From positions 1 through 49,639 of the forward strand of contig JAZQWF010000035.1 of the NCBI GenBank assembly GCA_045632185.1: a stretch of 49,639 bases of DNA, read 5' to 3'. The notes under the pieces were generated by a model. The model was not told the origin of the DNA, did no database searches, and was given only the letters and a program-made list of their open reading frames with translations. How positions within the stretch are numbered: position 1 is the first letter of the stretch; the number at the start of each line of letters is the position of its first letter. Both the position numbers and the translations under genes were made by a program. Source of the DNA: Eubacteriales bacterium (lineage in GTDB: Bacteria; Bacillota; Clostridia; Oscillospirales; CAG-272). Positions 1 through 49,639 of this stretch are shown piece by piece.

Positions 1-907
1 TGGCTACGATCCGACTTTGTAAGTTCGGATCAGAGGAGATATTGAGCACGATATTCACCGTGATCAGCGTGATTGCGGAAAACACGATCAAAAGGAAGGC
101 ACGCACCTCGCTGTTCAGCGCCTCGCGCAGCTTGCCGCGGAAGGCAAGATAATACGCACCAAAGTTGATCGAGAACAGGAACATAAATACCGTTACCACA
201 ACCTGAATATAGGGCGAGAAGGAAAGCATGCTGTCGTTTTTGAAGCCAAATCCGCCCGTTCCCGCAGTGGAGAAGGCAGTGTTCAGTGCCTCGAACACGC
301 TCATACCGCCGAAAAGCAGCAGAATGAATTGCAGCAACGTAAAGCCAAGATAAATGCCGTAAAGCAACAGCGCAGTCGTGCGCACGCGGGGCACAAGCTT
401 GCCCACGTCGGGGCCGGTGCTTTCCGCCTTCATGATGTGCATATTGCGTCCGCCACTGAGCGGCACGAAGGCCATAATGAATACCAGCACACCCATGCCG
501 CCGATCCAGTGAGTGAAGCTGCGCCACATCAGAATAGCATTGGGCAGGCATTCCACGTCGGTGAAAATGGTGGCACCCGTGGTGGTAAATCCGGAAACCG
601 TTTCAAACAGTGCGTCCACGTAGGAGGCGGTCACGCCCTCAAACATGAAGGGCAACGCGCCAAGCAAACTGATCGCGATCCAGGAAAGGGACACGACCAC
701 AAAACCGTCGCGAGCGCGCAGGGTTTGATTTTTCGGCTTCTTGAAGCTGAGCAGCGCACCTGCGCCAAGGCAGATCAGCATCGTCCACAGAAAGGACAGC
801 ACCGCACTCTCACCAAACGCAAGCGCCGTGATCACGGGTACCAGCAAAAAGGCCGCCTCAAACAGCCAGATGCACCCGATGATGTAAGAGATCATTCTGT
901 AATTCAT
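1..907 (-). CDS. trkH: TrkH family potassium uptake membrane protein (5' part; runs off the window edge)
   Basis: Not in the ORF track. Manual translation from ATG at 907: MNYRMISYIIGCIWLFEAAFLLVP...DALFETVSGFTTTGAT...MWRSFTHWIGGMGVL...AESTGPDVGKLVPR, which are TrkH pore-loop motifs. Lies directly downstream of trkA. Confidence 0.93.
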   Translation of the reverse strand, partial: MNYRMISYIIGCIWLFEAAFLLVPVITALAFGESAVLSFLWTMLICLGAGALLSFKKPKNQTLRARDGFVVVSLSWIAISLLGALPFMFEGVTASYVDALFETVSGFTTTGATIFTDVECLPNAILMWRSFTHWIGGMGVLVFIMAFVPLSGGRNMHIMKAESTGPDVGKLVPRVRTTALLLYGIYLGFTLLQFILLLFGGMSVFEALNTAFSTAGTGGFGFKNDSMLSFSPYIQVVVTVFMFLFSINFGAYYLAFRGKLREALNSEVRAFLLIVFSAITLITVNIVLNISSDPNLQSRIVA

Positions 908-911
908 ACAC

Positions 912-2270
912 TTACCTCAACACGTCGGAAATATCGTGCAAGGGGGTACGGGAAACGACCACCACGTGGTCCCCCGCCTCGATCGTATCGTGACCGCGGG
1001 GAATGATGACCTGCTTGCCGCGCAAAATCGAAGCGATCAGCAGATCGCGCTTCAATTCCAGCTCCATCAGCGGCACACCGACCACGGGTGCCCCCTCCTT
1101 CACGATAAACTCAGAGGCCTCGATCTTATCCATAATGATATTGTAAAGCGTTTCCACGTTAGAGCCGATGGTGTTCTTCATCGCGCGCACGTAGCGCACG
1201 ATGGCGTCCGACGCCACGTTCTTGGGGTAAATGATGCTGTCCAGATCCAGATGTGCCACCACGTCAGAGAAATCAAAGCGGTTGATCTTGGTAACAAGCT
1301 TACCCTTGCCCTTGGAAAGGCGCTTGGCCAAAAGAGAAAGCAGGATATTTTCCTCGTCGTAATTGGTGAGTGCCACAAACGCACCCGCGCGCTCAACGCC
1401 CTCCTCCAACAATGTTTCCTGGTCGCCCGCGTTCGCACGGATAACGTTTACGTACGGATAGCACGCGGTCAGCTCCTGGCAACGCTCCTCTTTTTTCTCG
1501 ATAACTGTCGTAGAAATTCCGTCCTCCTCCAACATCTCGCACAAATAGCGCGTAATCTGACCGCCGCCCGCAATCAGAGCGTCCTTAACGGAGTGGGTAC
1601 GGTATTCGATCTTTTTGAAGAAATCGGCTGCCTGCTTGGGAGAAGCGATCAGCGAGATCACGTCCTTGCCCGCAAATACGAAGTCGCCCTTGGGAATATA
1701 GGCGTCGTCCTCACGCTCAACGGTGCAGACCAGCACGTCACAGTGCAAGGAGGATACCACCTCGCGCACCGACATGCCGACAAGCGGGCTTTGCTCGGGC
1801 AGGCGGAACTTCAAAAGCTCCACACGTCCCCCCGCAAAGGTGTCGATCTTCATCGCAGAGGGGAAGCGCAGCACGCGCAGGATCTCCTCGGCGGCGGCAC
1901 GCTTGGGGTTGATGACCATAGCAAGCCCCAGCTCCTCTTTCAGATACTCGACCTCGGTATTGTATTCGGGGCTTTCCACGCGCGCGATGGTGCGGCAATC
2001 CCCCTTCTTTTTGGCAAGCAGACAGCAAAGCAGGTTCAGCTCGTCAGAGCCGGTCACAGCGATCAGCAGATCCGCGCTCTCAATGCCTGCCTCCAACTGC
2101 GTGCTGTGCGTGGCGCCGTTTCCCACGACACCCATCACGTCGCAGCGCTCCGCCACGGCGCGCACGCGCTCGGGCAAAAGATCCACCACGGTAATGTTGT
2201 TGCCGGGCTCGCCCAGCTGCTCCGCCAGGTTTTCACCGATCTTGCCGCAGCCGACGATAATAATATTCAT
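912..2270 (-). CDS. trkA: Trk system potassium uptake regulatory subunit TrkA
   Basis: MNIIIVGCGKIG Rossmann start, duplicated RCK_N/RCK_C architecture, ~450 aa; start moved to ATG 2270 behind a GGAAGG RBS. Confidence 0.95.
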   Translation of the reverse strand: MNIIIVGCGKIGENLAEQLGEPGNNITVVDLLPERVRAVAERCDVMGVVGNGATHSTQLEAGIESADLLIAVTGSDELNLLCCLLAKKKGDCRTIARVESPEYNTEVEYLKEELGLAMVINPKRAAAEEILRVLRFPSAMKIDTFAGGRVELLKFRLPEQSPLVGMSVREVVSSLHCDVLVCTVEREDDAYIPKGDFVFAGKDVISLIASPKQAADFFKKIEYRTHSVKDALIAGGGQITRYLCEMLEEDGISTTVIEKKEERCQELTACYPYVNVIRANAGDQETLLEEGVERAGAFVALTNYDEENILLSLLAKRLSKGKGKLVTKINRFDFSDVVAHLDLDSIIYPKNVASDAIVRYVRAMKNTIGSNVETLYNIIMDKIEASEFIVKEGAPVVGVPLMELELKRDLLIASILRGKQVIIPRGHDTIEAGDHVVVVSRTPLHDISDVLR

Positions 2271-2378
2271 AGATCCTTCCAGTTTCACACGGGAACGTTT
2301 CATAGCATTGTCCTACCCTTTCAAGTAGATATAGATATATTAATTATATCACTTTTCTCTGCAATGTCAAGTTAAACA

Positions 2379-3194
2379 TTAAATCTCCTCGCGCACGCGA
2401 GGAATAAAACCGGCAGCAAGCGCCATGCGGCGGCGCTTCAAATAAATATATCCGATGATGCAAAAGGCTAGCGCTCCCCACAGATTTACAGCCAGATCCT
2501 TCACCGTGTCCGCAAGTCCCACGTCAAGATACGCGGGCAGAATAAAGCTTGCGCCGTCCGCCGTTCTGATCTCTACCTGCGTGATATTTTCCGCACGAAA
2601 CACGCCCCCGTCAGGGCCCGGGATCAGCACGCTGCGAACGGCGCTGCGAAAGCTGTCCTTTTGCATATCCGTGTGCAGAAAATAGTCCGCGCCAAACTCA
2701 AAGATCTCCCAAAACACTCCCACCGTGGCAGAGAAGCAAAAGGCGGTAAAGCTTTGATATGCGGGTGAGGGCAGCGTGCGTACGGTGCGCTTTTTTTCAA
2801 ACAAAGAGAACAGACAAAAGCCAAAGCCCGCAAACAAAAATCCGTTGGCTGCGTGCAGGATGCTGTCAAAGGCGGGAAAGCGCTCGTAAAAATCTCCGAT
2901 CTCGCCAAGCACGCCGGCACAAAACACAAACAGATAAGCAGAGATCTCCAAGGCGGCGGGAAATTGCAAGGAAAAGCGCTGCTCCACAATAGGGGGTATC
3001 AAAAAAAGTGTCAAGCACAGTCCTCCCGTAAAAACGCGCTCCCAGCGCCCCGCGATCCCCCCGCTGATCAGAACCGCCAGTGTAGAGATCCACAGGCAGA
3101 CAAAAACGAAAAACGCCGCTTTGTTCCCCTTGATCTCCTCCCATATCCCCCGAAATCCGCCCCGTCCTGCCACTTTTTTGCCTTTCACCTGCAT
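2379..3194 (-). CDS. Integral membrane protein, DUF2238/YjdF-like
   Basis: Several hydrophobic helices with FYERFPAFDSILH, VFWEIFEF and DTVKDL motifs; GGAGG RBS (GTG at 3188 is an alternative start). Confidence 0.65.
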   Translation of the reverse strand: MQVKGKKVAGRGGFRGIWEEIKGNKAAFFVFVCLWISTLAVLISGGIAGRWERVFTGGLCLTLFLIPPIVEQRFSLQFPAALEISAYLFVFCAGVLGEIGDFYERFPAFDSILHAANGFLFAGFGFCLFSLFEKKRTVRTLPSPAYQSFTAFCFSATVGVFWEIFEFGADYFLHTDMQKDSFRSAVRSVLIPGPDGGVFRAENITQVEIRTADGASFILPAYLDVGLADTVKDLAVNLWGALAFCIIGYIYLKRRRMALAAGFIPRVREEI

Positions 3195-3215
3195 ACCTCC
3201 CTTCTTTTTAAGGGT

Positions 3216-3245
3216 TAGTATTCCTTAGCGCCAACACCCTCATAC
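3216..3245 (-). promoter_or_regulatory. Putative forespore sigma (sigG/sigF-type) promoter
   Basis: Minus strand GTATG-N18-AATACTA upstream of the 2379-3194 gene. Confidence 0.5.
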
Positions 3246-3290
3246 CACGCGATCACACAAAAAAAGAAAAAACTATTTGGCAAAAAAGTA

Positions 3291-3319
3291 TTGACAAATG
3301 GAAAGTGATTTGTTAAAAT
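3291..3319 (+). promoter_or_regulatory. sigmaA promoter
   Basis: TTGACA-N17-TAAAAT with TG extension. Confidence 0.7.
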
Positions 3320-3366
3320 AATTACATAGATACCAAAAACCGCGAGAAAGGATTTGGATACGAACG

Positions 3367-3576
3367 ATGAAAAGAAGCATTCTCTGCCTGCTTGTACTTC
3401 TTACTCTTTGCGTGTGCATGCTCTTTGTTTCCTGTAAGAAAGAGGATCCCGCACTTAGCGCTCCCGACGCTGCCGGCGTTGGCAAAAAGGGTGAAACCCA
3501 GACCCAAAAGGTGGAAGGCACCGTTGATCAGAACGGCCCCAACGAGCAAATCCCCGGTGACACTGTCCGCTACTAA
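3367..3576 (+). CDS. Small putative lipoprotein
   Basis: MKR + hydrophobic stretch + FVSC lipobox; own promoter and downstream hairpin. Confidence 0.7.
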   Translation: MKRSILCLLVLLTLCVCMLFVSCKKEDPALSAPDAAGVGKKGETQTQKVEGTVDQNGPNEQIPGDTVRY

Positions 3577-3624
3577 TACTGTTTTTTCAAACGCCCTGCG
3601 CCTTGCGCGGGGCGTTTTTCTTTT

Positions 3625-3654
3625 GCATAAATCTCTGCGTTGCGGCCAACACTA
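3625..3654 (+). promoter_or_regulatory. Putative sigG-type promoter
   Basis: GCATA-N18-AACACTA upstream of the spore-coat-like gene pair. Confidence 0.5.
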
Positions 3655-3683
3655 TTCACATCCCAAAAAAAGGAGTGATGAAA

Positions 3684-3869
3684 ATGGCACAAATTACCGA
3701 AAAGGAGCTTGGCTTTCTCGGCGACCTGATGACGGCAGAGCAGTTGCAGATCGCCAAGTACGCAAGCGCCGCAAAGAACACGACCGACAAAGCGATCGCG
3801 GATTGCTACACCCAGATGGCGGAGCGCCACCAGCGCAGTCTTGACCGACTGTACGCAAATTTGAAGTGA
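3684..3869 (+). CDS. Small spore coat-associated protein (CotF-partner-like, ferritin-like helical pair)
   Basis: AAGGAG RBS; MAQITEKELGFLGDLMTAEQLQIAKY...MAERHQ, typical of the small protein preceding Coat F genes. Confidence 0.7.
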   Translation: MAQITEKELGFLGDLMTAEQLQIAKYASAAKNTTDKAIADCYTQMAERHQRSLDRLYANLK

Positions 3870-3878
3870 GGTAAGCGT

Positions 3879-4163
3879 ATGAACGTTATGCAAAGCACCT
3901 GTACCTTTGGCGAAAAGGAAAGAATGCACGACTGCCTGGACACCGAAAAGTATCTGATCGGCATGTACCAGACCGCCCTGACCGAGGCCGCCACCCCCGA
4001 GGTGATGCAGACGCTGACCGATCTTTTATCGGACAGCTTCCGCATGCAACAGCAGCTGTTCCGCGAGATGAACAGCCGCGGCTGGTACCCTGTGACCAAG
4101 GCGGAGGAGCAAAAGATCGCACAGACCAAGCAAAAGTTTGCCGCAGCCATGTGCGTGAAATAA
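3879..4163 (+). CDS. Spore coat protein, Coat F domain
   Basis: DCLDTEK...YQTALTEAATPEV...QQQLFREMNSRGWYP Coat_F signature. Confidence 0.85.
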   Translation: MNVMQSTCTFGEKERMHDCLDTEKYLIGMYQTALTEAATPEVMQTLTDLLSDSFRMQQQLFREMNSRGWYPVTKAEEQKIAQTKQKFAAAMCVK

Positions 4164-4198
4164 AAAAAGCCGTGGGCTTTACGCCCACGGCTTTTTTT
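4162..4198. terminator. Bidirectional intrinsic terminator
   Basis: A7-GCCGTGGGC-loop-GCCCACGGC-T7 between convergent genes. Confidence 0.9.
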
Positions 4199-4946
4199 AG
4201 TTGCGGCGGAAATCAGAGGGCGTTCTTCCCGTTTCCTTTTTGAAGACCTTGCTGAAATAGTACACATCGGAAAACCCACAGCGCTCCGCCACTTCCACCA
4301 TAGATAAATGCGGCATCTTCAAAAGCTGCTTGGCATACGCCACCTTCTGCAAAAGGATATAGCGCGCCGGCGTCTTATCAAAATGTCTTTTGAAGATCTC
4401 GTCAAACTGTCTGCGCGAGATCCGCTCTCCGGCGTAAAGCGCCGCAAGGCAATCCTGCTCACGGAAGTGCAAACGAACAAACTCCTCCGCGCGCGTCATG
4501 CGTGGATCGACAGGAGCATAGCTTTTTTTACGCACGGCATCGATCCCCGCACACAGCTTATGGAATTCGGAAAACAGCGCGTGCGTGCCGCCGCCCGCAA
4601 GCGCGATCTGTCGTTCAATGCGCTCCAAAAGCTGCGAAAGGTCAGACACGTCTACACTTTTTACAAAAAAAGTATCAGTTTCAACCTCCTCATAGGTGGT
4701 GAAATGCACCGAGAAGGAAAGCCCCTTTTCCAGCACCTGCACAGAGAAATCGTCACGCGCGTTGAAGAAGAACACGCCCGTCCCCTCTAACATGATGCGC
4801 TGGTAGCCGAAATCGTGCAGCTCCCTGCCGGAAAGGTTGATGCCGATGATATGCGTTTTTCTGTTTTGCGCCACCCAGTGCGTGATATCCGGCGTATAGC
4901 GGATGGCCAGATCAATGCTCTTCACTTTCATGTCCTCAAATCTCAT
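4197..4946 (-). CDS. AraC family transcriptional regulator
   Basis: C-terminal VAERCGFSDVYYFSKVFKKETGRTPSDFR AraC HTH; divergent from the GRE operon. Confidence 0.92.
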   Translation of the reverse strand: MRFEDMKVKSIDLAIRYTPDITHWVAQNRKTHIIGINLSGRELHDFGYQRIMLEGTGVFFFNARDDFSVQVLEKGLSFSVHFTTYEEVETDTFFVKSVDVSDLSQLLERIERQIALAGGGTHALFSEFHKLCAGIDAVRKKSYAPVDPRMTRAEEFVRLHFREQDCLAALYAGERISRRQFDEIFKRHFDKTPARYILLQKVAYAKQLLKMPHLSMVEVAERCGFSDVYYFSKVFKKETGRTPSDFRRN

Positions 4947-5095
4947 ACGCCACCTCCGTTTCCTTTATTATAGCATGCGCGGGCACGCATGTAAAGAAAA
5001 AACTTCCATATTTTACAAAAATTCCAAATAATATATTGCGCGCAGGCGTTGCGCGTGTTATAGTATAGTCAACACCTACTGCAAGGAGGTCAACC

Positions 5096-7333
5096 ATGAA
5101 CTACGAAGCAATGCGAAAAGAGCTGACGACCTACTATTTCACGGGAACGGGCGAACGCGGCGAGATCTTCCGCGAGCGCGCGAATGCGGAAATGGATCGC
5201 CAATACCGCGAGGAGATGAACCCTTACGAAATGAAGGTAGTGCAATATCGCGTGATCACGGATATGTTCGAGCCCGTGCTGTTCTACACCTGCCCCTACT
5301 ATTTTGAAACGGGCACGATGTGGGCACACTGCGACGGCGGACGCGATTTCCGCGGCTTTAAGCACGCAGGCGGTTGGACCTTTTGGAAGAACAAGCATCT
5401 TTTCAAGGATCAGAACCCCGCACTTTACGAGCTTGCCAAGAAACAACAGGCAGAGCTGTTCTATACCACAATATACCACGACAACATGCAGCACTTCAAT
5501 TTCGACAACCGCCCTATCCTTGCGGGCGGTCTGAAAGGGCTTTACGAGCGCGCCGAAAAGGAATTGGAAAGCGCCGAGGGCTGGGAGGAGCGCGCATACT
5601 TGGAGGCCACGATGCAGGCGATGCTCTGCCTGAAAAAAATGAGCGAGAAATTTGCCGCCAAGGCAGAGCAGATGCTGGAAAATGCACCGGATGAGGCAGC
5701 GCGCCAAAATCTTGCGCGCATCGCCCAAAGCGCCCGCCGTTGCCCCTGGGAGGCACCGCAAACGCTGTACGAGGCGTTGAATACGCTTTGCTTTATGCGC
5801 AAGTGCATGGGCGCGCTGGAAGGCATCGGCCCGAACACCTTTGGACGCATTGACATGGATCTTGCCCCCTTCTACGAGGCGGATATTGCGGCAGGACGCC
5901 TTACAAAAGAGGGGGCGTATGACCTTGTTACCCGCTTTCTGCTGACCTGGGACCTGCATTTCGACCACGATTTCAAGTTCTCCGGCTATTCGGATCACGA
6001 GCTGGAAAACACCTACGTGCTGGGCGGCTGCGATCCCCAGGGCAAGCCACTTTACAACGATCTGACGCAAATGTTTCTGCGCGCATCGCGCGAGCAAACC
6101 ATCATCTTCCCCAAGATCACCTGCCGCTTTGACAGAAACTCGCCCAAGGAATATCTGGACGAGGCAAATCTTGCGGTCATCAACGGCACCAGCACCCTGC
6201 TTTATCAAAATGACGAGGCAACTATCCCCGCCGTCCTTCGCCGCGGTAAGCCGATCGAGGAGGCGCGCGACTATCTGATCACGGGCTGCTGGGCGATCAT
6301 GAGCAACGGAAAAGAAAAGATCGAAGACGGCACCTACGTCAACATCTTAAAGGTGTTGGAATATACGCTGCACAACCGCACGGACAAAATGAAGGAGATC
6401 GGTATGACCTTCGCCCCCGTGGACGATGCTAAGAGCTTCGAGGAGCTGTACCGTATCTATTGCGACAATGTCCGCGTGCTATTTGAAGAACGCTGCCGCG
6501 TATGGCGCGAGGGCGGCCAAATATGGCGAAAAGTCGACCCGTTACCCATCTTTTCTTCCACTATGGACGATTGTATCGGAAAGCATCTGGACTATACAGC
6601 GGGGGGCGCAAAATACCGCGACAGCCGTTTTGAGCTGATGGGTTTCCCCAACGTAGCGGACAGTCTTTTGGCCATCAAAAAGCTTTGCTTTGATGAAAAA
6701 AAGTATACGCTTTCGCAAATGCTGGACGCCGTTCGCCGTAACTGGGAGGGCTATGAGGATATGCGCATGGACGCGATCCACACGCCCGGCTGGGGTATGG
6801 GCATAAGAGAGGCGGACGAATTTTGCGCCCGCTTCAACAGCGATCTTTACGCGATGGCACAAGATATGGTCGGCACCTACGGCGGCAAAGTCGTGATCGG
6901 ACATCTTGGATACACCGAGATCCGCTGGTGGGGCGAAAAAACGCTTGCTACGCCCGAGGGACGCAAAAGCGGCGATTATATCGCGCAGGGGCTTACCCCC
7001 TCGCGCTTAAAAAAGATCCCTGCCGTGACCAGCGTGATCAAAAGCCTTTGCGCCCCCGACCCGACCGAGATCGCAGGCAACTCGGTGGTGAACGTGATCC
7101 TGCCAAACAAAACCACGCTGGACCACTGCGAGGCCTTCCTGCGTGCCGTGGCGCAAAGCGGCGTGCAATCCTTGCAGCTGAACTGCACCTCGCGTGAGCA
7201 GCTGCTGGACGCGCAGAAGCACCCCGAAAAATATCCCACTCTGATCGTGCGTATGTGCGGCTTCTCCGCCAAGTTCACCTCCCTTTCTCCCGAATGGCAG
7301 CAAGAGGTGCTGACACGCAATTTCTACGAATAA
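5096..7333 (+). CDS. Glycyl radical enzyme (PFL superfamily), function unknown
   Basis: 745 aa; C-terminal LLDAQKHPEKYPTLIVRMCGFS Gly loop; FGRIDMDL; central ARDYLITGCWA Cys loop; adjacent activase. Confidence 0.92.
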   Translation: MNYEAMRKELTTYYFTGTGERGEIFRERANAEMDRQYREEMNPYEMKVVQYRVITDMFEPVLFYTCPYYFETGTMWAHCDGGRDFRGFKHAGGWTFWKNKHLFKDQNPALYELAKKQQAELFYTTIYHDNMQHFNFDNRPILAGGLKGLYERAEKELESAEGWEERAYLEATMQAMLCLKKMSEKFAAKAEQMLENAPDEAARQNLARIAQSARRCPWEAPQTLYEALNTLCFMRKCMGALEGIGPNTFGRIDMDLAPFYEADIAAGRLTKEGAYDLVTRFLLTWDLHFDHDFKFSGYSDHELENTYVLGGCDPQGKPLYNDLTQMFLRASREQTIIFPKITCRFDRNSPKEYLDEANLAVINGTSTLLYQNDEATIPAVLRRGKPIEEARDYLITGCWAIMSNGKEKIEDGTYVNILKVLEYTLHNRTDKMKEIGMTFAPVDDAKSFEELYRIYCDNVRVLFEERCRVWREGGQIWRKVDPLPIFSSTMDDCIGKHLDYTAGGAKYRDSRFELMGFPNVADSLLAIKKLCFDEKKYTLSQMLDAVRRNWEGYEDMRMDAIHTPGWGMGIREADEFCARFNSDLYAMAQDMVGTYGGKVVIGHLGYTEIRWWGEKTLATPEGRKSGDYIAQGLTPSRLKKIPAVTSVIKSLCAPDPTEIAGNSVVNVILPNKTTLDHCEAFLRAVAQSGVQSLQLNCTSREQLLDAQKHPEKYPTLIVRMCGFSAKFTSLSPEWQQEVLTRNFYE

Positions 7334-7366
7334 CCCCCAAAACGGTATAAAAACAAGGAGATTTCT

Positions 7367-8200
7367 ATGACCGCTACCGTTTTTGACATTCAGCGCTCCT
7401 CCTTTGTGGACGGCCCCGGCATCCGCACGACGGTATTCTTTAAGGGGTGCAATCTGCGCTGCGCGTGGTGCCACAATCCCGAAAGCCAGAGCGCCGCGCC
7501 GCAGATGATGCTTTACGCAGACAAGTGCATCAGCTGCGGAAAATGCCTTGAAAAATGCCCGCACGATCTGAGATCCTGCGAGCTTTGTGGCAAATGCGAG
7601 CTGTACTGCCCCGCAGAAGCGCGTCGCGTATGCGGCAAGCAATACACCGTCGATGAGCTTGTCGAAGAGATCCTTGCCGATAAGCTGTTTTACGATACCT
7701 CCGGGGGAGGCGCTACCTTCTCGGGCGGTGAGTGCATGCTCTATCCCGATTTTCTCGCCGCGCTTTTGCGCAAATGCAAGGAAAACGGCGTACACACCGC
7801 CGTAGATACGGCAGGACACGTGCCGTTTTCCCACTTTGAGTGCGTGTTGCCCTTCACCGATATGTTCTTATATGACATCAAAAGCATGGACACGGATACG
7901 CATAAAGCGTACACGGGCGTAGGAAACGAGCTGATTTTGGAAAACCTTGCCAAGCTCCTGACGCTTGGCACAAAGGTCCGGATCCGCGTGCCCTTGATCG
8001 CAGGCGTCAACGACAGCGAGCAGGAGATGCTTGCCATGTCCGATTTCTTCAAAAAGCACGGAACGCCCGAAAAGATCGAGCTGCTTCCCTATCACGCGAT
8101 GGGTGAGAGCAAGGCCCGCGCCATCGGCCGCGAGCCAAGGATCTTTGCGCCCCCCGAAAAGGAAAGGATCGACGCGCTTTATGCGCTGTTGCACGCCTGA
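7367..8200 (+). CDS. Glycyl-radical enzyme activating protein (radical SAM with 2x[4Fe-4S] insert)
   Basis: DGPGIRTTVFFKGCNLRCAWCHNPES; CISCGKCLEKCP and CELCGKCELYCP; GGGATFSGGE; ELLPYH. Confidence 0.95.
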   Translation: MTATVFDIQRSSFVDGPGIRTTVFFKGCNLRCAWCHNPESQSAAPQMMLYADKCISCGKCLEKCPHDLRSCELCGKCELYCPAEARRVCGKQYTVDELVEEILADKLFYDTSGGGATFSGGECMLYPDFLAALLRKCKENGVHTAVDTAGHVPFSHFECVLPFTDMFLYDIKSMDTDTHKAYTGVGNELILENLAKLLTLGTKVRIRVPLIAGVNDSEQEMLAMSDFFKKHGTPEKIELLPYHAMGESKARAIGREPRIFAPPEKERIDALYALLHA

Positions 8201-8201
8201 C

Positions 8202-8228
8202 AAAAAAGCCCCGCAACGGGGCTTTTTT
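8202..8228 (+). terminator. Intrinsic terminator
   Basis: AAAAAAGCCCCG-CAA-CGGGGCTTTTTT. Confidence 0.85.
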
Positions 8229-8318
8229 ATTTTGAAAAAATTTGGCGAATATAATTGCAAAATAGAAAAAAATGTGTTATACTGTTGGAAAGAACTCATT
8301 TTCAACGGAGGAAGCTCT

Positions 8319-8873
8319 ATGAAAGACATCACATCCGCACAGGATTTCAATGCACGCATCAAGCGCGTGCTGGTCACCGAAGAGGAAATTAAAGCTGCCA
8401 TCGCCAAGGCAGGCAGAGAGATCTCTAAGATCTACGACGGCCGTCCCATTCTGCTTGTCAGCATTTTGAAGGGCGCATTTGTCTTTATGGCAGATCTCTG
8501 CCGTGCCATTGACGCACCCTGCGAGATCGGCTTTATGTGTGCAAAAAGCTATTTCAAGGAAACCGTTTCCTCCGGCGTCGTACAGATCACGATGGATCTG
8601 GAACAGGACGTCAGCCAGTACCACCTGGTAATCGTAGAGGATATCATCGATACCGGCCGCACCCTCAACGACGTGATCAAGCTGTTGAAGGCGCGCAATC
8701 CCCTCTCCCTTCACGTGGTCACGCTGCTGGACAAGCCCGGCCGCCGCGTTGTGGAATTCAAGGCGGATATGGCTCTGTTCACCATTCCCGATCATTTCGT
8801 GATCGGCTACGGTCTTGACTGCGGTGAATATTTCCGCAACTTGCCCTATATCGCAGAATACTCGGAAGATTGA
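8319..8873 (+). CDS. hpt: Hypoxanthine phosphoribosyltransferase
   Basis: ILKGAFVFMADL, VIVEDIIDTGRTL PRPP motif, FVIGYGLD, FRNLPYI; start at ATG 8319 after GGAGG. Confidence 0.95.
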   Translation: MKDITSAQDFNARIKRVLVTEEEIKAAIAKAGREISKIYDGRPILLVSILKGAFVFMADLCRAIDAPCEIGFMCAKSYFKETVSSGVVQITMDLEQDVSQYHLVIVEDIIDTGRTLNDVIKLLKARNPLSLHVVTLLDKPGRRVVEFKADMALFTIPDHFVIGYGLDCGEYFRNLPYIAEYSED

Positions 8874-8879
8874 ACATAG

Positions 8880-8908
8880 AAAAAAGCCCCCGTTCGGGGG
8901 CTTTTTTT
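8880..8908. terminator. Bidirectional intrinsic terminator
   Basis: AAAAAAGCCCCCG-TT-CGGGGGCTTTTTTT between convergent hpt and LOG genes. Confidence 0.88.
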
Positions 8909-9440
8909 ATTTTTCAAGATAATTGAAGATCTCCTCGGGGGTGTCCAGCAGGACGAAATCCTTCAATGCCTCTTCGCGGATAAATCCCTTTTCCACGCCC
9001 TCGCGGATCACGCAAAGGGTGCTGTTCCAAAATCCGTCAATGTTATAAAGCACGATCGGCTTTTCGTGTCTGTGCAGCACACGCAGCGTCAGGATCTGAT
9101 AAAACTCGTCAAAGGTACCAACGCCGCCGGGCACGATCACGAACGCATCCGCCTTGTTCTCCATCACCGATTTGCGCTCTGCCATCGTTTCGGTGGCGAT
9201 CAGCTCAGTGCAAAACTCACTGATCGGCTCAAACGTGTGCATGAAATGGGGGGTAACGCCCACAATGCTGCCGCCGCCCTGATACATGCCGCGTGCCGCA
9301 GCACCCATAAGGCCGCTAGAGCCGGCACCGAACACCATCGTATGCCCGCGCTTTGCCATCTCCATACCAAAGGCCTCTACGGCCTTTACGTATTTTTTAT
9401 CAATGCGATCGCTTGCCGCACCGTAAAGTGTAATATTCAT
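8907..9440 (-). CDS. LOG family (TIGR00730) nucleotide phosphoribohydrolase
   Basis: GLMGAAARG, MAERK, PGGVGTFDE motif, KPIVLYN. Confidence 0.9.
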   Translation of the reverse strand: MNITLYGAASDRIDKKYVKAVEAFGMEMAKRGHTMVFGAGSSGLMGAAARGMYQGGGSIVGVTPHFMHTFEPISEFCTELIATETMAERKSVMENKADAFVIVPGGVGTFDEFYQILTLRVLHRHEKPIVLYNIDGFWNSTLCVIREGVEKGFIREEALKDFVLLDTPEEIFNYLEK

Positions 9441-9460
9441 GGTTTCCTCCTGAATGGGAA

Positions 9461-10180
9461 TTACTTGCCGGAAGCACGCGCTTGCTTTTCTGCGTCCCAG
9501 CGCGCCTGATTGGCATGCACACGCGCGATCTCGGCATCGCGATCCTTCATCCACATATAACTGAAACGCAGCTCGGTTCCATGCGCGATACGACGCAGAT
9601 TATGGATATGCTTGATGATCATAACGACCGTAACGATACAAAGCACACCAATGGCAGCCCAGCCACCGCTCGCACGCTTCAACCAACCGACGTTCAGATC
9701 TCCCAGCACGCCATAAAGGACGGGGATGATCACGCTTGCTGTGATCGGCACGATGCAGATATAATCCACAACCAGAACGACTACGATCTCGATGGCCAGC
9801 AGGATCAAAAGCAAACGCCAGTCAATGGCCAGCAGGATGCCGCCAAGACAGGCAAGCCCCTTGCCGCCCTTGAATTTCATAAAGATCGGGAAAATATGAC
9901 CGATCGTACAGGCAGCACCTGCCACCTCGGCGATCACGGGCACATCGGTGAAAATAACGGGGGCCAACCACATCACGGCTGCCGCCTTCACGATATCGAA
10001 AAGAGCGCTGAACAAAGCAACAGATTTGCCCATAAGGATCAGCGCGTTGGACGCGCCTGCGTTGCCGGAACCCTTTTTACGGATATCCATTCCCTTTATT
10101 TTACCGATGATAAACGCGGGATTGATACACCCAACAAGATATGCGCTGAGCGCGCACAAGATGATTTTGAATGCCATCAT
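9461..10180 (-). CDS. plsY: Glycerol-3-phosphate acyltransferase PlsY
   Basis: DIRKKGSGNAGASN, DIVKA, GHIFPIFMKFKGGKG, KHIHNLRRI..GTE. Confidence 0.9.
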   Translation of the reverse strand: MMAFKIILCALSAYLVGCINPAFIIGKIKGMDIRKKGSGNAGASNALILMGKSVALFSALFDIVKAAAVMWLAPVIFTDVPVIAEVAGAACTIGHIFPIFMKFKGGKGLACLGGILLAIDWRLLLILLAIEIVVVLVVDYICIVPITASVIIPVLYGVLGDLNVGWLKRASGGWAAIGVLCIVTVVMIIKHIHNLRRIAHGTELRFSYMWMKDRDAEIARVHANQARWDAEKQARASGK

Positions 10181-10276
10181 TTTCTCCATTTCTCTTGTTC
10201 TCATTTTGCTTGATAAGTTTCCAAGCAATCCAACTTACGGTCTATTATACCATAAATCTACAAAATATGCAATTGG

Positions 10277-11176
10277 TCATATTAGCGTAACTGCATATTT
10301 TTTCAGTAGCGCTACGGGGCGCCAGGAAAGCTTTGCCGCGCGCAGATTGGGAAGGCCCATATCCTCCTCGCGGTTGACCGTAGTGATCTCCGGATACTTC
10401 TCACGCATCGCCCGCACAAACTCGCGGTTGATCAGGGGATATGCCCCCTCAAATTCAGGTGTGGCCTTTTCAAAGTGTACGCAAAGACAGGTGGGCGTGA
10501 CACGGCTGCCGATGGCAAATGCGGCGGGAACACCGTCGGCGTACAAGATGATACCTTCCAAGGAGAGCGCCTTCCACGCGGCAAGCGCGCGCTCAATGGC
10601 GCACTGCTCCTCTCCAACATCCTGCTTGCCCTCCTGCCACTGCTTCAAAATCTCGGCGCAATCCTCAAATCTTTCAGGCACAAGAGGGGTAACGTGCCAA
10701 TCATGCGCGGCACAAAAGGCATTGATATGGTTGCGCTTGCCGTGCAGCTTTTTTCCGGAAAGGGTGGAAAGCTTCTCTGCATCGTAAAGATAGTCCTCGT
10801 AATCGCGGGTTTCCGAAATCTCTAATTTCTCGCCCCATTGTGCCACTAATTGGGGCAATTCCTCCTCGCTGACACCCACAAAGCAAAGGCGCTCACCTCT
10901 CTCCCTACACTCCTTTTCCAGCGCGGCAAGCACGGGCGAGGGATCTCCCTCTCCCACGGGAAAAAGATAGTGATATCCATCATCGTGGCGAAGGCGCACG
11001 GCGGCACGGCCGTGCAAAAAAGCGATCTGCTTGTGATACTTTTCGTCCCACGCATACAAATTGGCTACGGCATAATCCGCCGAGGGCGCAACAAGTGGCA
11101 GCGTGCGGTAGCGCATGCAAGCGTCAAGCGAGGCGCGCTCCCATACCAAAACGGAGCTTTCTGCAACGCTTTGCAT
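10277..11176 (-). CDS. DUF2156 / phosphatidylglycerol lysyltransferase C-terminal-like (GNAT fold) protein
   Basis: DYLYDAEKLSTLSGKKLHGKRNHIN, VHFEKA, NREEDMGLPNLRAAKLSWRP. Confidence 0.85.
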   Translation of the reverse strand: MQSVAESSVLVWERASLDACMRYRTLPLVAPSADYAVANLYAWDEKYHKQIAFLHGRAAVRLRHDDGYHYLFPVGEGDPSPVLAALEKECRERGERLCFVGVSEEELPQLVAQWGEKLEISETRDYEDYLYDAEKLSTLSGKKLHGKRNHINAFCAAHDWHVTPLVPERFEDCAEILKQWQEGKQDVGEEQCAIERALAAWKALSLEGIILYADGVPAAFAIGSRVTPTCLCVHFEKATPEFEGAYPLINREFVRAMREKYPEITTVNREEDMGLPNLRAAKLSWRPVALLKKYAVTLI

Positions 11177-11373
11177 TATTTCTCCTTATAGTAGAGCATA
11201 CAGTGGCAAAAGCCCTCGAAATCCGGATCTGCGATCTGATCGCGGAATTCCTTGCACATGCACTTGTTTTCGGGCGTACGCTCCAAGCGGCAGGGGCAGT
11301 ATCCCCCCGTCATTTTGAGCCCCTGCTTGATCTGGGCTACGATTTCCTTATCCGTGTTTTCTTTGATCTTCAT
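11176..11373 (-). CDS. Ferredoxin:thioredoxin reductase catalytic-subunit-like protein
   Basis: GYCPC...CMC...GFCHC six-Cys FTR pattern in 65 aa. Confidence 0.85.
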   Translation of the reverse strand: MKIKENTDKEIVAQIKQGLKMTGGYCPCRLERTPENKCMCKEFRDQIADPDFEGFCHCMLYYKEK

Positions 11374-11448
11374 TTTTCTTCCTCCCTACTTGATTTTTCT
11401 TGTATTTTCGGTTATACTGATAATATCTCATCAAAGGAGAATATCAAT

Positions 11449-11754
11449 ATGGCAGTTGAAAAAATCACCGCACAGAATTTTAACGATTTTATAAAGGACG
11501 GCACCGCCGTAGTCGACTTTTACGCGGACTGGTGCGGCCCTTGCCGCATGCTGGCTCCCGCCTTGGAGCAGATCGCCGACGAGCACCCCGAGATCCGCGT
11601 AGGCAAGCTGAACGTGGACGAGGCACACGCCCTTGCCGCACGCTTCGGCATTTCCTCGATCCCCTTCGTGGCCCGCTTTGAAAACGGCACGCTGACGCAC
11701 TCCGCTCTTGGCTTTATGCCCGCTTCTGCGCTTTGCGATAAGCTTGGTATATAA
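11449..11754 (+). CDS. trxA: Thioredoxin
   Basis: VDFYADWCGPCR, GISSIP; ATG 11449 after AAGGAG. Confidence 0.93.
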   Translation: MAVEKITAQNFNDFIKDGTAVVDFYADWCGPCRMLAPALEQIADEHPEIRVGKLNVDEAHALAARFGISSIPFVARFENGTLTHSALGFMPASALCDKLGI

Positions 11755-11851
11755 TAGTATATCAATTTTTATAAAAAAAGTAAAGCATTTTATTGACAAA
11801 AAAAGCGCGAAATAGTATAATAAAAGCATCAAGTTAAAGGAGGATCTAACC

Positions 11852-12052
11852 ATGATCGTTACGAAAGATAGCATTATCGGCGATGTGCTGGACTTCAATC
11901 CCGGCACTGCACAGTTCTTCTTCGCCATCGGCATGCATTGCCTTGGCTGCCCCGCATCCCGCGGTGAAAGCATCGCAGACGCCTGCGCCGTTCACGGCAC
12001 CGACGCTGACGAGCTGATTGCAAAACTGAACGCATTTCTGGCCGAGCAATAA
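11852..12052 (+). CDS. DUF1858 / hybrid-cluster-protein-associated redox disulfide domain protein
   Basis: GMHCLGCPASRGESIADACAVHG; TTGACA-N17-TATAAT promoter at 11793-11821. Confidence 0.88.
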   Translation: MIVTKDSIIGDVLDFNPGTAQFFFAIGMHCLGCPASRGESIADACAVHGTDADELIAKLNAFLAEQ

Positions 12053-12103
12053 GGCGATGGAAAAGTCGGGGTGCGCCCCGACTTTTCTTTTACGGAGGAT
12101 ATT

Positions 12104-12877
12104 ATGACGATTGCAAAACTGTATGAGATCTTAGAAACAAATGCCCCCCGCACCCTTTGCGCCGAGTGGGATAACGACGGCTTTGCCTGCCTTGCAGATT
12201 CCGCAAAGGAGATAAAGCGCGTGCTGATCGCGCTGGACGCGACCGAGGCCGTGGTGGATCACGCCGTAAAGGGCGGGTTTGATCTGCTGCTGACGCATCA
12301 CCCGCTTCTTTTCCGCGGTGTGAAGGCGCTGACTGTGGAAAAATGCGTTCCCCGCAAGCTGTTGAAGCTGGCGCTGGGTGGCGTAGCGGCGCTCTCCTTG
12401 CACACGCGTCTGGACGCCGCAAAGGGCGGCGTCAACGACGTACTGGCAGAGCTGCTGGGCCTTACCGACGTGCGCGCCTTTGCCCCTGAGGGAGAGGTTC
12501 CCTGCGGCCGCATCGGCAAGCTGCAAGCTCCCGTGGAGCTTTCCGACTTTTCTCGTACCGTTTGCCGCCTTTTGGACGCACCCGCCGTCAACTTGATCGG
12601 CAAGGGTAAGGTGCAGACCGTTGCCGTGATCGGCGGCGAGGGAGGCGATTTTGTGGACGCGGCACGCCGCGAGGGCGCTGACGTGATCCTTGCGGGACGC
12701 ATCGGCTATCACCGTATGCTGGACGCCGCAGAGGACGGTATTCGCGCCATCGAGGCGGGACACTTCTACACCGAGCGCCCCGTGCTTTCCTATCTTTTTG
12801 ACCTTGTAAAAAAGGCAGATGCAGGCATCGAGGTTGAGATCCTGAACACCCCCACCATTCAAACCGTTACGAAATAA
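12104..12877 (+). CDS. Nif3-like dinuclear metal center protein (YqfO/YbgI)
   Basis: EWDNDG, LLLTHHPLLF, SLHTRLD, GGVND, IEAGHFYTE. Confidence 0.92.
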   Translation: MTIAKLYEILETNAPRTLCAEWDNDGFACLADSAKEIKRVLIALDATEAVVDHAVKGGFDLLLTHHPLLFRGVKALTVEKCVPRKLLKLALGGVAALSLHTRLDAAKGGVNDVLAELLGLTDVRAFAPEGEVPCGRIGKLQAPVELSDFSRTVCRLLDAPAVNLIGKGKVQTVAVIGGEGGDFVDAARREGADVILAGRIGYHRMLDAAEDGIRAIEAGHFYTERPVLSYLFDLVKKADAGIEVEILNTPTIQTVTK

Positions 12878-12890
12878 AGGAGATTGCGAT

Positions 12891-13550
12891 ATGACCTACG
12901 TGGTAACAAATTTGCACGGAAATAACACGGGCTTTCAACAGCTTTTGCAGACGATCAAATTCAAGGATAAGGATATTTTGTACGTCCTTGGCGACAGCGT
13001 GGATTTCGGCGAGGAAAGCATGGATCTGCTCACCGATATGAGCATGCGCGTGAACGTGTACCCCATCGCGGGCGAGCACGATCTCAAAGCGCTTCGCATG
13101 CTGACGGGCTTTGAAAAAATGTTGAAGGAGGGTGGCGCTCCCACCCCCGAGTTCTCTGCCGAAATGACCGCTTGGGCGCAGGACGGCGGCATGGCGACCC
13201 TTACGGGCTACCGCGCGCTGGATGCCGAAATGCGTGAGGGCGTGCTGGATTATCTGGCCGAGTTTATGCTTTGCGACGAGGTGAAGGCAGGCAGCAAGAC
13301 CTATTTCCTTGCACACGCGGGACTTTCGGGTTACGACGCAGACAAGGCCCCCGAGGACTACGAGCCCGAGGAGGTTTTCGCCACCACTCTGCCCGACGCG
13401 GACTTTTTCAAGAAGCGCACGCTGGTGGTCGGCCACGTTCCCACGGCAAGTGGCAAGATCGAGCGCCGTGACGGCGTGATCTATCTGGATTGCGGTATGG
13501 GCAAGATCGGTTGCCTGTGTCTGGAAACCGACGAGGAATACTATGCCTGA
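12891..13550 (+). CDS. Calcineurin-like metallophosphoesterase (Ser/Thr phosphatase-like), degenerate motifs
   Basis: NLHG, LGDSVDFG, GEHD, AHAG, VGHVPT, YLDCG. Confidence 0.8.
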   Translation: MTYVVTNLHGNNTGFQQLLQTIKFKDKDILYVLGDSVDFGEESMDLLTDMSMRVNVYPIAGEHDLKALRMLTGFEKMLKEGGAPTPEFSAEMTAWAQDGGMATLTGYRALDAEMREGVLDYLAEFMLCDEVKAGSKTYFLAHAGLSGYDADKAPEDYEPEEVFATTLPDADFFKKRTLVVGHVPTASGKIERRDGVIYLDCGMGKIGCLCLETDEEYYA

Positions 13551-14925
13551 TCCCATCGCAAAGGGTGCAGAACTGACACTTCTGATCACCGACTTAAACA
13601 ATCTTGGTTGCGGCGTAGGCCGCGCGCCCGATGGGCGCGCGGTCTTTGTTGCAGGCGCAGTGGCAGGCGACACCGTCACGGCGCAGGTCATCAAGGTGAA
13701 CAAAAGCTATCTGGTGGCACGCCTTATCGCGGTGCTTACCCCCTCCCCCGACCGCGAGGAGGGATTTTGCGAGGCGCCCGCCTCCTGTGGCGGCTGCGTG
13801 TACCGCAACCTCAGTTATGAAAAGGAATTGGAATTGAAGCGCTCCTTTGTGGAGTACGCCTTCCGCAAGGCACAGCTCTCTGACGTGGAGATCGCCCCCG
13901 TGCGCCACACAGGCGTGACCAAGGGCTACCGCAACAAAGCAGAATACCCCATAACGGGTAGCAAAAACGGACTTTTCGGCGGCTTTTACGCGCAGAAAAC
14001 GCACCGCGTGGTGCCCGCCTACGGTTGCGCACTGCAACCCGCCGTGTTTGGTGAGATCCTGCGCTTCTTCTGCGAATTTTATACCGCGAAGGGCGTTTCC
14101 GCCTACGACGAGGAAAGCGGCAAGGGGCTTTTACGTCATTTGTACCTGCGCGAAGGCAAAGCCACCGGTGAATTGATGGTTTGCCCCGTGCTCAACGGAC
14201 GCGAGCTGCCCCACGCGCTGGAATTTGTCGGCAAGCTGATCGAAAAATTCCCGCAGGTGACCTCCGTGGTGCTGAATGAAAACACCAAGCAGACCAACGT
14301 GGTGCTGGGCGAAAAATATCACGCGTTGTACGGCAATCCGTACATTGAGGACGTGCTTTGCGGCAAGAGATTGCGCGTGATGCCCGCCTCCTTCTATCAG
14401 GTCAACCACGATGCCACCGAGCTGCTTTACGGCATCGCCGCCGAGCAGACCGGTCTTAACGGCAAGGGCCTTTTGCTTGATCTTTACTGCGGCGCGGGCA
14501 GCATCGGCCTTTCAATGGCAGAGCGCGCCGAGGAATTGATCGGTATTGAGATCGTACCCGATGCCATCAAATGTGCAAACGTGAATAAGTCCCTGAACGG
14601 GGTAAAAAACGCACACTTTTATTGCGGTGACGCTGCTGACACCGAAAAGCTGCTTGCCGAGGCGGAGGCCGCGCGCGGCACGCTCCACCCCGACGTGGTG
14701 ATCCTGGATCCCCCGCGCAAGGGCTGCGATGCTTCGCTTTTGCATTTTCTTGCAAAACGAGAGGTTCCTCGTATCGTGTACGTTTCCTGCGGCCCCGACT
14801 CCCTCGCCCGCGATTGCGCGATCCTGCGCAGCCTCGGCTATGAGATCGGCACCGTCACCCCCGTGGACCTGTTCCCCAGAACGGGACACGTGGAAAGTGT
14901 CGTTTGTCTGACAAAATACTCTTAA
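13543..14925 (+). CDS. rlmD: 23S rRNA (uracil-1939-C5)-methyltransferase
   Basis: TRAM N-terminus, CGGC, SFYQVN, DLYCGAGSIG, LDPPRKG, YVSC, VDLFPRTGHVESV. Confidence 0.95.
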   Translation: MPDPIAKGAELTLLITDLNNLGCGVGRAPDGRAVFVAGAVAGDTVTAQVIKVNKSYLVARLIAVLTPSPDREEGFCEAPASCGGCVYRNLSYEKELELKRSFVEYAFRKAQLSDVEIAPVRHTGVTKGYRNKAEYPITGSKNGLFGGFYAQKTHRVVPAYGCALQPAVFGEILRFFCEFYTAKGVSAYDEESGKGLLRHLYLREGKATGELMVCPVLNGRELPHALEFVGKLIEKFPQVTSVVLNENTKQTNVVLGEKYHALYGNPYIEDVLCGKRLRVMPASFYQVNHDATELLYGIAAEQTGLNGKGLLLDLYCGAGSIGLSMAERAEELIGIEIVPDAIKCANVNKSLNGVKNAHFYCGDAADTEKLLAEAEAARGTLHPDVVILDPPRKGCDASLLHFLAKREVPRIVYVSCGPDSLARDCAILRSLGYEIGTVTPVDLFPRTGHVESVVCLTKYS

Positions 14926-14964
14926 AAGCCACTCGTTTCATCACAAACATTTTGAGGTTTGCCT

Positions 14965-15513
14965 ATGGAAACTTATGAAAACATCTTGAACAACGCGCGT
15001 CTTGTTGTGAAAAGCATTTTTGCCAAAATACAAGAATATCCCCATTTCGAAGAAATACAGAAACGCGCAAAAAAAGCAGAAGAAAAAATTGATTATCACT
15101 TTTCTGACATTTCCTACCTGCCGGTTATTTTTTGCAGAACAAAAATCCCCCCTGGCAAAAACAACTACATGAATGAAACATTAGCCCAACTGGGTGATTT
15201 CGTTTTGGATCTCGTTATTGCTGAACTATATTTCTCTCAAGGGAAAGGAAAAGCAGAAATAGATCGTGCAAGGCAGAATACAGCACGCAATTCTTGCCTC
15301 ATTAATTTCACGAATACAAAAGAGCTAGTGCAATTTTGTTATAACGAACAGCATTTTCACGATGAGCCCAATGTGCCTGATCACGAAAAAGTATCCGCTA
15401 ACCAGCATGATTCTTTCGTAGAGGCACTCATAGGTGCAATTTATTTGGACGGCGGCTTAAACGAAGCAAGAAAGTGGATATATGAAAATATAATCAAAAA
15501 TATAATCAATTAA
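14965..15513 (+). CDS. Ribonuclease III-domain protein without dsRBD (Mini-III-like), AT-rich
   Basis: NETLAQLGDFVLDL and VEALIGAIYLDGG RNase III signature segments; visibly more AT-rich than flanking genes. Confidence 0.8.
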   Translation: METYENILNNARLVVKSIFAKIQEYPHFEEIQKRAKKAEEKIDYHFSDISYLPVIFCRTKIPPGKNNYMNETLAQLGDFVLDLVIAELYFSQGKGKAEIDRARQNTARNSCLINFTNTKELVQFCYNEQHFHDEPNVPDHEKVSANQHDSFVEALIGAIYLDGGLNEARKWIYENIIKNIIN

Positions 15514-15580
15514 AATAAAGCAAAGTTTTATTTCTGCTGCAAAGCTGATCACCACTTGATCAAAACCAAAACGGCAGGAA

Positions 15581-15688
15581 ACTCACGCGCGGGGCTTTTA
15601 TGAAAAATTCGGCTTTACCGTCACCTCACCCGAATTTTTGGAGGAAAGCGTCCCCCACGTGGTAATGGAGTATCAGGAAACAAAATGA
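15581..15688 (+). pseudogene. 3' remnant of an ElaA-type GNAT acetyltransferase
   Basis: Manual translation THARGFYEKFGFTVTSPEFLEESVPHVVMEYQETK*; no start codon (in-frame TGA at 15557); its stop overlaps the next gene's ATG (ATGA). Confidence 0.7.
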
Positions 15689-16203
15689 AAATGAACTTAA
15701 CCGAGATCAAGCGCGAGGATTTCGACGGCATATACGCCGCGATGGAGCGCAATTTTATCCCCGACGAGCGCCGAGACCACGCGCACGCAAGGCGCGTGCT
15801 GGACTGCCCCGAATTTCACGTATGCCACGTAGAGTGCGAGGGTGAAAAAGTGGGCTTCGTCAGCTATTGGTGCCTTGACGGAGTAACTTTCTTTGAACAT
15901 TTCGTGATCTACGAGCCCTTCCGCGGCAACGGGCTCGGCGCAAAGGTATTGGCGCTGATGAAGGAGAAATTCTCCCCTCTCGTGCTGGAATGTGAGCGCC
16001 CCGAAACCCGCTTGCAAGCACGCCGTGTGGCCTTTTACAAGCGCAACGGCTTTTGCTGCAACGATTGCGATTACCATCAGCCCGCCTACGCCGAGAACGG
16101 CAACGAGGTGCCGATGCTGCTTTTAAGCTTCCCCTCTGCGCTCTCCGATCCGCACGCCGTGGCGGCACAGATCCGCCGCGAGGTGTATGAAAGAACAAAA
16201 TAA
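15685..16203 (+). CDS. GNAT family N-acetyltransferase
   Basis: FEHFVIYEPFRGNGLGAK, RRVAFYKRNGF, YHQP. Confidence 0.88.
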   Translation: MKMNLTEIKREDFDGIYAAMERNFIPDERRDHAHARRVLDCPEFHVCHVECEGEKVGFVSYWCLDGVTFFEHFVIYEPFRGNGLGAKVLALMKEKFSPLVLECERPETRLQARRVAFYKRNGFCCNDCDYHQPAYAENGNEVPMLLLSFPSALSDPHAVAAQIRREVYERTK

Positions 16204-16319
16204 TCCGGCAAAAAATCAGCCCTTTTCACGCGAAAGGGTTGATTTTTTTATATTATCTTGTATAATTAAGTTATATCTGTCGCCCGTGCGCGGGCACACC
16301 TACCAAAAGGAGATCAGTT

Positions 16320-18572
16320 ATGAAAAAAGACGCCATCTGGATCACCGCCCCCAAGGATATGGGCGTGGCTGCTACCACCTTTCAAAAGGAGTTCTCTCTG
16401 CCCGCAGGCAAGCAGGTGAAAAAGGCAACGCTTTGCATTTCCGCCATGGGCGTTTACAAGACCGAGCTGAACGGCAAGCGCATTGACAAGGGCGTGCTGG
16501 CTCCCGGCTGGACCTGCTACAAGGATCGTATCCAATACGCCACGATCGACGTAACAGATCTGCTGGAAAAGGAAAATATCCTCGCGGTGGGCGTTGGACA
16601 GGGCTGGGCTGTGGGCTATATCGGACACGTGAACACCAATCACTGGTTCGCCGACCACACGTCCCTCATCGCTTGGCTGGATATCCTTTACGCCGACGGC
16701 ACAAAGGAGTGCATCGCCACCGACGAGAACTGGGACGTCTATAACAACGAGGTCACCTTTACCGAGATCTATCACGGCGAAACCGTAGACAAAACTCTGC
16801 CCATCAAGAAGCTTGGCAAAGCGGTAAAATCCGTGGTCAAGTCCAAGCTGGTGGCACAGGTGGGTGAAAACATCACCGAGCAGGAGCGCCTTGCACCCGT
16901 AAAATACTTCGTTACCCCCAAGGGCGAGCGCGTGATCGACTTCGGTCAGAATATGACGGGCTACGTGGAGCTTTCCGTCAAAGCCCCGCGCGGCAGCCGC
17001 ATCGTGCTTCACCACGCGGAAGTGTTGGACAAGGACGGCAACTTCTACACCGACAACTATCGTCTTGCACGCAACGAGATCACCTATATCTGCTCGGGCG
17101 AGGAGGATACCTTCAAGCCCACCTATACCTTCCAGGGCTACCGCTACGTGCAGCTGGTGGAATACCCCTTTGACGAGGTGGAGCTTGACAGCTTCCGTTC
17201 GATCGCTGTCAACTCTGAAATGACGCGCACGGGACGCTACCGCTGCGGCAATGAAAAAATCAATCAGCTGTATCACAACATCATCTGGGGACAGAAATCC
17301 AACTATCTGGACGTTCCCACCGACTGCCCGCAGCGCAACGAGCGCCTTGGTTGGACGGGCGATGCGCAGGTATTCTGCCGCACCGCCGCCATCAACTTTG
17401 ACGTGGAAAAATTCTTCGACAAGTGGCTTGGTGACGTGGCCATCGAGCAGGCCAAGGAGGACGGCGCCGTGCGCGGTGTCATTCCCGTGGCACAGCCCCA
17501 TCCCACGCGCATTTCCGCCGCTTGGGGTGATTGCGCGACCATCATTCCCATTGAGCTTTATCTTGCCTACGGCAACAAAAAGAACCTCAAAAAGTACCTG
17601 CCGATGATGAAGGCGTGGGTGGACTATCTGCGCCGCTTCGGCCCTGAGGAATACCTCTGGCTTGGCGGCTACCACTACGGTGACTGGCTGGCAATGGACG
17701 CAGGCGAGGACTCCTACGTGGGTGCGACCTCCAACGACCTCATTGCCACCGCGTTTTACGCGTACTCCTGCGAGCTTGTGGTGCGCGCAGGCGACATTCT
17801 CGGCGAGGACGTAGAGGAATATCGCACGCTTTACAAAAAGGTACGCGCCGCGTTCCGCGAATACTTTATGGAAAACGGTAGCCCCAAAGAGGAGCTTCCC
17901 TTCACCGAGATCTCGCTCCCCGGTCGCACCAAGGTCATCGACACGGTGCGCAAGGGTATCACGCAGACGGGCATTTCCCTTATTCTGCACTTCGGCCTTT
18001 GCGAGGAAAACGAGCGCGCAGCGCTTGCGGCAAAGCTGGTTGAGCTGATCTGCGAGAACGACAACCGTATGACCACGGGATTTGTTGGCACGCCGTACCT
18101 GCTGCACGTGCTTTCCGACAACGGCTATACCGACGTGGCGTACACGCTGCTCTTCCAGGAAAAGAACCCCTCGTGGCTGTATTCCGTGTGCCACGGTGCG
18201 ACCACGATGTGGGAGCATTGGAACTCGCTCAAAGAGGACGGCAGCTTTTGGAGCACGGATATGAACTCCTTTAACCACTACGCCTACGGTGCGGTGTTTG
18301 ATTGGATCTTCGGCGTTTCCAGCGGCATCAAGCCCGTGCTGAGCGCCCCCGCCTACAAGGAGGTAACGATCGCGCCCCACCCCGACAAGCGCCTTGGCTT
18401 TGCGGACGCCGCCATCGACACACGCAACGGCACGGTGCGCTCCTACTGGTACTATAAGGGCGATACCGTTTACTATGAATTTGAAATTCCCGCGGGTGTC
18501 ACGGCGCACGTCACGCTCCCCTCGGGCAGAAAGGAAACGCTTGGTGCCGGCAAGCATTGCTTCGCGGAATAA
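16320..18572 (+). CDS. Alpha-L-rhamnosidase, glycoside hydrolase family 78
   Basis: DFGQNMTG, TFQGYRYV, PTDCPQRNERLGWTGDA, GATTMWEHW, MNSFNHY; no signal peptide. Confidence 0.93.
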   Translation: MKKDAIWITAPKDMGVAATTFQKEFSLPAGKQVKKATLCISAMGVYKTELNGKRIDKGVLAPGWTCYKDRIQYATIDVTDLLEKENILAVGVGQGWAVGYIGHVNTNHWFADHTSLIAWLDILYADGTKECIATDENWDVYNNEVTFTEIYHGETVDKTLPIKKLGKAVKSVVKSKLVAQVGENITEQERLAPVKYFVTPKGERVIDFGQNMTGYVELSVKAPRGSRIVLHHAEVLDKDGNFYTDNYRLARNEITYICSGEEDTFKPTYTFQGYRYVQLVEYPFDEVELDSFRSIAVNSEMTRTGRYRCGNEKINQLYHNIIWGQKSNYLDVPTDCPQRNERLGWTGDAQVFCRTAAINFDVEKFFDKWLGDVAIEQAKEDGAVRGVIPVAQPHPTRISAAWGDCATIIPIELYLAYGNKKNLKKYLPMMKAWVDYLRRFGPEEYLWLGGYHYGDWLAMDAGEDSYVGATSNDLIATAFYAYSCELVVRAGDILGEDVEEYRTLYKKVRAAFREYFMENGSPKEELPFTEISLPGRTKVIDTVRKGITQTGISLILHFGLCEENERAALAAKLVELICENDNRMTTGFVGTPYLLHVLSDNGYTDVAYTLLFQEKNPSWLYSVCHGATTMWEHWNSLKEDGSFWSTDMNSFNHYAYGAVFDWIFGVSSGIKPVLSAPAYKEVTIAPHPDKRLGFADAAIDTRNGTVRSYWYYKGDTVYYEFEIPAGVTAHVTLPSGRKETLGAGKHCFAE

Positions 18573-18575
18573 ACT

Positions 18576-19469
18576 ATGAAAAAAAGAGCCATTCTATTTA
18601 TTATCATTGCGGGCGTTATGTGGGGCACGTCCGGACTTTTCTCCTACGTGTTCGGCCTTTATGGCTACACCGCCCTGCAAAAGACCGCCGTACGCGGCTC
18701 GGTCGCCTTTCTTTGTATGCTTGCTTTCGTGCTGATCCGCCGGCGCGAGGCGCTGCGTATCAAGCTCCGTGATCTGCCGCTTTACGCGGGCATCGGACTT
18801 TGCCTGTTCGGCGCGGCGGCCGCCTACTACGCCTCGATGGTGACCTCCTCGGTTGCCACCGCGGTGGTGCTGATGTATACCTCCCCCATCTACGTGCTGA
18901 TCTTTTCCGTGCTTTTCTTCGGCGAGCGCCTGACACCCATCAAGATCGTCGGCGTGGGCGGCATGCTGCTTGGCTGCTGCTTCGTTTCCGGCATCTTCGG
19001 CGGGTTTGAGGGAAATCTGATCGGCGTGCTGCTGGGGCTTCTCTCCGGCGTGTCCTACGGCGGGTACAGCATCCTTGCCAAGATCGCCATGCGCCGTGAT
19101 TGCGCACCGATGTCCACCACGCTCTACGGCTTTGCGGGAATGGCGATCATCGCCGTTTGCACCTGCCAGCCCGCAGGCATCATTCCCAATATGATGAAGG
19201 ATCCCGCGCTGCTGATCCCGCTTTCCGTGGGACTTGGCGTGATCACCTACGTCATTCCCTATTTCCTTTACACCCTTGGTCTGCGCGATCTGCCCGCCGG
19301 CACCGCCGCAGCCCTTGGTATCATGGAGCCGATGGCCGCCACGCTGTTCAGTCTGCTTCTTCCCGACCAGAACTTTACCGTGCTTTCCGTCATCGGCATC
19401 GTGCTGATCCTTGGCTGCGTGCTGTTGCTCAGCCGTCCCGAGCCGGAAGCGCAAGCGGAAAACGAATAA
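18576..19469 (+). CDS. DMT/EamA family transporter
   Basis: About 10 TM helices, two EamA repeats (VLMYTSP, GIMEPMAATL). Confidence 0.9.
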   Translation: MKKRAILFIIIAGVMWGTSGLFSYVFGLYGYTALQKTAVRGSVAFLCMLAFVLIRRREALRIKLRDLPLYAGIGLCLFGAAAAYYASMVTSSVATAVVLMYTSPIYVLIFSVLFFGERLTPIKIVGVGGMLLGCCFVSGIFGGFEGNLIGVLLGLLSGVSYGGYSILAKIAMRRDCAPMSTTLYGFAGMAIIAVCTCQPAGIIPNMMKDPALLIPLSVGLGVITYVIPYFLYTLGLRDLPAGTAAALGIMEPMAATLFSLLLPDQNFTVLSVIGIVLILGCVLLLSRPEPEAQAENE

Positions 19470-19495
19470 AAATTCCTCAAAAAAGGGGTACGTAT

Positions 19496-20830
19496 ATGAA
19501 TAACATGATCAAAGCAGTGGAAAAGCACCGCGATCTGATCCTTGCCGCCGAGCGCTACGTCTGGGCAAATCCAGAAACCGGCTACAAGGAATTCAAGACC
19601 TCTGCATATCTTGCGGAGCAGTTTGAAAAGCTGGGCTATACGCTGATCTATCCCGAGAACCTGACCGGCTTCACCGCTGAGGTGGATACGGGCAAAGAGG
19701 GCCCCACCCTGCTTATTATGGGCGAGATGGACTCGATCATCTGCCCCTCTCACCCCGAGTGCGATCCCAAGACAGGCGCGGTACATTCCTGCGGCCACAA
19801 CACGCAATGCGCAAGTCTGCTCGGCGTAGCGGCGGCGCTGAGCGAGCCGGGTATTCTGGACGGGCTTTGCGGCAAGATCCGCCTTTGCGCGGTGCCTGCT
19901 GAGGAGCTTTTGGAGATCGACTATCGCTTAGGCCTTATCAAGGAAGGCAAGATCAAGTATCTGGGCGGCAAGCCCGAGTTCCTTTCCCGCGGCCTTTTTG
20001 ACGGCGTGGATATGGCGATGATGATCCATACCACCGGCACCCCCTTCAACTTTATCGACGGTGGCAGCGTCGGCTGCATTGCCAAGAAGATCATCTACAC
20101 GGGCACACCCTCGCACGCGGCATCCCCCTGGAACGGTCACAACGCGCTTTACGCCGCGACCTGTGGCCTCAACGCCGTGAACGCGGTGCGCGAAACCTTC
20201 TATAATCAGGATCTGATCCGCGTGCATCCGATCGTCACGCACGGCGGTGATATGGTAAACGCCATTCCCGCAAACGTGGTGCTGGAAAGCTATGTGCGCG
20301 GCGCCTCCTTCCGGGCGATCGCCAAGGCCAACAAGCAGGTCAACCGCGCCTTTACGGGTGCGGCGCTCTCGCTGGATACGAACGTGGAGATCATCGATAT
20401 CCCCGGCTACGCCCCCTTCGTCAACGACGACAATATGTGGAAGGTCTGCGTGCAGGCCGCCAAGGAAATTTTGCCCGAGGTTGAGATGAAGGAGATCCGC
20501 GAGATGAGCACAGGCAGCACCGACATGGGCGACCTTTCCCGCATCATGCCCACTGTACAGCCCTATGCGTGCGGTGCCACGGGCACTTTCCACGGCAACA
20601 ACTTCTATATCACCGATCCCGAGCGCGCCGCAGTGGATGCGGCCAAATGGCAGCTGGGTATGGCAAAGCTTCTGCTGGAAAATGGTGCAGCTCGCGCCAA
20701 GCAGGCAATTGCCGAGTTCAAGCCCGAGTTCCCCACAAAGCAAGCTTATCTTGACTATATGGATAGTCTGAACACCTCCGGCAAACGCATCAGCGCGCTG
20801 GACGAGGACACGCTTGCGGTGAAGATCTAA
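19496..20830 (+). CDS. M20 family amidohydrolase (copy 1)
   Basis: NPETGYKEFKT, HSCGH, VPAEE, GSTDMGD; start ATG 19496. Confidence 0.9.
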   Translation: MNNMIKAVEKHRDLILAAERYVWANPETGYKEFKTSAYLAEQFEKLGYTLIYPENLTGFTAEVDTGKEGPTLLIMGEMDSIICPSHPECDPKTGAVHSCGHNTQCASLLGVAAALSEPGILDGLCGKIRLCAVPAEELLEIDYRLGLIKEGKIKYLGGKPEFLSRGLFDGVDMAMMIHTTGTPFNFIDGGSVGCIAKKIIYTGTPSHAASPWNGHNALYAATCGLNAVNAVRETFYNQDLIRVHPIVTHGGDMVNAIPANVVLESYVRGASFRAIAKANKQVNRAFTGAALSLDTNVEIIDIPGYAPFVNDDNMWKVCVQAAKEILPEVEMKEIREMSTGSTDMGDLSRIMPTVQPYACGATGTFHGNNFYITDPERAAVDAAKWQLGMAKLLLENGAARAKQAIAEFKPEFPTKQAYLDYMDSLNTSGKRISALDEDTLAVKI

Positions 20831-20892
20831 AAGGCAAGTAGGCAATATTTTCTAATTTTAAAACGATATTTTCCAGAAAAGGAGAATGAGCG

Positions 20893-22224
20893 ATGCAAAA
20901 TATTACAAAAGCGGTGGATAAGCACCGCAAATTGATCCTGGACGCCGAGCGTTACATGTGGGCGAACCCCGAAACGGGCTACAAGGAATTCAAGACCTCC
21001 GCCTATATGGCAGAGCAATTTGAAAAGCTTGGTTATCAGCTCACCTATGCCGAAGGTATCACGGGCTTTACCACTGAGATCGATACGGGACGCGAGGGTC
21101 CCACCCTGCTGATCATGGCAGAACTGGACTCGATCATCTGCCCCTCCCACCCCGAGTGCAATCCCGAAACGGGCGCGGTACACTCCTGCGGCCACCACGC
21201 ACAATGCGCGGCTCTGCTGGGCATCGCAGCGGCATTGAAGGAGCCCGGCATACTGGACGCGCTTTGCGGCAAGATCCGTCTTTGCACAGTACCTGCCGAG
21301 GAGCTGCTTGAAATCGACTTCCGCACAAAGCTGCGCGAGCAAGGCGTCATCAAATATATGGGCGGCAAATCCGAGTTCCTGCATCGCGGCCTTTTCGACG
21401 GCGTGGATCTTTGCTTCCTGTTCCACACGGGCGGCCAAAGCTACGTGAACGAGGGCGCGGTCGGCTGCATCGCCAAAAAGATCATTTACAAGGGCAAGGC
21501 GGCACACGCCGGCGGCTCGCCCTGGAACGGCAACAACGCGCTTTACGCCGCGACCTGCGGTCTGAACGCCGTCAACGCCCTGCGCGAGACCTTTAAGGAT
21601 AGCCAGCTGATCCGTGTGCATCCCATCATCACGCACGGCGGCGATATGGTCAACGCTATCCCTGAGCGCGTGGAACTGGAAAGCTACGTACGCGGCAAGA
21701 CCTTTGCAGCCATCTCTGAGGTCAATGAGCGCGTCAACCGCGCCTTCACAGGCGCTGCCATCTCGCTTGGCACAAACATTGAGATCGTGGATATCCCCGG
21801 CTATGCACCCCTTTACAACTCCAAGGGAATGATGGAGGCGTGCGTGGAGGCCGTTCACGCGATCCTGCCCGATCACCAGCTTGCAGACTTCCCCTTCGGC
21901 TCGGGTAGCACGGATATGGGCGACCTTTCCTGCATTATGCCTGTGGTACACCCCCACGTGGCGGGCTCTGCCGGCATCGGGCACGGCAATAACTATCAGA
22001 TCGTAGATCCCGAAATGGCATGCGTCGGCTCTGCCAAGTGGCAGCTCGCGCTGGCCAAGCTCCTGCTTGAAAACGGCGCGGCACGCGCCAAGCAGATCAT
22101 CGCGGACTTCAAGCCGCCCTTTGCCTCTGCCAAGGAGTATCTGGATTATATGGACTCGCTGAACTGCTCCGGCAACCGCGTGGAGTACCACGAGGACGGC
22201 ACGGCAAGCGCGAAGCTTTATTAA
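20893..22224 (+). CDS. M20 family amidohydrolase (copy 2, tandem paralogue)
   Basis: Same motifs; collinear with and highly similar to 19496-20830. Confidence 0.9.
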   Translation: MQNITKAVDKHRKLILDAERYMWANPETGYKEFKTSAYMAEQFEKLGYQLTYAEGITGFTTEIDTGREGPTLLIMAELDSIICPSHPECNPETGAVHSCGHHAQCAALLGIAAALKEPGILDALCGKIRLCTVPAEELLEIDFRTKLREQGVIKYMGGKSEFLHRGLFDGVDLCFLFHTGGQSYVNEGAVGCIAKKIIYKGKAAHAGGSPWNGNNALYAATCGLNAVNALRETFKDSQLIRVHPIITHGGDMVNAIPERVELESYVRGKTFAAISEVNERVNRAFTGAAISLGTNIEIVDIPGYAPLYNSKGMMEACVEAVHAILPDHQLADFPFGSGSTDMGDLSCIMPVVHPHVAGSAGIGHGNNYQIVDPEMACVGSAKWQLALAKLLLENGAARAKQIIADFKPPFASAKEYLDYMDSLNCSGNRVEYHEDGTASAKLY

Positions 22225-22255
22225 AAAATAAGAGCGAGCGGATTTCCGCTCGCTC

Positions 22256-22432
22256 TTATTTTTTTATTTGATCCTTATGCACCAAAACATATTCTGCATT
22301 TTTGATCAGAACGCCCTCTTTTGTTGCCACAAGTTCAATTTGATCGCCAAATCCATAACGGCGGCGAAACTCCATCGGAATGACGATTCTGCCAAGCTTA
22401 TCAATTTCTTTTAAGATACCTACCTGATCCAT
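22256..22432 (-). CDS. AbrB/MazE/SpoVT family DNA-binding protein (58 aa, below the ORF-track cutoff)
   Basis: Manual translation MDQVGILKEIDKLGRIVIPMEFRRRYGFGDQIELVATKEGVLIKNAEYVLVHKDQIKK; AGGAG RBS; hairpin terminator at ~22229-22260. Confidence 0.85.
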   Translation of the reverse strand: MDQVGILKEIDKLGRIVIPMEFRRRYGFGDQIELVATKEGVLIKNAEYVLVHKDQIKK

Positions 22433-22539
22433 TTTCTGTTCTTTTCTCCTTTATTTCTTGATTTTCTTATCTTTAACACAATTATAAAACAAAAAAATGT
22501 TAAAGTCAAGTAAATTCTTAATATTAACACAGAGGTTAT

Positions 22540-22782
22540 ATGAAAATTTACGACTTTAACGGTAGCAAAAATATATGTGGCAAGCGCATTAAAGAAGCAA
22601 GACAGCGCTTGAAGCTCACCCAAGAGGCACTTGCCGCCAGATTGCAGGTTGAGGGGATCAATATTGAACGCGACAGCATCAGCAGAATTGAGATCGGCAC
22701 GCGTTTCGTTGCCGACTTTGAGCTTTTGGTGCTGTGCAAGGTACTGGGAACAACCCCCGCCCATCTTTTGGGATTAGAATAA
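22540..22782 (+). CDS. XRE family helix-turn-helix regulator
   Basis: GKRIKEAR..LKLTQEALA...ISRIEIGTRFV. Confidence 0.9.
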   Translation: MKIYDFNGSKNICGKRIKEARQRLKLTQEALAARLQVEGINIERDSISRIEIGTRFVADFELLVLCKVLGTTPAHLLGLE

Positions 22783-22899
22783 CACAACCCCGCCGACACG
22801 TGTCGGCGGGTTTTTGTTCGAATTGTTGACTTTTTCGGTGAAGTGTGCTATACTGGTATTATCCTCCATACTTGCGATATGCGCGGAAAGGACTTTCCC

Positions 22900-23328
22900 A
22901 TGAAAAAACTTTTATCCTTTGTATTGGCAATTTACTTGATCGCCGCTTGCCTGCTCACCTTTGTTTCCTGCGGCAAAAACAGCGAGCTTGTCGGCACCTA
23001 CGAAATGTCCAGTATTTCCGGTTTAATGTCCTACAACGGACAAACGATCGAGCTGGACGAGGATCTTTACGAATATTATCGCATCACGCTCAAACGAAAC
23101 GGCAGCTGCAAGATCGAATCCAAGGCAGCGGACTCCTCCTCTAAAATCGAACAGGAGGGCACCTGGGAATATTTCGAGGAAAGCGGCATTCTCGCGATCA
23201 AAAGCGAGGATAACGGCGTCACCGTCATCGAAGAAATGAAATGGAAGGACGGAATTATCACCTACGACGTTGAACAAACCGTATCCAGCGCCAAAATCAA
23301 AATGAGATTAAAGCTGAAAAAGCAATAA
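22900..23328 (+). CDS. Putative lipoprotein (beta-rich, lipocalin-like start LVGTYEM)
   Basis: MKK + hydrophobic core + FVSC lipobox. Confidence 0.75.
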   Translation: MKKLLSFVLAIYLIAACLLTFVSCGKNSELVGTYEMSSISGLMSYNGQTIELDEDLYEYYRITLKRNGSCKIESKAADSSSKIEQEGTWEYFEESGILAIKSEDNGVTVIEEMKWKDGIITYDVEQTVSSAKIKMRLKLKKQ

Positions 23329-23333
23329 TCGCC

Positions 23334-23374
23334 AAAACACCCCCGCTGACAAATACATCAGCGGGGGTGTTTTT
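23334..23374. terminator. Bidirectional intrinsic terminator
   Basis: AAAACACCCCCGCTGA-loop-TCAGCGGGGGTGTTTT. Confidence 0.85.
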
Positions 23375-23377
23375 ACT

Positions 23378-24757
23378 TTATTTTGCAATCTCAGGCAGAG
23401 ATGCTGCAGCGACGGACTGGCCGACGCGGCGGCTGCTTTCATCGGGAATATGAAGCTGGATCTTCTCGTTCAGCTCGGGGAATTCCTTTTCCAGAACCTC
23501 CTTGGCGCGGTCAAGCAGGATCACGCCGCCCTCGCCGGAGGTCACGCGGCCCATGATCAGCACGTGCTTGATATCATAGAACAAGGAGTAGTACGCGATC
23601 GTATAACCAAAGTACGCACCGATGGTGTCGTAGATCTTGGCTGCGCGCTCGTCACCCTCGGCCATCAGCTTCTGCACGACCTTCAATTTCTCTGCGGGAG
23701 AAAGCGCCTCGTCAAGCTCGATGCCTGCGGCGGGAGCCAGCTTGATCACGGCGTCCTGCGAGAAATACTTGACACCACAGCCGTAGTCGCCCGACCACTC
23801 GTCTACCATTGCGTTACGGGAGAAATCGCAGGGCACGAAAGCAAGCTCGTTGAGCCAGCCGGTGATGTTACCGACGCCGTCCACGTAGCCGCCTGCCTCG
23901 CTGGTACCCATCGCAATGCCAAGCACGTTGTTATCGTTCAGATCCATCGCACCTGCAAGCGCGGTCACGTCACCGTCATTGGCAACCTCCAACGGCACGT
24001 CGCCAAACTCCTTGGCAACGTCAATATACATGGTCTTGCACTTCTTCTCAAAGTCCTCTTTACCGACTTTCAGGAAAAGGGACGCAACCATGATGCGGTT
24101 ATCCACGTACACGCCTGCGGAGGACACGCCGATGCCGTCCACGCGGGGCATATGGGAAGCCGCGGTCTTCATCGCGGAAAGGATACCGTCATAGTGGTAA
24201 TCGGGATCCGAGTTGGTCTTGGGGAACCAAACGACCTCCTCGCTGTACACGCACTTACCGTCGATCACGGCACTGACCTTACGGTCGGATCCGCCCGCAT
24301 CAAAGCCGATGCGGCAGCCGTCCAGATGGCGGCCGACGGGCGTTGCGCTCTCGCTGGTAACAGGGGCGTTCTCAATATCGCGGTACTCCACGGTCACGGT
24401 GGTTTCATACACACCGCCCATGAACTCGTAATCAAACGCACGTGCGCCCATGGGGCTGTACGCCAGCGCCAGCTTATCGGCAACGGGCTTCGAGCCGGCA
24501 ATGATGATCTTATGACCGCCGCGCACCCACAAAAGCGACTTTACAAGGCGCTCAACGAACTCATAGTTCTCCTCGTCATGGCCCGTACCGTCCTTGTAGA
24601 TCACGGTTTCAAACGCGCTGACGTAGCCCTTGTTGCGCTCGATACCGATCACCAGGCGCTGACCGCCTGCGGCCTTTGCCGCCTCGGTGAACTCGCGGTA
24701 GACTAACATCATAGGGGTAAATTCTTTATCCAGGATCGCTTCAACTTTAAGCTTCAT
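23378..24757 (-). CDS. ROK family protein with N-terminal extension
   Basis: GFDAGGSDRK, GIGVSSAG, EVANDGDVTALA, GIAMGTS; overlaps the nagA stop. Confidence 0.8.
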   Translation of the reverse strand: MKLKVEAILDKEFTPMMLVYREFTEAAKAAGGQRLVIGIERNKGYVSAFETVIYKDGTGHDEENYEFVERLVKSLLWVRGGHKIIIAGSKPVADKLALAYSPMGARAFDYEFMGGVYETTVTVEYRDIENAPVTSESATPVGRHLDGCRIGFDAGGSDRKVSAVIDGKCVYSEEVVWFPKTNSDPDYHYDGILSAMKTAASHMPRVDGIGVSSAGVYVDNRIMVASLFLKVGKEDFEKKCKTMYIDVAKEFGDVPLEVANDGDVTALAGAMDLNDNNVLGIAMGTSEAGGYVDGVGNITGWLNELAFVPCDFSRNAMVDEWSGDYGCGVKYFSQDAVIKLAPAAGIELDEALSPAEKLKVVQKLMAEGDERAAKIYDTIGAYFGYTIAYYSLFYDIKHVLIMGRVTSGEGGVILLDRAKEVLEKEFPELNEKIQLHIPDESSRRVGQSVAAASLPEIAK

Positions 24758-25886
24758 ATCTTACTTCTCCTTGCATGATCGTTTTCTTGATATCAAAATT
24801 CATATCGGTCAGGATAAGATCGGCGTCCTTGCCCACCTCGATCGAGCCCTTGGTGTCACCCATGCCGATGGCATTGGCGGGGTTCAGGGAGGCAGCCGCC
24901 ACGACCTCGTAAAGCGGCAGACCGCTATACGCGTAGAAATTCTTTACGGCGTTGTTCAGTTTGAGCACGCTGCCCGCGATCGTACCGTCCTCCAAAAGGC
25001 ACTGAATGCCCTTTACGATGATCTTCTGACCGCCCAGCGTATACTCACCGTCCGGCATACCGCCCGCACGCGTGCAGTCGGTGATCAGGATCAGCTTGTC
25101 CCCCTTGCACTTGGCCACAAGCGCATAAAGTCCCGTATGTACGTGGAAGGTATCTGCGATCAGCTCGGCATACGCGTTGCTTGCCAGCGCCGCGCCGACC
25201 ACGCCGGGCTTGCGGTGGTGCAGAGCCGTTTGCGCGTTGAACAGGTGCGTGACCTGCGTAGCGCCTGCGGAAACAGCTTGCATCGTCTGCTCAAAGGTGG
25301 CGTCGGTGTGACCGACAGACACGCGAACGTCGCTTCGCTTCGTGATCTTTTCAATGGCCTCAAAGCCACCCTCGACCTCAGGGGCGATGGTGCAAAGCTT
25401 GATGATATCCTTGTGCTTCAAAATGAAATCGGCGTCGGGCTTTTTGATATGCTCGGCCGCCTGTGCGCCCTTCTTGCTCTCGTTGATAAAGGGACCCTCG
25501 GCGTTCACGCCTGCAAGGTAAGCGCCCTTCCAGGTCTTGCTTTCCTGCTGCAAAGAACGTACCACGTCCAGCGCCTTTTCGATCTCCTCGATCGACACCG
25601 TCATAGTCGTGGGCAGGAAGGTGGTAACACCGTTTTCCATCACGCCCTCGGCCATTTTACGGATACCGTCGGCAACACCGTCCGAGGCGTCCTCGCCAAG
25701 ATAGCCGTGGATATGCACGTCCACAAGACCGGGGGCCACATAGCAGCCCGTGCCGTCAATGATCTCGGCATCGGCGGGGATCTCTTTCTCGTCCACGATG
25801 CCTATTATTTTTTCTTCAAACAAAAGTGCCTTGCCAATGGCGACCTCGCGCGGCAGAATGATCTGTGCGCCCTTGATACATTTCAT
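24747..25886 (-). CDS. nagA: N-acetylglucosamine-6-phosphate deacetylase
   Basis: PGLVDVHIHG, EGPFIN..KKGA, TIAPE, GHTDA, THLFNA, LITD, IAGS. Confidence 0.95.
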   Translation of the reverse strand: MKCIKGAQIILPREVAIGKALLFEEKIIGIVDEKEIPADAEIIDGTGCYVAPGLVDVHIHGYLGEDASDGVADGIRKMAEGVMENGVTTFLPTTMTVSIEEIEKALDVVRSLQQESKTWKGAYLAGVNAEGPFINESKKGAQAAEHIKKPDADFILKHKDIIKLCTIAPEVEGGFEAIEKITKRSDVRVSVGHTDATFEQTMQAVSAGATQVTHLFNAQTALHHRKPGVVGAALASNAYAELIADTFHVHTGLYALVAKCKGDKLILITDCTRAGGMPDGEYTLGGQKIIVKGIQCLLEDGTIAGSVLKLNNAVKNFYAYSGLPLYEVVAAASLNPANAIGMGDTKGSIEVGKDADLILTDMNFDIKKTIMQGEVRYEA

Positions 25887-26056
25887 GGCAATACCCCCCT
25901 TATAGTTATATTCAACTACATTATATCATATCCAAAACAAAAGTAAATTGAAAATCGGCTACAAAAAATTTGATTTTGGACATTCAAAAATTCCCGTTTA
26001 CTTTTCCCGTTTTTTGTGCTATACTATATGCAGAAAAACCACACGGAGGATCACTT

Positions 26057-27010
26057 ATGTATTACATCGGCGTAGATCTTGGCGGCACGAACATTGCCGT
26101 CGGCATCACGGACGGAAACGGCAACATTCTGGTAAAGGGCAAGGTTCCCACGAAAAAGGAGCGCCACAGCGACGAGATCGTGGCGGACATGGGCGCACTT
26201 TGCACCTCCCTTGTAAAGGAAGCAGGCCTCACCTTTGATGATATCGCGTATGCGGGCGTAGCGGCGCCCGGCTCGGTCGATCCCGCAAACGGAGAGATCA
26301 AGTACGCCAACAACATCAACATGTTCCACTATCCGCTTGCCAAGAAGCTGATGGAGCATATCCCCGTCAAAAAGGTATATCTGGAAAACGACGCCAACGC
26401 GGCAGCCCTGGCCGAGGCCAAGGCGGGTGCAGGCAAGGGCTATAATGACGTTATCATGATCACACTCGGCACGGGCGTGGGCGGCGGCATCGTCATCGGC
26501 GGCAAGCTGTACTCCGGCTTCAACTATGCGGGCGCGGAGCTTGGCCACGTGGTGATCGAATACAACGGACGCCCCTGCACCTGCGGACGCAAGGGCTGCT
26601 GGGAGGCATACAGCTCTGCCACGGCACTGATCACGATGACCAAGGAGAAAATGGACGAAACCCGCGATACCGTGATGTGGGAGCTGTGCGAGAACGGCGC
26701 CAAGAAGGTGAGCGGACGCACGGCATTCAAGGCGGCTAAGATGGGTGACAAGGCAGGCCTTGAAGTGGTGGAAAAATACATCGATTATCTCGCCTGCGGC
26801 ATCACGAACATGGTCAACATCTTCCAGCCCGAGGTGCTTTGCATCGGCGGCGGCGTGTGCGGCGAGGGCGATTACCTGCTGGATCCGCTGAAAAAGATCG
26901 TGGACCGCGACCAGTACGGCTCGGCGGCACACGACGACAAAACGGTTTTGAAAATCGCAGAGCTGGGCAACGACGCAGGCATCATCGGTGCCGCGCTGCT
27001 TGGCATCTGA
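26057..27010 (+). CDS. ROK family sugar kinase (glucokinase/GlcNAc kinase-like)
   Basis: GVDLGGTN, LENDANAAALAE, TLGTGVGGG, ELGH, CTCGRKGCWE. Confidence 0.92.
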   Translation: MYYIGVDLGGTNIAVGITDGNGNILVKGKVPTKKERHSDEIVADMGALCTSLVKEAGLTFDDIAYAGVAAPGSVDPANGEIKYANNINMFHYPLAKKLMEHIPVKKVYLENDANAAALAEAKAGAGKGYNDVIMITLGTGVGGGIVIGGKLYSGFNYAGAELGHVVIEYNGRPCTCGRKGCWEAYSSATALITMTKEKMDETRDTVMWELCENGAKKVSGRTAFKAAKMGDKAGLEVVEKYIDYLACGITNMVNIFQPEVLCIGGGVCGEGDYLLDPLKKIVDRDQYGSAAHDDKTVLKIAELGNDAGIIGAALLGI

Positions 27011-27106
27011 AACACAGCAAAAGCCCCCGTTGAGGGGCTTTTTGCTTTTCCGTGCGATCAGTAACGCCTCTTTTTTCTTTCTTGCCCGGAATATCCGCAT
27101 TATTTC

Positions 27107-27150
27107 TTGACTTGCCACACAAAGTGTGCTATGATTAACGTAATACGTTA
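27107..27150 (+). promoter_or_regulatory. sigmaA promoter with palindromic operator
   Basis: TTGACT-N17-TATGAT followed immediately by TAACGTA-A-TACGTTA (27136-27150). Confidence 0.65.
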
Positions 27151-27167
27151 TCTTTCAGGAGGCAAAT

Positions 27168-28085
27168 ATGAAAATAGCAACCACCATCGGTGAAATGTAC
27201 GCGTTCACCTCCTCACCTGCCGAGGCCGTCCGTCAATACGAGGGAACGGGCTTCAAATATCTGGATTACAGCTTTTACACGGTGCTGCGCCCGGGCGATC
27301 CCTTCATGGGTGATGGCTGGAAGGACGTCGTGTTGCAGGCAAAGGAAAGTGCAGATCAGCTCGGCTTTCAGTTCGTGCAGGCGCACGCCCCCTGCTGCGA
27401 GGTCATCGGCGGCGATACCGAGCGCGAGTTGGAGGCAACGCTGCGCTCGATCGAGGCGTGCGGCATGCTTGGCATCAAGAATATGGTCATTCATTCTGCA
27501 AGCGTGCCCGAATACCGATACCCCGATGACGCGAAGGCGTATTTCAAGGCAAACGAGCCCTTTTTCAGAGCCTTGATCCCCGCAATGGAGAAGCACGGGG
27601 TAAGTATTCTTTTTGAAAACACCACCATCAAGCACTGCGGTGACGGCAAGTATTTCCCCATTTATGCACGCGATCTCAATGGATTTGTAGAGCATATGAA
27701 CCACCCCCTTTTCGGTGCTGCCTGGGACGTGGGACACGCCCACATGGACGACATTGATCACGAAACCGAGATCATGGAGCTGGGCAAGAATTTGCGCGCC
27801 ATTCATGTGCACGACAACGACGGCAGACGGGATATGCACACCGCCCCCTTCCTTGGCACGCTGAATTATGACTCCCTGATGCGCGGACTGATCCGTTCGG
27901 GCTTTGACGGCTATTTCACACTGGAAGCCGACGGATTTTTCAAATACGTCAGAAGCGCAACGAGAATGGCTGAGCCGAACGGCCGACTGGCACACCCCAC
28001 GCTTGAAATCAAGCGTCAGTCGCTCTCCCTGCTCTATACCATCGCCAAAGCAATTCTTTCGGAGTACGGCGTATTTGAGGAATAA
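27168..28085 (+). CDS. Sugar phosphate isomerase/epimerase (xylose isomerase-like TIM barrel)
   Basis: QAHAP, VIH, LFENT, WDVGHA, IHVHDNDG..DMH..P..G, FTLE. Confidence 0.88.
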   Translation: MKIATTIGEMYAFTSSPAEAVRQYEGTGFKYLDYSFYTVLRPGDPFMGDGWKDVVLQAKESADQLGFQFVQAHAPCCEVIGGDTERELEATLRSIEACGMLGIKNMVIHSASVPEYRYPDDAKAYFKANEPFFRALIPAMEKHGVSILFENTTIKHCGDGKYFPIYARDLNGFVEHMNHPLFGAAWDVGHAHMDDIDHETEIMELGKNLRAIHVHDNDGRRDMHTAPFLGTLNYDSLMRGLIRSGFDGYFTLEADGFFKYVRSATRMAEPNGRLAHPTLEIKRQSLSLLYTIAKAILSEYGVFEE

Positions 28086-28115
28086 AACGCGCAACACAGA
28101 AAGGAGCATTTCAAC

Positions 28116-28571
28116 ATGATCAAAATCACGAATTATCAGGACCTGAAAAAGTATTTCAACGTACCGAATGCGGCGCTCGCCTTCCTTGCCGCGATCGCCG
28201 AGAGCACGACAAACGGCAAATACCCCTTCGGCGCGGATTGCTTCATCAACGTGATGGACTGCACCACGCGCGAGGAGCTTGCCGATATGGAGGCGCACGA
28301 CGTTTACGTGGACGTACAATGTCTGTTCACGGGCGAGGAGCGCATCTATTACAAAAATCGCGAGGGCCTGACCGTAACGAAGCCGATGGACGGCACCAAG
28401 GACGTGGGCTTTTTCGCCTACGCGCCCTCGGAATACGTGGATTATAAGGCAGGCGAGTGCGTGGTGCTTTATCCCGAGGACGCACACCTGCCCGGCCGCG
28501 CGGTAACCGCTTCTCTCACCGTCAAAAAGGCCGTAATGAAGCTGAACTGCGCGAAGCTCCGCAAGGCATGA
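28116..28571 (+). CDS. YhcH/YjgK/YiaL (NanQ-like) family protein
   Basis: EAHDVYVDVQ..FTGEE, DVGF, LYPEDAHLP, VKKAVMK. Confidence 0.88.
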   Translation: MIKITNYQDLKKYFNVPNAALAFLAAIAESTTNGKYPFGADCFINVMDCTTREELADMEAHDVYVDVQCLFTGEERIYYKNREGLTVTKPMDGTKDVGFFAYAPSEYVDYKAGECVVLYPEDAHLPGRAVTASLTVKKAVMKLNCAKLRKA

Positions 28572-29356
28572 AACGCACCGAGGTTTCTGTAAATATTGCC
28601 GATTTTCCCGCACCGTTTGCGGGTATTTTGCAAAACACACGCGTCTTTGACAGCTCCTGCTCGCCCCAGGCGCGCGTGTTTTACATTGAGCGGGACGGGG
28701 GCTATTTCCTCAAACGCTCACCCGCGGGTACTCTTGAAAAAGAGGCGCTGCAAACGCGCTATTTTCACGAAAAGGGACTTTCCGCGCCCGTGCTGGACTA
28801 CCGCGAGGAAAACGGCTTTGATTGGCTACTGACCGCGCGCGTGGCAGGCGAGGACTGCACGCACGGGGACTATCTTGCCGATCCTGCACGGCTTTGCGAC
28901 CTGATCGCCACACGCCTGCGCGCATTACACGAGCTGCCCCACGCAGATTGCCCCGTGCAGCATCACACGGCAAATTATATTGCAACGGTGGAGAAAAATC
29001 ACCAAAACGGCATATTCGATCCCGAGTTTCTGCCGCCCGCGATGCAGCATCTCAGCAAGGAAGCCGCGTTTGCATATTTCCGGGCAAACAAGCACCGCTT
29101 ACAGGCCGACACCCTGTTGCACGGAGATTACTGTTTGCCCAATATCCTGCTTAACGGGTGGGATTTCAGCGGATTTATCGACCTTGGCAACGGCGGTGTG
29201 GGAGATCGCCACGTTGACCTTTTCTGGGGCGCGTGGACGCTTGCCTTCAACCTTGGCACCGACCAATACCGCAGCCGCTTCTTCGATGCCTACGGACGGG
29301 ACAAGGTTGACCTTGATCTTGTGGATCTTGTGTCCGTTTGCGAGTGTTTTGGGTGA
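28568..29356 (+). CDS. Aminoglycoside phosphotransferase APH(3')-like kinase
   Basis: LLHGDYCLPNILL, GFIDLG.GGVGDRHVDL; ATGA overlap with the upstream gene. Confidence 0.85.
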   Translation: MKRTEVSVNIADFPAPFAGILQNTRVFDSSCSPQARVFYIERDGGYFLKRSPAGTLEKEALQTRYFHEKGLSAPVLDYREENGFDWLLTARVAGEDCTHGDYLADPARLCDLIATRLRALHELPHADCPVQHHTANYIATVEKNHQNGIFDPEFLPPAMQHLSKEAAFAYFRANKHRLQADTLLHGDYCLPNILLNGWDFSGFIDLGNGGVGDRHVDLFWGAWTLAFNLGTDQYRSRFFDAYGRDKVDLDLVDLVSVCECFG

Positions 29357-29393
29357 AGAAAAGCGTCCCTTCCAGGTGCTTTTCTTTTTGCGC

Positions 29394-29431
29394 TTGACTT
29401 TTTTCGCAAAATGCGGTATAATATACCGCAT
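29394..29431 (+). promoter_or_regulatory. sigmaA promoter with a perfect 21-bp palindrome over the -10 box
   Basis: TTGACT-N17-TATAAT; ATGCGGTATA-A-TATACCGCAT at 29411-29431. Confidence 0.7.
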
Positions 29432-29495
29432 AGAGGGGTGCTGTCCGCCGTCTTTGGCAGCAACGCCCCGCTCCCCCACCGAAAGGAGTGCCATC

Positions 29496-30290
29496 ATGAC
29501 GGAAAAAGAGATCGCCAAGCATCTGCAAAGCGCCGTTGCCGACGCAGATCTGCTGGATACCGAGATCCCCTCGATAGACCTGTATCTGGATCAGATTTTA
29601 AGCATCGTATCCGAAAAAACCGCGCTCTCTGCGCCCCGCTACCGCGAGCGAGCGCTGACCAAAACGATGATCAACAACTACTCAAAAAGCGGCCTGATCA
29701 GCCCCGTGAACGGCAAGAAATATACCCGCGCACAGATCGTGGAGATGCTGCTTGTTTACGCGCTGAAAAACACGCTTTCGATCGACGAGATCAAGCGCGT
29801 GCTGACGGGCGTGCGCGAGGATTGCAACTTCTCGGGCGAGGATATCATCTCCTCCTACCATCAGTTCCTTGACCTGAAAAACCGCAACCGTTCCCGCGCA
29901 GCGCTGGCCGTTGAGCAGCTGCTCACAGAGGATGACCTCAACCCCGCAGATGACAAGGATTTCTTCCTGCTTTTGCTGGATATCATTTCCCTTTCCGCCT
30001 ACCTCAAAGCCGCGGCACAGGAGCTGTTGGAGGCCCGCTTTGTCGATCCCGCCGAGCGCGAGCGCGAAAAGCGCGAGCTGGAAGAAAGCGAGAAGCGCGA
30101 GCGCAAGGAAAAGGACGGCGCTGAGAAAAAGGAGCGCAAGGAAAAGGAAGAAAACGAAAAACGCGAGCGCAAGGAGAAAAACGAAGCGCAAAAGCGCGAG
30201 CGCAAGACCCGCGACGCAGAGGTCAAGGCCACCATCAAGAAATTGAAGGAAGAGCTTTCCGCGCCGCCCGCAAGCGACAGCGAAAAATAA
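29496..30290 (+). CDS. DUF1836 domain protein (MerR-like HTH) with charged repeat tail
   Basis: IPSIDLYLDQI, LTKTMINNYSK.GLI.P..GKKY, LKNTLSIDEIK. Confidence 0.85.
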   Translation: MTEKEIAKHLQSAVADADLLDTEIPSIDLYLDQILSIVSEKTALSAPRYRERALTKTMINNYSKSGLISPVNGKKYTRAQIVEMLLVYALKNTLSIDEIKRVLTGVREDCNFSGEDIISSYHQFLDLKNRNRSRAALAVEQLLTEDDLNPADDKDFFLLLLDIISLSAYLKAAAQELLEARFVDPAEREREKRELEESEKRERKEKDGAEKKERKEKEENEKRERKEKNEAQKRERKTRDAEVKATIKKLKEELSAPPASDSEK

Positions 30291-30318
30291 AAAGGCACGA
30301 TACCGAAAGGAGCATCTT

Positions 30319-30894
30319 ATGACAAAAAAACAAATCCTTACCACCAAGCAAATGACGCTGGGCGCGCTTCTCACGGCAATGGTCGTGGTGTTGCAGCTGC
30401 TTGGCTCCTTTATCCATCTTGGGCCGTTTGCCATATCTCTGGTACTGGTCCCCATCGTAATCGGTGCCGCGACCTGCGGCCCGCTGGTCGCCGCGTGGCT
30501 TGGTCTTTCCTTCGGTGTGGCCGTTCTGCTCAGCGGTGACGCGGCGCTCTTCCTTTCCATTCACGCGCCGGGCACGATCCTGACCGTGCTTTTGAAGGGA
30601 ATTCTGTGTGCCCTTGCAGCCGCATTGGTCTACAAGATTTTGGAGCGTATCAATCTTTACGTTGCCGTGTTCAGCGCCGCCGTTGTCTGCCCGATCGTCA
30701 ATACGGGTATATTCCTTGTCGGCTGCCGCTTGTTCTTCTGGGAAACGATCGTGGCGTGGGGTAACGATGCTGGATTTGCCAATCCTGCCGTATACGCGCT
30801 GCTTGGTCTTGTCGGTGCCAACTTCCTTTTTGAGATGGCGTTCAACCTGCTGCTTTCCCCGATCATCGTCCGACTTTTGAAAATCAAGCTTTGA
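30319..30894 (+). CDS. ECF transporter S component (PanT-like)
   Basis: About 6 TM helices, LVPIVIGA..GP, PIVNTG, ANFLFE. Confidence 0.82.
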   Translation: MTKKQILTTKQMTLGALLTAMVVVLQLLGSFIHLGPFAISLVLVPIVIGAATCGPLVAAWLGLSFGVAVLLSGDAALFLSIHAPGTILTVLLKGILCALAAALVYKILERINLYVAVFSAAVVCPIVNTGIFLVGCRLFFWETIVAWGNDAGFANPAVYALLGLVGANFLFEMAFNLLLSPIIVRLLKIKL

Positions 30895-30896
30895 TT

Positions 30897-30936
30897 GCAA
30901 AAAAGCGCCGTTGCAAACGGCGCGTTTTCTTTTTGC
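30897..30936. terminator. Bidirectional intrinsic terminator
   Basis: GCGCCGTT-GCA-AACGGCGC stem flanked by A and T tracts between convergent genes. Confidence 0.75.
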
Positions 30937-30938
30937 TT

Positions 30939-31490
30939 TCAACTTTCCAGCTGGCGGCCAAGGAAGCCCGCCGCGGTCTGGATCAGCTTTGTCTCCACAT
31001 CCATCGTGGGCAGCTTTTTGTCGTTTTCCGTGCCGCCAAGCGACACCACGCAGCCAACCACGTCCCCCTCGGAGAGAATGGGCATGGCACAGCGCACGCC
31101 GAGCGAGCCGCCCTCCGCAATCGCGGGCACGTTTTCGTCCCCCTCGCGGTGCACAAAAAGAGTACGCCCCTCAATGATGCGCTCCATCTCCTCGGAAAGC
31201 GCCTTGTCGGCGTATTCCTTGCGGGACACGCCCGCCGTAGCGATCACCGCATCGCGGTCACAGATCACCACCGCAAGCGAGCAGGTCTTATACAGCGTTT
31301 CCGCGTACTCCCCCGCAAATGCGGCAAGCTCCCCGATCGGTGAGTACTTTTTGAAGATGACCTCGCCCTCTCGGTCGGTGTAAATTTCCAGCGGGTCGCC
31401 CTCGCGGATACGCATGGTTCTTCTTATTTCCTTAGGGATCACAACACGACCAAGGTCGTCGATCCTTCTCACAATTCCTGTGGCTTTCAT
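30939..31490 (-). CDS. spoVT: Stage V sporulation protein T
   Basis: MKATGIVRRIDDLGRVVIPKEIRRTMRIREGDPLEI plus C-terminal GAF domain ending AAGFLGRQLE. Confidence 0.96.
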   Translation of the reverse strand: MKATGIVRRIDDLGRVVIPKEIRRTMRIREGDPLEIYTDREGEVIFKKYSPIGELAAFAGEYAETLYKTCSLAVVICDRDAVIATAGVSRKEYADKALSEEMERIIEGRTLFVHREGDENVPAIAEGGSLGVRCAMPILSEGDVVGCVVSLGGTENDKKLPTMDVETKLIQTAAGFLGRQLES

Positions 31491-31527
31491 TATATAAAAA
31501 TCTCCTTATTTCGCAGATTTGCACAGT

Positions 31528-31556
31528 TAGTATCTGCAAAAGAGGTGAATTTATAC
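31528..31556 (-). promoter_or_regulatory. Putative sigG/sigF promoter of spoVT
   Basis: Minus strand GTATA-N17-GATACTA. Confidence 0.6.
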
Positions 31557-31745
31557 CGATATTTTGATTTTTATCCACGGCGTGATCATGGAGGTAATGG
31601 CGGCAAGTGCTTACCAATATTATAATGCTATTATAATGTCTTTCTTCCAAAACAGTCAGTTACTGTTGACAAATCCGTCTTTTTTTGTTATAATTTTATA
31701 CACAGTATGGTCATACATTTCACCCTTGCCGAAAGGAGGTCGCCT

Positions 31746-31849
31746 GTGGCCAAAAAAAGCTTTTATTCGAAAATTGCATACGCCATCGCCCTTGTGCTTT
31801 TGGCGCTCGGCACTGCGCTGACGGCCAAAAGCGATCTTGGCATTTCCAT
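31746..31849 (+). pseudogene. 5' remnant of a YczE/YitT-like (DUF6198-like) membrane protein
   Basis: Consensus promoter (31666-31694), AAAGGAGGT RBS, then VAKKSFYSKIAYAIALVLLALGTALTAKSDLGIS; coding character ends abruptly at AT-rich promoter DNA. Confidence 0.6.
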
Positions 31850-31874
31850 ACATTATAAAAAACATTACAGGCTA

Positions 31875-31903
31875 TTGACAACTTCTTCACAATGTGCTAT
31901 AAT
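31875..31903 (+). promoter_or_regulatory. Consensus sigmaA promoter with overlapping Rex-like operator
   Basis: TTGACA-N17-TATAAT with TG; TTGACAA-CTTC-TTCACAA (31875-31892) matches 12 of 14 positions of TTGTGAA-N4-TTCACAA. Confidence 0.7.
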
Positions 31904-32034
31904 GTTGACGAATGTGCGTGAAACTCGTGTGGGCGACTTGTGATTCGAACGCATTTTCCCTTTCGGATCGCAAATCACCCACACGGGAAGCACGTGCATA
32001 TCACAAAAAAAGAAAAAGAAAGAGGAAAAGAATC

Positions 32035-33069
32035 ATGAAAAAAATTCTCACTCTCGTCCTTTGCCTTTGCATGATGCTCACCATGGTTACCGTGTTCGCA
32101 TCTTGTGGCAAGGCTGACTACAAGCTCGGCATGGGCGTCGTTGTCAGCATGGACAGCTCCAAGACCGGCACCGCACAGGTCGACGCTACCGTTGCAACCG
32201 TTGTGACCGACGCTGATGGCAAGATCGTTGCTTGCCGCATCGACGTTGCTCAGAACAAGATGAACGTTACCGACGGCGCAATTGAGGCAACCAAGACCTT
32301 CGAGACCAAGATGGAGCTTGGCACCCGTTACGGCATGGCCGGCAAGGTTGATAACGACGACAACGGCGTTATGCTTGAATGGGACGCTCAGGCTAAGGCA
32401 TTCGAGGAGTACGTTGTTGGCAAGACCGCTGCTGACATCAAGGCTATGACCACCCAGGAGAAGAAGGGCCACCAGATCACCACTGATCAGGCTCTGCTTG
32501 ACGCTGGTTGCTCCATGCAGATCACTGACTTCATCGCTGCAGTCGTTAAGGCTTGCGAGGATGAGCAGGGCATGGCATTCACCGCAAAGAAGGGCTTCAC
32601 CCTTGGCGTAGCTGCTAAGACCGTTGTTGATTCCGCTACCACTGCTGCTACCGCTACCGCTGACGGTGTTGTTGCTATGTACACCGACTTCGCTGCTGCA
32701 GTTGTTGCTGACGGCAAGATCGTTGCTGCTCTGAACGACGCTATCCAGCCCAAGATCGGCATGAATGTTGCCGGCGAGATCACCACCAAGACCTTCAAGG
32801 ACACCAAGCGCGCTCTTAAGGGCGACTACGGCATGGCCGGCAAGGTTGACAACAACGACGACGGCGTTATGAAGGAGTGGTTCGAGCAGTCCGCTGCTTT
32901 CTCCGCTCACGTAGTTGGCATGACCGCTGAAGAGGTTGCTGCTATGACCACCCAGGCTGCTAAGGGCCACGACATCTCCACCGATGCCGAGCTCCTCGCT
33001 GCCGGCTGCTCCATGCAGATCACCGGCATCAAGGCCGTTGTTGCACAGGCTGCTACCAACGCTCGCTAA
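32035..33069 (+). CDS. Lipoprotein with two tandem FMN-binding-like domains
   Basis: FASC lipobox; internal duplication (YGMAGKVD..DD.GVM.EW..Q..AF...VVG.T...LL.AGCSMQIT twice); next to apbE; codon bias typical of highly expressed genes. Confidence 0.8.
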   Translation: MKKILTLVLCLCMMLTMVTVFASCGKADYKLGMGVVVSMDSSKTGTAQVDATVATVVTDADGKIVACRIDVAQNKMNVTDGAIEATKTFETKMELGTRYGMAGKVDNDDNGVMLEWDAQAKAFEEYVVGKTAADIKAMTTQEKKGHQITTDQALLDAGCSMQITDFIAAVVKACEDEQGMAFTAKKGFTLGVAAKTVVDSATTAATATADGVVAMYTDFAAAVVADGKIVAALNDAIQPKIGMNVAGEITTKTFKDTKRALKGDYGMAGKVDNNDDGVMKEWFEQSAAFSAHVVGMTAEEVAAMTTQAAKGHDISTDAELLAAGCSMQITGIKAVVAQAATNAR

Positions 33070-33096
33070 TTTCATACCAAGCAAGGGAGTAGAAAT

Positions 33097-34152
33097 TTGA
33101 AAATCTTCAAATCTCTCGTCTGCCTTTGCGCAGTTTTGGGGCTGCTCGTCGTTTTGGCGGGCTGCCCTAATTCTGCTCATAAGGAGGAACCGAAAGGGAT
33201 GGTATATTACACCTTTTTTGATACGGTGTCCTATATTTACAGCTATGCCAATGACTCGCAGGAGGTTTTTGAGGCAAACTGTGAAAGGGCGTCCGACATT
33301 TTGGAGGAGTACCATCGCCTTTTTGATATCTACTATGCATACTCCGGCATCAACAATCTGAAAACCATCAACGAGAACGCCGGAAAGGAGCCGATCAAGG
33401 TCGATCAAAAGCTGATCGATTTCCTTCTTTACGCCAAGGAGCTTTATACGCTGACAGGTGGCGAAATGAACGTGATGATGGGCTCGGTGCTCTCTCTTTG
33501 GCACGATTGTCGCGAAGCGGCAAGCACGGATCCCGCCAATGCGGCAATTCCCGAAAAAGATGCGTTGGACGAGGCGGCCTTGCATACAGATATTTCCCTT
33601 TTGGAAATTGATACGGTGAACGGCACCGTCCGCATCACCGATCCCGCTGCCCGCATCGACGTGGGGGCCCTGGGAAAGGGCTATGCCACCGAAAAGGCGG
33701 CAGAATATCTGCGCTCCCAAAATGCTGACGGCTACGTCCTCAACATCGGCGGCAACATTCGCATCATCGGCCACAAGCCGGACGGCTCCGGTTGGGGCAC
33801 CGGCATCAAAAATCCTGCCGACACCTCTCAATATGCGCTCAAACTGACCATTGCCGACACGTCCTGCGTGACCTCCGGCGATTACGAGCGATACTTCACT
33901 GTAAACGGCACAAAATATCATCACGTTATCGACAAAGACACTCTTATGCCTGCGAGCTATTTCAGCTCGGTCACGATCATTACCCCCAACAGCGCGCTTG
34001 CCGATGCGCTTTCTACGGCTCTGTTCACTATGAGCTATGAAGACGGTCTTGCACTGATCAACCGAATCGGCAACGTGGAGGTTCTTTGGATCTCTACGAA
34101 CGGAGAGATGAAAATGAGCGAGGGACTTAGCTCCCTTGTAATGGAAGAATAA
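33097..34152 (+). CDS. apbE: FAD:protein FMN transferase ApbE (lipoprotein)
   Basis: LAGC lipobox, FDT, IDVGALGKGYA, NIGGN, TSGDYERY, YHHVID, ADALSTALF. Confidence 0.95.
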   Translation: MKIFKSLVCLCAVLGLLVVLAGCPNSAHKEEPKGMVYYTFFDTVSYIYSYANDSQEVFEANCERASDILEEYHRLFDIYYAYSGINNLKTINENAGKEPIKVDQKLIDFLLYAKELYTLTGGEMNVMMGSVLSLWHDCREAASTDPANAAIPEKDALDEAALHTDISLLEIDTVNGTVRITDPAARIDVGALGKGYATEKAAEYLRSQNADGYVLNIGGNIRIIGHKPDGSGWGTGIKNPADTSQYALKLTIADTSCVTSGDYERYFTVNGTKYHHVIDKDTLMPASYFSSVTIITPNSALADALSTALFTMSYEDGLALINRIGNVEVLWISTNGEMKMSEGLSSLVMEE

Positions 34153-34179
34153 AAAATATTTAAATTAGGAGTAGTGCTA

Positions 34180-35556
34180 ATGTTATTCAAGAAAAAGAAC
34201 ATTTCGTCCCTGCACATTCCTCACAACAAAAACACGGCGGGCCTTGTTCCCACAAGGATCGACACCCCCAAGGAAGTCGTTCTGCCCATGAACATCACGT
34301 CCCATGGTATGAACGCCTCCAAGCCCGCGGTTTGCGTTGGAGATCACGTGCGCGTCGGACAAGTTGTTGCATCCGAGGAAGGCAGATTTTCCACCTTCAT
34401 TCACGCTCCCATTTCCGGAACGGTAACCTCGATTGCTCCCATCAAGTTCAGATCTGAGCAAGAGGTCGTTGCCATTACGATCGAGAGCGACGGCAAGATG
34501 GAGCTTTCCCCCGACATCAAGAAGCCCGAATTCAGCAACTGCACCGAATTCCTGCAAGCAGTGAACAACGGCGGCATCGTGGGCCTTGGCGGTGCGGCAT
34601 TCCCCATCTGGGCAAAGCTGCGCGAGGCAACCAACCCCGATTACAACGTTGACACCGTGCTGATCAACGCGGCAGAGTGTGAGCCCTACATCACCAGCGA
34701 CCATCGCATGATGCTGGACCACCCCGATCTGATCGCTGACGGTATCGAGTACCTGCGCACCTACATGAGCGAGTATCTCGGCAACGCAACCTTCAAGATC
34801 TGCATCGAGAAGAACAAGCCCGATGCGATCGAGGTATTGAAGCAGACCTTTGCAGGCAAGGATTACGTGGTGATCCACGAGTTGGATGCCATCTATCCCC
34901 AGGGCGCAAAGCAGGTCATGCTTTACAACGCAACCGGCCGTGTTGCCATTGCGGGTAAGCGTTTCCCCTCCTTCGGTGCCATCATCATCAACGTTTCCTC
35001 TATTGCCAAAATGGCAGAATACCTCAACACGGGTATCCCGCTTATCGAGCGTATCGTAACCGTGGACGGTCCTGCCGTTGCAGAGCCCAAAATGCTGATC
35101 GCTCCCATCGGCACGCGCGTCAGCGAGATCCTCAAATACGTTCCCTTGAAGGAAGGTGTTGAGCTGGGTAAGGTCATCATCGGCGGTCCTATGAACGGTA
35201 CCTCCGTTTATTCTGTCGACGCTCCCCTTTCCAAGGTTGCCAACGCAGTGCTTCTGTTCTCCGAGGAGGACGCCGTTCTGCCCCAGGCGTCTGCGTGCAT
35301 CAACTGCGGTCGTTGCATTGAAAAGTGCCCCGTAAGCATTTCCGTGGCACAGGTTGCCCGCGCACTGCGCACCAGAAACGAGGATCTGAGAGCACAGCGC
35401 CTGATCGACACCGGCGTTCGTCAGTGTGTAGACTGTGCATGCTGCTCTTACGTATGCCCTGCCAACCGTCCTTTGCTGCAAATCAACAATCAGGCAAATT
35501 CCTTCCTGAAAAAGTACGCAGCTGCACAGAAAGAAAAAGAAGGAGGTAACAAGTAA
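34180..35556 (+). CDS. rnfC: RnfC-like NAD(P)H/FMN and 2x[4Fe-4S] subunit
   Basis: IHAPISG, GIVGLGGAAFP, INAAECEPYITSD, YPQG, GGPM.G, CINCGRCIEKCP, CVDCACCSYVCP. Confidence 0.92.
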   Translation: MLFKKKNISSLHIPHNKNTAGLVPTRIDTPKEVVLPMNITSHGMNASKPAVCVGDHVRVGQVVASEEGRFSTFIHAPISGTVTSIAPIKFRSEQEVVAITIESDGKMELSPDIKKPEFSNCTEFLQAVNNGGIVGLGGAAFPIWAKLREATNPDYNVDTVLINAAECEPYITSDHRMMLDHPDLIADGIEYLRTYMSEYLGNATFKICIEKNKPDAIEVLKQTFAGKDYVVIHELDAIYPQGAKQVMLYNATGRVAIAGKRFPSFGAIIINVSSIAKMAEYLNTGIPLIERIVTVDGPAVAEPKMLIAPIGTRVSEILKYVPLKEGVELGKVIIGGPMNGTSVYSVDAPLSKVANAVLLFSEEDAVLPQASACINCGRCIEKCPVSISVAQVARALRTRNEDLRAQRLIDTGVRQCVDCACCSYVCPANRPLLQINNQANSFLKKYAAAQKEKEGGNK

Positions 35557-36497
35557 TGTCCCTTCACATCTCCGCTACCCCCCATATTCATCAGAAGGGC
35601 TCCTCCACGCGCAACATCATGCTTGACGTGGTGATCGCTATGCTCCCCGCCACGGTTGCGGGCATCGTGATCTTCGGTCTGAAAGCCCTTTTCACGGTTC
35701 TTGCCTGCGTGGCAAGCGCTGTTGCCGCTGAGTACGTATTCAACCTCTGCACGCGCAGAAAGCAGACCATTGGCGACCTTTCCGCCGTGGTTACCGGTCT
35801 TCTGCTGGCGCTGAACCTCAGCACCGCAGTACCGCTTTGGCAGTGTGCCATCGGCTCGATCTTCGCAATCATTGTTGTCAAGTGCCTGTTCGGCGGTCTT
35901 GGCAAGAACATTGTGAACCCCGCAATCACCGCACGCGTATTTATGCTGCTGACCTTCTCCGCTGTGGCGGCCGTTGCAACGCCCACCATCGTGGAGGTTA
36001 CCGCAGGCGCAACCCCTCTCGCAGCTCTTAATCAGGGCGCAGAGATCGCCGCAAAGCAAGCTCCCTCCATTCTGGATCTGTTCCTTGGTCTGCACGGCGG
36101 CGCCATCGGCGAGACCTGCGCACTCGCGCTGATCATCGGCGGCATCTACCTTGTAGTTCGCAAGGTCATCAAGTGGTACGTTCCCGTATCCTTCATCGCA
36201 ACCACCTTCCTTTGCTACTTCTTCTTCGGCGGCTTTGACGCCACCTTCGCACTGCAACACGTGCTGGCTGGCGGTCTTTTGCTTGGTGCCATCTTCATGG
36301 CAACCGACTACGTCACCACCCCCTTCACCAACAAGGGCCGCGTGGTATTCGGTATTGGCGCCGGTCTTCTGACCTTCGTGATCAGAAAGTTTGGTGTATA
36401 CCCCGAGGGCGTTTCCATTGCGATCCTGACCATGAACCTTGTCACCCCCTTCATCAATGATTTCACCAAGAAAAAGACGCTGGGAGGTATTAAGTAA
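35556..36497 (+). CDS. rnfD: RnfD subunit
   Basis: DLSAVVTGLLLA, FGGLGKNIVNPA, TAGATPL flavinylation motif, GAIGET, FMATDYVT, YPEG. Confidence 0.95.
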   Translation: MSLHISATPHIHQKGSSTRNIMLDVVIAMLPATVAGIVIFGLKALFTVLACVASAVAAEYVFNLCTRRKQTIGDLSAVVTGLLLALNLSTAVPLWQCAIGSIFAIIVVKCLFGGLGKNIVNPAITARVFMLLTFSAVAAVATPTIVEVTAGATPLAALNQGAEIAAKQAPSILDLFLGLHGGAIGETCALALIIGGIYLVVRKVIKWYVPVSFIATTFLCYFFFGGFDATFALQHVLAGGLLLGAIFMATDYVTTPFTNKGRVVFGIGAGLLTFVIRKFGVYPEGVSIAILTMNLVTPFINDFTKKKTLGGIK

Positions 36498-37771
36498 TGA
36501 AATTGCTCAAAACATTCGGTATCCTTCTCATCGTTGTTGCCCTGTTCGGCACCGCTATGTTCGGCCTGAACTTTGTAACCGGCCCGATCATTGAAGCAAA
36601 CAAGGCCGGCGCTGCCAATGACCGCCTGAATGCTGTTATGCCCGGCGGCACGGCGTACGAGGACATCACCTCCACCCTTTCCAACGTTCCCGCTAACGTG
36701 AAGAAGGTAAGCAAAGAAACCAGCGGCCTTGGCTTCGTTATTGAATGTACCGCAACCTCGCAGTACACCGGTGGCGATCCCATGGATATCGTTCTCGGCG
36801 TAGATGCTGAGGGCAAGATCTGCGGCATCAACCTGGTATCCCACTCCGAGTCCCTGATCTTCGGTGCTGATTACCCCGCAACCTATATCGGCAAGGACTC
36901 CGCTCTCACGGGAGTTGAGCTGTATGCCGGCTCCACCTTCTCCTCCACCGCATTCAAGAACGCCGTTAGCGACGCTATGGGCGTACTGATCTCCAACAAC
37001 CTGATCAAGGAGGGCGTCAAGACCGAGGAGCAGATCCTCGCCGAGATGATCCCCACGCTGCACACCGGTCTTTCCGCCGGCGGCATTCTGAAAGCAGAAA
37101 AGATCGTTGCAAGCGGTAACATCGTCGAGGGCTATAAGGCACTCAACGGCTCCGGCTTTGCCTTCATTATGCAAAGCGGCGATGCCAAGCTGCTTGTGCT
37201 TGTCAATGCAGCGGGCGCTTGCAAGGTCGTTGACACCACCGGTGCAGACGTAACCGCCGCCAACGAGGCACTTTGCACCGAGGCACTCACCGCGGCAGGC
37301 ACCTTCAAGGATTACACGGCCGCACTCAGCACCACGATCCTTGCTCATTACAGCGATGCAACCGCTATCACCAAGCTGGACTTCACCACCTTTGGTAACG
37401 TTGCATTTGCCGTATCCTTCCAATCTGCCGGAAACACCTACTACGCATTCTACTCTGTGCCCCTTTCCTACGAGGACAGCGTAATGTCCATCACGACCAT
37501 TCTGGACGCCAACGGCGCCATCGTGAAGCAGGATATCAAGCAGATGGCATTCGGCCACGGCGTTGAGTATATGGACGGCATCAAGGATTTGGTCAACAGC
37601 TCCTCCTCTGCATTCCAGAACTTCTTGGGCAAGTTCGCAGGGCTTACCGAGGACACTCTTACCGATAGCGTGCTGGTCACCGGTGCAACCGTTTCCACCA
37701 GCGCAGTGAAGCTTGCTACCGCTGATGCGTTTGCTGCATTCAAATCCATCAACAACGGAGGTAACCAGTAA
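36497..37771 (+). CDS. rnfG: Extended RnfG-like subunit with two FMN-binding domains
   Basis: N-terminal TM followed by VTGPIIE; motifs AGSTFSS and VTGATVST; 424 aa, about twice a typical RnfG. Confidence 0.8.
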   Translation: MKLLKTFGILLIVVALFGTAMFGLNFVTGPIIEANKAGAANDRLNAVMPGGTAYEDITSTLSNVPANVKKVSKETSGLGFVIECTATSQYTGGDPMDIVLGVDAEGKICGINLVSHSESLIFGADYPATYIGKDSALTGVELYAGSTFSSTAFKNAVSDAMGVLISNNLIKEGVKTEEQILAEMIPTLHTGLSAGGILKAEKIVASGNIVEGYKALNGSGFAFIMQSGDAKLLVLVNAAGACKVVDTTGADVTAANEALCTEALTAAGTFKDYTAALSTTILAHYSDATAITKLDFTTFGNVAFAVSFQSAGNTYYAFYSVPLSYEDSVMSITTILDANGAIVKQDIKQMAFGHGVEYMDGIKDLVNSSSSAFQNFLGKFAGLTEDTLTDSVLVTGATVSTSAVKLATADAFAAFKSINNGGNQ

Positions 37772-38391
37772 TGAATAAGACGAAAACTTCCTACCTCCTG
37801 AGAGGCACGCCCTCCGTGCTTCTGGTGCTTGGTGCCGGCTTTGTTATGGCATCCAGCGCCGATATCCGTGCCGCTCTTGGCATGGGCGCAGCTGTGCTGC
37901 TTGCGATGCTGCTTAGCTCCATCGTGATCTCCGCTCTGCACAAGTTTATCCCCTGCTACGCAAAAACCCCTGTTTACCTGATGATCATCACCGGCTTCGT
38001 TTCCCTGATCTCCATGCTGATGCAGGCATTCTTCCCCATTGTGGTAGAGATGCTCGGCGTGCATCTGGCAACGCTTGCCGTCAGCGCGGTCATCTTCCGC
38101 GACTGCGAAGAGGTTGCGGATTGCTGCGACGAGATCGTAACGATCAAAACCTCGCTTGTAACCGGCGCGTTCTTCACCGTTGTGATGGTGGTTTGCGCAC
38201 TCATTCGTGAGATCTTCGGCAACGGCTCGATCTTCGGCCTTGAAATCAAGTTCATGCAGAACGTCAAGATCTCTGCTCTTGCAGGCGCCTTTGGCGGTTA
38301 CCTTGTGCTTGCTATCGTGATGGCTGTGATCAACAAGCTCACCGGCCTTCACCATCATCTGGAAGAAAACGCAGAAAAGGAGGATAACTGA
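37771..38391 (+). CDS. rnfE: RnfE-like membrane subunit lacking the conserved Fe-S Cys ligands
   Basis: LGMG, VISAL.KFIP, IREIFG.G.IFG; LGAGF replaces LGxCP and VSAVI replaces VNCII. Confidence 0.85.
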   Translation: MNKTKTSYLLRGTPSVLLVLGAGFVMASSADIRAALGMGAAVLLAMLLSSIVISALHKFIPCYAKTPVYLMIITGFVSLISMLMQAFFPIVVEMLGVHLATLAVSAVIFRDCEEVADCCDEIVTIKTSLVTGAFFTVVMVVCALIREIFGNGSIFGLEIKFMQNVKISALAGAFGGYLVLAIVMAVINKLTGLHHHLEENAEKEDN

Positions 38392-38393
38392 TT

Positions 38394-38957
38394 ATGGAAT
38401 TCAACGTCATTTTGGGCATCCTTCTTGCCGGCCTTCTTTCTAACAACTACGCGTTGCTTCACTTCCTTGGTACCGGCGCTGTGCTGGAAAACGAGCGCTC
38501 CTCCAAGAAATCTCTCATGCTTGGTCTTGGCACCACCGTGGTCATGCTGATCTCCACCCTGATCACCCACCCCATCAACCAGTATCTGCTTGCCAAGGTC
38601 CCCTACCTGCAAACGATGGTCTTTGTACTGGTCGTTCTGGCAGTTGTAGAGCTTCTTCACATTGCTGCAAGCAAGCTGCTTGACGGTTACTGCCGCGCAG
38701 ATTTCGTCAAGTTCGCCATCAACGGCGCGGTTCTCGGTCTTTGTATCCACAACACCGAGCACAGCTTCGGCGAGGCGATCGTTACCTCCGTGGCTGTCGG
38801 TATCGGCTTTATGCTGACGATGACGCTTTTCGCCAAGATCAAGGACGATTACGTTGACGAGGAAGCGATCCCCGCTTCCTTCCAGGGTCTGCCCATCGCC
38901 CTCTTGACTGCCGGCATGATCGCACTGGCAATGCTGGCTCTGCAATTCAAATTCTGA
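38394..38957 (+). CDS. rnfA: RnfA-like membrane subunit lacking the conserved Fe-S Cys ligands
   Basis: NNYALLHFLG, YLQTMVFVLV, IPASFQGLPIALLTAGMIALA; FLGTG replaces FLGxCP and INGAVLG replaces TNCAVLG. Confidence 0.87.
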   Translation: MEFNVILGILLAGLLSNNYALLHFLGTGAVLENERSSKKSLMLGLGTTVVMLISTLITHPINQYLLAKVPYLQTMVFVLVVLAVVELLHIAASKLLDGYCRADFVKFAINGAVLGLCIHNTEHSFGEAIVTSVAVGIGFMLTMTLFAKIKDDYVDEEAIPASFQGLPIALLTAGMIALAMLALQFKF

Positions 38958-39310
38958 TGAGCAAAAAAGATCTGATCCTGATCGGGATCATCCTTGCGGT
39001 GATCCTGATCTCGTTTCCGGTGATCTCGCTATTCAAGCAGGACGGTGCTTACGTGATCGTTCGCGTGGATGGCAACGAGGTCGCCAGATACGATCTGAAC
39101 GAGAACGGGCAATATGATCTCAACGGAGGAACAAACGTCCTTCGCATTGAGGACGGTACCGCCTATCTCGTGTCCGCCGACTGTCCCGATCATCTTTGCG
39201 TCAATCAGGGCAAGATCGACGAGAGCGGCGAGGTGATCACGTGCCTGCCCAACCGCCTTACCATAACGGTGTACGGCGCGGGCGACAACGAGGTCGAGCT
39301 GATCAGTTAA
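38957..39310 (+). CDS. NusG domain II-containing (DUF1312) membrane-anchored protein
   Basis: KKDLILI TM anchor; ADCPDHLCV.QG.I...GEVITCLPNR. Confidence 0.9.
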   Translation: MSKKDLILIGIILAVILISFPVISLFKQDGAYVIVRVDGNEVARYDLNENGQYDLNGGTNVLRIEDGTAYLVSADCPDHLCVNQGKIDESGEVITCLPNRLTITVYGAGDNEVELIS

Positions 39311-39328
39311 CAAAGAAAGGAGAGCATC

Positions 39329-39823
39329 ATGAAAGCCAAACGAGTGACCTTTTTGGGATTATCCATCGCACTTGCTATGATCCTCTCCTTCGTAGAGCAT
39401 CAGATCCCCGCGCTGGTCGCAATCCCGGGCATCAAGGTAGGTCTTCCCAACATCGTGATGGTGTTTCTTCTGTACCGTGTGGGCTGGAAGGAAACCGTCA
39501 CCGTCAGCATCATTCGCATTCTTTTGGTGTCGATGCTATTCGGCAACGCGCAAACCATGACGTTCAGTATCGCGGGCGCGGTGCTGAGTTTATTGGGTAT
39601 GATCCTGCTCAAAAAGCTGAACTGGTTTTCCTGCATCACCGTCAGCATTGCCGGTGGTATCCTGCATAATATCGGGCAGATCATCGCCGCCGTCTTCTGG
39701 ACGGGTACGGCGCAGATCGCCTTCTATCTCCCCGTTCTGCTGATCAGCGGCACGGTGGCGGGCACCTTGATCGGCATTCTTTCCGGCATGATGGTCAAGC
39801 GCATGGAAAAATGGAAATTCTAA
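39329..39823 (+). CDS. Gx transporter family / heptaprenyl diphosphate synthase component I-like protein
   Basis: ALAMILSFVE..IP...PGIKVGLPNI, SIAG, HNIGQI, YLPVL. Confidence 0.9.
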   Translation: MKAKRVTFLGLSIALAMILSFVEHQIPALVAIPGIKVGLPNIVMVFLLYRVGWKETVTVSIIRILLVSMLFGNAQTMTFSIAGAVLSLLGMILLKKLNWFSCITVSIAGGILHNIGQIIAAVFWTGTAQIAFYLPVLLISGTVAGTLIGILSGMMVKRMEKWKF

Positions 39824-39824
39824 C

Positions 39825-40147
39825 AACAAAAGAAAAACACCCCCAAACGGGGGTGTTTTTCTTTTGTTCGCGCACATTTCCAAGGCACTCAAAACCAGAT
39901 GCAGAAGCCGTGATCGCAATACGCCGCCATATTTCAATGCCGCATGTGGTGCGGGCGCGGCTCACAAACAAAAACCCGCACCAAACGGTGCGGGTTTTGT
40001 ATGTTCTGCGCGCTTCCCCAGGCGCTCGAAATCAGATGCAGAAGGCGTGATCGCGAACGCCGCTGTATTGGAATACTGCAAGTGAACGAGCACGGCTAAT
40101 AAACAAAAAACACCCCCAAACGGGGTTTTTTTTGTTATGTTCTGCGC
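39825..40147. repeat. Degenerate ~137-bp tandem repeat (two full units, three hairpins); the first hairpin also serves as terminator
   Basis: CAGATGCAGAAG.CGTGATCGC at 39896 and 40033; hairpins centred on CCAAACGG at about 39843, 39981 and 40116. Confidence 0.8.
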
Positions 40148-40170
40148 TGATTTAGAGCGCCTTACATTTA

Positions 40171-41580
40171 TTACTTGAGCAGAGCCTCAGCAATAGCCTT
40201 TGCAGCCGTCTTGCCTGCGCCCATTGCGGAGATAACGGTTGCAGCACCGGTTACGGCGTCACCGCCTGCGTAAACGGCGTCACGGGAGGTCAGACCGTCC
40301 TCGTTGACGACGATGCCGCCCCAACGGTTGACCTCAAGGCCCTTGGTGGTGGACTTGATCAGGGGGTTGGGGGAGGTACCGATGGACATAACCACGGTGT
40401 CAACGGCAAGCTCGAAATCGCTGCCGGGAACAACAACGGGACGGCGTCTGCCCTTCTCGTCGGGCTCGCCAAGCTCCATCTTCACGCACTTCATGCCCGT
40501 GACGAAGCCATTCTTGGGATCGCGGGGATCCTCGGGATTGTTGTAACCAACGATCTCGGTGGGGTTGCACAGAAGCTGGAATACAATTCCCTCCTCCTCA
40601 GCATGCTCGACCTCTTCCTTACGTGCAGGAAGCTCCTCCATAGAACGACGGTAAACGATGTAAACAGTCTCAGCACCAAGACGAAGCGCGGTACGAGCGG
40701 CGTCCATAGCCACATTACCACCGCCGACAACGGCAACCTTGCCACCCTTCATGATGGGGGTGTCGGGATTGTCGAGGTATGCCTTCATCAAGTTGCTTCT
40801 GGTCAGGAACTCGTTTGCGGAGTAAACGCCCTTGTAGGACTCGCCGGGGATACCCATGAAGTTGGGCAGACCTGCGCCGGAGCCAACGAATACGGCCTCA
40901 TAGCCCATCTCGAACAGCTCGTCAATGGTGAGCGTCTTACCGATAACCACGTTGGCCTCGATCTTCACGCCAAGTGCCTTCAAGCCCTCAACCTCCTTAG
41001 CAACGATTGCCTTGGGAAGACGGAATTCGGGAATACCGTAAACCAGCACGCCGCCTGCGGTGTGCAGTGCCTCAAATACAGTAACCTCAAAGCCGGCCTT
41101 TGCCAGGTCGCCTGCGCAGGTAAGGCCGGAGGGGCCGGAACCGACGATAGCCACCTTGTGGCCGTTGGACTCGGGCTTTACGGGAGCTGCGGTGCAGAAG
41201 GTATTGTGCCAGTCAGCAACAAATCTTTCCAGACGGCCGATACCAACGCTCTCGCCCTTGATACCGCGTACACACTTGGACTCGCACTGCGTTTCCTGAG
41301 GGCAAACACGGCCGCAAACTGCGGGCAGAGAGGAGGACTTGGTGATGATCTGGTATGCACCCTCGAAATCACCCTCCTTGATCTTGGTGATGAATTCGGG
41401 AATGTGGATCTTTACAGGGCAACCCTGTACGCAGGGCATATGCTTGCAGTTCAGGCAGCGATTTGCCTCGTCGATCGCCTGCTCCTCGGTATAGCCGAGA
41501 GCAACCTCTTGGAAATTGCGCGCGCGGACCTTTGCGTCCTGCGTGGGCATTTCGTTACGTTTCAGAGCCATATTTGCCAT
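40171..41580 (-). CDS. nfnB: NfnB (large subunit of the electron-bifurcating transhydrogenase; GltD-like)
   Basis: RCLNCK..PCVQGCPV, CGRVCPQETQCE, VGSGPSGL, YGIPEFRLP, VVGGGNVAMD, AGGDAVTGAATV; paired with nfnA. Confidence 0.9.
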   Translation of the reverse strand: MANMALKRNEMPTQDAKVRARNFQEVALGYTEEQAIDEANRCLNCKHMPCVQGCPVKIHIPEFITKIKEGDFEGAYQIITKSSSLPAVCGRVCPQETQCESKCVRGIKGESVGIGRLERFVADWHNTFCTAAPVKPESNGHKVAIVGSGPSGLTCAGDLAKAGFEVTVFEALHTAGGVLVYGIPEFRLPKAIVAKEVEGLKALGVKIEANVVIGKTLTIDELFEMGYEAVFVGSGAGLPNFMGIPGESYKGVYSANEFLTRSNLMKAYLDNPDTPIMKGGKVAVVGGGNVAMDAARTALRLGAETVYIVYRRSMEELPARKEEVEHAEEEGIVFQLLCNPTEIVGYNNPEDPRDPKNGFVTGMKCVKMELGEPDEKGRRRPVVVPGSDFELAVDTVVMSIGTSPNPLIKSTTKGLEVNRWGGIVVNEDGLTSRDAVYAGGDAVTGAATVISAMGAGKTAAKAIAEALLK

Positions 41581-41581
41581 A

Positions 41582-42436
41582 TTACTGCACCTCTTTCTTA
41601 AACAGATTGCAGGCAGCCTCGTGTGCGTGGCGCTCGAAGTCCGCGTACATTCTGCCTCTGGACATAGCTTCGTCGAAATCGACCTCGTAGCCGTTGAAGT
41701 CAGGACCGTCTACGCAAGCGAACTTGGTGACCTTCTTGCCGTCAACGTTCAGGGTAAGACGGCAACCGCCGCACATGCCCGTGCCGTCGATCATAACGGG
41801 GTTCATAGAAACGGTAACGGGCGTGCCGAAGGGCTTAGCCGTTGCCACCACGAACTTCATCATGATCAGAGGACCGATGGTGATGATCATATCAAACTTT
41901 TCGCCCTTTTCCAGCATTTCCTTCAAGGGCATGGTCACGTTGCCGTGCTCGCCGTAAGAACCGTCGTCGGTCATCACGCGCAACGTATTAGAGCAGGCCT
42001 TGAACTCGTCCTCCAAAATCAGCAGATCCTTGTTACGGAAGCCGATGATGCTGGTAACCTCAGCGCCCATCTCGTGAAGCGCCTCAGCAATGGGCATTGC
42101 GATGGCACAGCCAACGCCGCCGCCCACGATGCAAACCTTCTTCAAGCCGTCCAGGTGAGTGGGCTCACCAAGGGGGCCTACGAAATCCTGAATAAAGTCG
42201 CCTGCTTCCTTATGAGCAAGCTTCTCGGTGGTGCCGCCAACGACCTGGAAGATGATCTTCACGCCGCCCTTAACGGGATCAACGCCTGCAACGGTCAGGG
42301 GAATACGCTCACCCTCTGCGTCAACACGCAGGATAATGAACTGGCCGGGCTTTGCCTTGTTGGCCACCAGGGGTGCCTCGATCCACAGCTGGATAACGGT
42401 GGGGTTCAGCACCTTTTTGTCTAAAATCTTGTACAT
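41582..42436 (-). CDS. nfnA: NfnA (small subunit; FAD/NAD and [2Fe-2S])
   Basis: PGQFII, GERIPLT, VGPLG, VGGGVG, IGPLIMM, MIDGTGMCGGCR, CVDGPDF. Confidence 0.9.
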   Translation of the reverse strand: MYKILDKKVLNPTVIQLWIEAPLVANKAKPGQFIILRVDAEGERIPLTVAGVDPVKGGVKIIFQVVGGTTEKLAHKEAGDFIQDFVGPLGEPTHLDGLKKVCIVGGGVGCAIAMPIAEALHEMGAEVTSIIGFRNKDLLILEDEFKACSNTLRVMTDDGSYGEHGNVTMPLKEMLEKGEKFDMIITIGPLIMMKFVVATAKPFGTPVTVSMNPVMIDGTGMCGGCRLTLNVDGKKVTKFACVDGPDFNGYEVDFDEAMSRGRMYADFERHAHEAACNLFKKEVQ

Positions 42437-42645
42437 ATTCTTCCTCCCTTTTAGAAATGGAGATCACACAAAGCCGATCTCCGTTTTTTAAGTACAATTT
42501 CAAATGGCGGAAAGCTACCGCACCGCAACGGTTCGATATTTTTCCTCACTTTGACTATTATATCACAAACTTTCTCATTATGCAAGCCTAAAATGAGAGT
42601 TTATTATTTTTTATATTATTATATAATAATCGTTAATTTGCACAC

Positions 42646-42877
42646 GCAACTGCGCGCAAGCGCTCGACTCCCCCTTTTGCTGTGATATGGAGGCTTCGAG
42701 GCAATAATGAAAGCCATACCGCACGCAAGGCAAATCACTGTTTTCTCATGTGTGCGTATTAAAACAGTTGAAGCACCGAAAAGCACAACACTAATGTCAA
42801 ATGCCACCTTCATAAAAGAGTGAGAAACCGCCCTTGGTCGCGTGTCTTTCGCGAGAAAGTGCTTGCGCAGATGTTGC
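42646..42877 (+). ncRNA. Candidate structured non-coding RNA (family not identified)
   Basis: Closing stem 42646-42664/42858-42877, inner stems, and two hairpins with complementary loops; no convincing ORF; strand is a guess. Confidence 0.4.
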
Positions 42878-42938
42878 TACAAAAAAGACATTCTCTTCGG
42901 GAAATCTCCCATTTCTCACACCGTTTCGGCACTAAATC

Positions 42939-42969
42939 AAAAAAGAGGCGCTTTCGCGCCTCTTTTTTT
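42939..42969. terminator. Bidirectional intrinsic terminator
   Basis: AAAAAAGAGGCGC-TTTC-GCGCCTCTTTTTTT. Confidence 0.85.
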
Positions 42970-43735
42970 AACCAAGCAAAAGGTCGGTGACAAGCATCAC
43001 GCAAAAGCCGATAAGCAACGCGTAGGTGGCACCGCGCTGATGCCCCTCGTGATGCGTTTCAGGGATCATCTCGTCACTGATGACGTACAGCATCGTACCG
43101 CCCGCAAAGGCCAGTGCAAAGGGCAGGATCGCGGCGGCAACGCTGACGGCAAAATAACCGATCAGGGTACCCACAACCTCAACCACACCTGTCATCATAG
43201 CAAGCACCAGCGTCTTGCCCTTGGAAACGCCGGCGGCCAGCATCGGGCCAATGATGACCATACCCTCGGGGATATTCTGCAATGCGATACCGCCCGCGAT
43301 GATCAGCGCTTGCGCGGTATCACCCGAGCCAAATCCCACGCCCGCTGCAATACCCTCGGGCAGGTTATGAATGGCGATCGCCATCACGAAAAGCAGCACC
43401 TTGCTGAGCTGTGCGTTGCGGTGCGGCTCCTCGTCCTTCGAGGCGATCATTTTGTGCAGGTGAGGCACCAGCTTGTCGATCAGGTTCAGACACAACGCAC
43501 CTGCAAAAATGCCGGACACGGTGAACAGAATGGCAAGCCCCGTGCCGTACTCCTCGCCGTATTCCAGCGAAGGGATCACAAGACCGATCACGGCCGCCGC
43601 CAGCATGACGCCTGCGGCAAAGGACAGCACGATGTCCGAAAATTTATGCGAAATATTCTTAAACAAAAAGCCGATCAGCGCGCCAAGCACAGTCGCTCCG
43701 CCCACGCCTGCGGCAGTCAGTAATACCAGCTCCAT
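42968..43735 (-). CDS. ZIP family (ZupT/GufA) metal transporter
   Basis: FAAGVMLAA, IAIHNLPEGIA.G, IALQNIPEG, AGGTMLYV..EMIPE. Confidence 0.92.
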   Translation of the reverse strand: MELVLLTAAGVGGATVLGALIGFLFKNISHKFSDIVLSFAAGVMLAAAVIGLVIPSLEYGEEYGTGLAILFTVSGIFAGALCLNLIDKLVPHLHKMIASKDEEPHRNAQLSKVLLFVMAIAIHNLPEGIAAGVGFGSGDTAQALIIAGGIALQNIPEGMVIIGPMLAAGVSKGKTLVLAMMTGVVEVVGTLIGYFAVSVAAAILPFALAFAGGTMLYVISDEMIPETHHEGHQRGATYALLIGFCVMLVTDLLLG

Positions 43736-43872
43736 CAGACTTCTCCTTAGACTGTTTTGTTATTTCCTTGATTGTATCACATTAAAACCGGTTCTGTCAA
43801 GTGCCATTTTTGCCGCTTTTCTTTACAAAAGATGTATAATTTGTAATTTTTTGTTTATTTGTGTAAAAGGGT

Positions 43873-43901
43873 TTGACAAACTTATTAAAATATTATATAA
43901 T
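43873..43901 (+). promoter_or_regulatory. sigmaA promoter of the paaK-ior operon
   Basis: TTGACA-N17-TATAAT. Confidence 0.75.
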
Positions 43902-43964
43902 AATTTTTATATTTATTTTATCACTTTCGTTTTGAACGAAATACAACCCACAGGAGTTTTAGAT

Positions 43965-45263
43965 ATGATCTGGTCAAAGGAAGAAACCCTCTCCCGCGCG
44001 GAGATCGAGGCCATTCAGCTGGCACGCTTACAGGAAACCGTTACGCGCGTATACGCGAAGGTTCCCGCTTACCGCGCCAAAATGGACGCCGCGGGTGTAA
44101 AACCCGAGGACGTCAAAACCTTAAAGGATCTGGCAAAGCTGCCCTTCGTCACCAAGCAGGATCTGCGTGACAACTATCCCTTCGGGCTTTTCGCCGTTCC
44201 GAAGGAGGAGCTGGTGCGTATCCACGCTTCCAGCGGCACCACGGGCAAGCCCACCGTTGTCGGCTACACCCAAAACGATATGGATATGTGGACAGAATGT
44301 GTGTCCCGTATCGCCTGCATGGGCGGTGCTACCAAAGAGGACGTTGCACAGATCTGCTTCGGCTACGGTATGTTTACCGGCGCACTTGGTCTGCACTACG
44401 GTCTGGAAAAGATCGGCGCCACCGTTGTTCCCTCCTCTACGGGCAACTCGGAAAAGCAGATCATGTATATGAAGGACTTTGAAACCACCCTGCTTGTCGC
44501 CACCCCCTCTTACGCGCTTCGCCTTGCCGAGGTCGCACGCGAGATGGGTGTTGATCCCGCAAAGGACCTGAAAGTCAAGATCGGTCTTGTCGGCAGCGAG
44601 CTGCTGACCGACGCGATGCGCGAGGAGATGCACAAGTACTGGGGCGAGAATATGCTGATCACCTCTAACTACGGCATGAGCGAGCTTTGCGGTCCCGGCG
44701 TATCCGGCGAGTGCGAGCATCTTTGCGGCATGCACATCAACGAGGACTTCTTCATTCCCGAGATCATCGATCCCGCCACAGGTGAGGTGCTGCCCGCGGG
44801 TGAAAAGGGCGAGCTGGTCATCACCTGCATCAAGAAGGAGGGTATCCCGCTGATCCGTTACCGTACCAAGGACGTGACGCGTCTTTTCTACGAGCCCTGT
44901 AAGTGCGGCCGCACCTTCTGCCGTATGGAGAACCTCTCCGGCCGCAGCGACGACATGTTGAAGGTCCGCGGTGTCAACGTATTCCCCGGCCAGATCGAGG
45001 AGGTCATTCTCAGCTTTGCAGAGCTTGGCCCGCACTACGAGATCGTGGTAGAGCGCGAGGGATATATGGATAAGCTGACCATCCGCGTTGAGCTTTTGCA
45101 CGAAACCGACTCCTTCAAGGAGCTGGAAGCACTGGACAAGGCGATCCGCAACAAGCTGCGCGTGATCCTTGGCCTTGATGCCAAGATCAAGCTGGAATCC
45201 CCCAACACCCTGCAACGCTTTGAGGGTAAGGCAAAACGTATCAAAGATTTAAGGAGCAAATAA
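43965..45263 (+). CDS. paaK: Phenylacetate--CoA ligase
   Basis: RIHASSGTTGKPTVVGYT, YGMFTGALG.HYG, TPSY, YGMSE, IRYRT.D, GRSDDMLKVRGVNVFP. Confidence 0.92.
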   Translation: MIWSKEETLSRAEIEAIQLARLQETVTRVYAKVPAYRAKMDAAGVKPEDVKTLKDLAKLPFVTKQDLRDNYPFGLFAVPKEELVRIHASSGTTGKPTVVGYTQNDMDMWTECVSRIACMGGATKEDVAQICFGYGMFTGALGLHYGLEKIGATVVPSSTGNSEKQIMYMKDFETTLLVATPSYALRLAEVAREMGVDPAKDLKVKIGLVGSELLTDAMREEMHKYWGENMLITSNYGMSELCGPGVSGECEHLCGMHINEDFFIPEIIDPATGEVLPAGEKGELVITCIKKEGIPLIRYRTKDVTRLFYEPCKCGRTFCRMENLSGRSDDMLKVRGVNVFPGQIEEVILSFAELGPHYEIVVEREGYMDKLTIRVELLHETDSFKELEALDKAIRNKLRVILGLDAKIKLESPNTLQRFEGKAKRIKDLRSK

Positions 45264-45265
45264 AG

Positions 45266-47005
45266 ATGAGCGAAAAGAAAATGATGCTGGGCAACGAGGC
45301 GATTGCCCGCGGCGCCTTTGAAGCCGGCGTAAAAGTTTCCAGCGCCTACCCCGGTACGCCCAGTACCGAGATCAGCGAATATCTCGCTGCCTACAATGAG
45401 GTCTACACCGAATGGGCACCCAACGAAAAGGTAGCCGCAGAGGTCGCCATCGGCGCCTCCATCTCCGGCGTACGCTCGCTTTGCTGCATGAAGCACGTCG
45501 GTCTGAACGTGGCGGCTGACCCCCTTTACACCTTTGCTTACACGGGCGTGAACGGCGGCTCTGTGCTTGTGGTTGCCGACGACCCCGGCATGGCCAGCTC
45601 GCAAAACGAGCAGGACACCCGTATGATCGCGCGCGCCGCACACGTACCGGTGCTTGAACCCGCCGACAGCGGCGAGGCCAAGGAGTTCGTGAAGATCGCT
45701 TATGAGCTGAGCGAAAAGTACGACACCCCCGTGATCCTGCGCACCACCACCAAGCTTTCCCACTCCCAGAGTGCCGTAGAGCTTTGCGACCGCGTAGAGG
45801 TTGAGGACAAGCCCTACGCACGCGACATGCGCAAGTACGTCATGATGCCCGCCTGCGCGATCGCACGTCACCCCATCGTGGAGGACCGCGAGAACCGTAT
45901 GGCCGCTGACGCTTGCGAAATGCCCATCAACCGCGTGGAGATGGGTGACACCAAGATCGGCTTTATCACCTGCGGTGTGGCTTACCAGTACGTCAAGGAG
46001 GTCTGCCCCGAGGCAAGCGTCCTCAAACTGGGTCTGACCAATCCCCTGCCCCGCAAGATGATCGAGGAGTTCGCCGCTAAGGTGGACACCCTGTACGTAT
46101 TCGAGGAGTTGGAGCCCGTGATCGAGGAGCAGGTCGCTTCCTGGGGCATCAAGGTCCTTGGCAAGGAGGTCTTCACCCGTCAGGGCGAATACAGCGCAAA
46201 CCTTCTGCGCCGCGTGCTGTTCGGCAAGGACGAGATGGTATTTGACAAGGCAAACGTGCCCGCACGCCCCCCCATTCTCTGCCCCGGCTGCCCCCACAGA
46301 AGCACTTACTCCGTGCTCAATAAATTGAAGATCCACGCCGCAGGCGACATCGGCTGCTACACGCTGGGTGCTGTCGCTCCCCTGAGCGTCATTGACACCA
46401 CCATTTGCATGGGCGCCAGCATTTCCTCGCTCCACGGTATGGAAAAGGCCAAGGGCAAGGACTACATCAAAAACTGGGTCGCCGTGATCGGTGACGGCAC
46501 CTTCCTTCACACGGGTATCAACTCGCTTGTGAACATGGTATACAACAAATCCACCGCAACGGTACTGATCCTGGACAACCGCACCACGGGTATGACGGGT
46601 CACCAGCAGCACGCCGCTACGGGCAAGACCCTCAAAGGAGAGGACACCTACGCCATCGACCTGCCCACGCTCTGCCGCAGCATCGGCGTACCGAACGTGA
46701 TCGAGGTGAACGCATTTGATGTGGTCGAGCTGGAAAAAAAGATCAAGGAAAGCGTTGCAAGCGACGTTCTCACGGTACTGATCGTGAAGGCCCCCTGCGT
46801 GCTGATCAAGGGTCAGAAGTTCCCCAACTTCTGCGCAGTGGACGCAGACGCGTGCCGCAAGTGCGGTATGTGCATGAAGATCGGTTGCCCCGCAATGAGC
46901 CGCGGCGAGGATGGCAAGATCAAGATCGACGCCACCATGTGCAACGGCTGTGGTCTGTGCCGCAATTACTGCAAATTTGGTGCCATTAAGGTATTGGAGA
47001 GATAA
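45266..47005 (+). CDS. iorA: Indolepyruvate:ferredoxin oxidoreductase alpha subunit
   Basis: GNEAIARG, YPGTPSTEI, MKHVGLNVAAD, SSQNEQD, CPGCPHR, GDIGCY, two CxxCxxC clusters. Confidence 0.95.
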   Translation: MSEKKMMLGNEAIARGAFEAGVKVSSAYPGTPSTEISEYLAAYNEVYTEWAPNEKVAAEVAIGASISGVRSLCCMKHVGLNVAADPLYTFAYTGVNGGSVLVVADDPGMASSQNEQDTRMIARAAHVPVLEPADSGEAKEFVKIAYELSEKYDTPVILRTTTKLSHSQSAVELCDRVEVEDKPYARDMRKYVMMPACAIARHPIVEDRENRMAADACEMPINRVEMGDTKIGFITCGVAYQYVKEVCPEASVLKLGLTNPLPRKMIEEFAAKVDTLYVFEELEPVIEEQVASWGIKVLGKEVFTRQGEYSANLLRRVLFGKDEMVFDKANVPARPPILCPGCPHRSTYSVLNKLKIHAAGDIGCYTLGAVAPLSVIDTTICMGASISSLHGMEKAKGKDYIKNWVAVIGDGTFLHTGINSLVNMVYNKSTATVLILDNRTTGMTGHQQHAATGKTLKGEDTYAIDLPTLCRSIGVPNVIEVNAFDVVELEKKIKESVASDVLTVLIVKAPCVLIKGQKFPNFCAVDADACRKCGMCMKIGCPAMSRGEDGKIKIDATMCNGCGLCRNYCKFGAIKVLER

Positions 47006-47008
47006 GCC

Positions 47009-47575
47009 ATGACGAAGAATATTATGATCGTAGGTGTCGGCGGCCAGGGTACGCTGCTGACCAGTAGAATTATCGGCAAGGCCGCGCTGGAAGCGGGCTT
47101 TGACGTCAAGATCTCCGAGGTGCACGGTATGGCACAGCGCGGCGGTAGCGTGGTCACCTTTGTTCGCTTCGGCGAAAAGGTGAGCGAACCCGTTGTTGAG
47201 GAGGGCCAGGCAGACATTGTCATCGCCTTTGAACGCTTGGAGGCACTGCGCTATGCGCATTTCCTCAAAAAGGACGGCGTTCTCGTTGTCAACGATTGCC
47301 GCATCGACCCCATGACCGTTACCATCGGCGCGGGTCAGTATCCCGAAAACATCGTAGAGGATCTTTCTAAGGTCCACACCGTTTATACCATTGACGGCAA
47401 CAAGGCCGCCGCTGAGCTTGGCAATTCCAAGGTGCTCAACTCTGTGGTGCTTGGCCTTGCCGCCAAGAACCTGCCCTTTGCCAAGGAGGCATGGCTGGAA
47501 ACGATCGCAAGCACCGTTCCCCCCAAGACCGTCGCGCTCAATCAAGAGGCATTTTTGAAGGGCTATCAGGCATAA
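47009..47575 (+). CDS. iorB: Indolepyruvate:ferredoxin oxidoreductase beta subunit
   Basis: GVGGQGTL, SEVHGMAQRGGSV, FE.LEALR. Confidence 0.95.
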   Translation: MTKNIMIVGVGGQGTLLTSRIIGKAALEAGFDVKISEVHGMAQRGGSVVTFVRFGEKVSEPVVEEGQADIVIAFERLEALRYAHFLKKDGVLVVNDCRIDPMTVTIGAGQYPENIVEDLSKVHTVYTIDGNKAAAELGNSKVLNSVVLGLAAKNLPFAKEAWLETIASTVPPKTVALNQEAFLKGYQA

Positions 47576-47616
47576 GCCGCTTACCCCAAGTCTGACCAAC
47601 AAAGGAGAATTGCATT

Positions 47617-48048
47617 ATGTCCGCAGCAAAACAGTTATCTGTATTTATCGAAAACAGACACGGCCGCCTTGTTGAGGTGCTGCAAGTGTTGAAGGAAAAC
47701 AACATCAGCATTCTTTCCATGTCCCTGGCTGACACTACCGAGTACGGCCTGCTCCGTCTGATCGTCAACGATCCCGTGACCTGCAAGGCAAAGCTCACTG
47801 ACGCCGGATTTTCCACGATGCTCACCCGCGTGCTTGTCGCAAAGATCACTCACCAGTCGGGCAGTCTGCAAGATCTTCTTCGCATTCTTGCCGACGCCAA
47901 CATCGGTGTAGAGTATATGTACGGCCTTTCCATCGACGGTACCGAGGCATCCGTCGTCATGAAGACCTCTGACCTGGACGCGGCCGAGGACGTGCTTGAA
48001 AACAACGGCATTTCCTTCCTCACCTGTGAAGAAATCGCCAAGATGTAA
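47617..48048 (+). CDS. Double ACT-domain amino acid-binding protein
   Basis: KQLSVFIENR.GRL, SLADTTEYGLLRLIV.D, IGVEYMY. Confidence 0.9.
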   Translation: MSAAKQLSVFIENRHGRLVEVLQVLKENNISILSMSLADTTEYGLLRLIVNDPVTCKAKLTDAGFSTMLTRVLVAKITHQSGSLQDLLRILADANIGVEYMYGLSIDGTEASVVMKTSDLDAAEDVLENNGISFLTCEEIAKM

Positions 48049-48057
48049 GGAGTTATT

Positions 48058-49245
48058 ATGCAGTACAACGAGAAAATGTACGGCCTTGGCAGCAAGCGCT
48101 CGGTGATCCGCGAGATCTTCGAGTATAGCAAAAAGCGTGCCGCCGAGATCGGTCCCGAAAATGTGTTTGATTTCAGCTTGGGCAACCCCAGCGTGGTGCC
48201 GCCCAAGGCGATTTCCGATACCATTATGGCACTTTTGACCAGCGGTGACGCCACGCTTCTGCACGGCTACACCTCCGCACAGGGTGACGCAGGTGTGCGC
48301 GCCGCCGTTGCCGGCAACATCGAAAAGCGCCACGGTGTGAAGATCTCCCCCAACCTGATCTACATGACCTGCGGTGCGGCAGCTTCTCTTACCATTACGC
48401 TGCGTGCCGTGATGAACGAGGGCGAGGAGTGCATCGCGTTTGCCCCCTTCTTTACCGAGTACCGCGTATTCGTCGAGAACGCGGGCGGCAAGCTGGTGGT
48501 GTCCACCCCTATGGCAAAGACCTTCCAGGTCGACCTTGCCGACTTTGAAAGCAAGATCACCGCAAACACCAAGTGCGTGATCGTGAACTCCCCCAACAAC
48601 CCCTCCGGCGTTGTATACTCCGAGGAAACCGTTAAGGGCATTTGCGAGGTCTTGAAGAAGAAGTCCGCCGAATACGGCCACGCGATCTACCTGATCGCGG
48701 ACGAGCCCTACCGTGAGCTGGTTTACGGTGACGTCAACGTCCCCTACCTGATGAACTACTACGAGAACACCTTTGTGTGCTACTCCTGGTCGAAGGCACT
48801 GTCCCTTCCCGGCGAGCGCATCGGCTATATTGCCGTCAATCCCGCCATGCAGGACGCCGAAAAGCTCTACCTCGCCGTTTGCGGCGCAGGCCGCTCGCTC
48901 GGCTTCGTATGCGCGCCTTCTCTTTTCCAGCAGGTGGTCGGTAAAAACATCGACGTCACCGTAGACGTAAACGTATACAAGGAAAACCGCGACCTGCTTG
49001 TGGATAACCTCACAGCTTACGGCTATGAGTGCGTGAAGCCCGACGGCGCGTTCTACCTGTTTGTCAAGGCATTGGAGGAGGACGCTGCCTCGTTCGCCGC
49101 CAAGGCAAAGGCGCACGAGATCCTTGTCGTTCCCTGCGACGACTTCGGCGTGAGCGGCTACGTCCGCATCGCCTATTGCGTGGATAAGGGCCGCATCGAG
49201 CGCGCTCTGCCCGCCTTCAAGGCACTGGCCGAGGAATACAAGTAA
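48058..49245 (+). CDS. PLP-dependent aminotransferase class I/II
   Basis: DFSLGNP, NSPNNPSG, ADEPYREL, SWSKALSLPGERIGY, GAFYLF. Confidence 0.93.
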   Translation: MQYNEKMYGLGSKRSVIREIFEYSKKRAAEIGPENVFDFSLGNPSVVPPKAISDTIMALLTSGDATLLHGYTSAQGDAGVRAAVAGNIEKRHGVKISPNLIYMTCGAAASLTITLRAVMNEGEECIAFAPFFTEYRVFVENAGGKLVVSTPMAKTFQVDLADFESKITANTKCVIVNSPNNPSGVVYSEETVKGICEVLKKKSAEYGHAIYLIADEPYRELVYGDVNVPYLMNYYENTFVCYSWSKALSLPGERIGYIAVNPAMQDAEKLYLAVCGAGRSLGFVCAPSLFQQVVGKNIDVTVDVNVYKENRDLLVDNLTAYGYECVKPDGAFYLFVKALEEDAASFAAKAKAHEILVVPCDDFGVSGYVRIAYCVDKGRIERALPAFKALAEEYK

Positions 49246-49250
49246 GATAA

Positions 49251-49290
49251 GGGGAAGGCGCTTTTTAAGGAAAAGCGCCTTCCCCTCTTT
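49251..49290 (+). terminator. Intrinsic terminator
   Basis: GGGGAAGGCGCTTTT-loop-AAAAGCGCCTTCCCC followed by a T-rich tail. Confidence 0.8.
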
Positions 49291-49442
49291 CTTTTTGCCG
49301 ATGCAAAAAGAAATTCACCCATCCGCGCACTTGCAGAAGGCAAGTGTCGTGCTCGCCTTGGCGAGGACAAAAAACCTTTTTGAAAAAAGGAGCTTATCTC
49401 GCCGGAATGACAACAAAACTCATACCGTTAGGGCATTAAATA

Positions 49443-49473
49443 GCAAAAAGCACCGCGAAAGCGGTGCTTTTTG
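49443..49473. terminator. Hairpin / bidirectional terminator
   Basis: GCAAAAAGCACCGC-GAAA-GCGGTGCTTTTTGC. Confidence 0.7.
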
Positions 49474-49639
49474 CTTGAGAACGAGCGGGGGGTAAAACAG
49501 GTCTTACACATATAATAACTACCCCACCACCGCAAGCGGTCCCCCGCCCCTCTCAAGGGGCGGACAAGAAACGCGGCAGCGCAAATTCGTGCGTAGATGG
49601 CGTGGGCGCGAGCGAAGGTGTAGACCACTACTCCGAGCG

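Follow-up and report, generated by a model that had tools for sequence, protein, structure and literature searches.

Canonical Rnf (RnfABCDGE; 7ZC6, 9ERI, 8AHX) carries electrons along a U-shaped path, one half of which serves ferredoxin. The available parts of PMC11889175 and of a review (PMC12174285) assign the ligands of the membrane [2Fe-2S] cluster in A. woodii to RnfA C25 and C113 and RnfE C25 and C108, and describe mutation of ligand cysteines as abolishing ferredoxin-dependent NAD+ reduction. In the portions at hand of Meheust 2021 (PMC8238504) and Rivera-Lugo 2023 (PMC9973259), multi-flavinylated-RnfG clusters and eetB-associated clostridial Rnf, respectively, bring together a double-FMN RnfG, ApbE and a PF07456 gene; an RnfB was required in defining these clusters, which keep the cysteines, and for the former a second, outward path to extracytosolic acceptors was proposed (PMC8238504). 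An NQR/RNF-like two-subunit system (Meheust 2021; Huang 2024, PMC11334425), in which NqrB/RnfD is fused to a PF00175 NAD-binding domain and joined by an NqrC/RnfG-like protein, is proposed to work one way, from NAD(P)H to an extracytosolic FMN domain via the NqrB/RnfD-type membrane protein. Na+-NQR has been proposed to derive from a duplicated rnf operon that lost rnfB, through an rnfCDGEA intermediate (Reyes-Prieto 2014, PMC4014512); in NQR the cluster of NqrD/E was retained, NqrF was taken on and NqrA lost its cofactors. The Listeria EET locus comprises FmnB, PplA, EetA/B, FmnA, Ndh2 and DMK. We found no description in print of an rnf operon lacking both RnfB and the cluster cysteines.

The window (the whole 49,639-nucleotide stretch of Eubacteriales DNA analysed here) contains such an operon at positions 32035-39823 of the + strand, where Pfam and NCBIfam matches and the ORF list define nine co-oriented, closely spaced and intact genes in the order lipoprotein, apbE, rnfC, rnfD, rnfG, rnfE, rnfA, NusG_II and a PF07456 gene. 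Judged by its sequence, the locus encodes a paralogous Rnf complex, RnfC-D-G-E-A, which is conserved in gut bacteria and no longer has the half of the canonical path that serves ferredoxin. The arrangement is more than chance, since the nine-gene order is found again in 56 of 76 loci of other genomes. About 130 nt 5' of the lipoprotein start lies a sigma-70-like promoter predicted by consensus match (31875-31903, +; TTGACA, 17-nt spacer, TATAAT with TG; 12/12 positions), and a second one with a 12/12 match is also found upstream (31666-31694, +). The 5' leader folds into a long and stable predicted hairpin (31910-32002, +; -49.4 kcal/mol, z -7.1, as stable in 0 of 200 shuffles), which has no matching Rfam family; relatives have similar long leader hairpins, and comparison with one of them (L053) reveals one double change, G-C to A-U. 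Two terminator-like hairpins follow the operon on the same strand, one with a 12-bp stem (39971-39998) and one preceding a T run (40112-40126), so that the tightly packed operon with a downstream terminator described in the sequence-only reading is upheld by profile matches, ORF list and hairpins (39971-40126).

The subunits of the NADH side are clear homologues of their canonical counterparts and keep their cofactor residues. RnfC (34174-35556, +; TIGR01945 337.8 bits, cut-off 245.95; PF01512 E 1e-33) carries the NADH/FMN domain and two CxxCxxCxxxCP [4Fe-4S] motifs, the second conserved in 55/55 clade members; the first is kept by 51 of 55 sequences whose patterns were listed. RnfD (35556-36497, +; TIGR01946 294.8 bits, cut-off 207; 7zc6_D, E 2.8e-88) retains the flavinylation Thr in TAGATPL and, in alignment with 9eri_D, the equivalents of N123 and D249, the Asn/Asp pair that binds riboflavin according to the available part of PMC11889175. 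RnfG (36497-37771, +; 424 aa) consists of a TM helix, an FMN_bind domain 1 with Thr147 (PF04205 E 2.8e-11, residues 93-161) and, beyond a middle region, a domain 2 with Thr398 that is FMN_bind-like but diverged. Its modelled residues 1-171 superpose on 7zc6_G with Z 14.9, and its score lies far under the NCBIfam cut-off. Of the earlier proposal that RnfG holds two FMNs, domain 1 and the two threonines, invariant in 26/26 sequences, stand; domain 2 of the window's RnfG, however, has no Pfam match when scanned by itself, whereas that of two canonical relatives (L047 and L050) matches FMN_bind (E 2e-13 and 3.5e-12).

The remainder of the path is gone, in agreement with the suggestion that cofactor sites are intact only in the RnfC-RnfD-RnfG half. 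The operon contains no rnfB, as had been noted, and the window's own assembly (96 contigs, 78.8% complete) likewise yields no RnfB above the TIGR01944 cut-off; because of this incompleteness, a canonical Rnf may just have escaped assembly. Among the 76 loci, tblastn within 10 kb on either side finds an RnfB-like match at one only (L090), and this is weak (36% identity, 0.44 coverage, opposite strand). Eleven of 18 other carriers hold a canonical Rnf with rnfB elsewhere in the genome, so the variant is often a second complex, and an RnfB so encoded could in principle act in trans. In 6/18 the variant RnfA/E pair occurs without canonical RnfA/E, and none of five such carriers tested has an RnfB over cut-off; the variant complex can thus stand alone.

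The RnfE-like (37771-38391, +; PF02508 E 1e-23; 9eri_E, E 1.2e-19) and RnfA-like (38394-38957, +; PF02508; 7zc6_A, E 1.8e-25) subunits share the canonical fold family and, with RnfC, RnfD and RnfG, the canonical C-D-G-E-A order, but all four [2Fe-2S] ligands are replaced, as alignment confirms. G28 and G111 of RnfA stand where canonical relatives show FLGICPFLG and TTNCAVLG, and G23 and A106 of RnfE where they show LGTCPTLA and VNCIILGRAE, while the PLITTNC segment of RnfA has a 3-residue deletion. The two proteins reach roughly a third of their family cut-offs (RnfA 89.2 bits on TIGR01943, cut-off 229.3; RnfE 87.9 bits on TIGR01948, cut-off 213.4), whereas a canonical relative from the same family reaches 256.6 and 228.5 bits, and canonical relatives in that family retain the ligand cysteines. 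Both RnfA positions are non-Cys in 75/75 clade sequences and both RnfE positions in 71/71, and the RnfA ligands are also missing from 121/121 metagenome RnfA clusters. New conserved cysteines have been gained at RnfA C100 (75/75) and C117 (74/75) and RnfE C142 (69/71). Across 15 close pairs picked by hand, NG86 dN/dS is 0.00-0.13 for RnfE and 0.03-0.18 for RnfA, comparable to RnfC (0.00-0.20) and RnfD (0.04-0.15). A pure scaffold role does not account for this strong purifying selection together with the three gained cysteines.

The variant is carried by 76 species-level genomes (GTDB species representatives), with most of the 20 loci that are not complete ending at contig edges, and the nine-gene carriers include long contigs and one cultured isolate; metagenomes contain at least 120 RnfA clusters that are 76% or more identical to the window RnfA. 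Loss of rnfB and loss of the cysteines go together across this clade, part of the pattern that the sequence-only reading had proposed to look for. A second, deeper lineage, found on gut metagenome contigs, shares the lipoprotein-apbE-rnfCDGEA core, and none of its 45 loci that span 9 kb or more has an RnfB; its RnfA has no Cys at either ligand site and, reading LGLAVN at 117, none there. A quick RnfD tree places all 62 variant rows in one clade (support 100) that groups with canonical operons already bearing the double RnfG and accessory genes. Two of these relatives, L047 and L050, are arranged rnfC-D-G(double)-E-A-B-NusG_II-PF07456-lipoprotein-apbE with intact cysteines and a bona fide RnfB, and thus hold the set described in the available parts of PMC8238504 and PMC9973259 plus the lipoprotein. 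Set against these operons, the accessory genes are inherited and not recruited. The view of lipoprotein, ApbE, NusG_II, PF07456 and double RnfG as hallmarks of the RnfB-less form consequently fails, in line with the accompanying caveat that NusG_II/Gx genes also occur in ordinary clostridial rnf operons. Directly behind the operon, 30/76 loci encode an NfnAB-like FAD/Fe-S pair, which may point to a cytoplasmic partner outside the model proposed below.

The first gene encodes a surface lipoprotein (32035-33069, +; 344 aa; lipobox FASC; AF2 model pLDDT 91.3) built from two repeats of ~160 aa that are 53% identical (E 6e-37). Each repeat ends in AGC[ST] ahead of a helix, the AGC being invariant in 25/25 aligned homologues, and the single invariant Cys per repeat directly precedes the candidate flavinylated Ser/Thr (AGC[ST] or ASC[ST]), at the place of the Ala found in ApbE substrates. 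The protein had been taken for an FMN-binding lipoprotein with two repeats; repeats and lipobox are borne out, but the motif is non-canonical and the likeness to FMN_bind is weak, with no match to FMN_bind or any other Pfam family and a 15-column profile-profile match to RnfG at 11.7% probability. By fold and profile, it is a weakly FMN_bind-like candidate ApbE substrate. The ApbE FAD:protein FMN transferase (33097-34152, +; PF02424 E 2.4e-65; lipobox LAGC) is the sole ApbE match in its own assembly, which contains no further FMN_bind protein as a possible terminal reductase. The NusG_II-domain membrane protein (38957-39310, +; PF07009 E 7e-29) occupies an eetA-like place beside eetB, and EetA is, we presume, a PF07009 member. 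It is followed by an EetB-type, ECF-S-like PF07456 membrane protein (39329-39823, +; E 2e-39). In the available part of PMC9973259, membership of PF07456 defines the EetB homologues, and these provide ApbE/FmnB with exported FAD, which supports the Listeria link drawn earlier for the Gx gene; by analogy, the window protein is likely a FAD exporter serving ApbE, and the last two genes are best read as cofactor supply and not as parts of the electron wire.

Since the ferredoxin-binding subunit and the membrane Fe-S cluster are both lost, the complex probably passes electrons outward, from NADH to cell-surface flavoproteins, a function to which we give a probability of about one half. Ferredoxin:NAD+ oxidoreduction would be beyond its reach. 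Electrons from cytoplasmic NADH would enter at RnfC, move through the flavins of RnfD, reach the FMNs bound covalently to the extended RnfG on the outward side of the membrane, and continue via the two-repeat lipoprotein to some extracytosolic acceptor, with FMN attached outside the cell by ApbE, a lipoprotein too, using FAD provided by the PF07456 protein together with the NusG_II protein. RnfA/E may be kept as a required scaffold or for some non-cluster role, and Na+ coupling via the cluster would not be expected on current pump models.

This one-way logic is like that proposed for the NQR/RNF-like system, but there the RnfD-like flavinylation site is not conserved, whereas the window RnfD, of 313 aa, carries no such fusion and retains the Thr, and RnfC, RnfE and RnfA are present as well. 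As in the proposed origin of Na+-NQR, the clade is an extant rnf paralogue without rnfB; its course is nevertheless opposite, with RnfC cofactors kept, the A/E cluster lost and no NqrF-like gene in the operon. The Listeria EET locus shares the extracytosolic ApbE-type transferase, the PF07456 gene and a two-domain surface lipoprotein as candidate flavinylated carrier, but the window operon has no Ndh2, quinone-synthesis or FmnA genes, its membrane crossing would go via RnfC/D/G, and its lipoprotein is not Pfam FMN_bind.

Alternatively, the wire may run inward, from an external reductant to NAD+, or be assimilatory, reducing a nutrient such as Fe(III) or repairing oxidised envelope thiols via a Cys-flavin pair of the lipoprotein. 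The invariant Cys of each repeat is consistent with this, as are the reversibility of Rnf electron transfer and the link of some flavinylation clusters to iron assimilation, described in the available parts of PMC12174285 and PMC8238504, respectively. We consider it unlikely, as the operon encodes neither a transporter nor a reductase for a substrate of this kind and uphill NAD+ reduction needs energy coupling not expected from cluster-less RnfA/E; the evidence here does not tell acceptors apart. Still less probable is a complex that continues to link ferredoxin or another low-potential donor to NAD+, with an RnfB in trans or another cytoplasmic Fe-S or flavin partner docked on RnfA/E and RnfA C100 and C117 and RnfE C142 acting as a replacement relay. 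The RnfB genes elsewhere in 11/18 carriers, the retention of the new cysteines, the purifying selection and the adjoining NfnAB-like pair would all fit, but carriers with the variant pair alone, the loss of all four ligands, the shortened cluster-leading segment of RnfA and the missing Cys117 and ligands of the second lineage argue against it, and the NfnAB-like pair looks housekeeping because it is absent from that lineage (0/45 loci) and is the only copy in the window's own assembly. A non-functional remnant of rnf duplication or a fragmentary-MAG artefact is very improbable: the genome is in 96 contigs and RnfA, RnfE and RnfG score far under NCBIfam cut-offs, but all nine ORFs are intact, the operon recurs in 56/76 loci, long contigs and the isolate included, close RnfA relatives abound in metagenomes, and the conserved pattern under purifying selection (RnfA/E dN/dS 0.00-0.18) leads us to reject a decaying duplicate.

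For the multi-flavinylated RnfG, the available part of PMC8238504 put forward the outward route as a second path, beside an RnfB-dependent one. The window's clade no longer has the ferredoxin path, so that, if the outward reading is true, this route would be the sole one left.

The nine head-to-tail genes of the ORF list at 32035-39823 (+) encode a lipoprotein followed by products whose Pfam and NCBIfam matches are ApbE, RnfC, RnfD, RnfG with FMN_bind, two Rnf-Nqr membrane subunits (RnfE and RnfA), NusG_II and PF07456. RnfC and RnfD pass their NCBIfam cut-offs; RnfG, RnfE and RnfA score far under theirs. The ApbE product carries a lipobox and is extracytosolic. As the sequence-only reading had stated, RnfB is missing: the operon encodes none, and the assembly from which the window derives (96 contigs, 78.8% complete) contains no match above the cut-off of TIGR01944, which three canonical RnfB proteins exceed with 100.7-116.6 bits. 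The sole two PF02508 matches in this assembly are the RnfA and RnfE of the operon. When one genome for each GTDB species was scanned by pattern, 76 loci with the variant RnfA type were recovered, and tblastn around these loci with six RnfB proteins of canonical relatives returned one weak partial match.

Secondly, all four Cys ligands of the membrane [2Fe-2S] cluster are replaced. The available part of PMC11889175 describes this cluster in A. woodii as held by RnfA C25 and C113 and RnfE C25 and C108, mutation of which abolishes ferredoxin-dependent NAD+ reduction, and a 2025 review (PMC12174285, in the part available) has the cluster accept electrons from RnfB and switch alternating access. 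The ligand positions in the window are RnfA G28 and G111 and RnfE G23 and A106. They lie in the segments FLGTGAVL and AI---NGAVLG of RnfA (same-family canonical: FLGICPFLG and TTNCAVLG) and LGAGFVMA and VSAVIFRD of RnfE (same-family canonical: LGTCPTLA and VNCIILGRAE). With the window counted and at a coverage of at least 85%, residues other than Cys occupy the ligand positions in 75/75 RnfA and 71/71 RnfE sequences, which bears out the earlier claim of ligand loss, and the RnfA ligand Cys are absent from all 121 sequences formed by the best 120 metagenome RnfA clusters and the window. New Cys residues are conserved in the variant lineage (RnfA C100 in 75/75, RnfA C117 in 74/75 and RnfE C142 in 69/71), their positions on the solved RnfA/E having been assigned by sequence alone.

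The RnfC-RnfD-RnfG half, which had been described as intact, retains its cofactor features. RnfC exceeds the TIGR01945 cut-off, matches PF01512 and contains both CxxCxxCxxxCP [4Fe-4S] motifs, the second kept in 55/55 sequences and the first in the 51 of 55 that the listed patterns cover. RnfD (313 aa, with PF03116 as its single Pfam match) aligns to 7zc6_D at E 2.8e-88 and keeps the flavinylation Thr (TAGATPL) together with the equivalents of N123 and D249, residues that hold riboflavin in A. woodii according to the available part of PMC11889175. Domain 1 of RnfG (model residues 1-171) matches solved RnfG and NqrC structures (7zc6_G: Z 14.9, 165 aligned, rmsd 3.9), and the candidate flavinylation residues T147 and T398 are invariant in 26/26 aligned RnfG sequences. 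The C-terminal domain 2, scanned separately, has no Pfam match of its own; the corresponding C-terminal domains of RnfG from two related canonical operons with rnfB, L047 and L050, align with it from end to end and match FMN_bind at E 2e-13 and 3.5e-12. Judged by these signatures, the RnfB input and the RnfA/E relay are missing, and the NADH-side and outer-face flavin sites are kept.

The variant clade is widespread and under purifying selection. All nine genes are collinear at 70% coverage or more in 56 of the 76 loci; most of the other 20 end at a contig edge, L085 lacks NusG_II and PF07456 although downstream sequence exists, and L119 lacks RnfG. Record titles of the carriers are those of gut or faecal MAGs from ruminants, humans and mice, with one cultured carrier (L110, titled Neglectibacter caecimuris strain M00184). 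Six carriers (L084, L089, L113, L121, L125 and L127), whose record titles name Anaeroplasmatales, Bacilli or Bacteroidales, form a sub-clade in the RnfD tree, which suggests horizontal operon transfer or loose bin labels. Pairwise dN/dS values (NG86) for 15 close pairs, hand-picked from the tree and not independent of one another, are 0.00-0.13 for RnfE, 0.03-0.18 for RnfA, 0.00-0.20 for RnfC (10 pairs), 0.04-0.15 for RnfD, 0.08-0.32 for RnfG and 0.00-0.48 for the lipoprotein (14 pairs). The range for RnfA and RnfE, 0.00-0.18, leads us to reject a decaying duplicate.

In the source assembly (78.8% complete) no second, canonical rnf operon was found besides the variant. Among 18 other carriers, 11 have a second, high-scoring RnfA/E pair (180-231 bits), followed by an RnfB-type gene in all 8 genomes checked. 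The variant RnfA/E pair stands alone in six, and five of these, in assemblies of ungiven completeness, gave no RnfB match over the cut-off. The last carrier, G160, has a second and very divergent cluster with RnfC-, RnfD-, RnfE- and RnfA-like genes. In this cluster (L128, G160:C21:7000-25334, in the genome that also holds L113) the RnfC, RnfD and RnfA matches are 24-29% identical to the window proteins and translation shows an RnfE-like ORF; the ligand sites are E and S in the RnfA-like protein and N-G, as against canonical N-C, in the RnfE-like protein. No RnfB lies near L128, and G160 has no canonical pair. In a class-wide sample, PF02508 matches occur in 306 of 398 other genomes, the best E in each being at most 4.7e-56 (the canonical range), and the source genome stands alone with its best E of 1.4e-23. 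In a family sample of 151 genomes, variant-type RnfA (59-82% identical to the window protein) was found in 3 others, the remaining RnfA-like matches falling into tiers of 33-39% and 24-32% identity.

The origin of the variant can be read from its canonical relatives. RnfB adjoins RnfA in all ten canonical loci fetched, nine of which keep both RnfA Cys, and the nine loci read for RnfE (L046 left out) all retain its Cys. The exception for RnfA is L044 (G121:C210, 3009-3602), whose canonical-type operon includes RnfB and has a Ser at the first RnfA ligand (FLAISPFLG); its RnfG resembles variant RnfG over the full length, and the operon may be an intermediate form. Elsewhere among the canonical operons, L042 (G074:C10, 8378-9832, -) encodes an RnfA-RnfB fusion in one 484-aa ORF, and genome G150 has a like open frame of 490 aa. 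In a quickly built RnfD tree with 62 variant rows and 10 canonical ones, where support comes from SH-aLRT alone, the variant is a single clade (support 100) that joins L047, L050, L044, L042 and L046 and is set apart with them from the plainer rnfCDGEAB type (support 100). The gene order of L047 and L050 is rnfC-D-G(double)-E-A-B-NusG_II-PF07456-lipoprotein-apbE, so that, given this grouping, RnfB and the cluster were lost after the double RnfG, lipoprotein, ApbE and EetA/B-like genes were already in place. The sequence-only reading had counted ApbE and the lipoprotein towards a possible new system; L047 and L050 possess the whole accessory set plus rnfB, which rules out this set as what defines the RnfB-less form.

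A deeper RnfB-less group, lineage 2, shares the architecture. A variant RnfA profile run against 1.84 billion representatives, a survey biased towards variant-like sequences, gave 1860 matches at E <= 0.001; 117 of the best 150 are full-length (160-260 aa), and in a MAFFT alignment 41 of these have both Cys, 23 have one and 53 have none. Scanning metagenome contigs with an 'ALNSAVLG'-type profile yielded 80 loci (L129-L208), mostly from records titled human gut metagenome and, since many are near-identical, not independent. RnfB is absent from all 45 loci that span 9 kb or more; 43 of them have lipoprotein-apbE-rnfC-D-G-E-A, and the other two are truncated at the 5' end. In lineage-2 RnfA the first ligand site is occupied by A, G, T or S and the second by S, the second site of RnfE reads N-L or D-L, and the lipoprotein motif is ASC[ST]. 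NusG_II and PF07456 genes are present in 5/45 and 4/45 loci, usually not adjacent.

The lipoprotein encoded by the first gene, which matches no Pfam or NCBIfam family, carries a lipobox and, as had been proposed, two repeats; these share 53% identity. No PF04205 FMN_bind match is obtained with the entire protein or single repeats even at E <= 10, nor is FMN_bind found in the homologues from L047 and L050. None of its homologues, of which there are at least 2280, has a functional name (source names are 'hypothetical protein'), and Pfam annotates one domain, PF11065, in one of the 120 homologues listed. The AF2 model (pLDDT 91.3, pTM 0.88) consists of two similar alpha/beta domains and has no Foldseek match in the PDB at E <= 0.001. 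Unfiltered VIA-align scores, all under the tool's reliable level, are highest for 2kzx (Z 5.9, 116 aligned, rmsd 4.0), 3o6u (Z 5.5) and 8p2a (Z 4.2), with 7zc6_G at Z 2.5; 3o6u is cited as an FMN_bind_1 exemplar (preprint 10.1101/2024.03.13.584918, published as PMC11334425). The weak neighbours, among them lipoyl-ligase C-domains, IscU/NifU and xanthine-oxidase FAD domains, overlap those obtained with the bona fide domain 1 of RnfG. A family profile searched against PDB sequences reaches 2kzx at E 0.011 with SGAT aligned to AGCS, and in the ESM Atlas FMN_bind (score 0.85) is the closest of the named clusters that have a Pfam family. An hhalign comparison of the lipoprotein and RnfG profiles covers 15 columns at 11.7% probability. 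ApbE-flavinylated FMN_bind proteins combine PF04205 with [S/T]GA[S/T], whereas the lipoprotein, which lacks PF04205, has AGC[ST] and not SGA[ST], its Cys being invariant in 25/25 sequences; GCT is found at the domain-1 site of RnfG in 5/67 clade members. Complex prediction for RnfG (30-424) and the lipoprotein (26-344) gave 0.16 against a mark of 0.32 and speaks neither for nor against binding. Taken together, the weak structural neighbours, the 2kzx profile match, the ESM Atlas cluster and the GCT of RnfG make it plausible but unproven that the lipoprotein is a diverged FMN_bind-like, possibly flavinylated domain.

We take EetA to be a NusG_II protein. The available part of PMC9973259 defines eetB homologues by PF07456, shows that EetB binds FAD and that exporting FAD for FmnB/ApbE requires it, and counts 572 Clostridia genomes in which eetB lies with Rnf genes and 3328 genomes in which it lies with eetA. 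From this role of the EetB family in FAD export, the NusG_II and PF07456 genes are best read as cofactor supply. Convergent to the operon in the window lies an NfnAB-like pair (40171-41580, -, and 41582-42436, -), present as a single copy in the source assembly and scoring 575.8 bits with TIGR01316 (over the cut-off) and 376 bits with PRK06222. Such a pair adjoins the operon in 30 of the 76 loci, directly downstream on the same strand in 27 (with gaps of about 40-176 bp in 24) and upstream in 3; it is adjacent in 0/10 canonical Rnf loci and 0/45 lineage-2 loci.

Two perfect sigma-70-like promoters lie 5' of the operon and terminator-like hairpins lie 3' of it. A search for sequencing runs listed 14 DNA sets, two of them containing at least half of the query words, and no RNA set. 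The 5' leader forms a very stable hairpin (31910-32002, +; -49.4 kcal/mol, z -7.1); an Rfam scan of the entire window gave no matches, this hairpin included, and long stable hairpins recur in the leaders of relatives with differing sequences. The sequence TTGACAACTTCTTCACAA (31875-31892, +) overlaps the -35 element of a promoter and resembles what we take to be a Rex-type operator. Of 57 upstream regions, 11 match with at most two mismatches, where shuffles give 3.7 (maximum 8), and this support across loci is too weak for an operator to be claimed. Further upstream are an ECF-transporter S component (30319-30894, +; PF12822, E 1e-13) and a SpoVT-type regulator (30939-31490, -); at E <= 1e-10 the 76 other loci have neither of them beside the operon.

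Canonical Rnf, which couples ferredoxin-dependent NAD+ reduction to Na+/H+ transport, encodes RnfB and four RnfA/E cluster Cys, and the window operon has neither, although the cofactor features of RnfC, RnfD and RnfG are kept. Na+-NQR has NqrF and a cofactor-less NqrA, whereas the operon lacks an NqrF-like gene and its C subunit, with Fe-S motifs kept, scores as RnfC (337.8 bits) and not as NqrA (46-64 bits). In the NQR/RNF-like system (Meheust 2021), NqrB/RnfD is fused to PF00175, and the window RnfD is unfused. Listeria-type flavin-based electron transfer has the ApbE/FmnB and EetB (PF07456) component in common with the operon, but its membrane step is Ndh2 and demethylmenaquinone, for which the operon has no gene. 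The part of PMC8238504 available assigns RNF clusters solely where RnfB is present, treats the 'NQR/RNF-like' class as a separate two-subunit system and proposes multi-flavinylated RnfG as a second path to extracytosolic acceptors. In the literature searched, an Rnf that lacks RnfB and the cluster is nowhere described; the flavinylation gene clusters listed in supplementary file 1 of PMC8238504 may include such operons uncommented.

Electrons would pass from NADH to RnfC, to the riboflavin and FMN of RnfD, to RnfG FMN1 and FMN2, and on to the lipoprotein and an acceptor, and the variant complex would not perform cluster-gated Na+ pumping. The FMN sites predicted are one in RnfD, two in RnfG and two in the lipoprotein, those of the lipoprotein being the Ser that follows Cys159 and the Ser that follows Cys325. 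The source assembly has no further FMN_bind or ApbE gene outside the operon, and therefore no evident terminal reductase. With a probability of roughly three in ten, a tentative reading is that cluster-less, RnfB-less Rnf is a third and broad class of the Rnf/Nqr superfamily, comprising quinone- and cytochrome-independent NADH-to-surface-flavoprotein conduits of gut Bacillota with a new ApbE-substrate lipoprotein and a cluster-independent role of RnfA/E. If true, this class would stand beside the ferredoxin:NAD+ and NADH:quinone pumps. Its breadth would comprise two deep lineages of one architecture in 76 species-level genomes and 45 metagenome loci, towards which the divergent G160 cluster and the 53 of 117 full-length RnfA-like sequences with neither ligand Cys would also count. 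The lipoprotein, with a Cys-flavin dyad, would then represent a novel kind of substrate for ApbE, and the role of RnfA/E independent of the cluster would be one unforeseen by current pump models.

The RnfA/E (NqrD/E) [2Fe-2S] cluster is described as strictly conserved and is treated as the gate of Na+ pumping as well as of electron transfer (PMC12174285 and PMC11889175, in the parts available). The variant clade is a natural experiment on what the remaining machine can do alone and why RnfA/E are still needed. It is also a living parallel to the rnfB-less rnf duplicate proposed as the NQR ancestor, the intermediate in the origin of Na+-NQR (PMC4014512). If electrons are exported, the strictly anaerobic gut Oscillospirales and their relatives, mostly known from MAGs only, would gain a direct path from NADH to the surface, with consequences for models of their redox balance and of how they interact with flavins, oxygen, iron or host compounds.

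Follow-up and report, generated by a model that had tools for sequence, protein, structure and literature searches.

A Clostridia Rnf-type operon without rnfB and without the RnfA/RnfE cluster ligands probably connects NADH with extracellular flavoproteins

A nine-gene operon in a 49,639-nucleotide contig of a Eubacteriales bacterium (the whole stretch analysed, called the window below) encodes, in this member of the gut Clostridia, a conserved Rnf-type complex which, judging from its sequence, probably moves electrons between NADH and extracellular flavoproteins and not between ferredoxin and NAD+. In canonical Rnf, electrons pass from ferredoxin through RnfB, the [2Fe-2S] cluster of RnfA/RnfE (A/E), the FMN of RnfG, the FMN/riboflavin of RnfD and RnfC to NAD+. 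The variant has lost all four Cys ligands of the A/E cluster, and rnfB is absent. We consider it rather likely, on balance, that the ferredoxin branch is gone, that electrons run from NADH through RnfC, RnfD and RnfG to extracytosolic flavoproteins, and that A/E is redox-inert and kept as a needed scaffold.

The intramembrane [2Fe-2S] cluster of RnfA/RnfE (NqrD/NqrE) is described as strictly conserved in the available part of a review (PMC12174285), and its ligands in Acetobacterium woodii are given as C25 and C113 of RnfA and C25 and C108 of RnfE in the available part of a preprint (bioRxiv 10.1101/2024.06.21.599731). In the window, the RnfE-like (37771..38391, forward strand like all genes and codons below; 206 aa) and RnfA-like subunits (38394..38957; 187 aa) are both encoded by intact, full-length ORFs, and the motifs LGAGF, LAVSAVIF, FLGTGAVL and FAINGAVLG, from which a sequence-only reading had proposed a concerted loss of the four Cys, are all present in the translations. 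Ligand columns were set by phmmer alignment to solved Rnf and Nqr chains, and the HMMER numbering agrees with the ligand numbers found in that part of the preprint. G23 of RnfE-like (codon 37837..37839; C25 of A. woodii RnfE) lies under the first ligand Cys in all three alignments reaching that column (9eri_E, 7zc6_E and 7xk3_D; the alignment of 8ahx_E begins at residue 26 and so does not cover it), and A106 (38086..38088; C108) lies under the second in four of four (9eri_E, 7zc6_E, 7xk3_D and 8ahx_E). For RnfA-like, G28 (38475..38477; C25 of A. woodii RnfA) and G111 (38724..38726; C113) take both ligand positions in 4/4 alignments (9eri_A, 7zc6_A, 8ahx_A and 7xk3_E). Three Gly and one Ala thus replace the four Cys, which bears out the proposed exchange for small residues, and no Cys occurs at a ligand column in the window and 11 genome loci. 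All four residues are invariant among homologues of at least 76% identity (120/120 for RnfE-like and 120/120 for RnfA-like); in contrast, both RnfE Cys are kept in 36/36 canonical representatives. According to the alignments, the Pro residues flanking the canonical ligands are lost as well, with P to F24 and P to A100 in RnfE-like, P to A29 in RnfA-like and deletion of L-P-L in the latter. Both proteins pass the Pfam family Rnf-Nqr (84.6 bits for RnfE-like and 82.9 bits for RnfA-like; cut-off 23.8) and remain below the NCBIfam subfamily cut-offs (TIGR01948, 87.9 bits against 213.4, and TIGR01943, 89.2 bits against 229.3, respectively). A predicted complex of both subunits with 2Fe-2S scored 0.62 and one control 0.49, which counts neither way.

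The dN/dS ratio was 0.04-0.11 for RnfE-like and 0.06-0.16 for RnfA-like, compared with 0.05-0.14 for RnfD and 0.04-0.19 for RnfC. Both genes are under purifying selection as strong as that on RnfC and RnfD, with no decay. The joint loss of the Cys and this selection suggest a role independent of the canonical cluster, and to this extent the earlier claim of a retained role is supported. What that reading of the Cys loss missed is the context that explains it best, namely the missing rnfB, intact RnfC and RnfD, two flavinylation motifs in RnfG, an upstream lipoprotein with ApbE, and a canonical rnf in some of the genomes.

The gene order lipoprotein-ApbE-RnfC-RnfD-RnfG-RnfE-RnfA-NusG_II-Gx is the same in all nine loci long enough to show it. 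As consensus matches only, two promoter-like sites precede the operon (31666..31694, TTGACA-17-TATAAT with TG, 12/12; 31875..31903, 12/12, 132 nt 5' of the lipoprotein start; both forward strand), and a two-way terminator-like hairpin of 12 pairs (39971..39998) closes it. RnfC (34174..35556) scores 337.8 bits with TIGR01945 (cut-off 245.95), aligns over its full length with 7zc6_C (268 bits), and carries an NADH/FMN domain (Complex1_51K, E 1.1e-33) and two C..C..C...CP motifs (at 375 and 418). RnfD (35556..36497; 313 aa, PF03116 only) scores 294.8 bits with TIGR01946 (cut-off 207.05) and 299 bits with 7zc6_D, and its GATPL motif (at 151) is a predicted flavinylation site at T153; by sequence, both subunits look intact. 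The RnfG-like protein (36497..37771) is long (424 aa), with an N-terminal anchor and two motifs of the FMN-binding type, GST (T147) and TGAT (T398). It matches Pfam FMN_bind (44.4 bits) and stays below the cut-off of TIGR01947 (32.4 bits; cut-off 102); T398 aligns with the motif of 7zc6_G, both Thr are invariant in 9/9 sequences, and the AF2 model (pLDDT 76) was matched by Foldseek to RnfG of 7zc6, 9eri and 8ahx (prob 1.0). A long RnfG was also detected in canonical rnf operons with RnfB (two loci) and is not specific for the variant. Downstream follow a NusG domain II protein (38957..39310; Pfam NusG_II, 100.6 bits) and a Gx-type membrane protein (39329..39823; Pfam Hpre_diP_synt_I, 135.3 bits), both also assigned by synteny. 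A NusG_II gene is likewise found 3' of canonical rnfB in relatives. No Rfam family, including the FMN riboswitch, reached its gathering score within the window. NfnAB-like genes (40171-42436) were considered as functional partner and rejected, as they are adjacent only in two loci and the linkage is not conserved.

When canonical RnfB of a same-genus genome was used as query, nothing was found in the window, and a full-length match was obtained in 0/12 related loci against 6/6 canonical loci. No protein exceeded the TIGR01944 cut-off in the window's own genome (79% complete), G016 and G034, and the sole RnfB above it in each of G024 and G108 adjoins canonical rnfE/A. Two genomes hold the variant cluster alongside a canonical rnfCDGEAB, which marks the variant as a paralogue that does a job of its own. 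Three genomes contain the variant only; they are 79%, 83% and 93% complete, so that assembly may have missed a canonical rnf or rnfB there. The canonical operon of the same genus has the layout rnfC-D-G(170 aa)-E-A-B-NusG_II-Gx-ApbE with all Cys present, which makes the variant a derivative of this layout.

Taken as the membrane core of such a remodelled paralogous Rnf, the RnfE-like/RnfA-like pair would have had its ferredoxin branch cut off, with rnfB and the four A/E ligand Cys missing together. The one remaining path would link NADH in the cytosol with flavins on the extracytosolic side, leading from RnfC with its FMN and two [4Fe-4S] to RnfD, on to RnfG with its two putative flavinylation sites, and from there probably to the two-domain lipoprotein encoded by the first gene (32035..33069). 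The flavins would be attached by the ApbE flavin transferase (33097..34152; Pfam ApbE, 221 bits), whose translation has a lipobox of its own (LAGC). A/E, which presumably holds no cluster at all, would be kept without a redox centre as a needed structural partner that docks or anchors RnfG and RnfD. Electron flow would be outward with oxidation of NADH, a direction that the sequence does not fix, and the strong constraint on A/E is easier to reconcile with an active role than with a mere scaffold.

For the lipoprotein, the translation reveals a lipobox (FASC) and two repeats, each with an invariant AGC[ST][MI]Q motif, and the AF2 model has a pLDDT of 89. Pfam returned no family, FMN_bind included, and Foldseek of the whole model against the PDB no match at E <= 0.001. 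A fold comparison gave weak similarity to 2kzx (Z 6.1) and to domain 2 of SaFMN3 (Z 4.0), a weak profile match to 2kzx (E 0.8) aligned SGAT with AGCS, and among named Atlas clusters FMN_bind is nearest (0.85). As the link to FMN domains is weak and a Pfam family is lacking, a possible FMN-binding-like acceptor function of this protein is a guess.

The variant has homologues of RnfC, RnfD, RnfG, RnfE and RnfA of canonical Rnf (7ZC6, 9ERI and 8AHX), encoded in the clostridial order C-D-G-E-A, and shares with the same-genus canonical operon the attached ApbE, NusG_II and Gx genes. It differs from canonical Rnf by the lack of RnfB, of the four A/E ligand Cys and of their flanking Pro, by low subfamily scores (RnfE-like 88 bits, cut-off 213; RnfA-like 89 bits, cut-off 229), by the 424-aa RnfG with two flavinylation motifs, and by the extra lipoprotein gene in first position with ApbE moved to the front. 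In the Listeria type of flavin-based extracellular electron transfer, FmnB/ApbE and the two-domain FMN lipoprotein PplA are combined with an Ndh2/quinone/EetAB membrane step. The extracytosolic ApbE lipoprotein beside a two-domain lipoprotein presumably resembles this arrangement, whereas the membrane step of the variant would be RnfCDG(EA) instead of Ndh2/quinone/EetAB. The variant lipoprotein has AGC[ST] where FMN-binding domains (PF04205), as in lipoproteins such as PplA, have SGAT ([ST]GA[ST]).

The NQR/RNF-like two-subunit system, as presented in the available text of Meheust et al. 2021 (PMC8238504), consists of an RnfD-like protein fused to an NqrF-type NAD-binding domain (PF00175) and an RnfG-like protein, without C, E and A; one-way flow from NAD(P)H to extracytosolic FMN was proposed for it there. 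Its RnfD-like part lacks the flavinylation Thr according to the portion of a 2024 preprint at hand. The variant, by contrast, has RnfC as NADH module, an RnfD with GATPL that at 313 aa and with PF03116 only is no such fusion, and retains E and A. A second outward path was proposed in the same text of Meheust et al. 2021 for multi-flavinylated RnfG, in clusters reported from Christensenellales. These share with the variant more than one FMN-binding domain and the proposed feeding of extracytosolic acceptors, but they are defined there by the presence of RnfB, with the outward path as a side branch, while in the variant it would be the sole path. Reyes-Prieto et al. 2014 (PMC4014512; available part) proposed that the path to nqr began with loss of rnfB from a duplicated rnf, and Na+-NQR (NqrABCDEF) likewise derives from an operon of the rnfCDGEA type that lacks RnfB. 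However, NQR kept the NqrD/E cluster and gained the NqrF donor while RnfC decayed into the cofactor-less NqrA; the variant is the opposite case, with the RnfC cofactor motifs kept and the A/E cluster lost. Its C subunit scores as RnfC with Fe-S motifs, Nqr models are far below their cut-offs, and no NqrF-like gene was found in the operon.

We were further interested in whether a cluster-free A/E could still move Na+ or H+, as a passive channel or along a conformationally coupled path, which would let electron flow from NADH to the outside build or use an ion gradient. This idea comes near the ion-channel role suggested in the sequence-only reading. Several Na+-path residues, as numbered for A. 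woodii in the available part of the preprint, are retained in the alignments (RnfE E115 as E113, 120/120; R67 as K65; V106 as V104; RnfA N112 as N110), and A/E is under the same purifying selection as RnfC and RnfD. E113 lies in the RnfE-like loop DCEEVADCCDE (38101..38133), of which only the acidic residues D111, E113, E114, D117 and E121 are conserved among the 120 homologues. The suggestion that this loop is an alternative metal site had to be rejected, because its Cys vary (C112 Cys in 90/120 and Ala in 30; C118 Cys in 54/120 and His in 57; C119 Cys in 2/120 and Asn in 108). Against ion movement, the Na+-binding TM4a/4b loop of RnfA is rebuilt (Y105 to K106, L106-P107-L108 deleted, T110 to A108, T111 to I109), the gating residue L103 of RnfE is T101 in the window protein and T or A among homologues, and E88 of the RnfA ion-pair network is His. 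Moreover, in the A. woodii model, as far as covered by the available part of bioRxiv 10.1101/2024.06.21.599731, reduction of the A/E cluster drives Na+ uptake and pumping, and this driver is absent here. Redox-driven Na+ pumping would be lost, and we regard ion movement by the remaining A/E as unlikely.

Flavins, whether free or bound, are in general weaker reductants than NADH, and net reduction of NAD+ without an ion-coupled step would therefore be uphill. This argues against the opposite direction, in which an extracellular donor (reduced flavins or the redox shuttle of a partner) would pass electrons through the lipoprotein and RnfG so that NAD+ is reduced at RnfC. Although the RnfG-RnfD-RnfC-NAD+ segment of canonical Rnf runs inward likewise (PMC12174285, available part) and the sequence leaves the direction unfixed, we take inward flow to be improbable.

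Other conserved residues in A/E are C100 (120/120) and C117 (119/120) of RnfA-like and C142 and H98 (both 120/120) of RnfE-like among the close homologues; across the window and related loci, C100 and C117 are each present in 12/12 and C142 in 11/12. In the scaffold reading, these four residues have no explanation. Together with H89 of RnfA-like they are candidates for non-canonical ligands of a different cofactor, with electrons from an unknown cytosolic partner replacing RnfB; they are largely retained in remoter members, and the distant members L017 and L019 carry a Cys in the column just ahead of the second canonical RnfE ligand. However, C100 and C117 are 17 residues apart at what the alignment with 9eri_A indicates are opposite ends of the broken helix TM4, and therefore one common site is unlikely; L019 has Ser in place of C142, the clade as a whole conserves no set of four ligands, and the operon has no candidate partner gene, making such a cofactor very improbable. 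That both genes are decaying remnants, or arose through errors of assembly or sequencing, is hardly credible, even for a window from a metagenome-assembled genome (79% complete), given intact ORFs, the recurrence of the same substitutions across 120 and 120 independent clusters of the database as well as at 11 genome loci, dN/dS of 0.04-0.16, and maintained nine-gene synteny.

Of the 150 representatives closest to the query, both RnfE ligand Cys are missing in 26 and the second in 32, and in a quick tree a fully supported split sets apart 43 of the 86 rows, with no canonical sequence among them. One member with the first Cys only is named 'Rnf-Nqr domain containing protein [Candidatus Limivicinus sp.]'. 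A scan with such a protein (P0393) led to 41 loci, all 32-49% identical to it, and 30/30 examined loci of at least 4.5 kb matched the canonical RnfE query better than that of the window. When 400 genomes were sampled from the phylum and 400 from the class, neither set held a match closer than the window's own genome. We propose only tentatively that the window is one tip of a large unrecognised RnfE/NqrD branch unable to hold the canonical cluster.

Our literature search found no description of such an Rnf variant. If such a branch exists, its 'half-Rnf' complexes would form a class of membrane redox machine in their own right, leading from NADH through RnfC, RnfD and RnfG outward without RnfB or the A/E cluster, and would naturally separate both halves of the Rnf electron loop. 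They would also be living counterparts of the intermediate lacking rnfB that has been proposed on the way to Na+-NQR. The A/E module would then have an essential cluster-independent job, and a natural complex with A/E under strong selection but without cluster and RnfB is a way to ask what this job is. The annotation 'RnfA/RnfE, electron transport complex' (JGI names) would lead metabolic models to assume a ferredoxin:NAD+ coupling that probably does not exist here. The operon points towards a previously unrecognised way in which gut Clostridia that have neither quinones nor cytochromes may release electrons from NADH to the exterior.

Alignment with phmmer to the chains of solved complexes (the Rnf complexes 9ERI from A. 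woodii, 7ZC6 from C. tetanomorphum and 8AHX from A. vinelandii, and the V. cholerae NQR 7XK3) bore out the claim, made from the sequence alone, that RnfE and RnfA have both lost the cysteines binding the intramembrane cluster. G23 of the RnfE-like protein (37771-38391, + strand) lies under the first RnfE/NqrD ligand Cys in the three of three alignments reaching this position and A106 under the second in all four, and G28 and G111 of the RnfA-like protein (38394-38957, +) lie under the two RnfA/NqrE ligands in four of four alignments each. The alignment numbering matches the A. woodii ligands as named in the preprint (C25 and C113 of RnfA, C25 and C108 of RnfE; bioRxiv 10.1101/2024.06.21.599731). 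The flanking prolines are also lost, GxCP having become GAGF in the RnfE-like and GTGA in the RnfA-like protein; in addition, A100 of the RnfE-like protein replaces the proline of IPLIVVNC, and L-P-L before TTNC is deleted in the RnfA-like protein. With both the ligands and their neighbouring prolines gone, the earlier observation was therefore correct and, if anything, understated, and it is close to certain that the variant A/E pair holds no canonical [2Fe-2S] cluster.

For each protein, all of the top 120 database clusters (identity 76-100%) carry the same four residues, and no Cys was present at the four ligand columns in 11 species-level genome loci, with identities as low as 45%, in MAGs of gut Eubacteriales, Christensenellaceae and Clostridia; both RnfE ligand Cys are kept in 36/36 canonical representatives. 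dN/dS among the Cys-less homologues, a check set beforehand, was low (0.04-0.16; Nei-Gojobori, least saturated pairs), with 0.04-0.11 for the RnfE-like and 0.06-0.16 for the RnfA-like protein, next to 0.05-0.14 for RnfD, 0.04-0.19 for RnfC, 0.18-0.32 for the RnfG-like protein and 0.31-0.45 for the lipoprotein. As the A/E values fall in the range of RnfC and RnfD, both proteins are constrained like the redox subunits, and the loss of the ligands is, judged from sequence, neither chance nor decay. The most distant RnfE-like members, from two related loci (L017:8001-8600 and L019:348-953), show A-A-C-P in TM4, where the Cys precedes the second canonical ligand by one column and is followed by Pro, recalling the TM1 GxCP motif; the partner RnfA-like protein has no matching Cys. 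Among the 150 representatives from 50% identity clusters that lie closest to the RnfE-like protein, a set biased towards the query and no estimate of prevalence, 75 keep both RnfE ligand Cys, 32 the first only, three the second only and 26 neither, the other 14 being fragments. In a quick ML tree of 86 full-length rows (restricted to 170-270 aa, without fragments and with some canonical rows omitted), a split with an SH-aLRT of 100 set apart 43 rows (25 first-only, 18 neither) and not a single canonical one, and the window's protein lay within a subclade of 10 rows that likewise had a support of 100.

The DCEEVADCCDE loop of the RnfE-like protein, proposed in the sequence-only reading as an alternative metal site, did not hold up, as its cysteines are not conserved among 120 homologues: C112 is retained in 90, C118 in 54 (with His in 57) and C119 in two, and only the acidic residues of the loop are invariant or nearly so. 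That interpretation is therefore partly supported: loss of the canonical cluster from constrained genes stands, but the metal loop does not. Conserved Cys elsewhere are C100 and C117 of the RnfA-like protein, by alignment 17 residues apart at opposite ends of the broken helix TM4, and C142 of the RnfE-like protein, which is Ser in L019; no conserved four-ligand set is visible.

Both genes belong to a compact nine-gene unit on the + strand, which runs from a two-repeat lipoprotein (32035-33069, from the lipobox-bearing start, the listed ORF beginning at 31912) through ApbE (33097-34152), RnfC (34174-35556), RnfD (35556-36497) and an RnfG-like protein of 424 aa (36497-37771) to the A/E pair, a NusG_II-domain protein (38957-39310) and a Gx-type membrane protein (39329-39823). 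Pfam and NCBIfam split the subunits in two: RnfC (337.8 bits vs an NCBIfam cut-off of 245.95) and RnfD (294.8 vs 207.05) are ordinary members, whereas the RnfE-like (87.9 vs 213.4), RnfA-like (89.2 vs 229.3) and RnfG-like (32.4 vs 102) proteins fall far under the NCBIfam subfamily cut-offs, the first two passing the general Pfam Rnf-Nqr model and the third Pfam FMN_bind (44.4 bits, cut-off 22). By consensus match only, two perfect sigma-70-like sites lie 5' of the operon (31666-31694 and 31875-31903) and a 12-pair hairpin 3' of its last gene (39971-39998); no Rfam family reached its gathering score in the window. Between the two promoter-like sites, and running into the second, lies a short frame (31746-31905) that has a good ribosome-binding site and resembles an N-terminal membrane helix from some larger protein (VAKKSFYSKIAYAIALVLLALG...); it may be what is left of a gene after the DNA ahead of the operon was rearranged. 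Just 5' lie an ECF-transporter S component (30319-30894, +; 52 bits to Pfam ECF_trnsprt, unnamed by NCBIfam) and a regulator of the SpoVT type (30939-31490, -). On the 3' side, an NfnAB- or sulfide dehydrogenase-like pair (40171-42436, -), consisting of a GltD-like protein with Fer4_20 + Pyr_redox_2 and one with DHODB_Fe-S_bind, is followed by a ZIP-family metal transporter (42968-43735, -; Pfam Zip 97.6 bits). Only L009 and L010, the closest relatives, also have the pair next to the operon, and its opposite relative orientation there indicates a local inversion.

The order of the nine genes is identical in 9/9 related loci whose length covers the whole set, and three shorter loci contain the expected parts. 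rnfB goes with the canonical cluster and is missing from the variant: the same-genus canonical RnfB had no match in the window and no full-length match in 12 related loci, compared to full-length matches in 6/6 canonical loci. The rnfB family model gave no match over its cut-off in the window's own MAG (79% complete) or in two other genomes with the variant (G016, 83%; G034, 93%), and in two more (G024, 93%; G108, 96%) the sole match over the cut-off adjoins a second, canonical rnfE/rnfA pair. The variant is able to sit beside a canonical rnf operon in one genome. Given the layout of the same-genus canonical operon, rnfC-D-G(170 aa)-E-A-B-NusG_II-Gx-ApbE with every ligand Cys present, the variant is a diverged paralogue of an ordinary clostridial rnf operon, with identities to the canonical copy of ~58% for RnfD and ~35% for RnfC, E and A. 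Its spread is patchy (3/36 other species of the genus, 1/400 genomes sampled across the order).

RnfC can be aligned to 7zc6_C along its entire length (268 bits) and retains the stretches GLGGA.FP, ECEPY and YPQGA as well as the two C..C..C...CP motifs, and RnfD retains GATPL. The RnfG-like protein combines an N-terminal anchor with two motifs of the FMN-binding type, G-S-T at T147 (S-G-A-T in relatives) and T-G-A-T at T398, the latter aligned by HMMER with the flavinylation motif of 7zc6_G; both threonines are invariant in 9/9 sequences, and the AF2 model (pLDDT 76) matches RnfG of the three solved Rnf complexes with probability 1.0. In L010 (6085-7998) this protein has 638 aa with one extra FMN-binding-type repeat, so species differ in how many flavin domains they have. 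Two metagenome contigs with canonical rnfC-D-G-E-A-B-NusG_II-Gx (L038, L061) encode a long RnfG matching residues 4-421 of the window's protein (35-37% identity), so that the long RnfG is either older than the loss of RnfB and cluster or unconnected with it. The lipoprotein contains two repeats with an invariant AGC[ST][MI]Q in each; its model (pLDDT 89) gave middling fold matches (2kzx Z 6.1, 3o6u 5.6, IscU 5.5, SaFMN3 domain 2 Z 4.0), and a profile match to 2kzx (E 0.8) aligned SGAT with AGCS, a lead only towards an FMN-binding-like protein. Invariant Cys, three in the first repeat (C67, C159, C174) and one in the second (C325), and the IscU chains among the weak fold matches (Z 5.5) might mean a thiol- or metal-based site as opposed to a flavin site.

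In canonical Rnf, electrons pass from RnfB to the A/E cluster, across the membrane to RnfG and via RnfD and RnfC to NAD+ (PMC12174285), and cluster reduction drives Na+ uptake in the A. woodii model (bioRxiv 10.1101/2024.06.21.599731). As donor subunit and cluster are missing together, the single coherent path left would be NADH-RnfC-RnfD-RnfG to the outside, and we lean slightly towards a variant that runs this path to extracytosolic acceptors. Electron flow would then be outward, the lipoprotein might be the electron acceptor and ion pumping would presumably be lost. The strong constraint on A/E suggests that the pair is more than filler, be it an obligatory docking/assembly module or in an ion-related role; the latter is made less likely by RnfA, whose Na+-binding loop is rebuilt (Y105->K, L-P-L deleted, T110->A, T111->I), and by RnfE, whose gating Leu is gone.

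No description of RnfA/E or NqrD/E homologues without ligand Cys was found in a full-text search of literature mostly from outside subscription journals. In Meheust et al. 2021 (PMC8238504), RnfB was the defining component of RNF clusters; the authors also described a two-subunit 'NQR/RNF-like' system, made up of an RnfD-NqrF fusion and an RnfG-like protein, and pointed out that multi-flavinylated RnfG might provide a second path directed outwards. The present architecture matches none of these. According to the proposed origin of nqr, a duplicated rnfCDGEA lost rnfB before RnfC decayed to NqrA (Reyes-Prieto et al. 2014, PMC4014512), whereas the variant, likewise an rnfB-less rnfCDGEA, took the opposite course, with RnfC kept and the A/E cluster lost. 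The variant is of real interest for the mechanism of Rnf/Nqr and for extracellular electron transfer in gut anaerobes.
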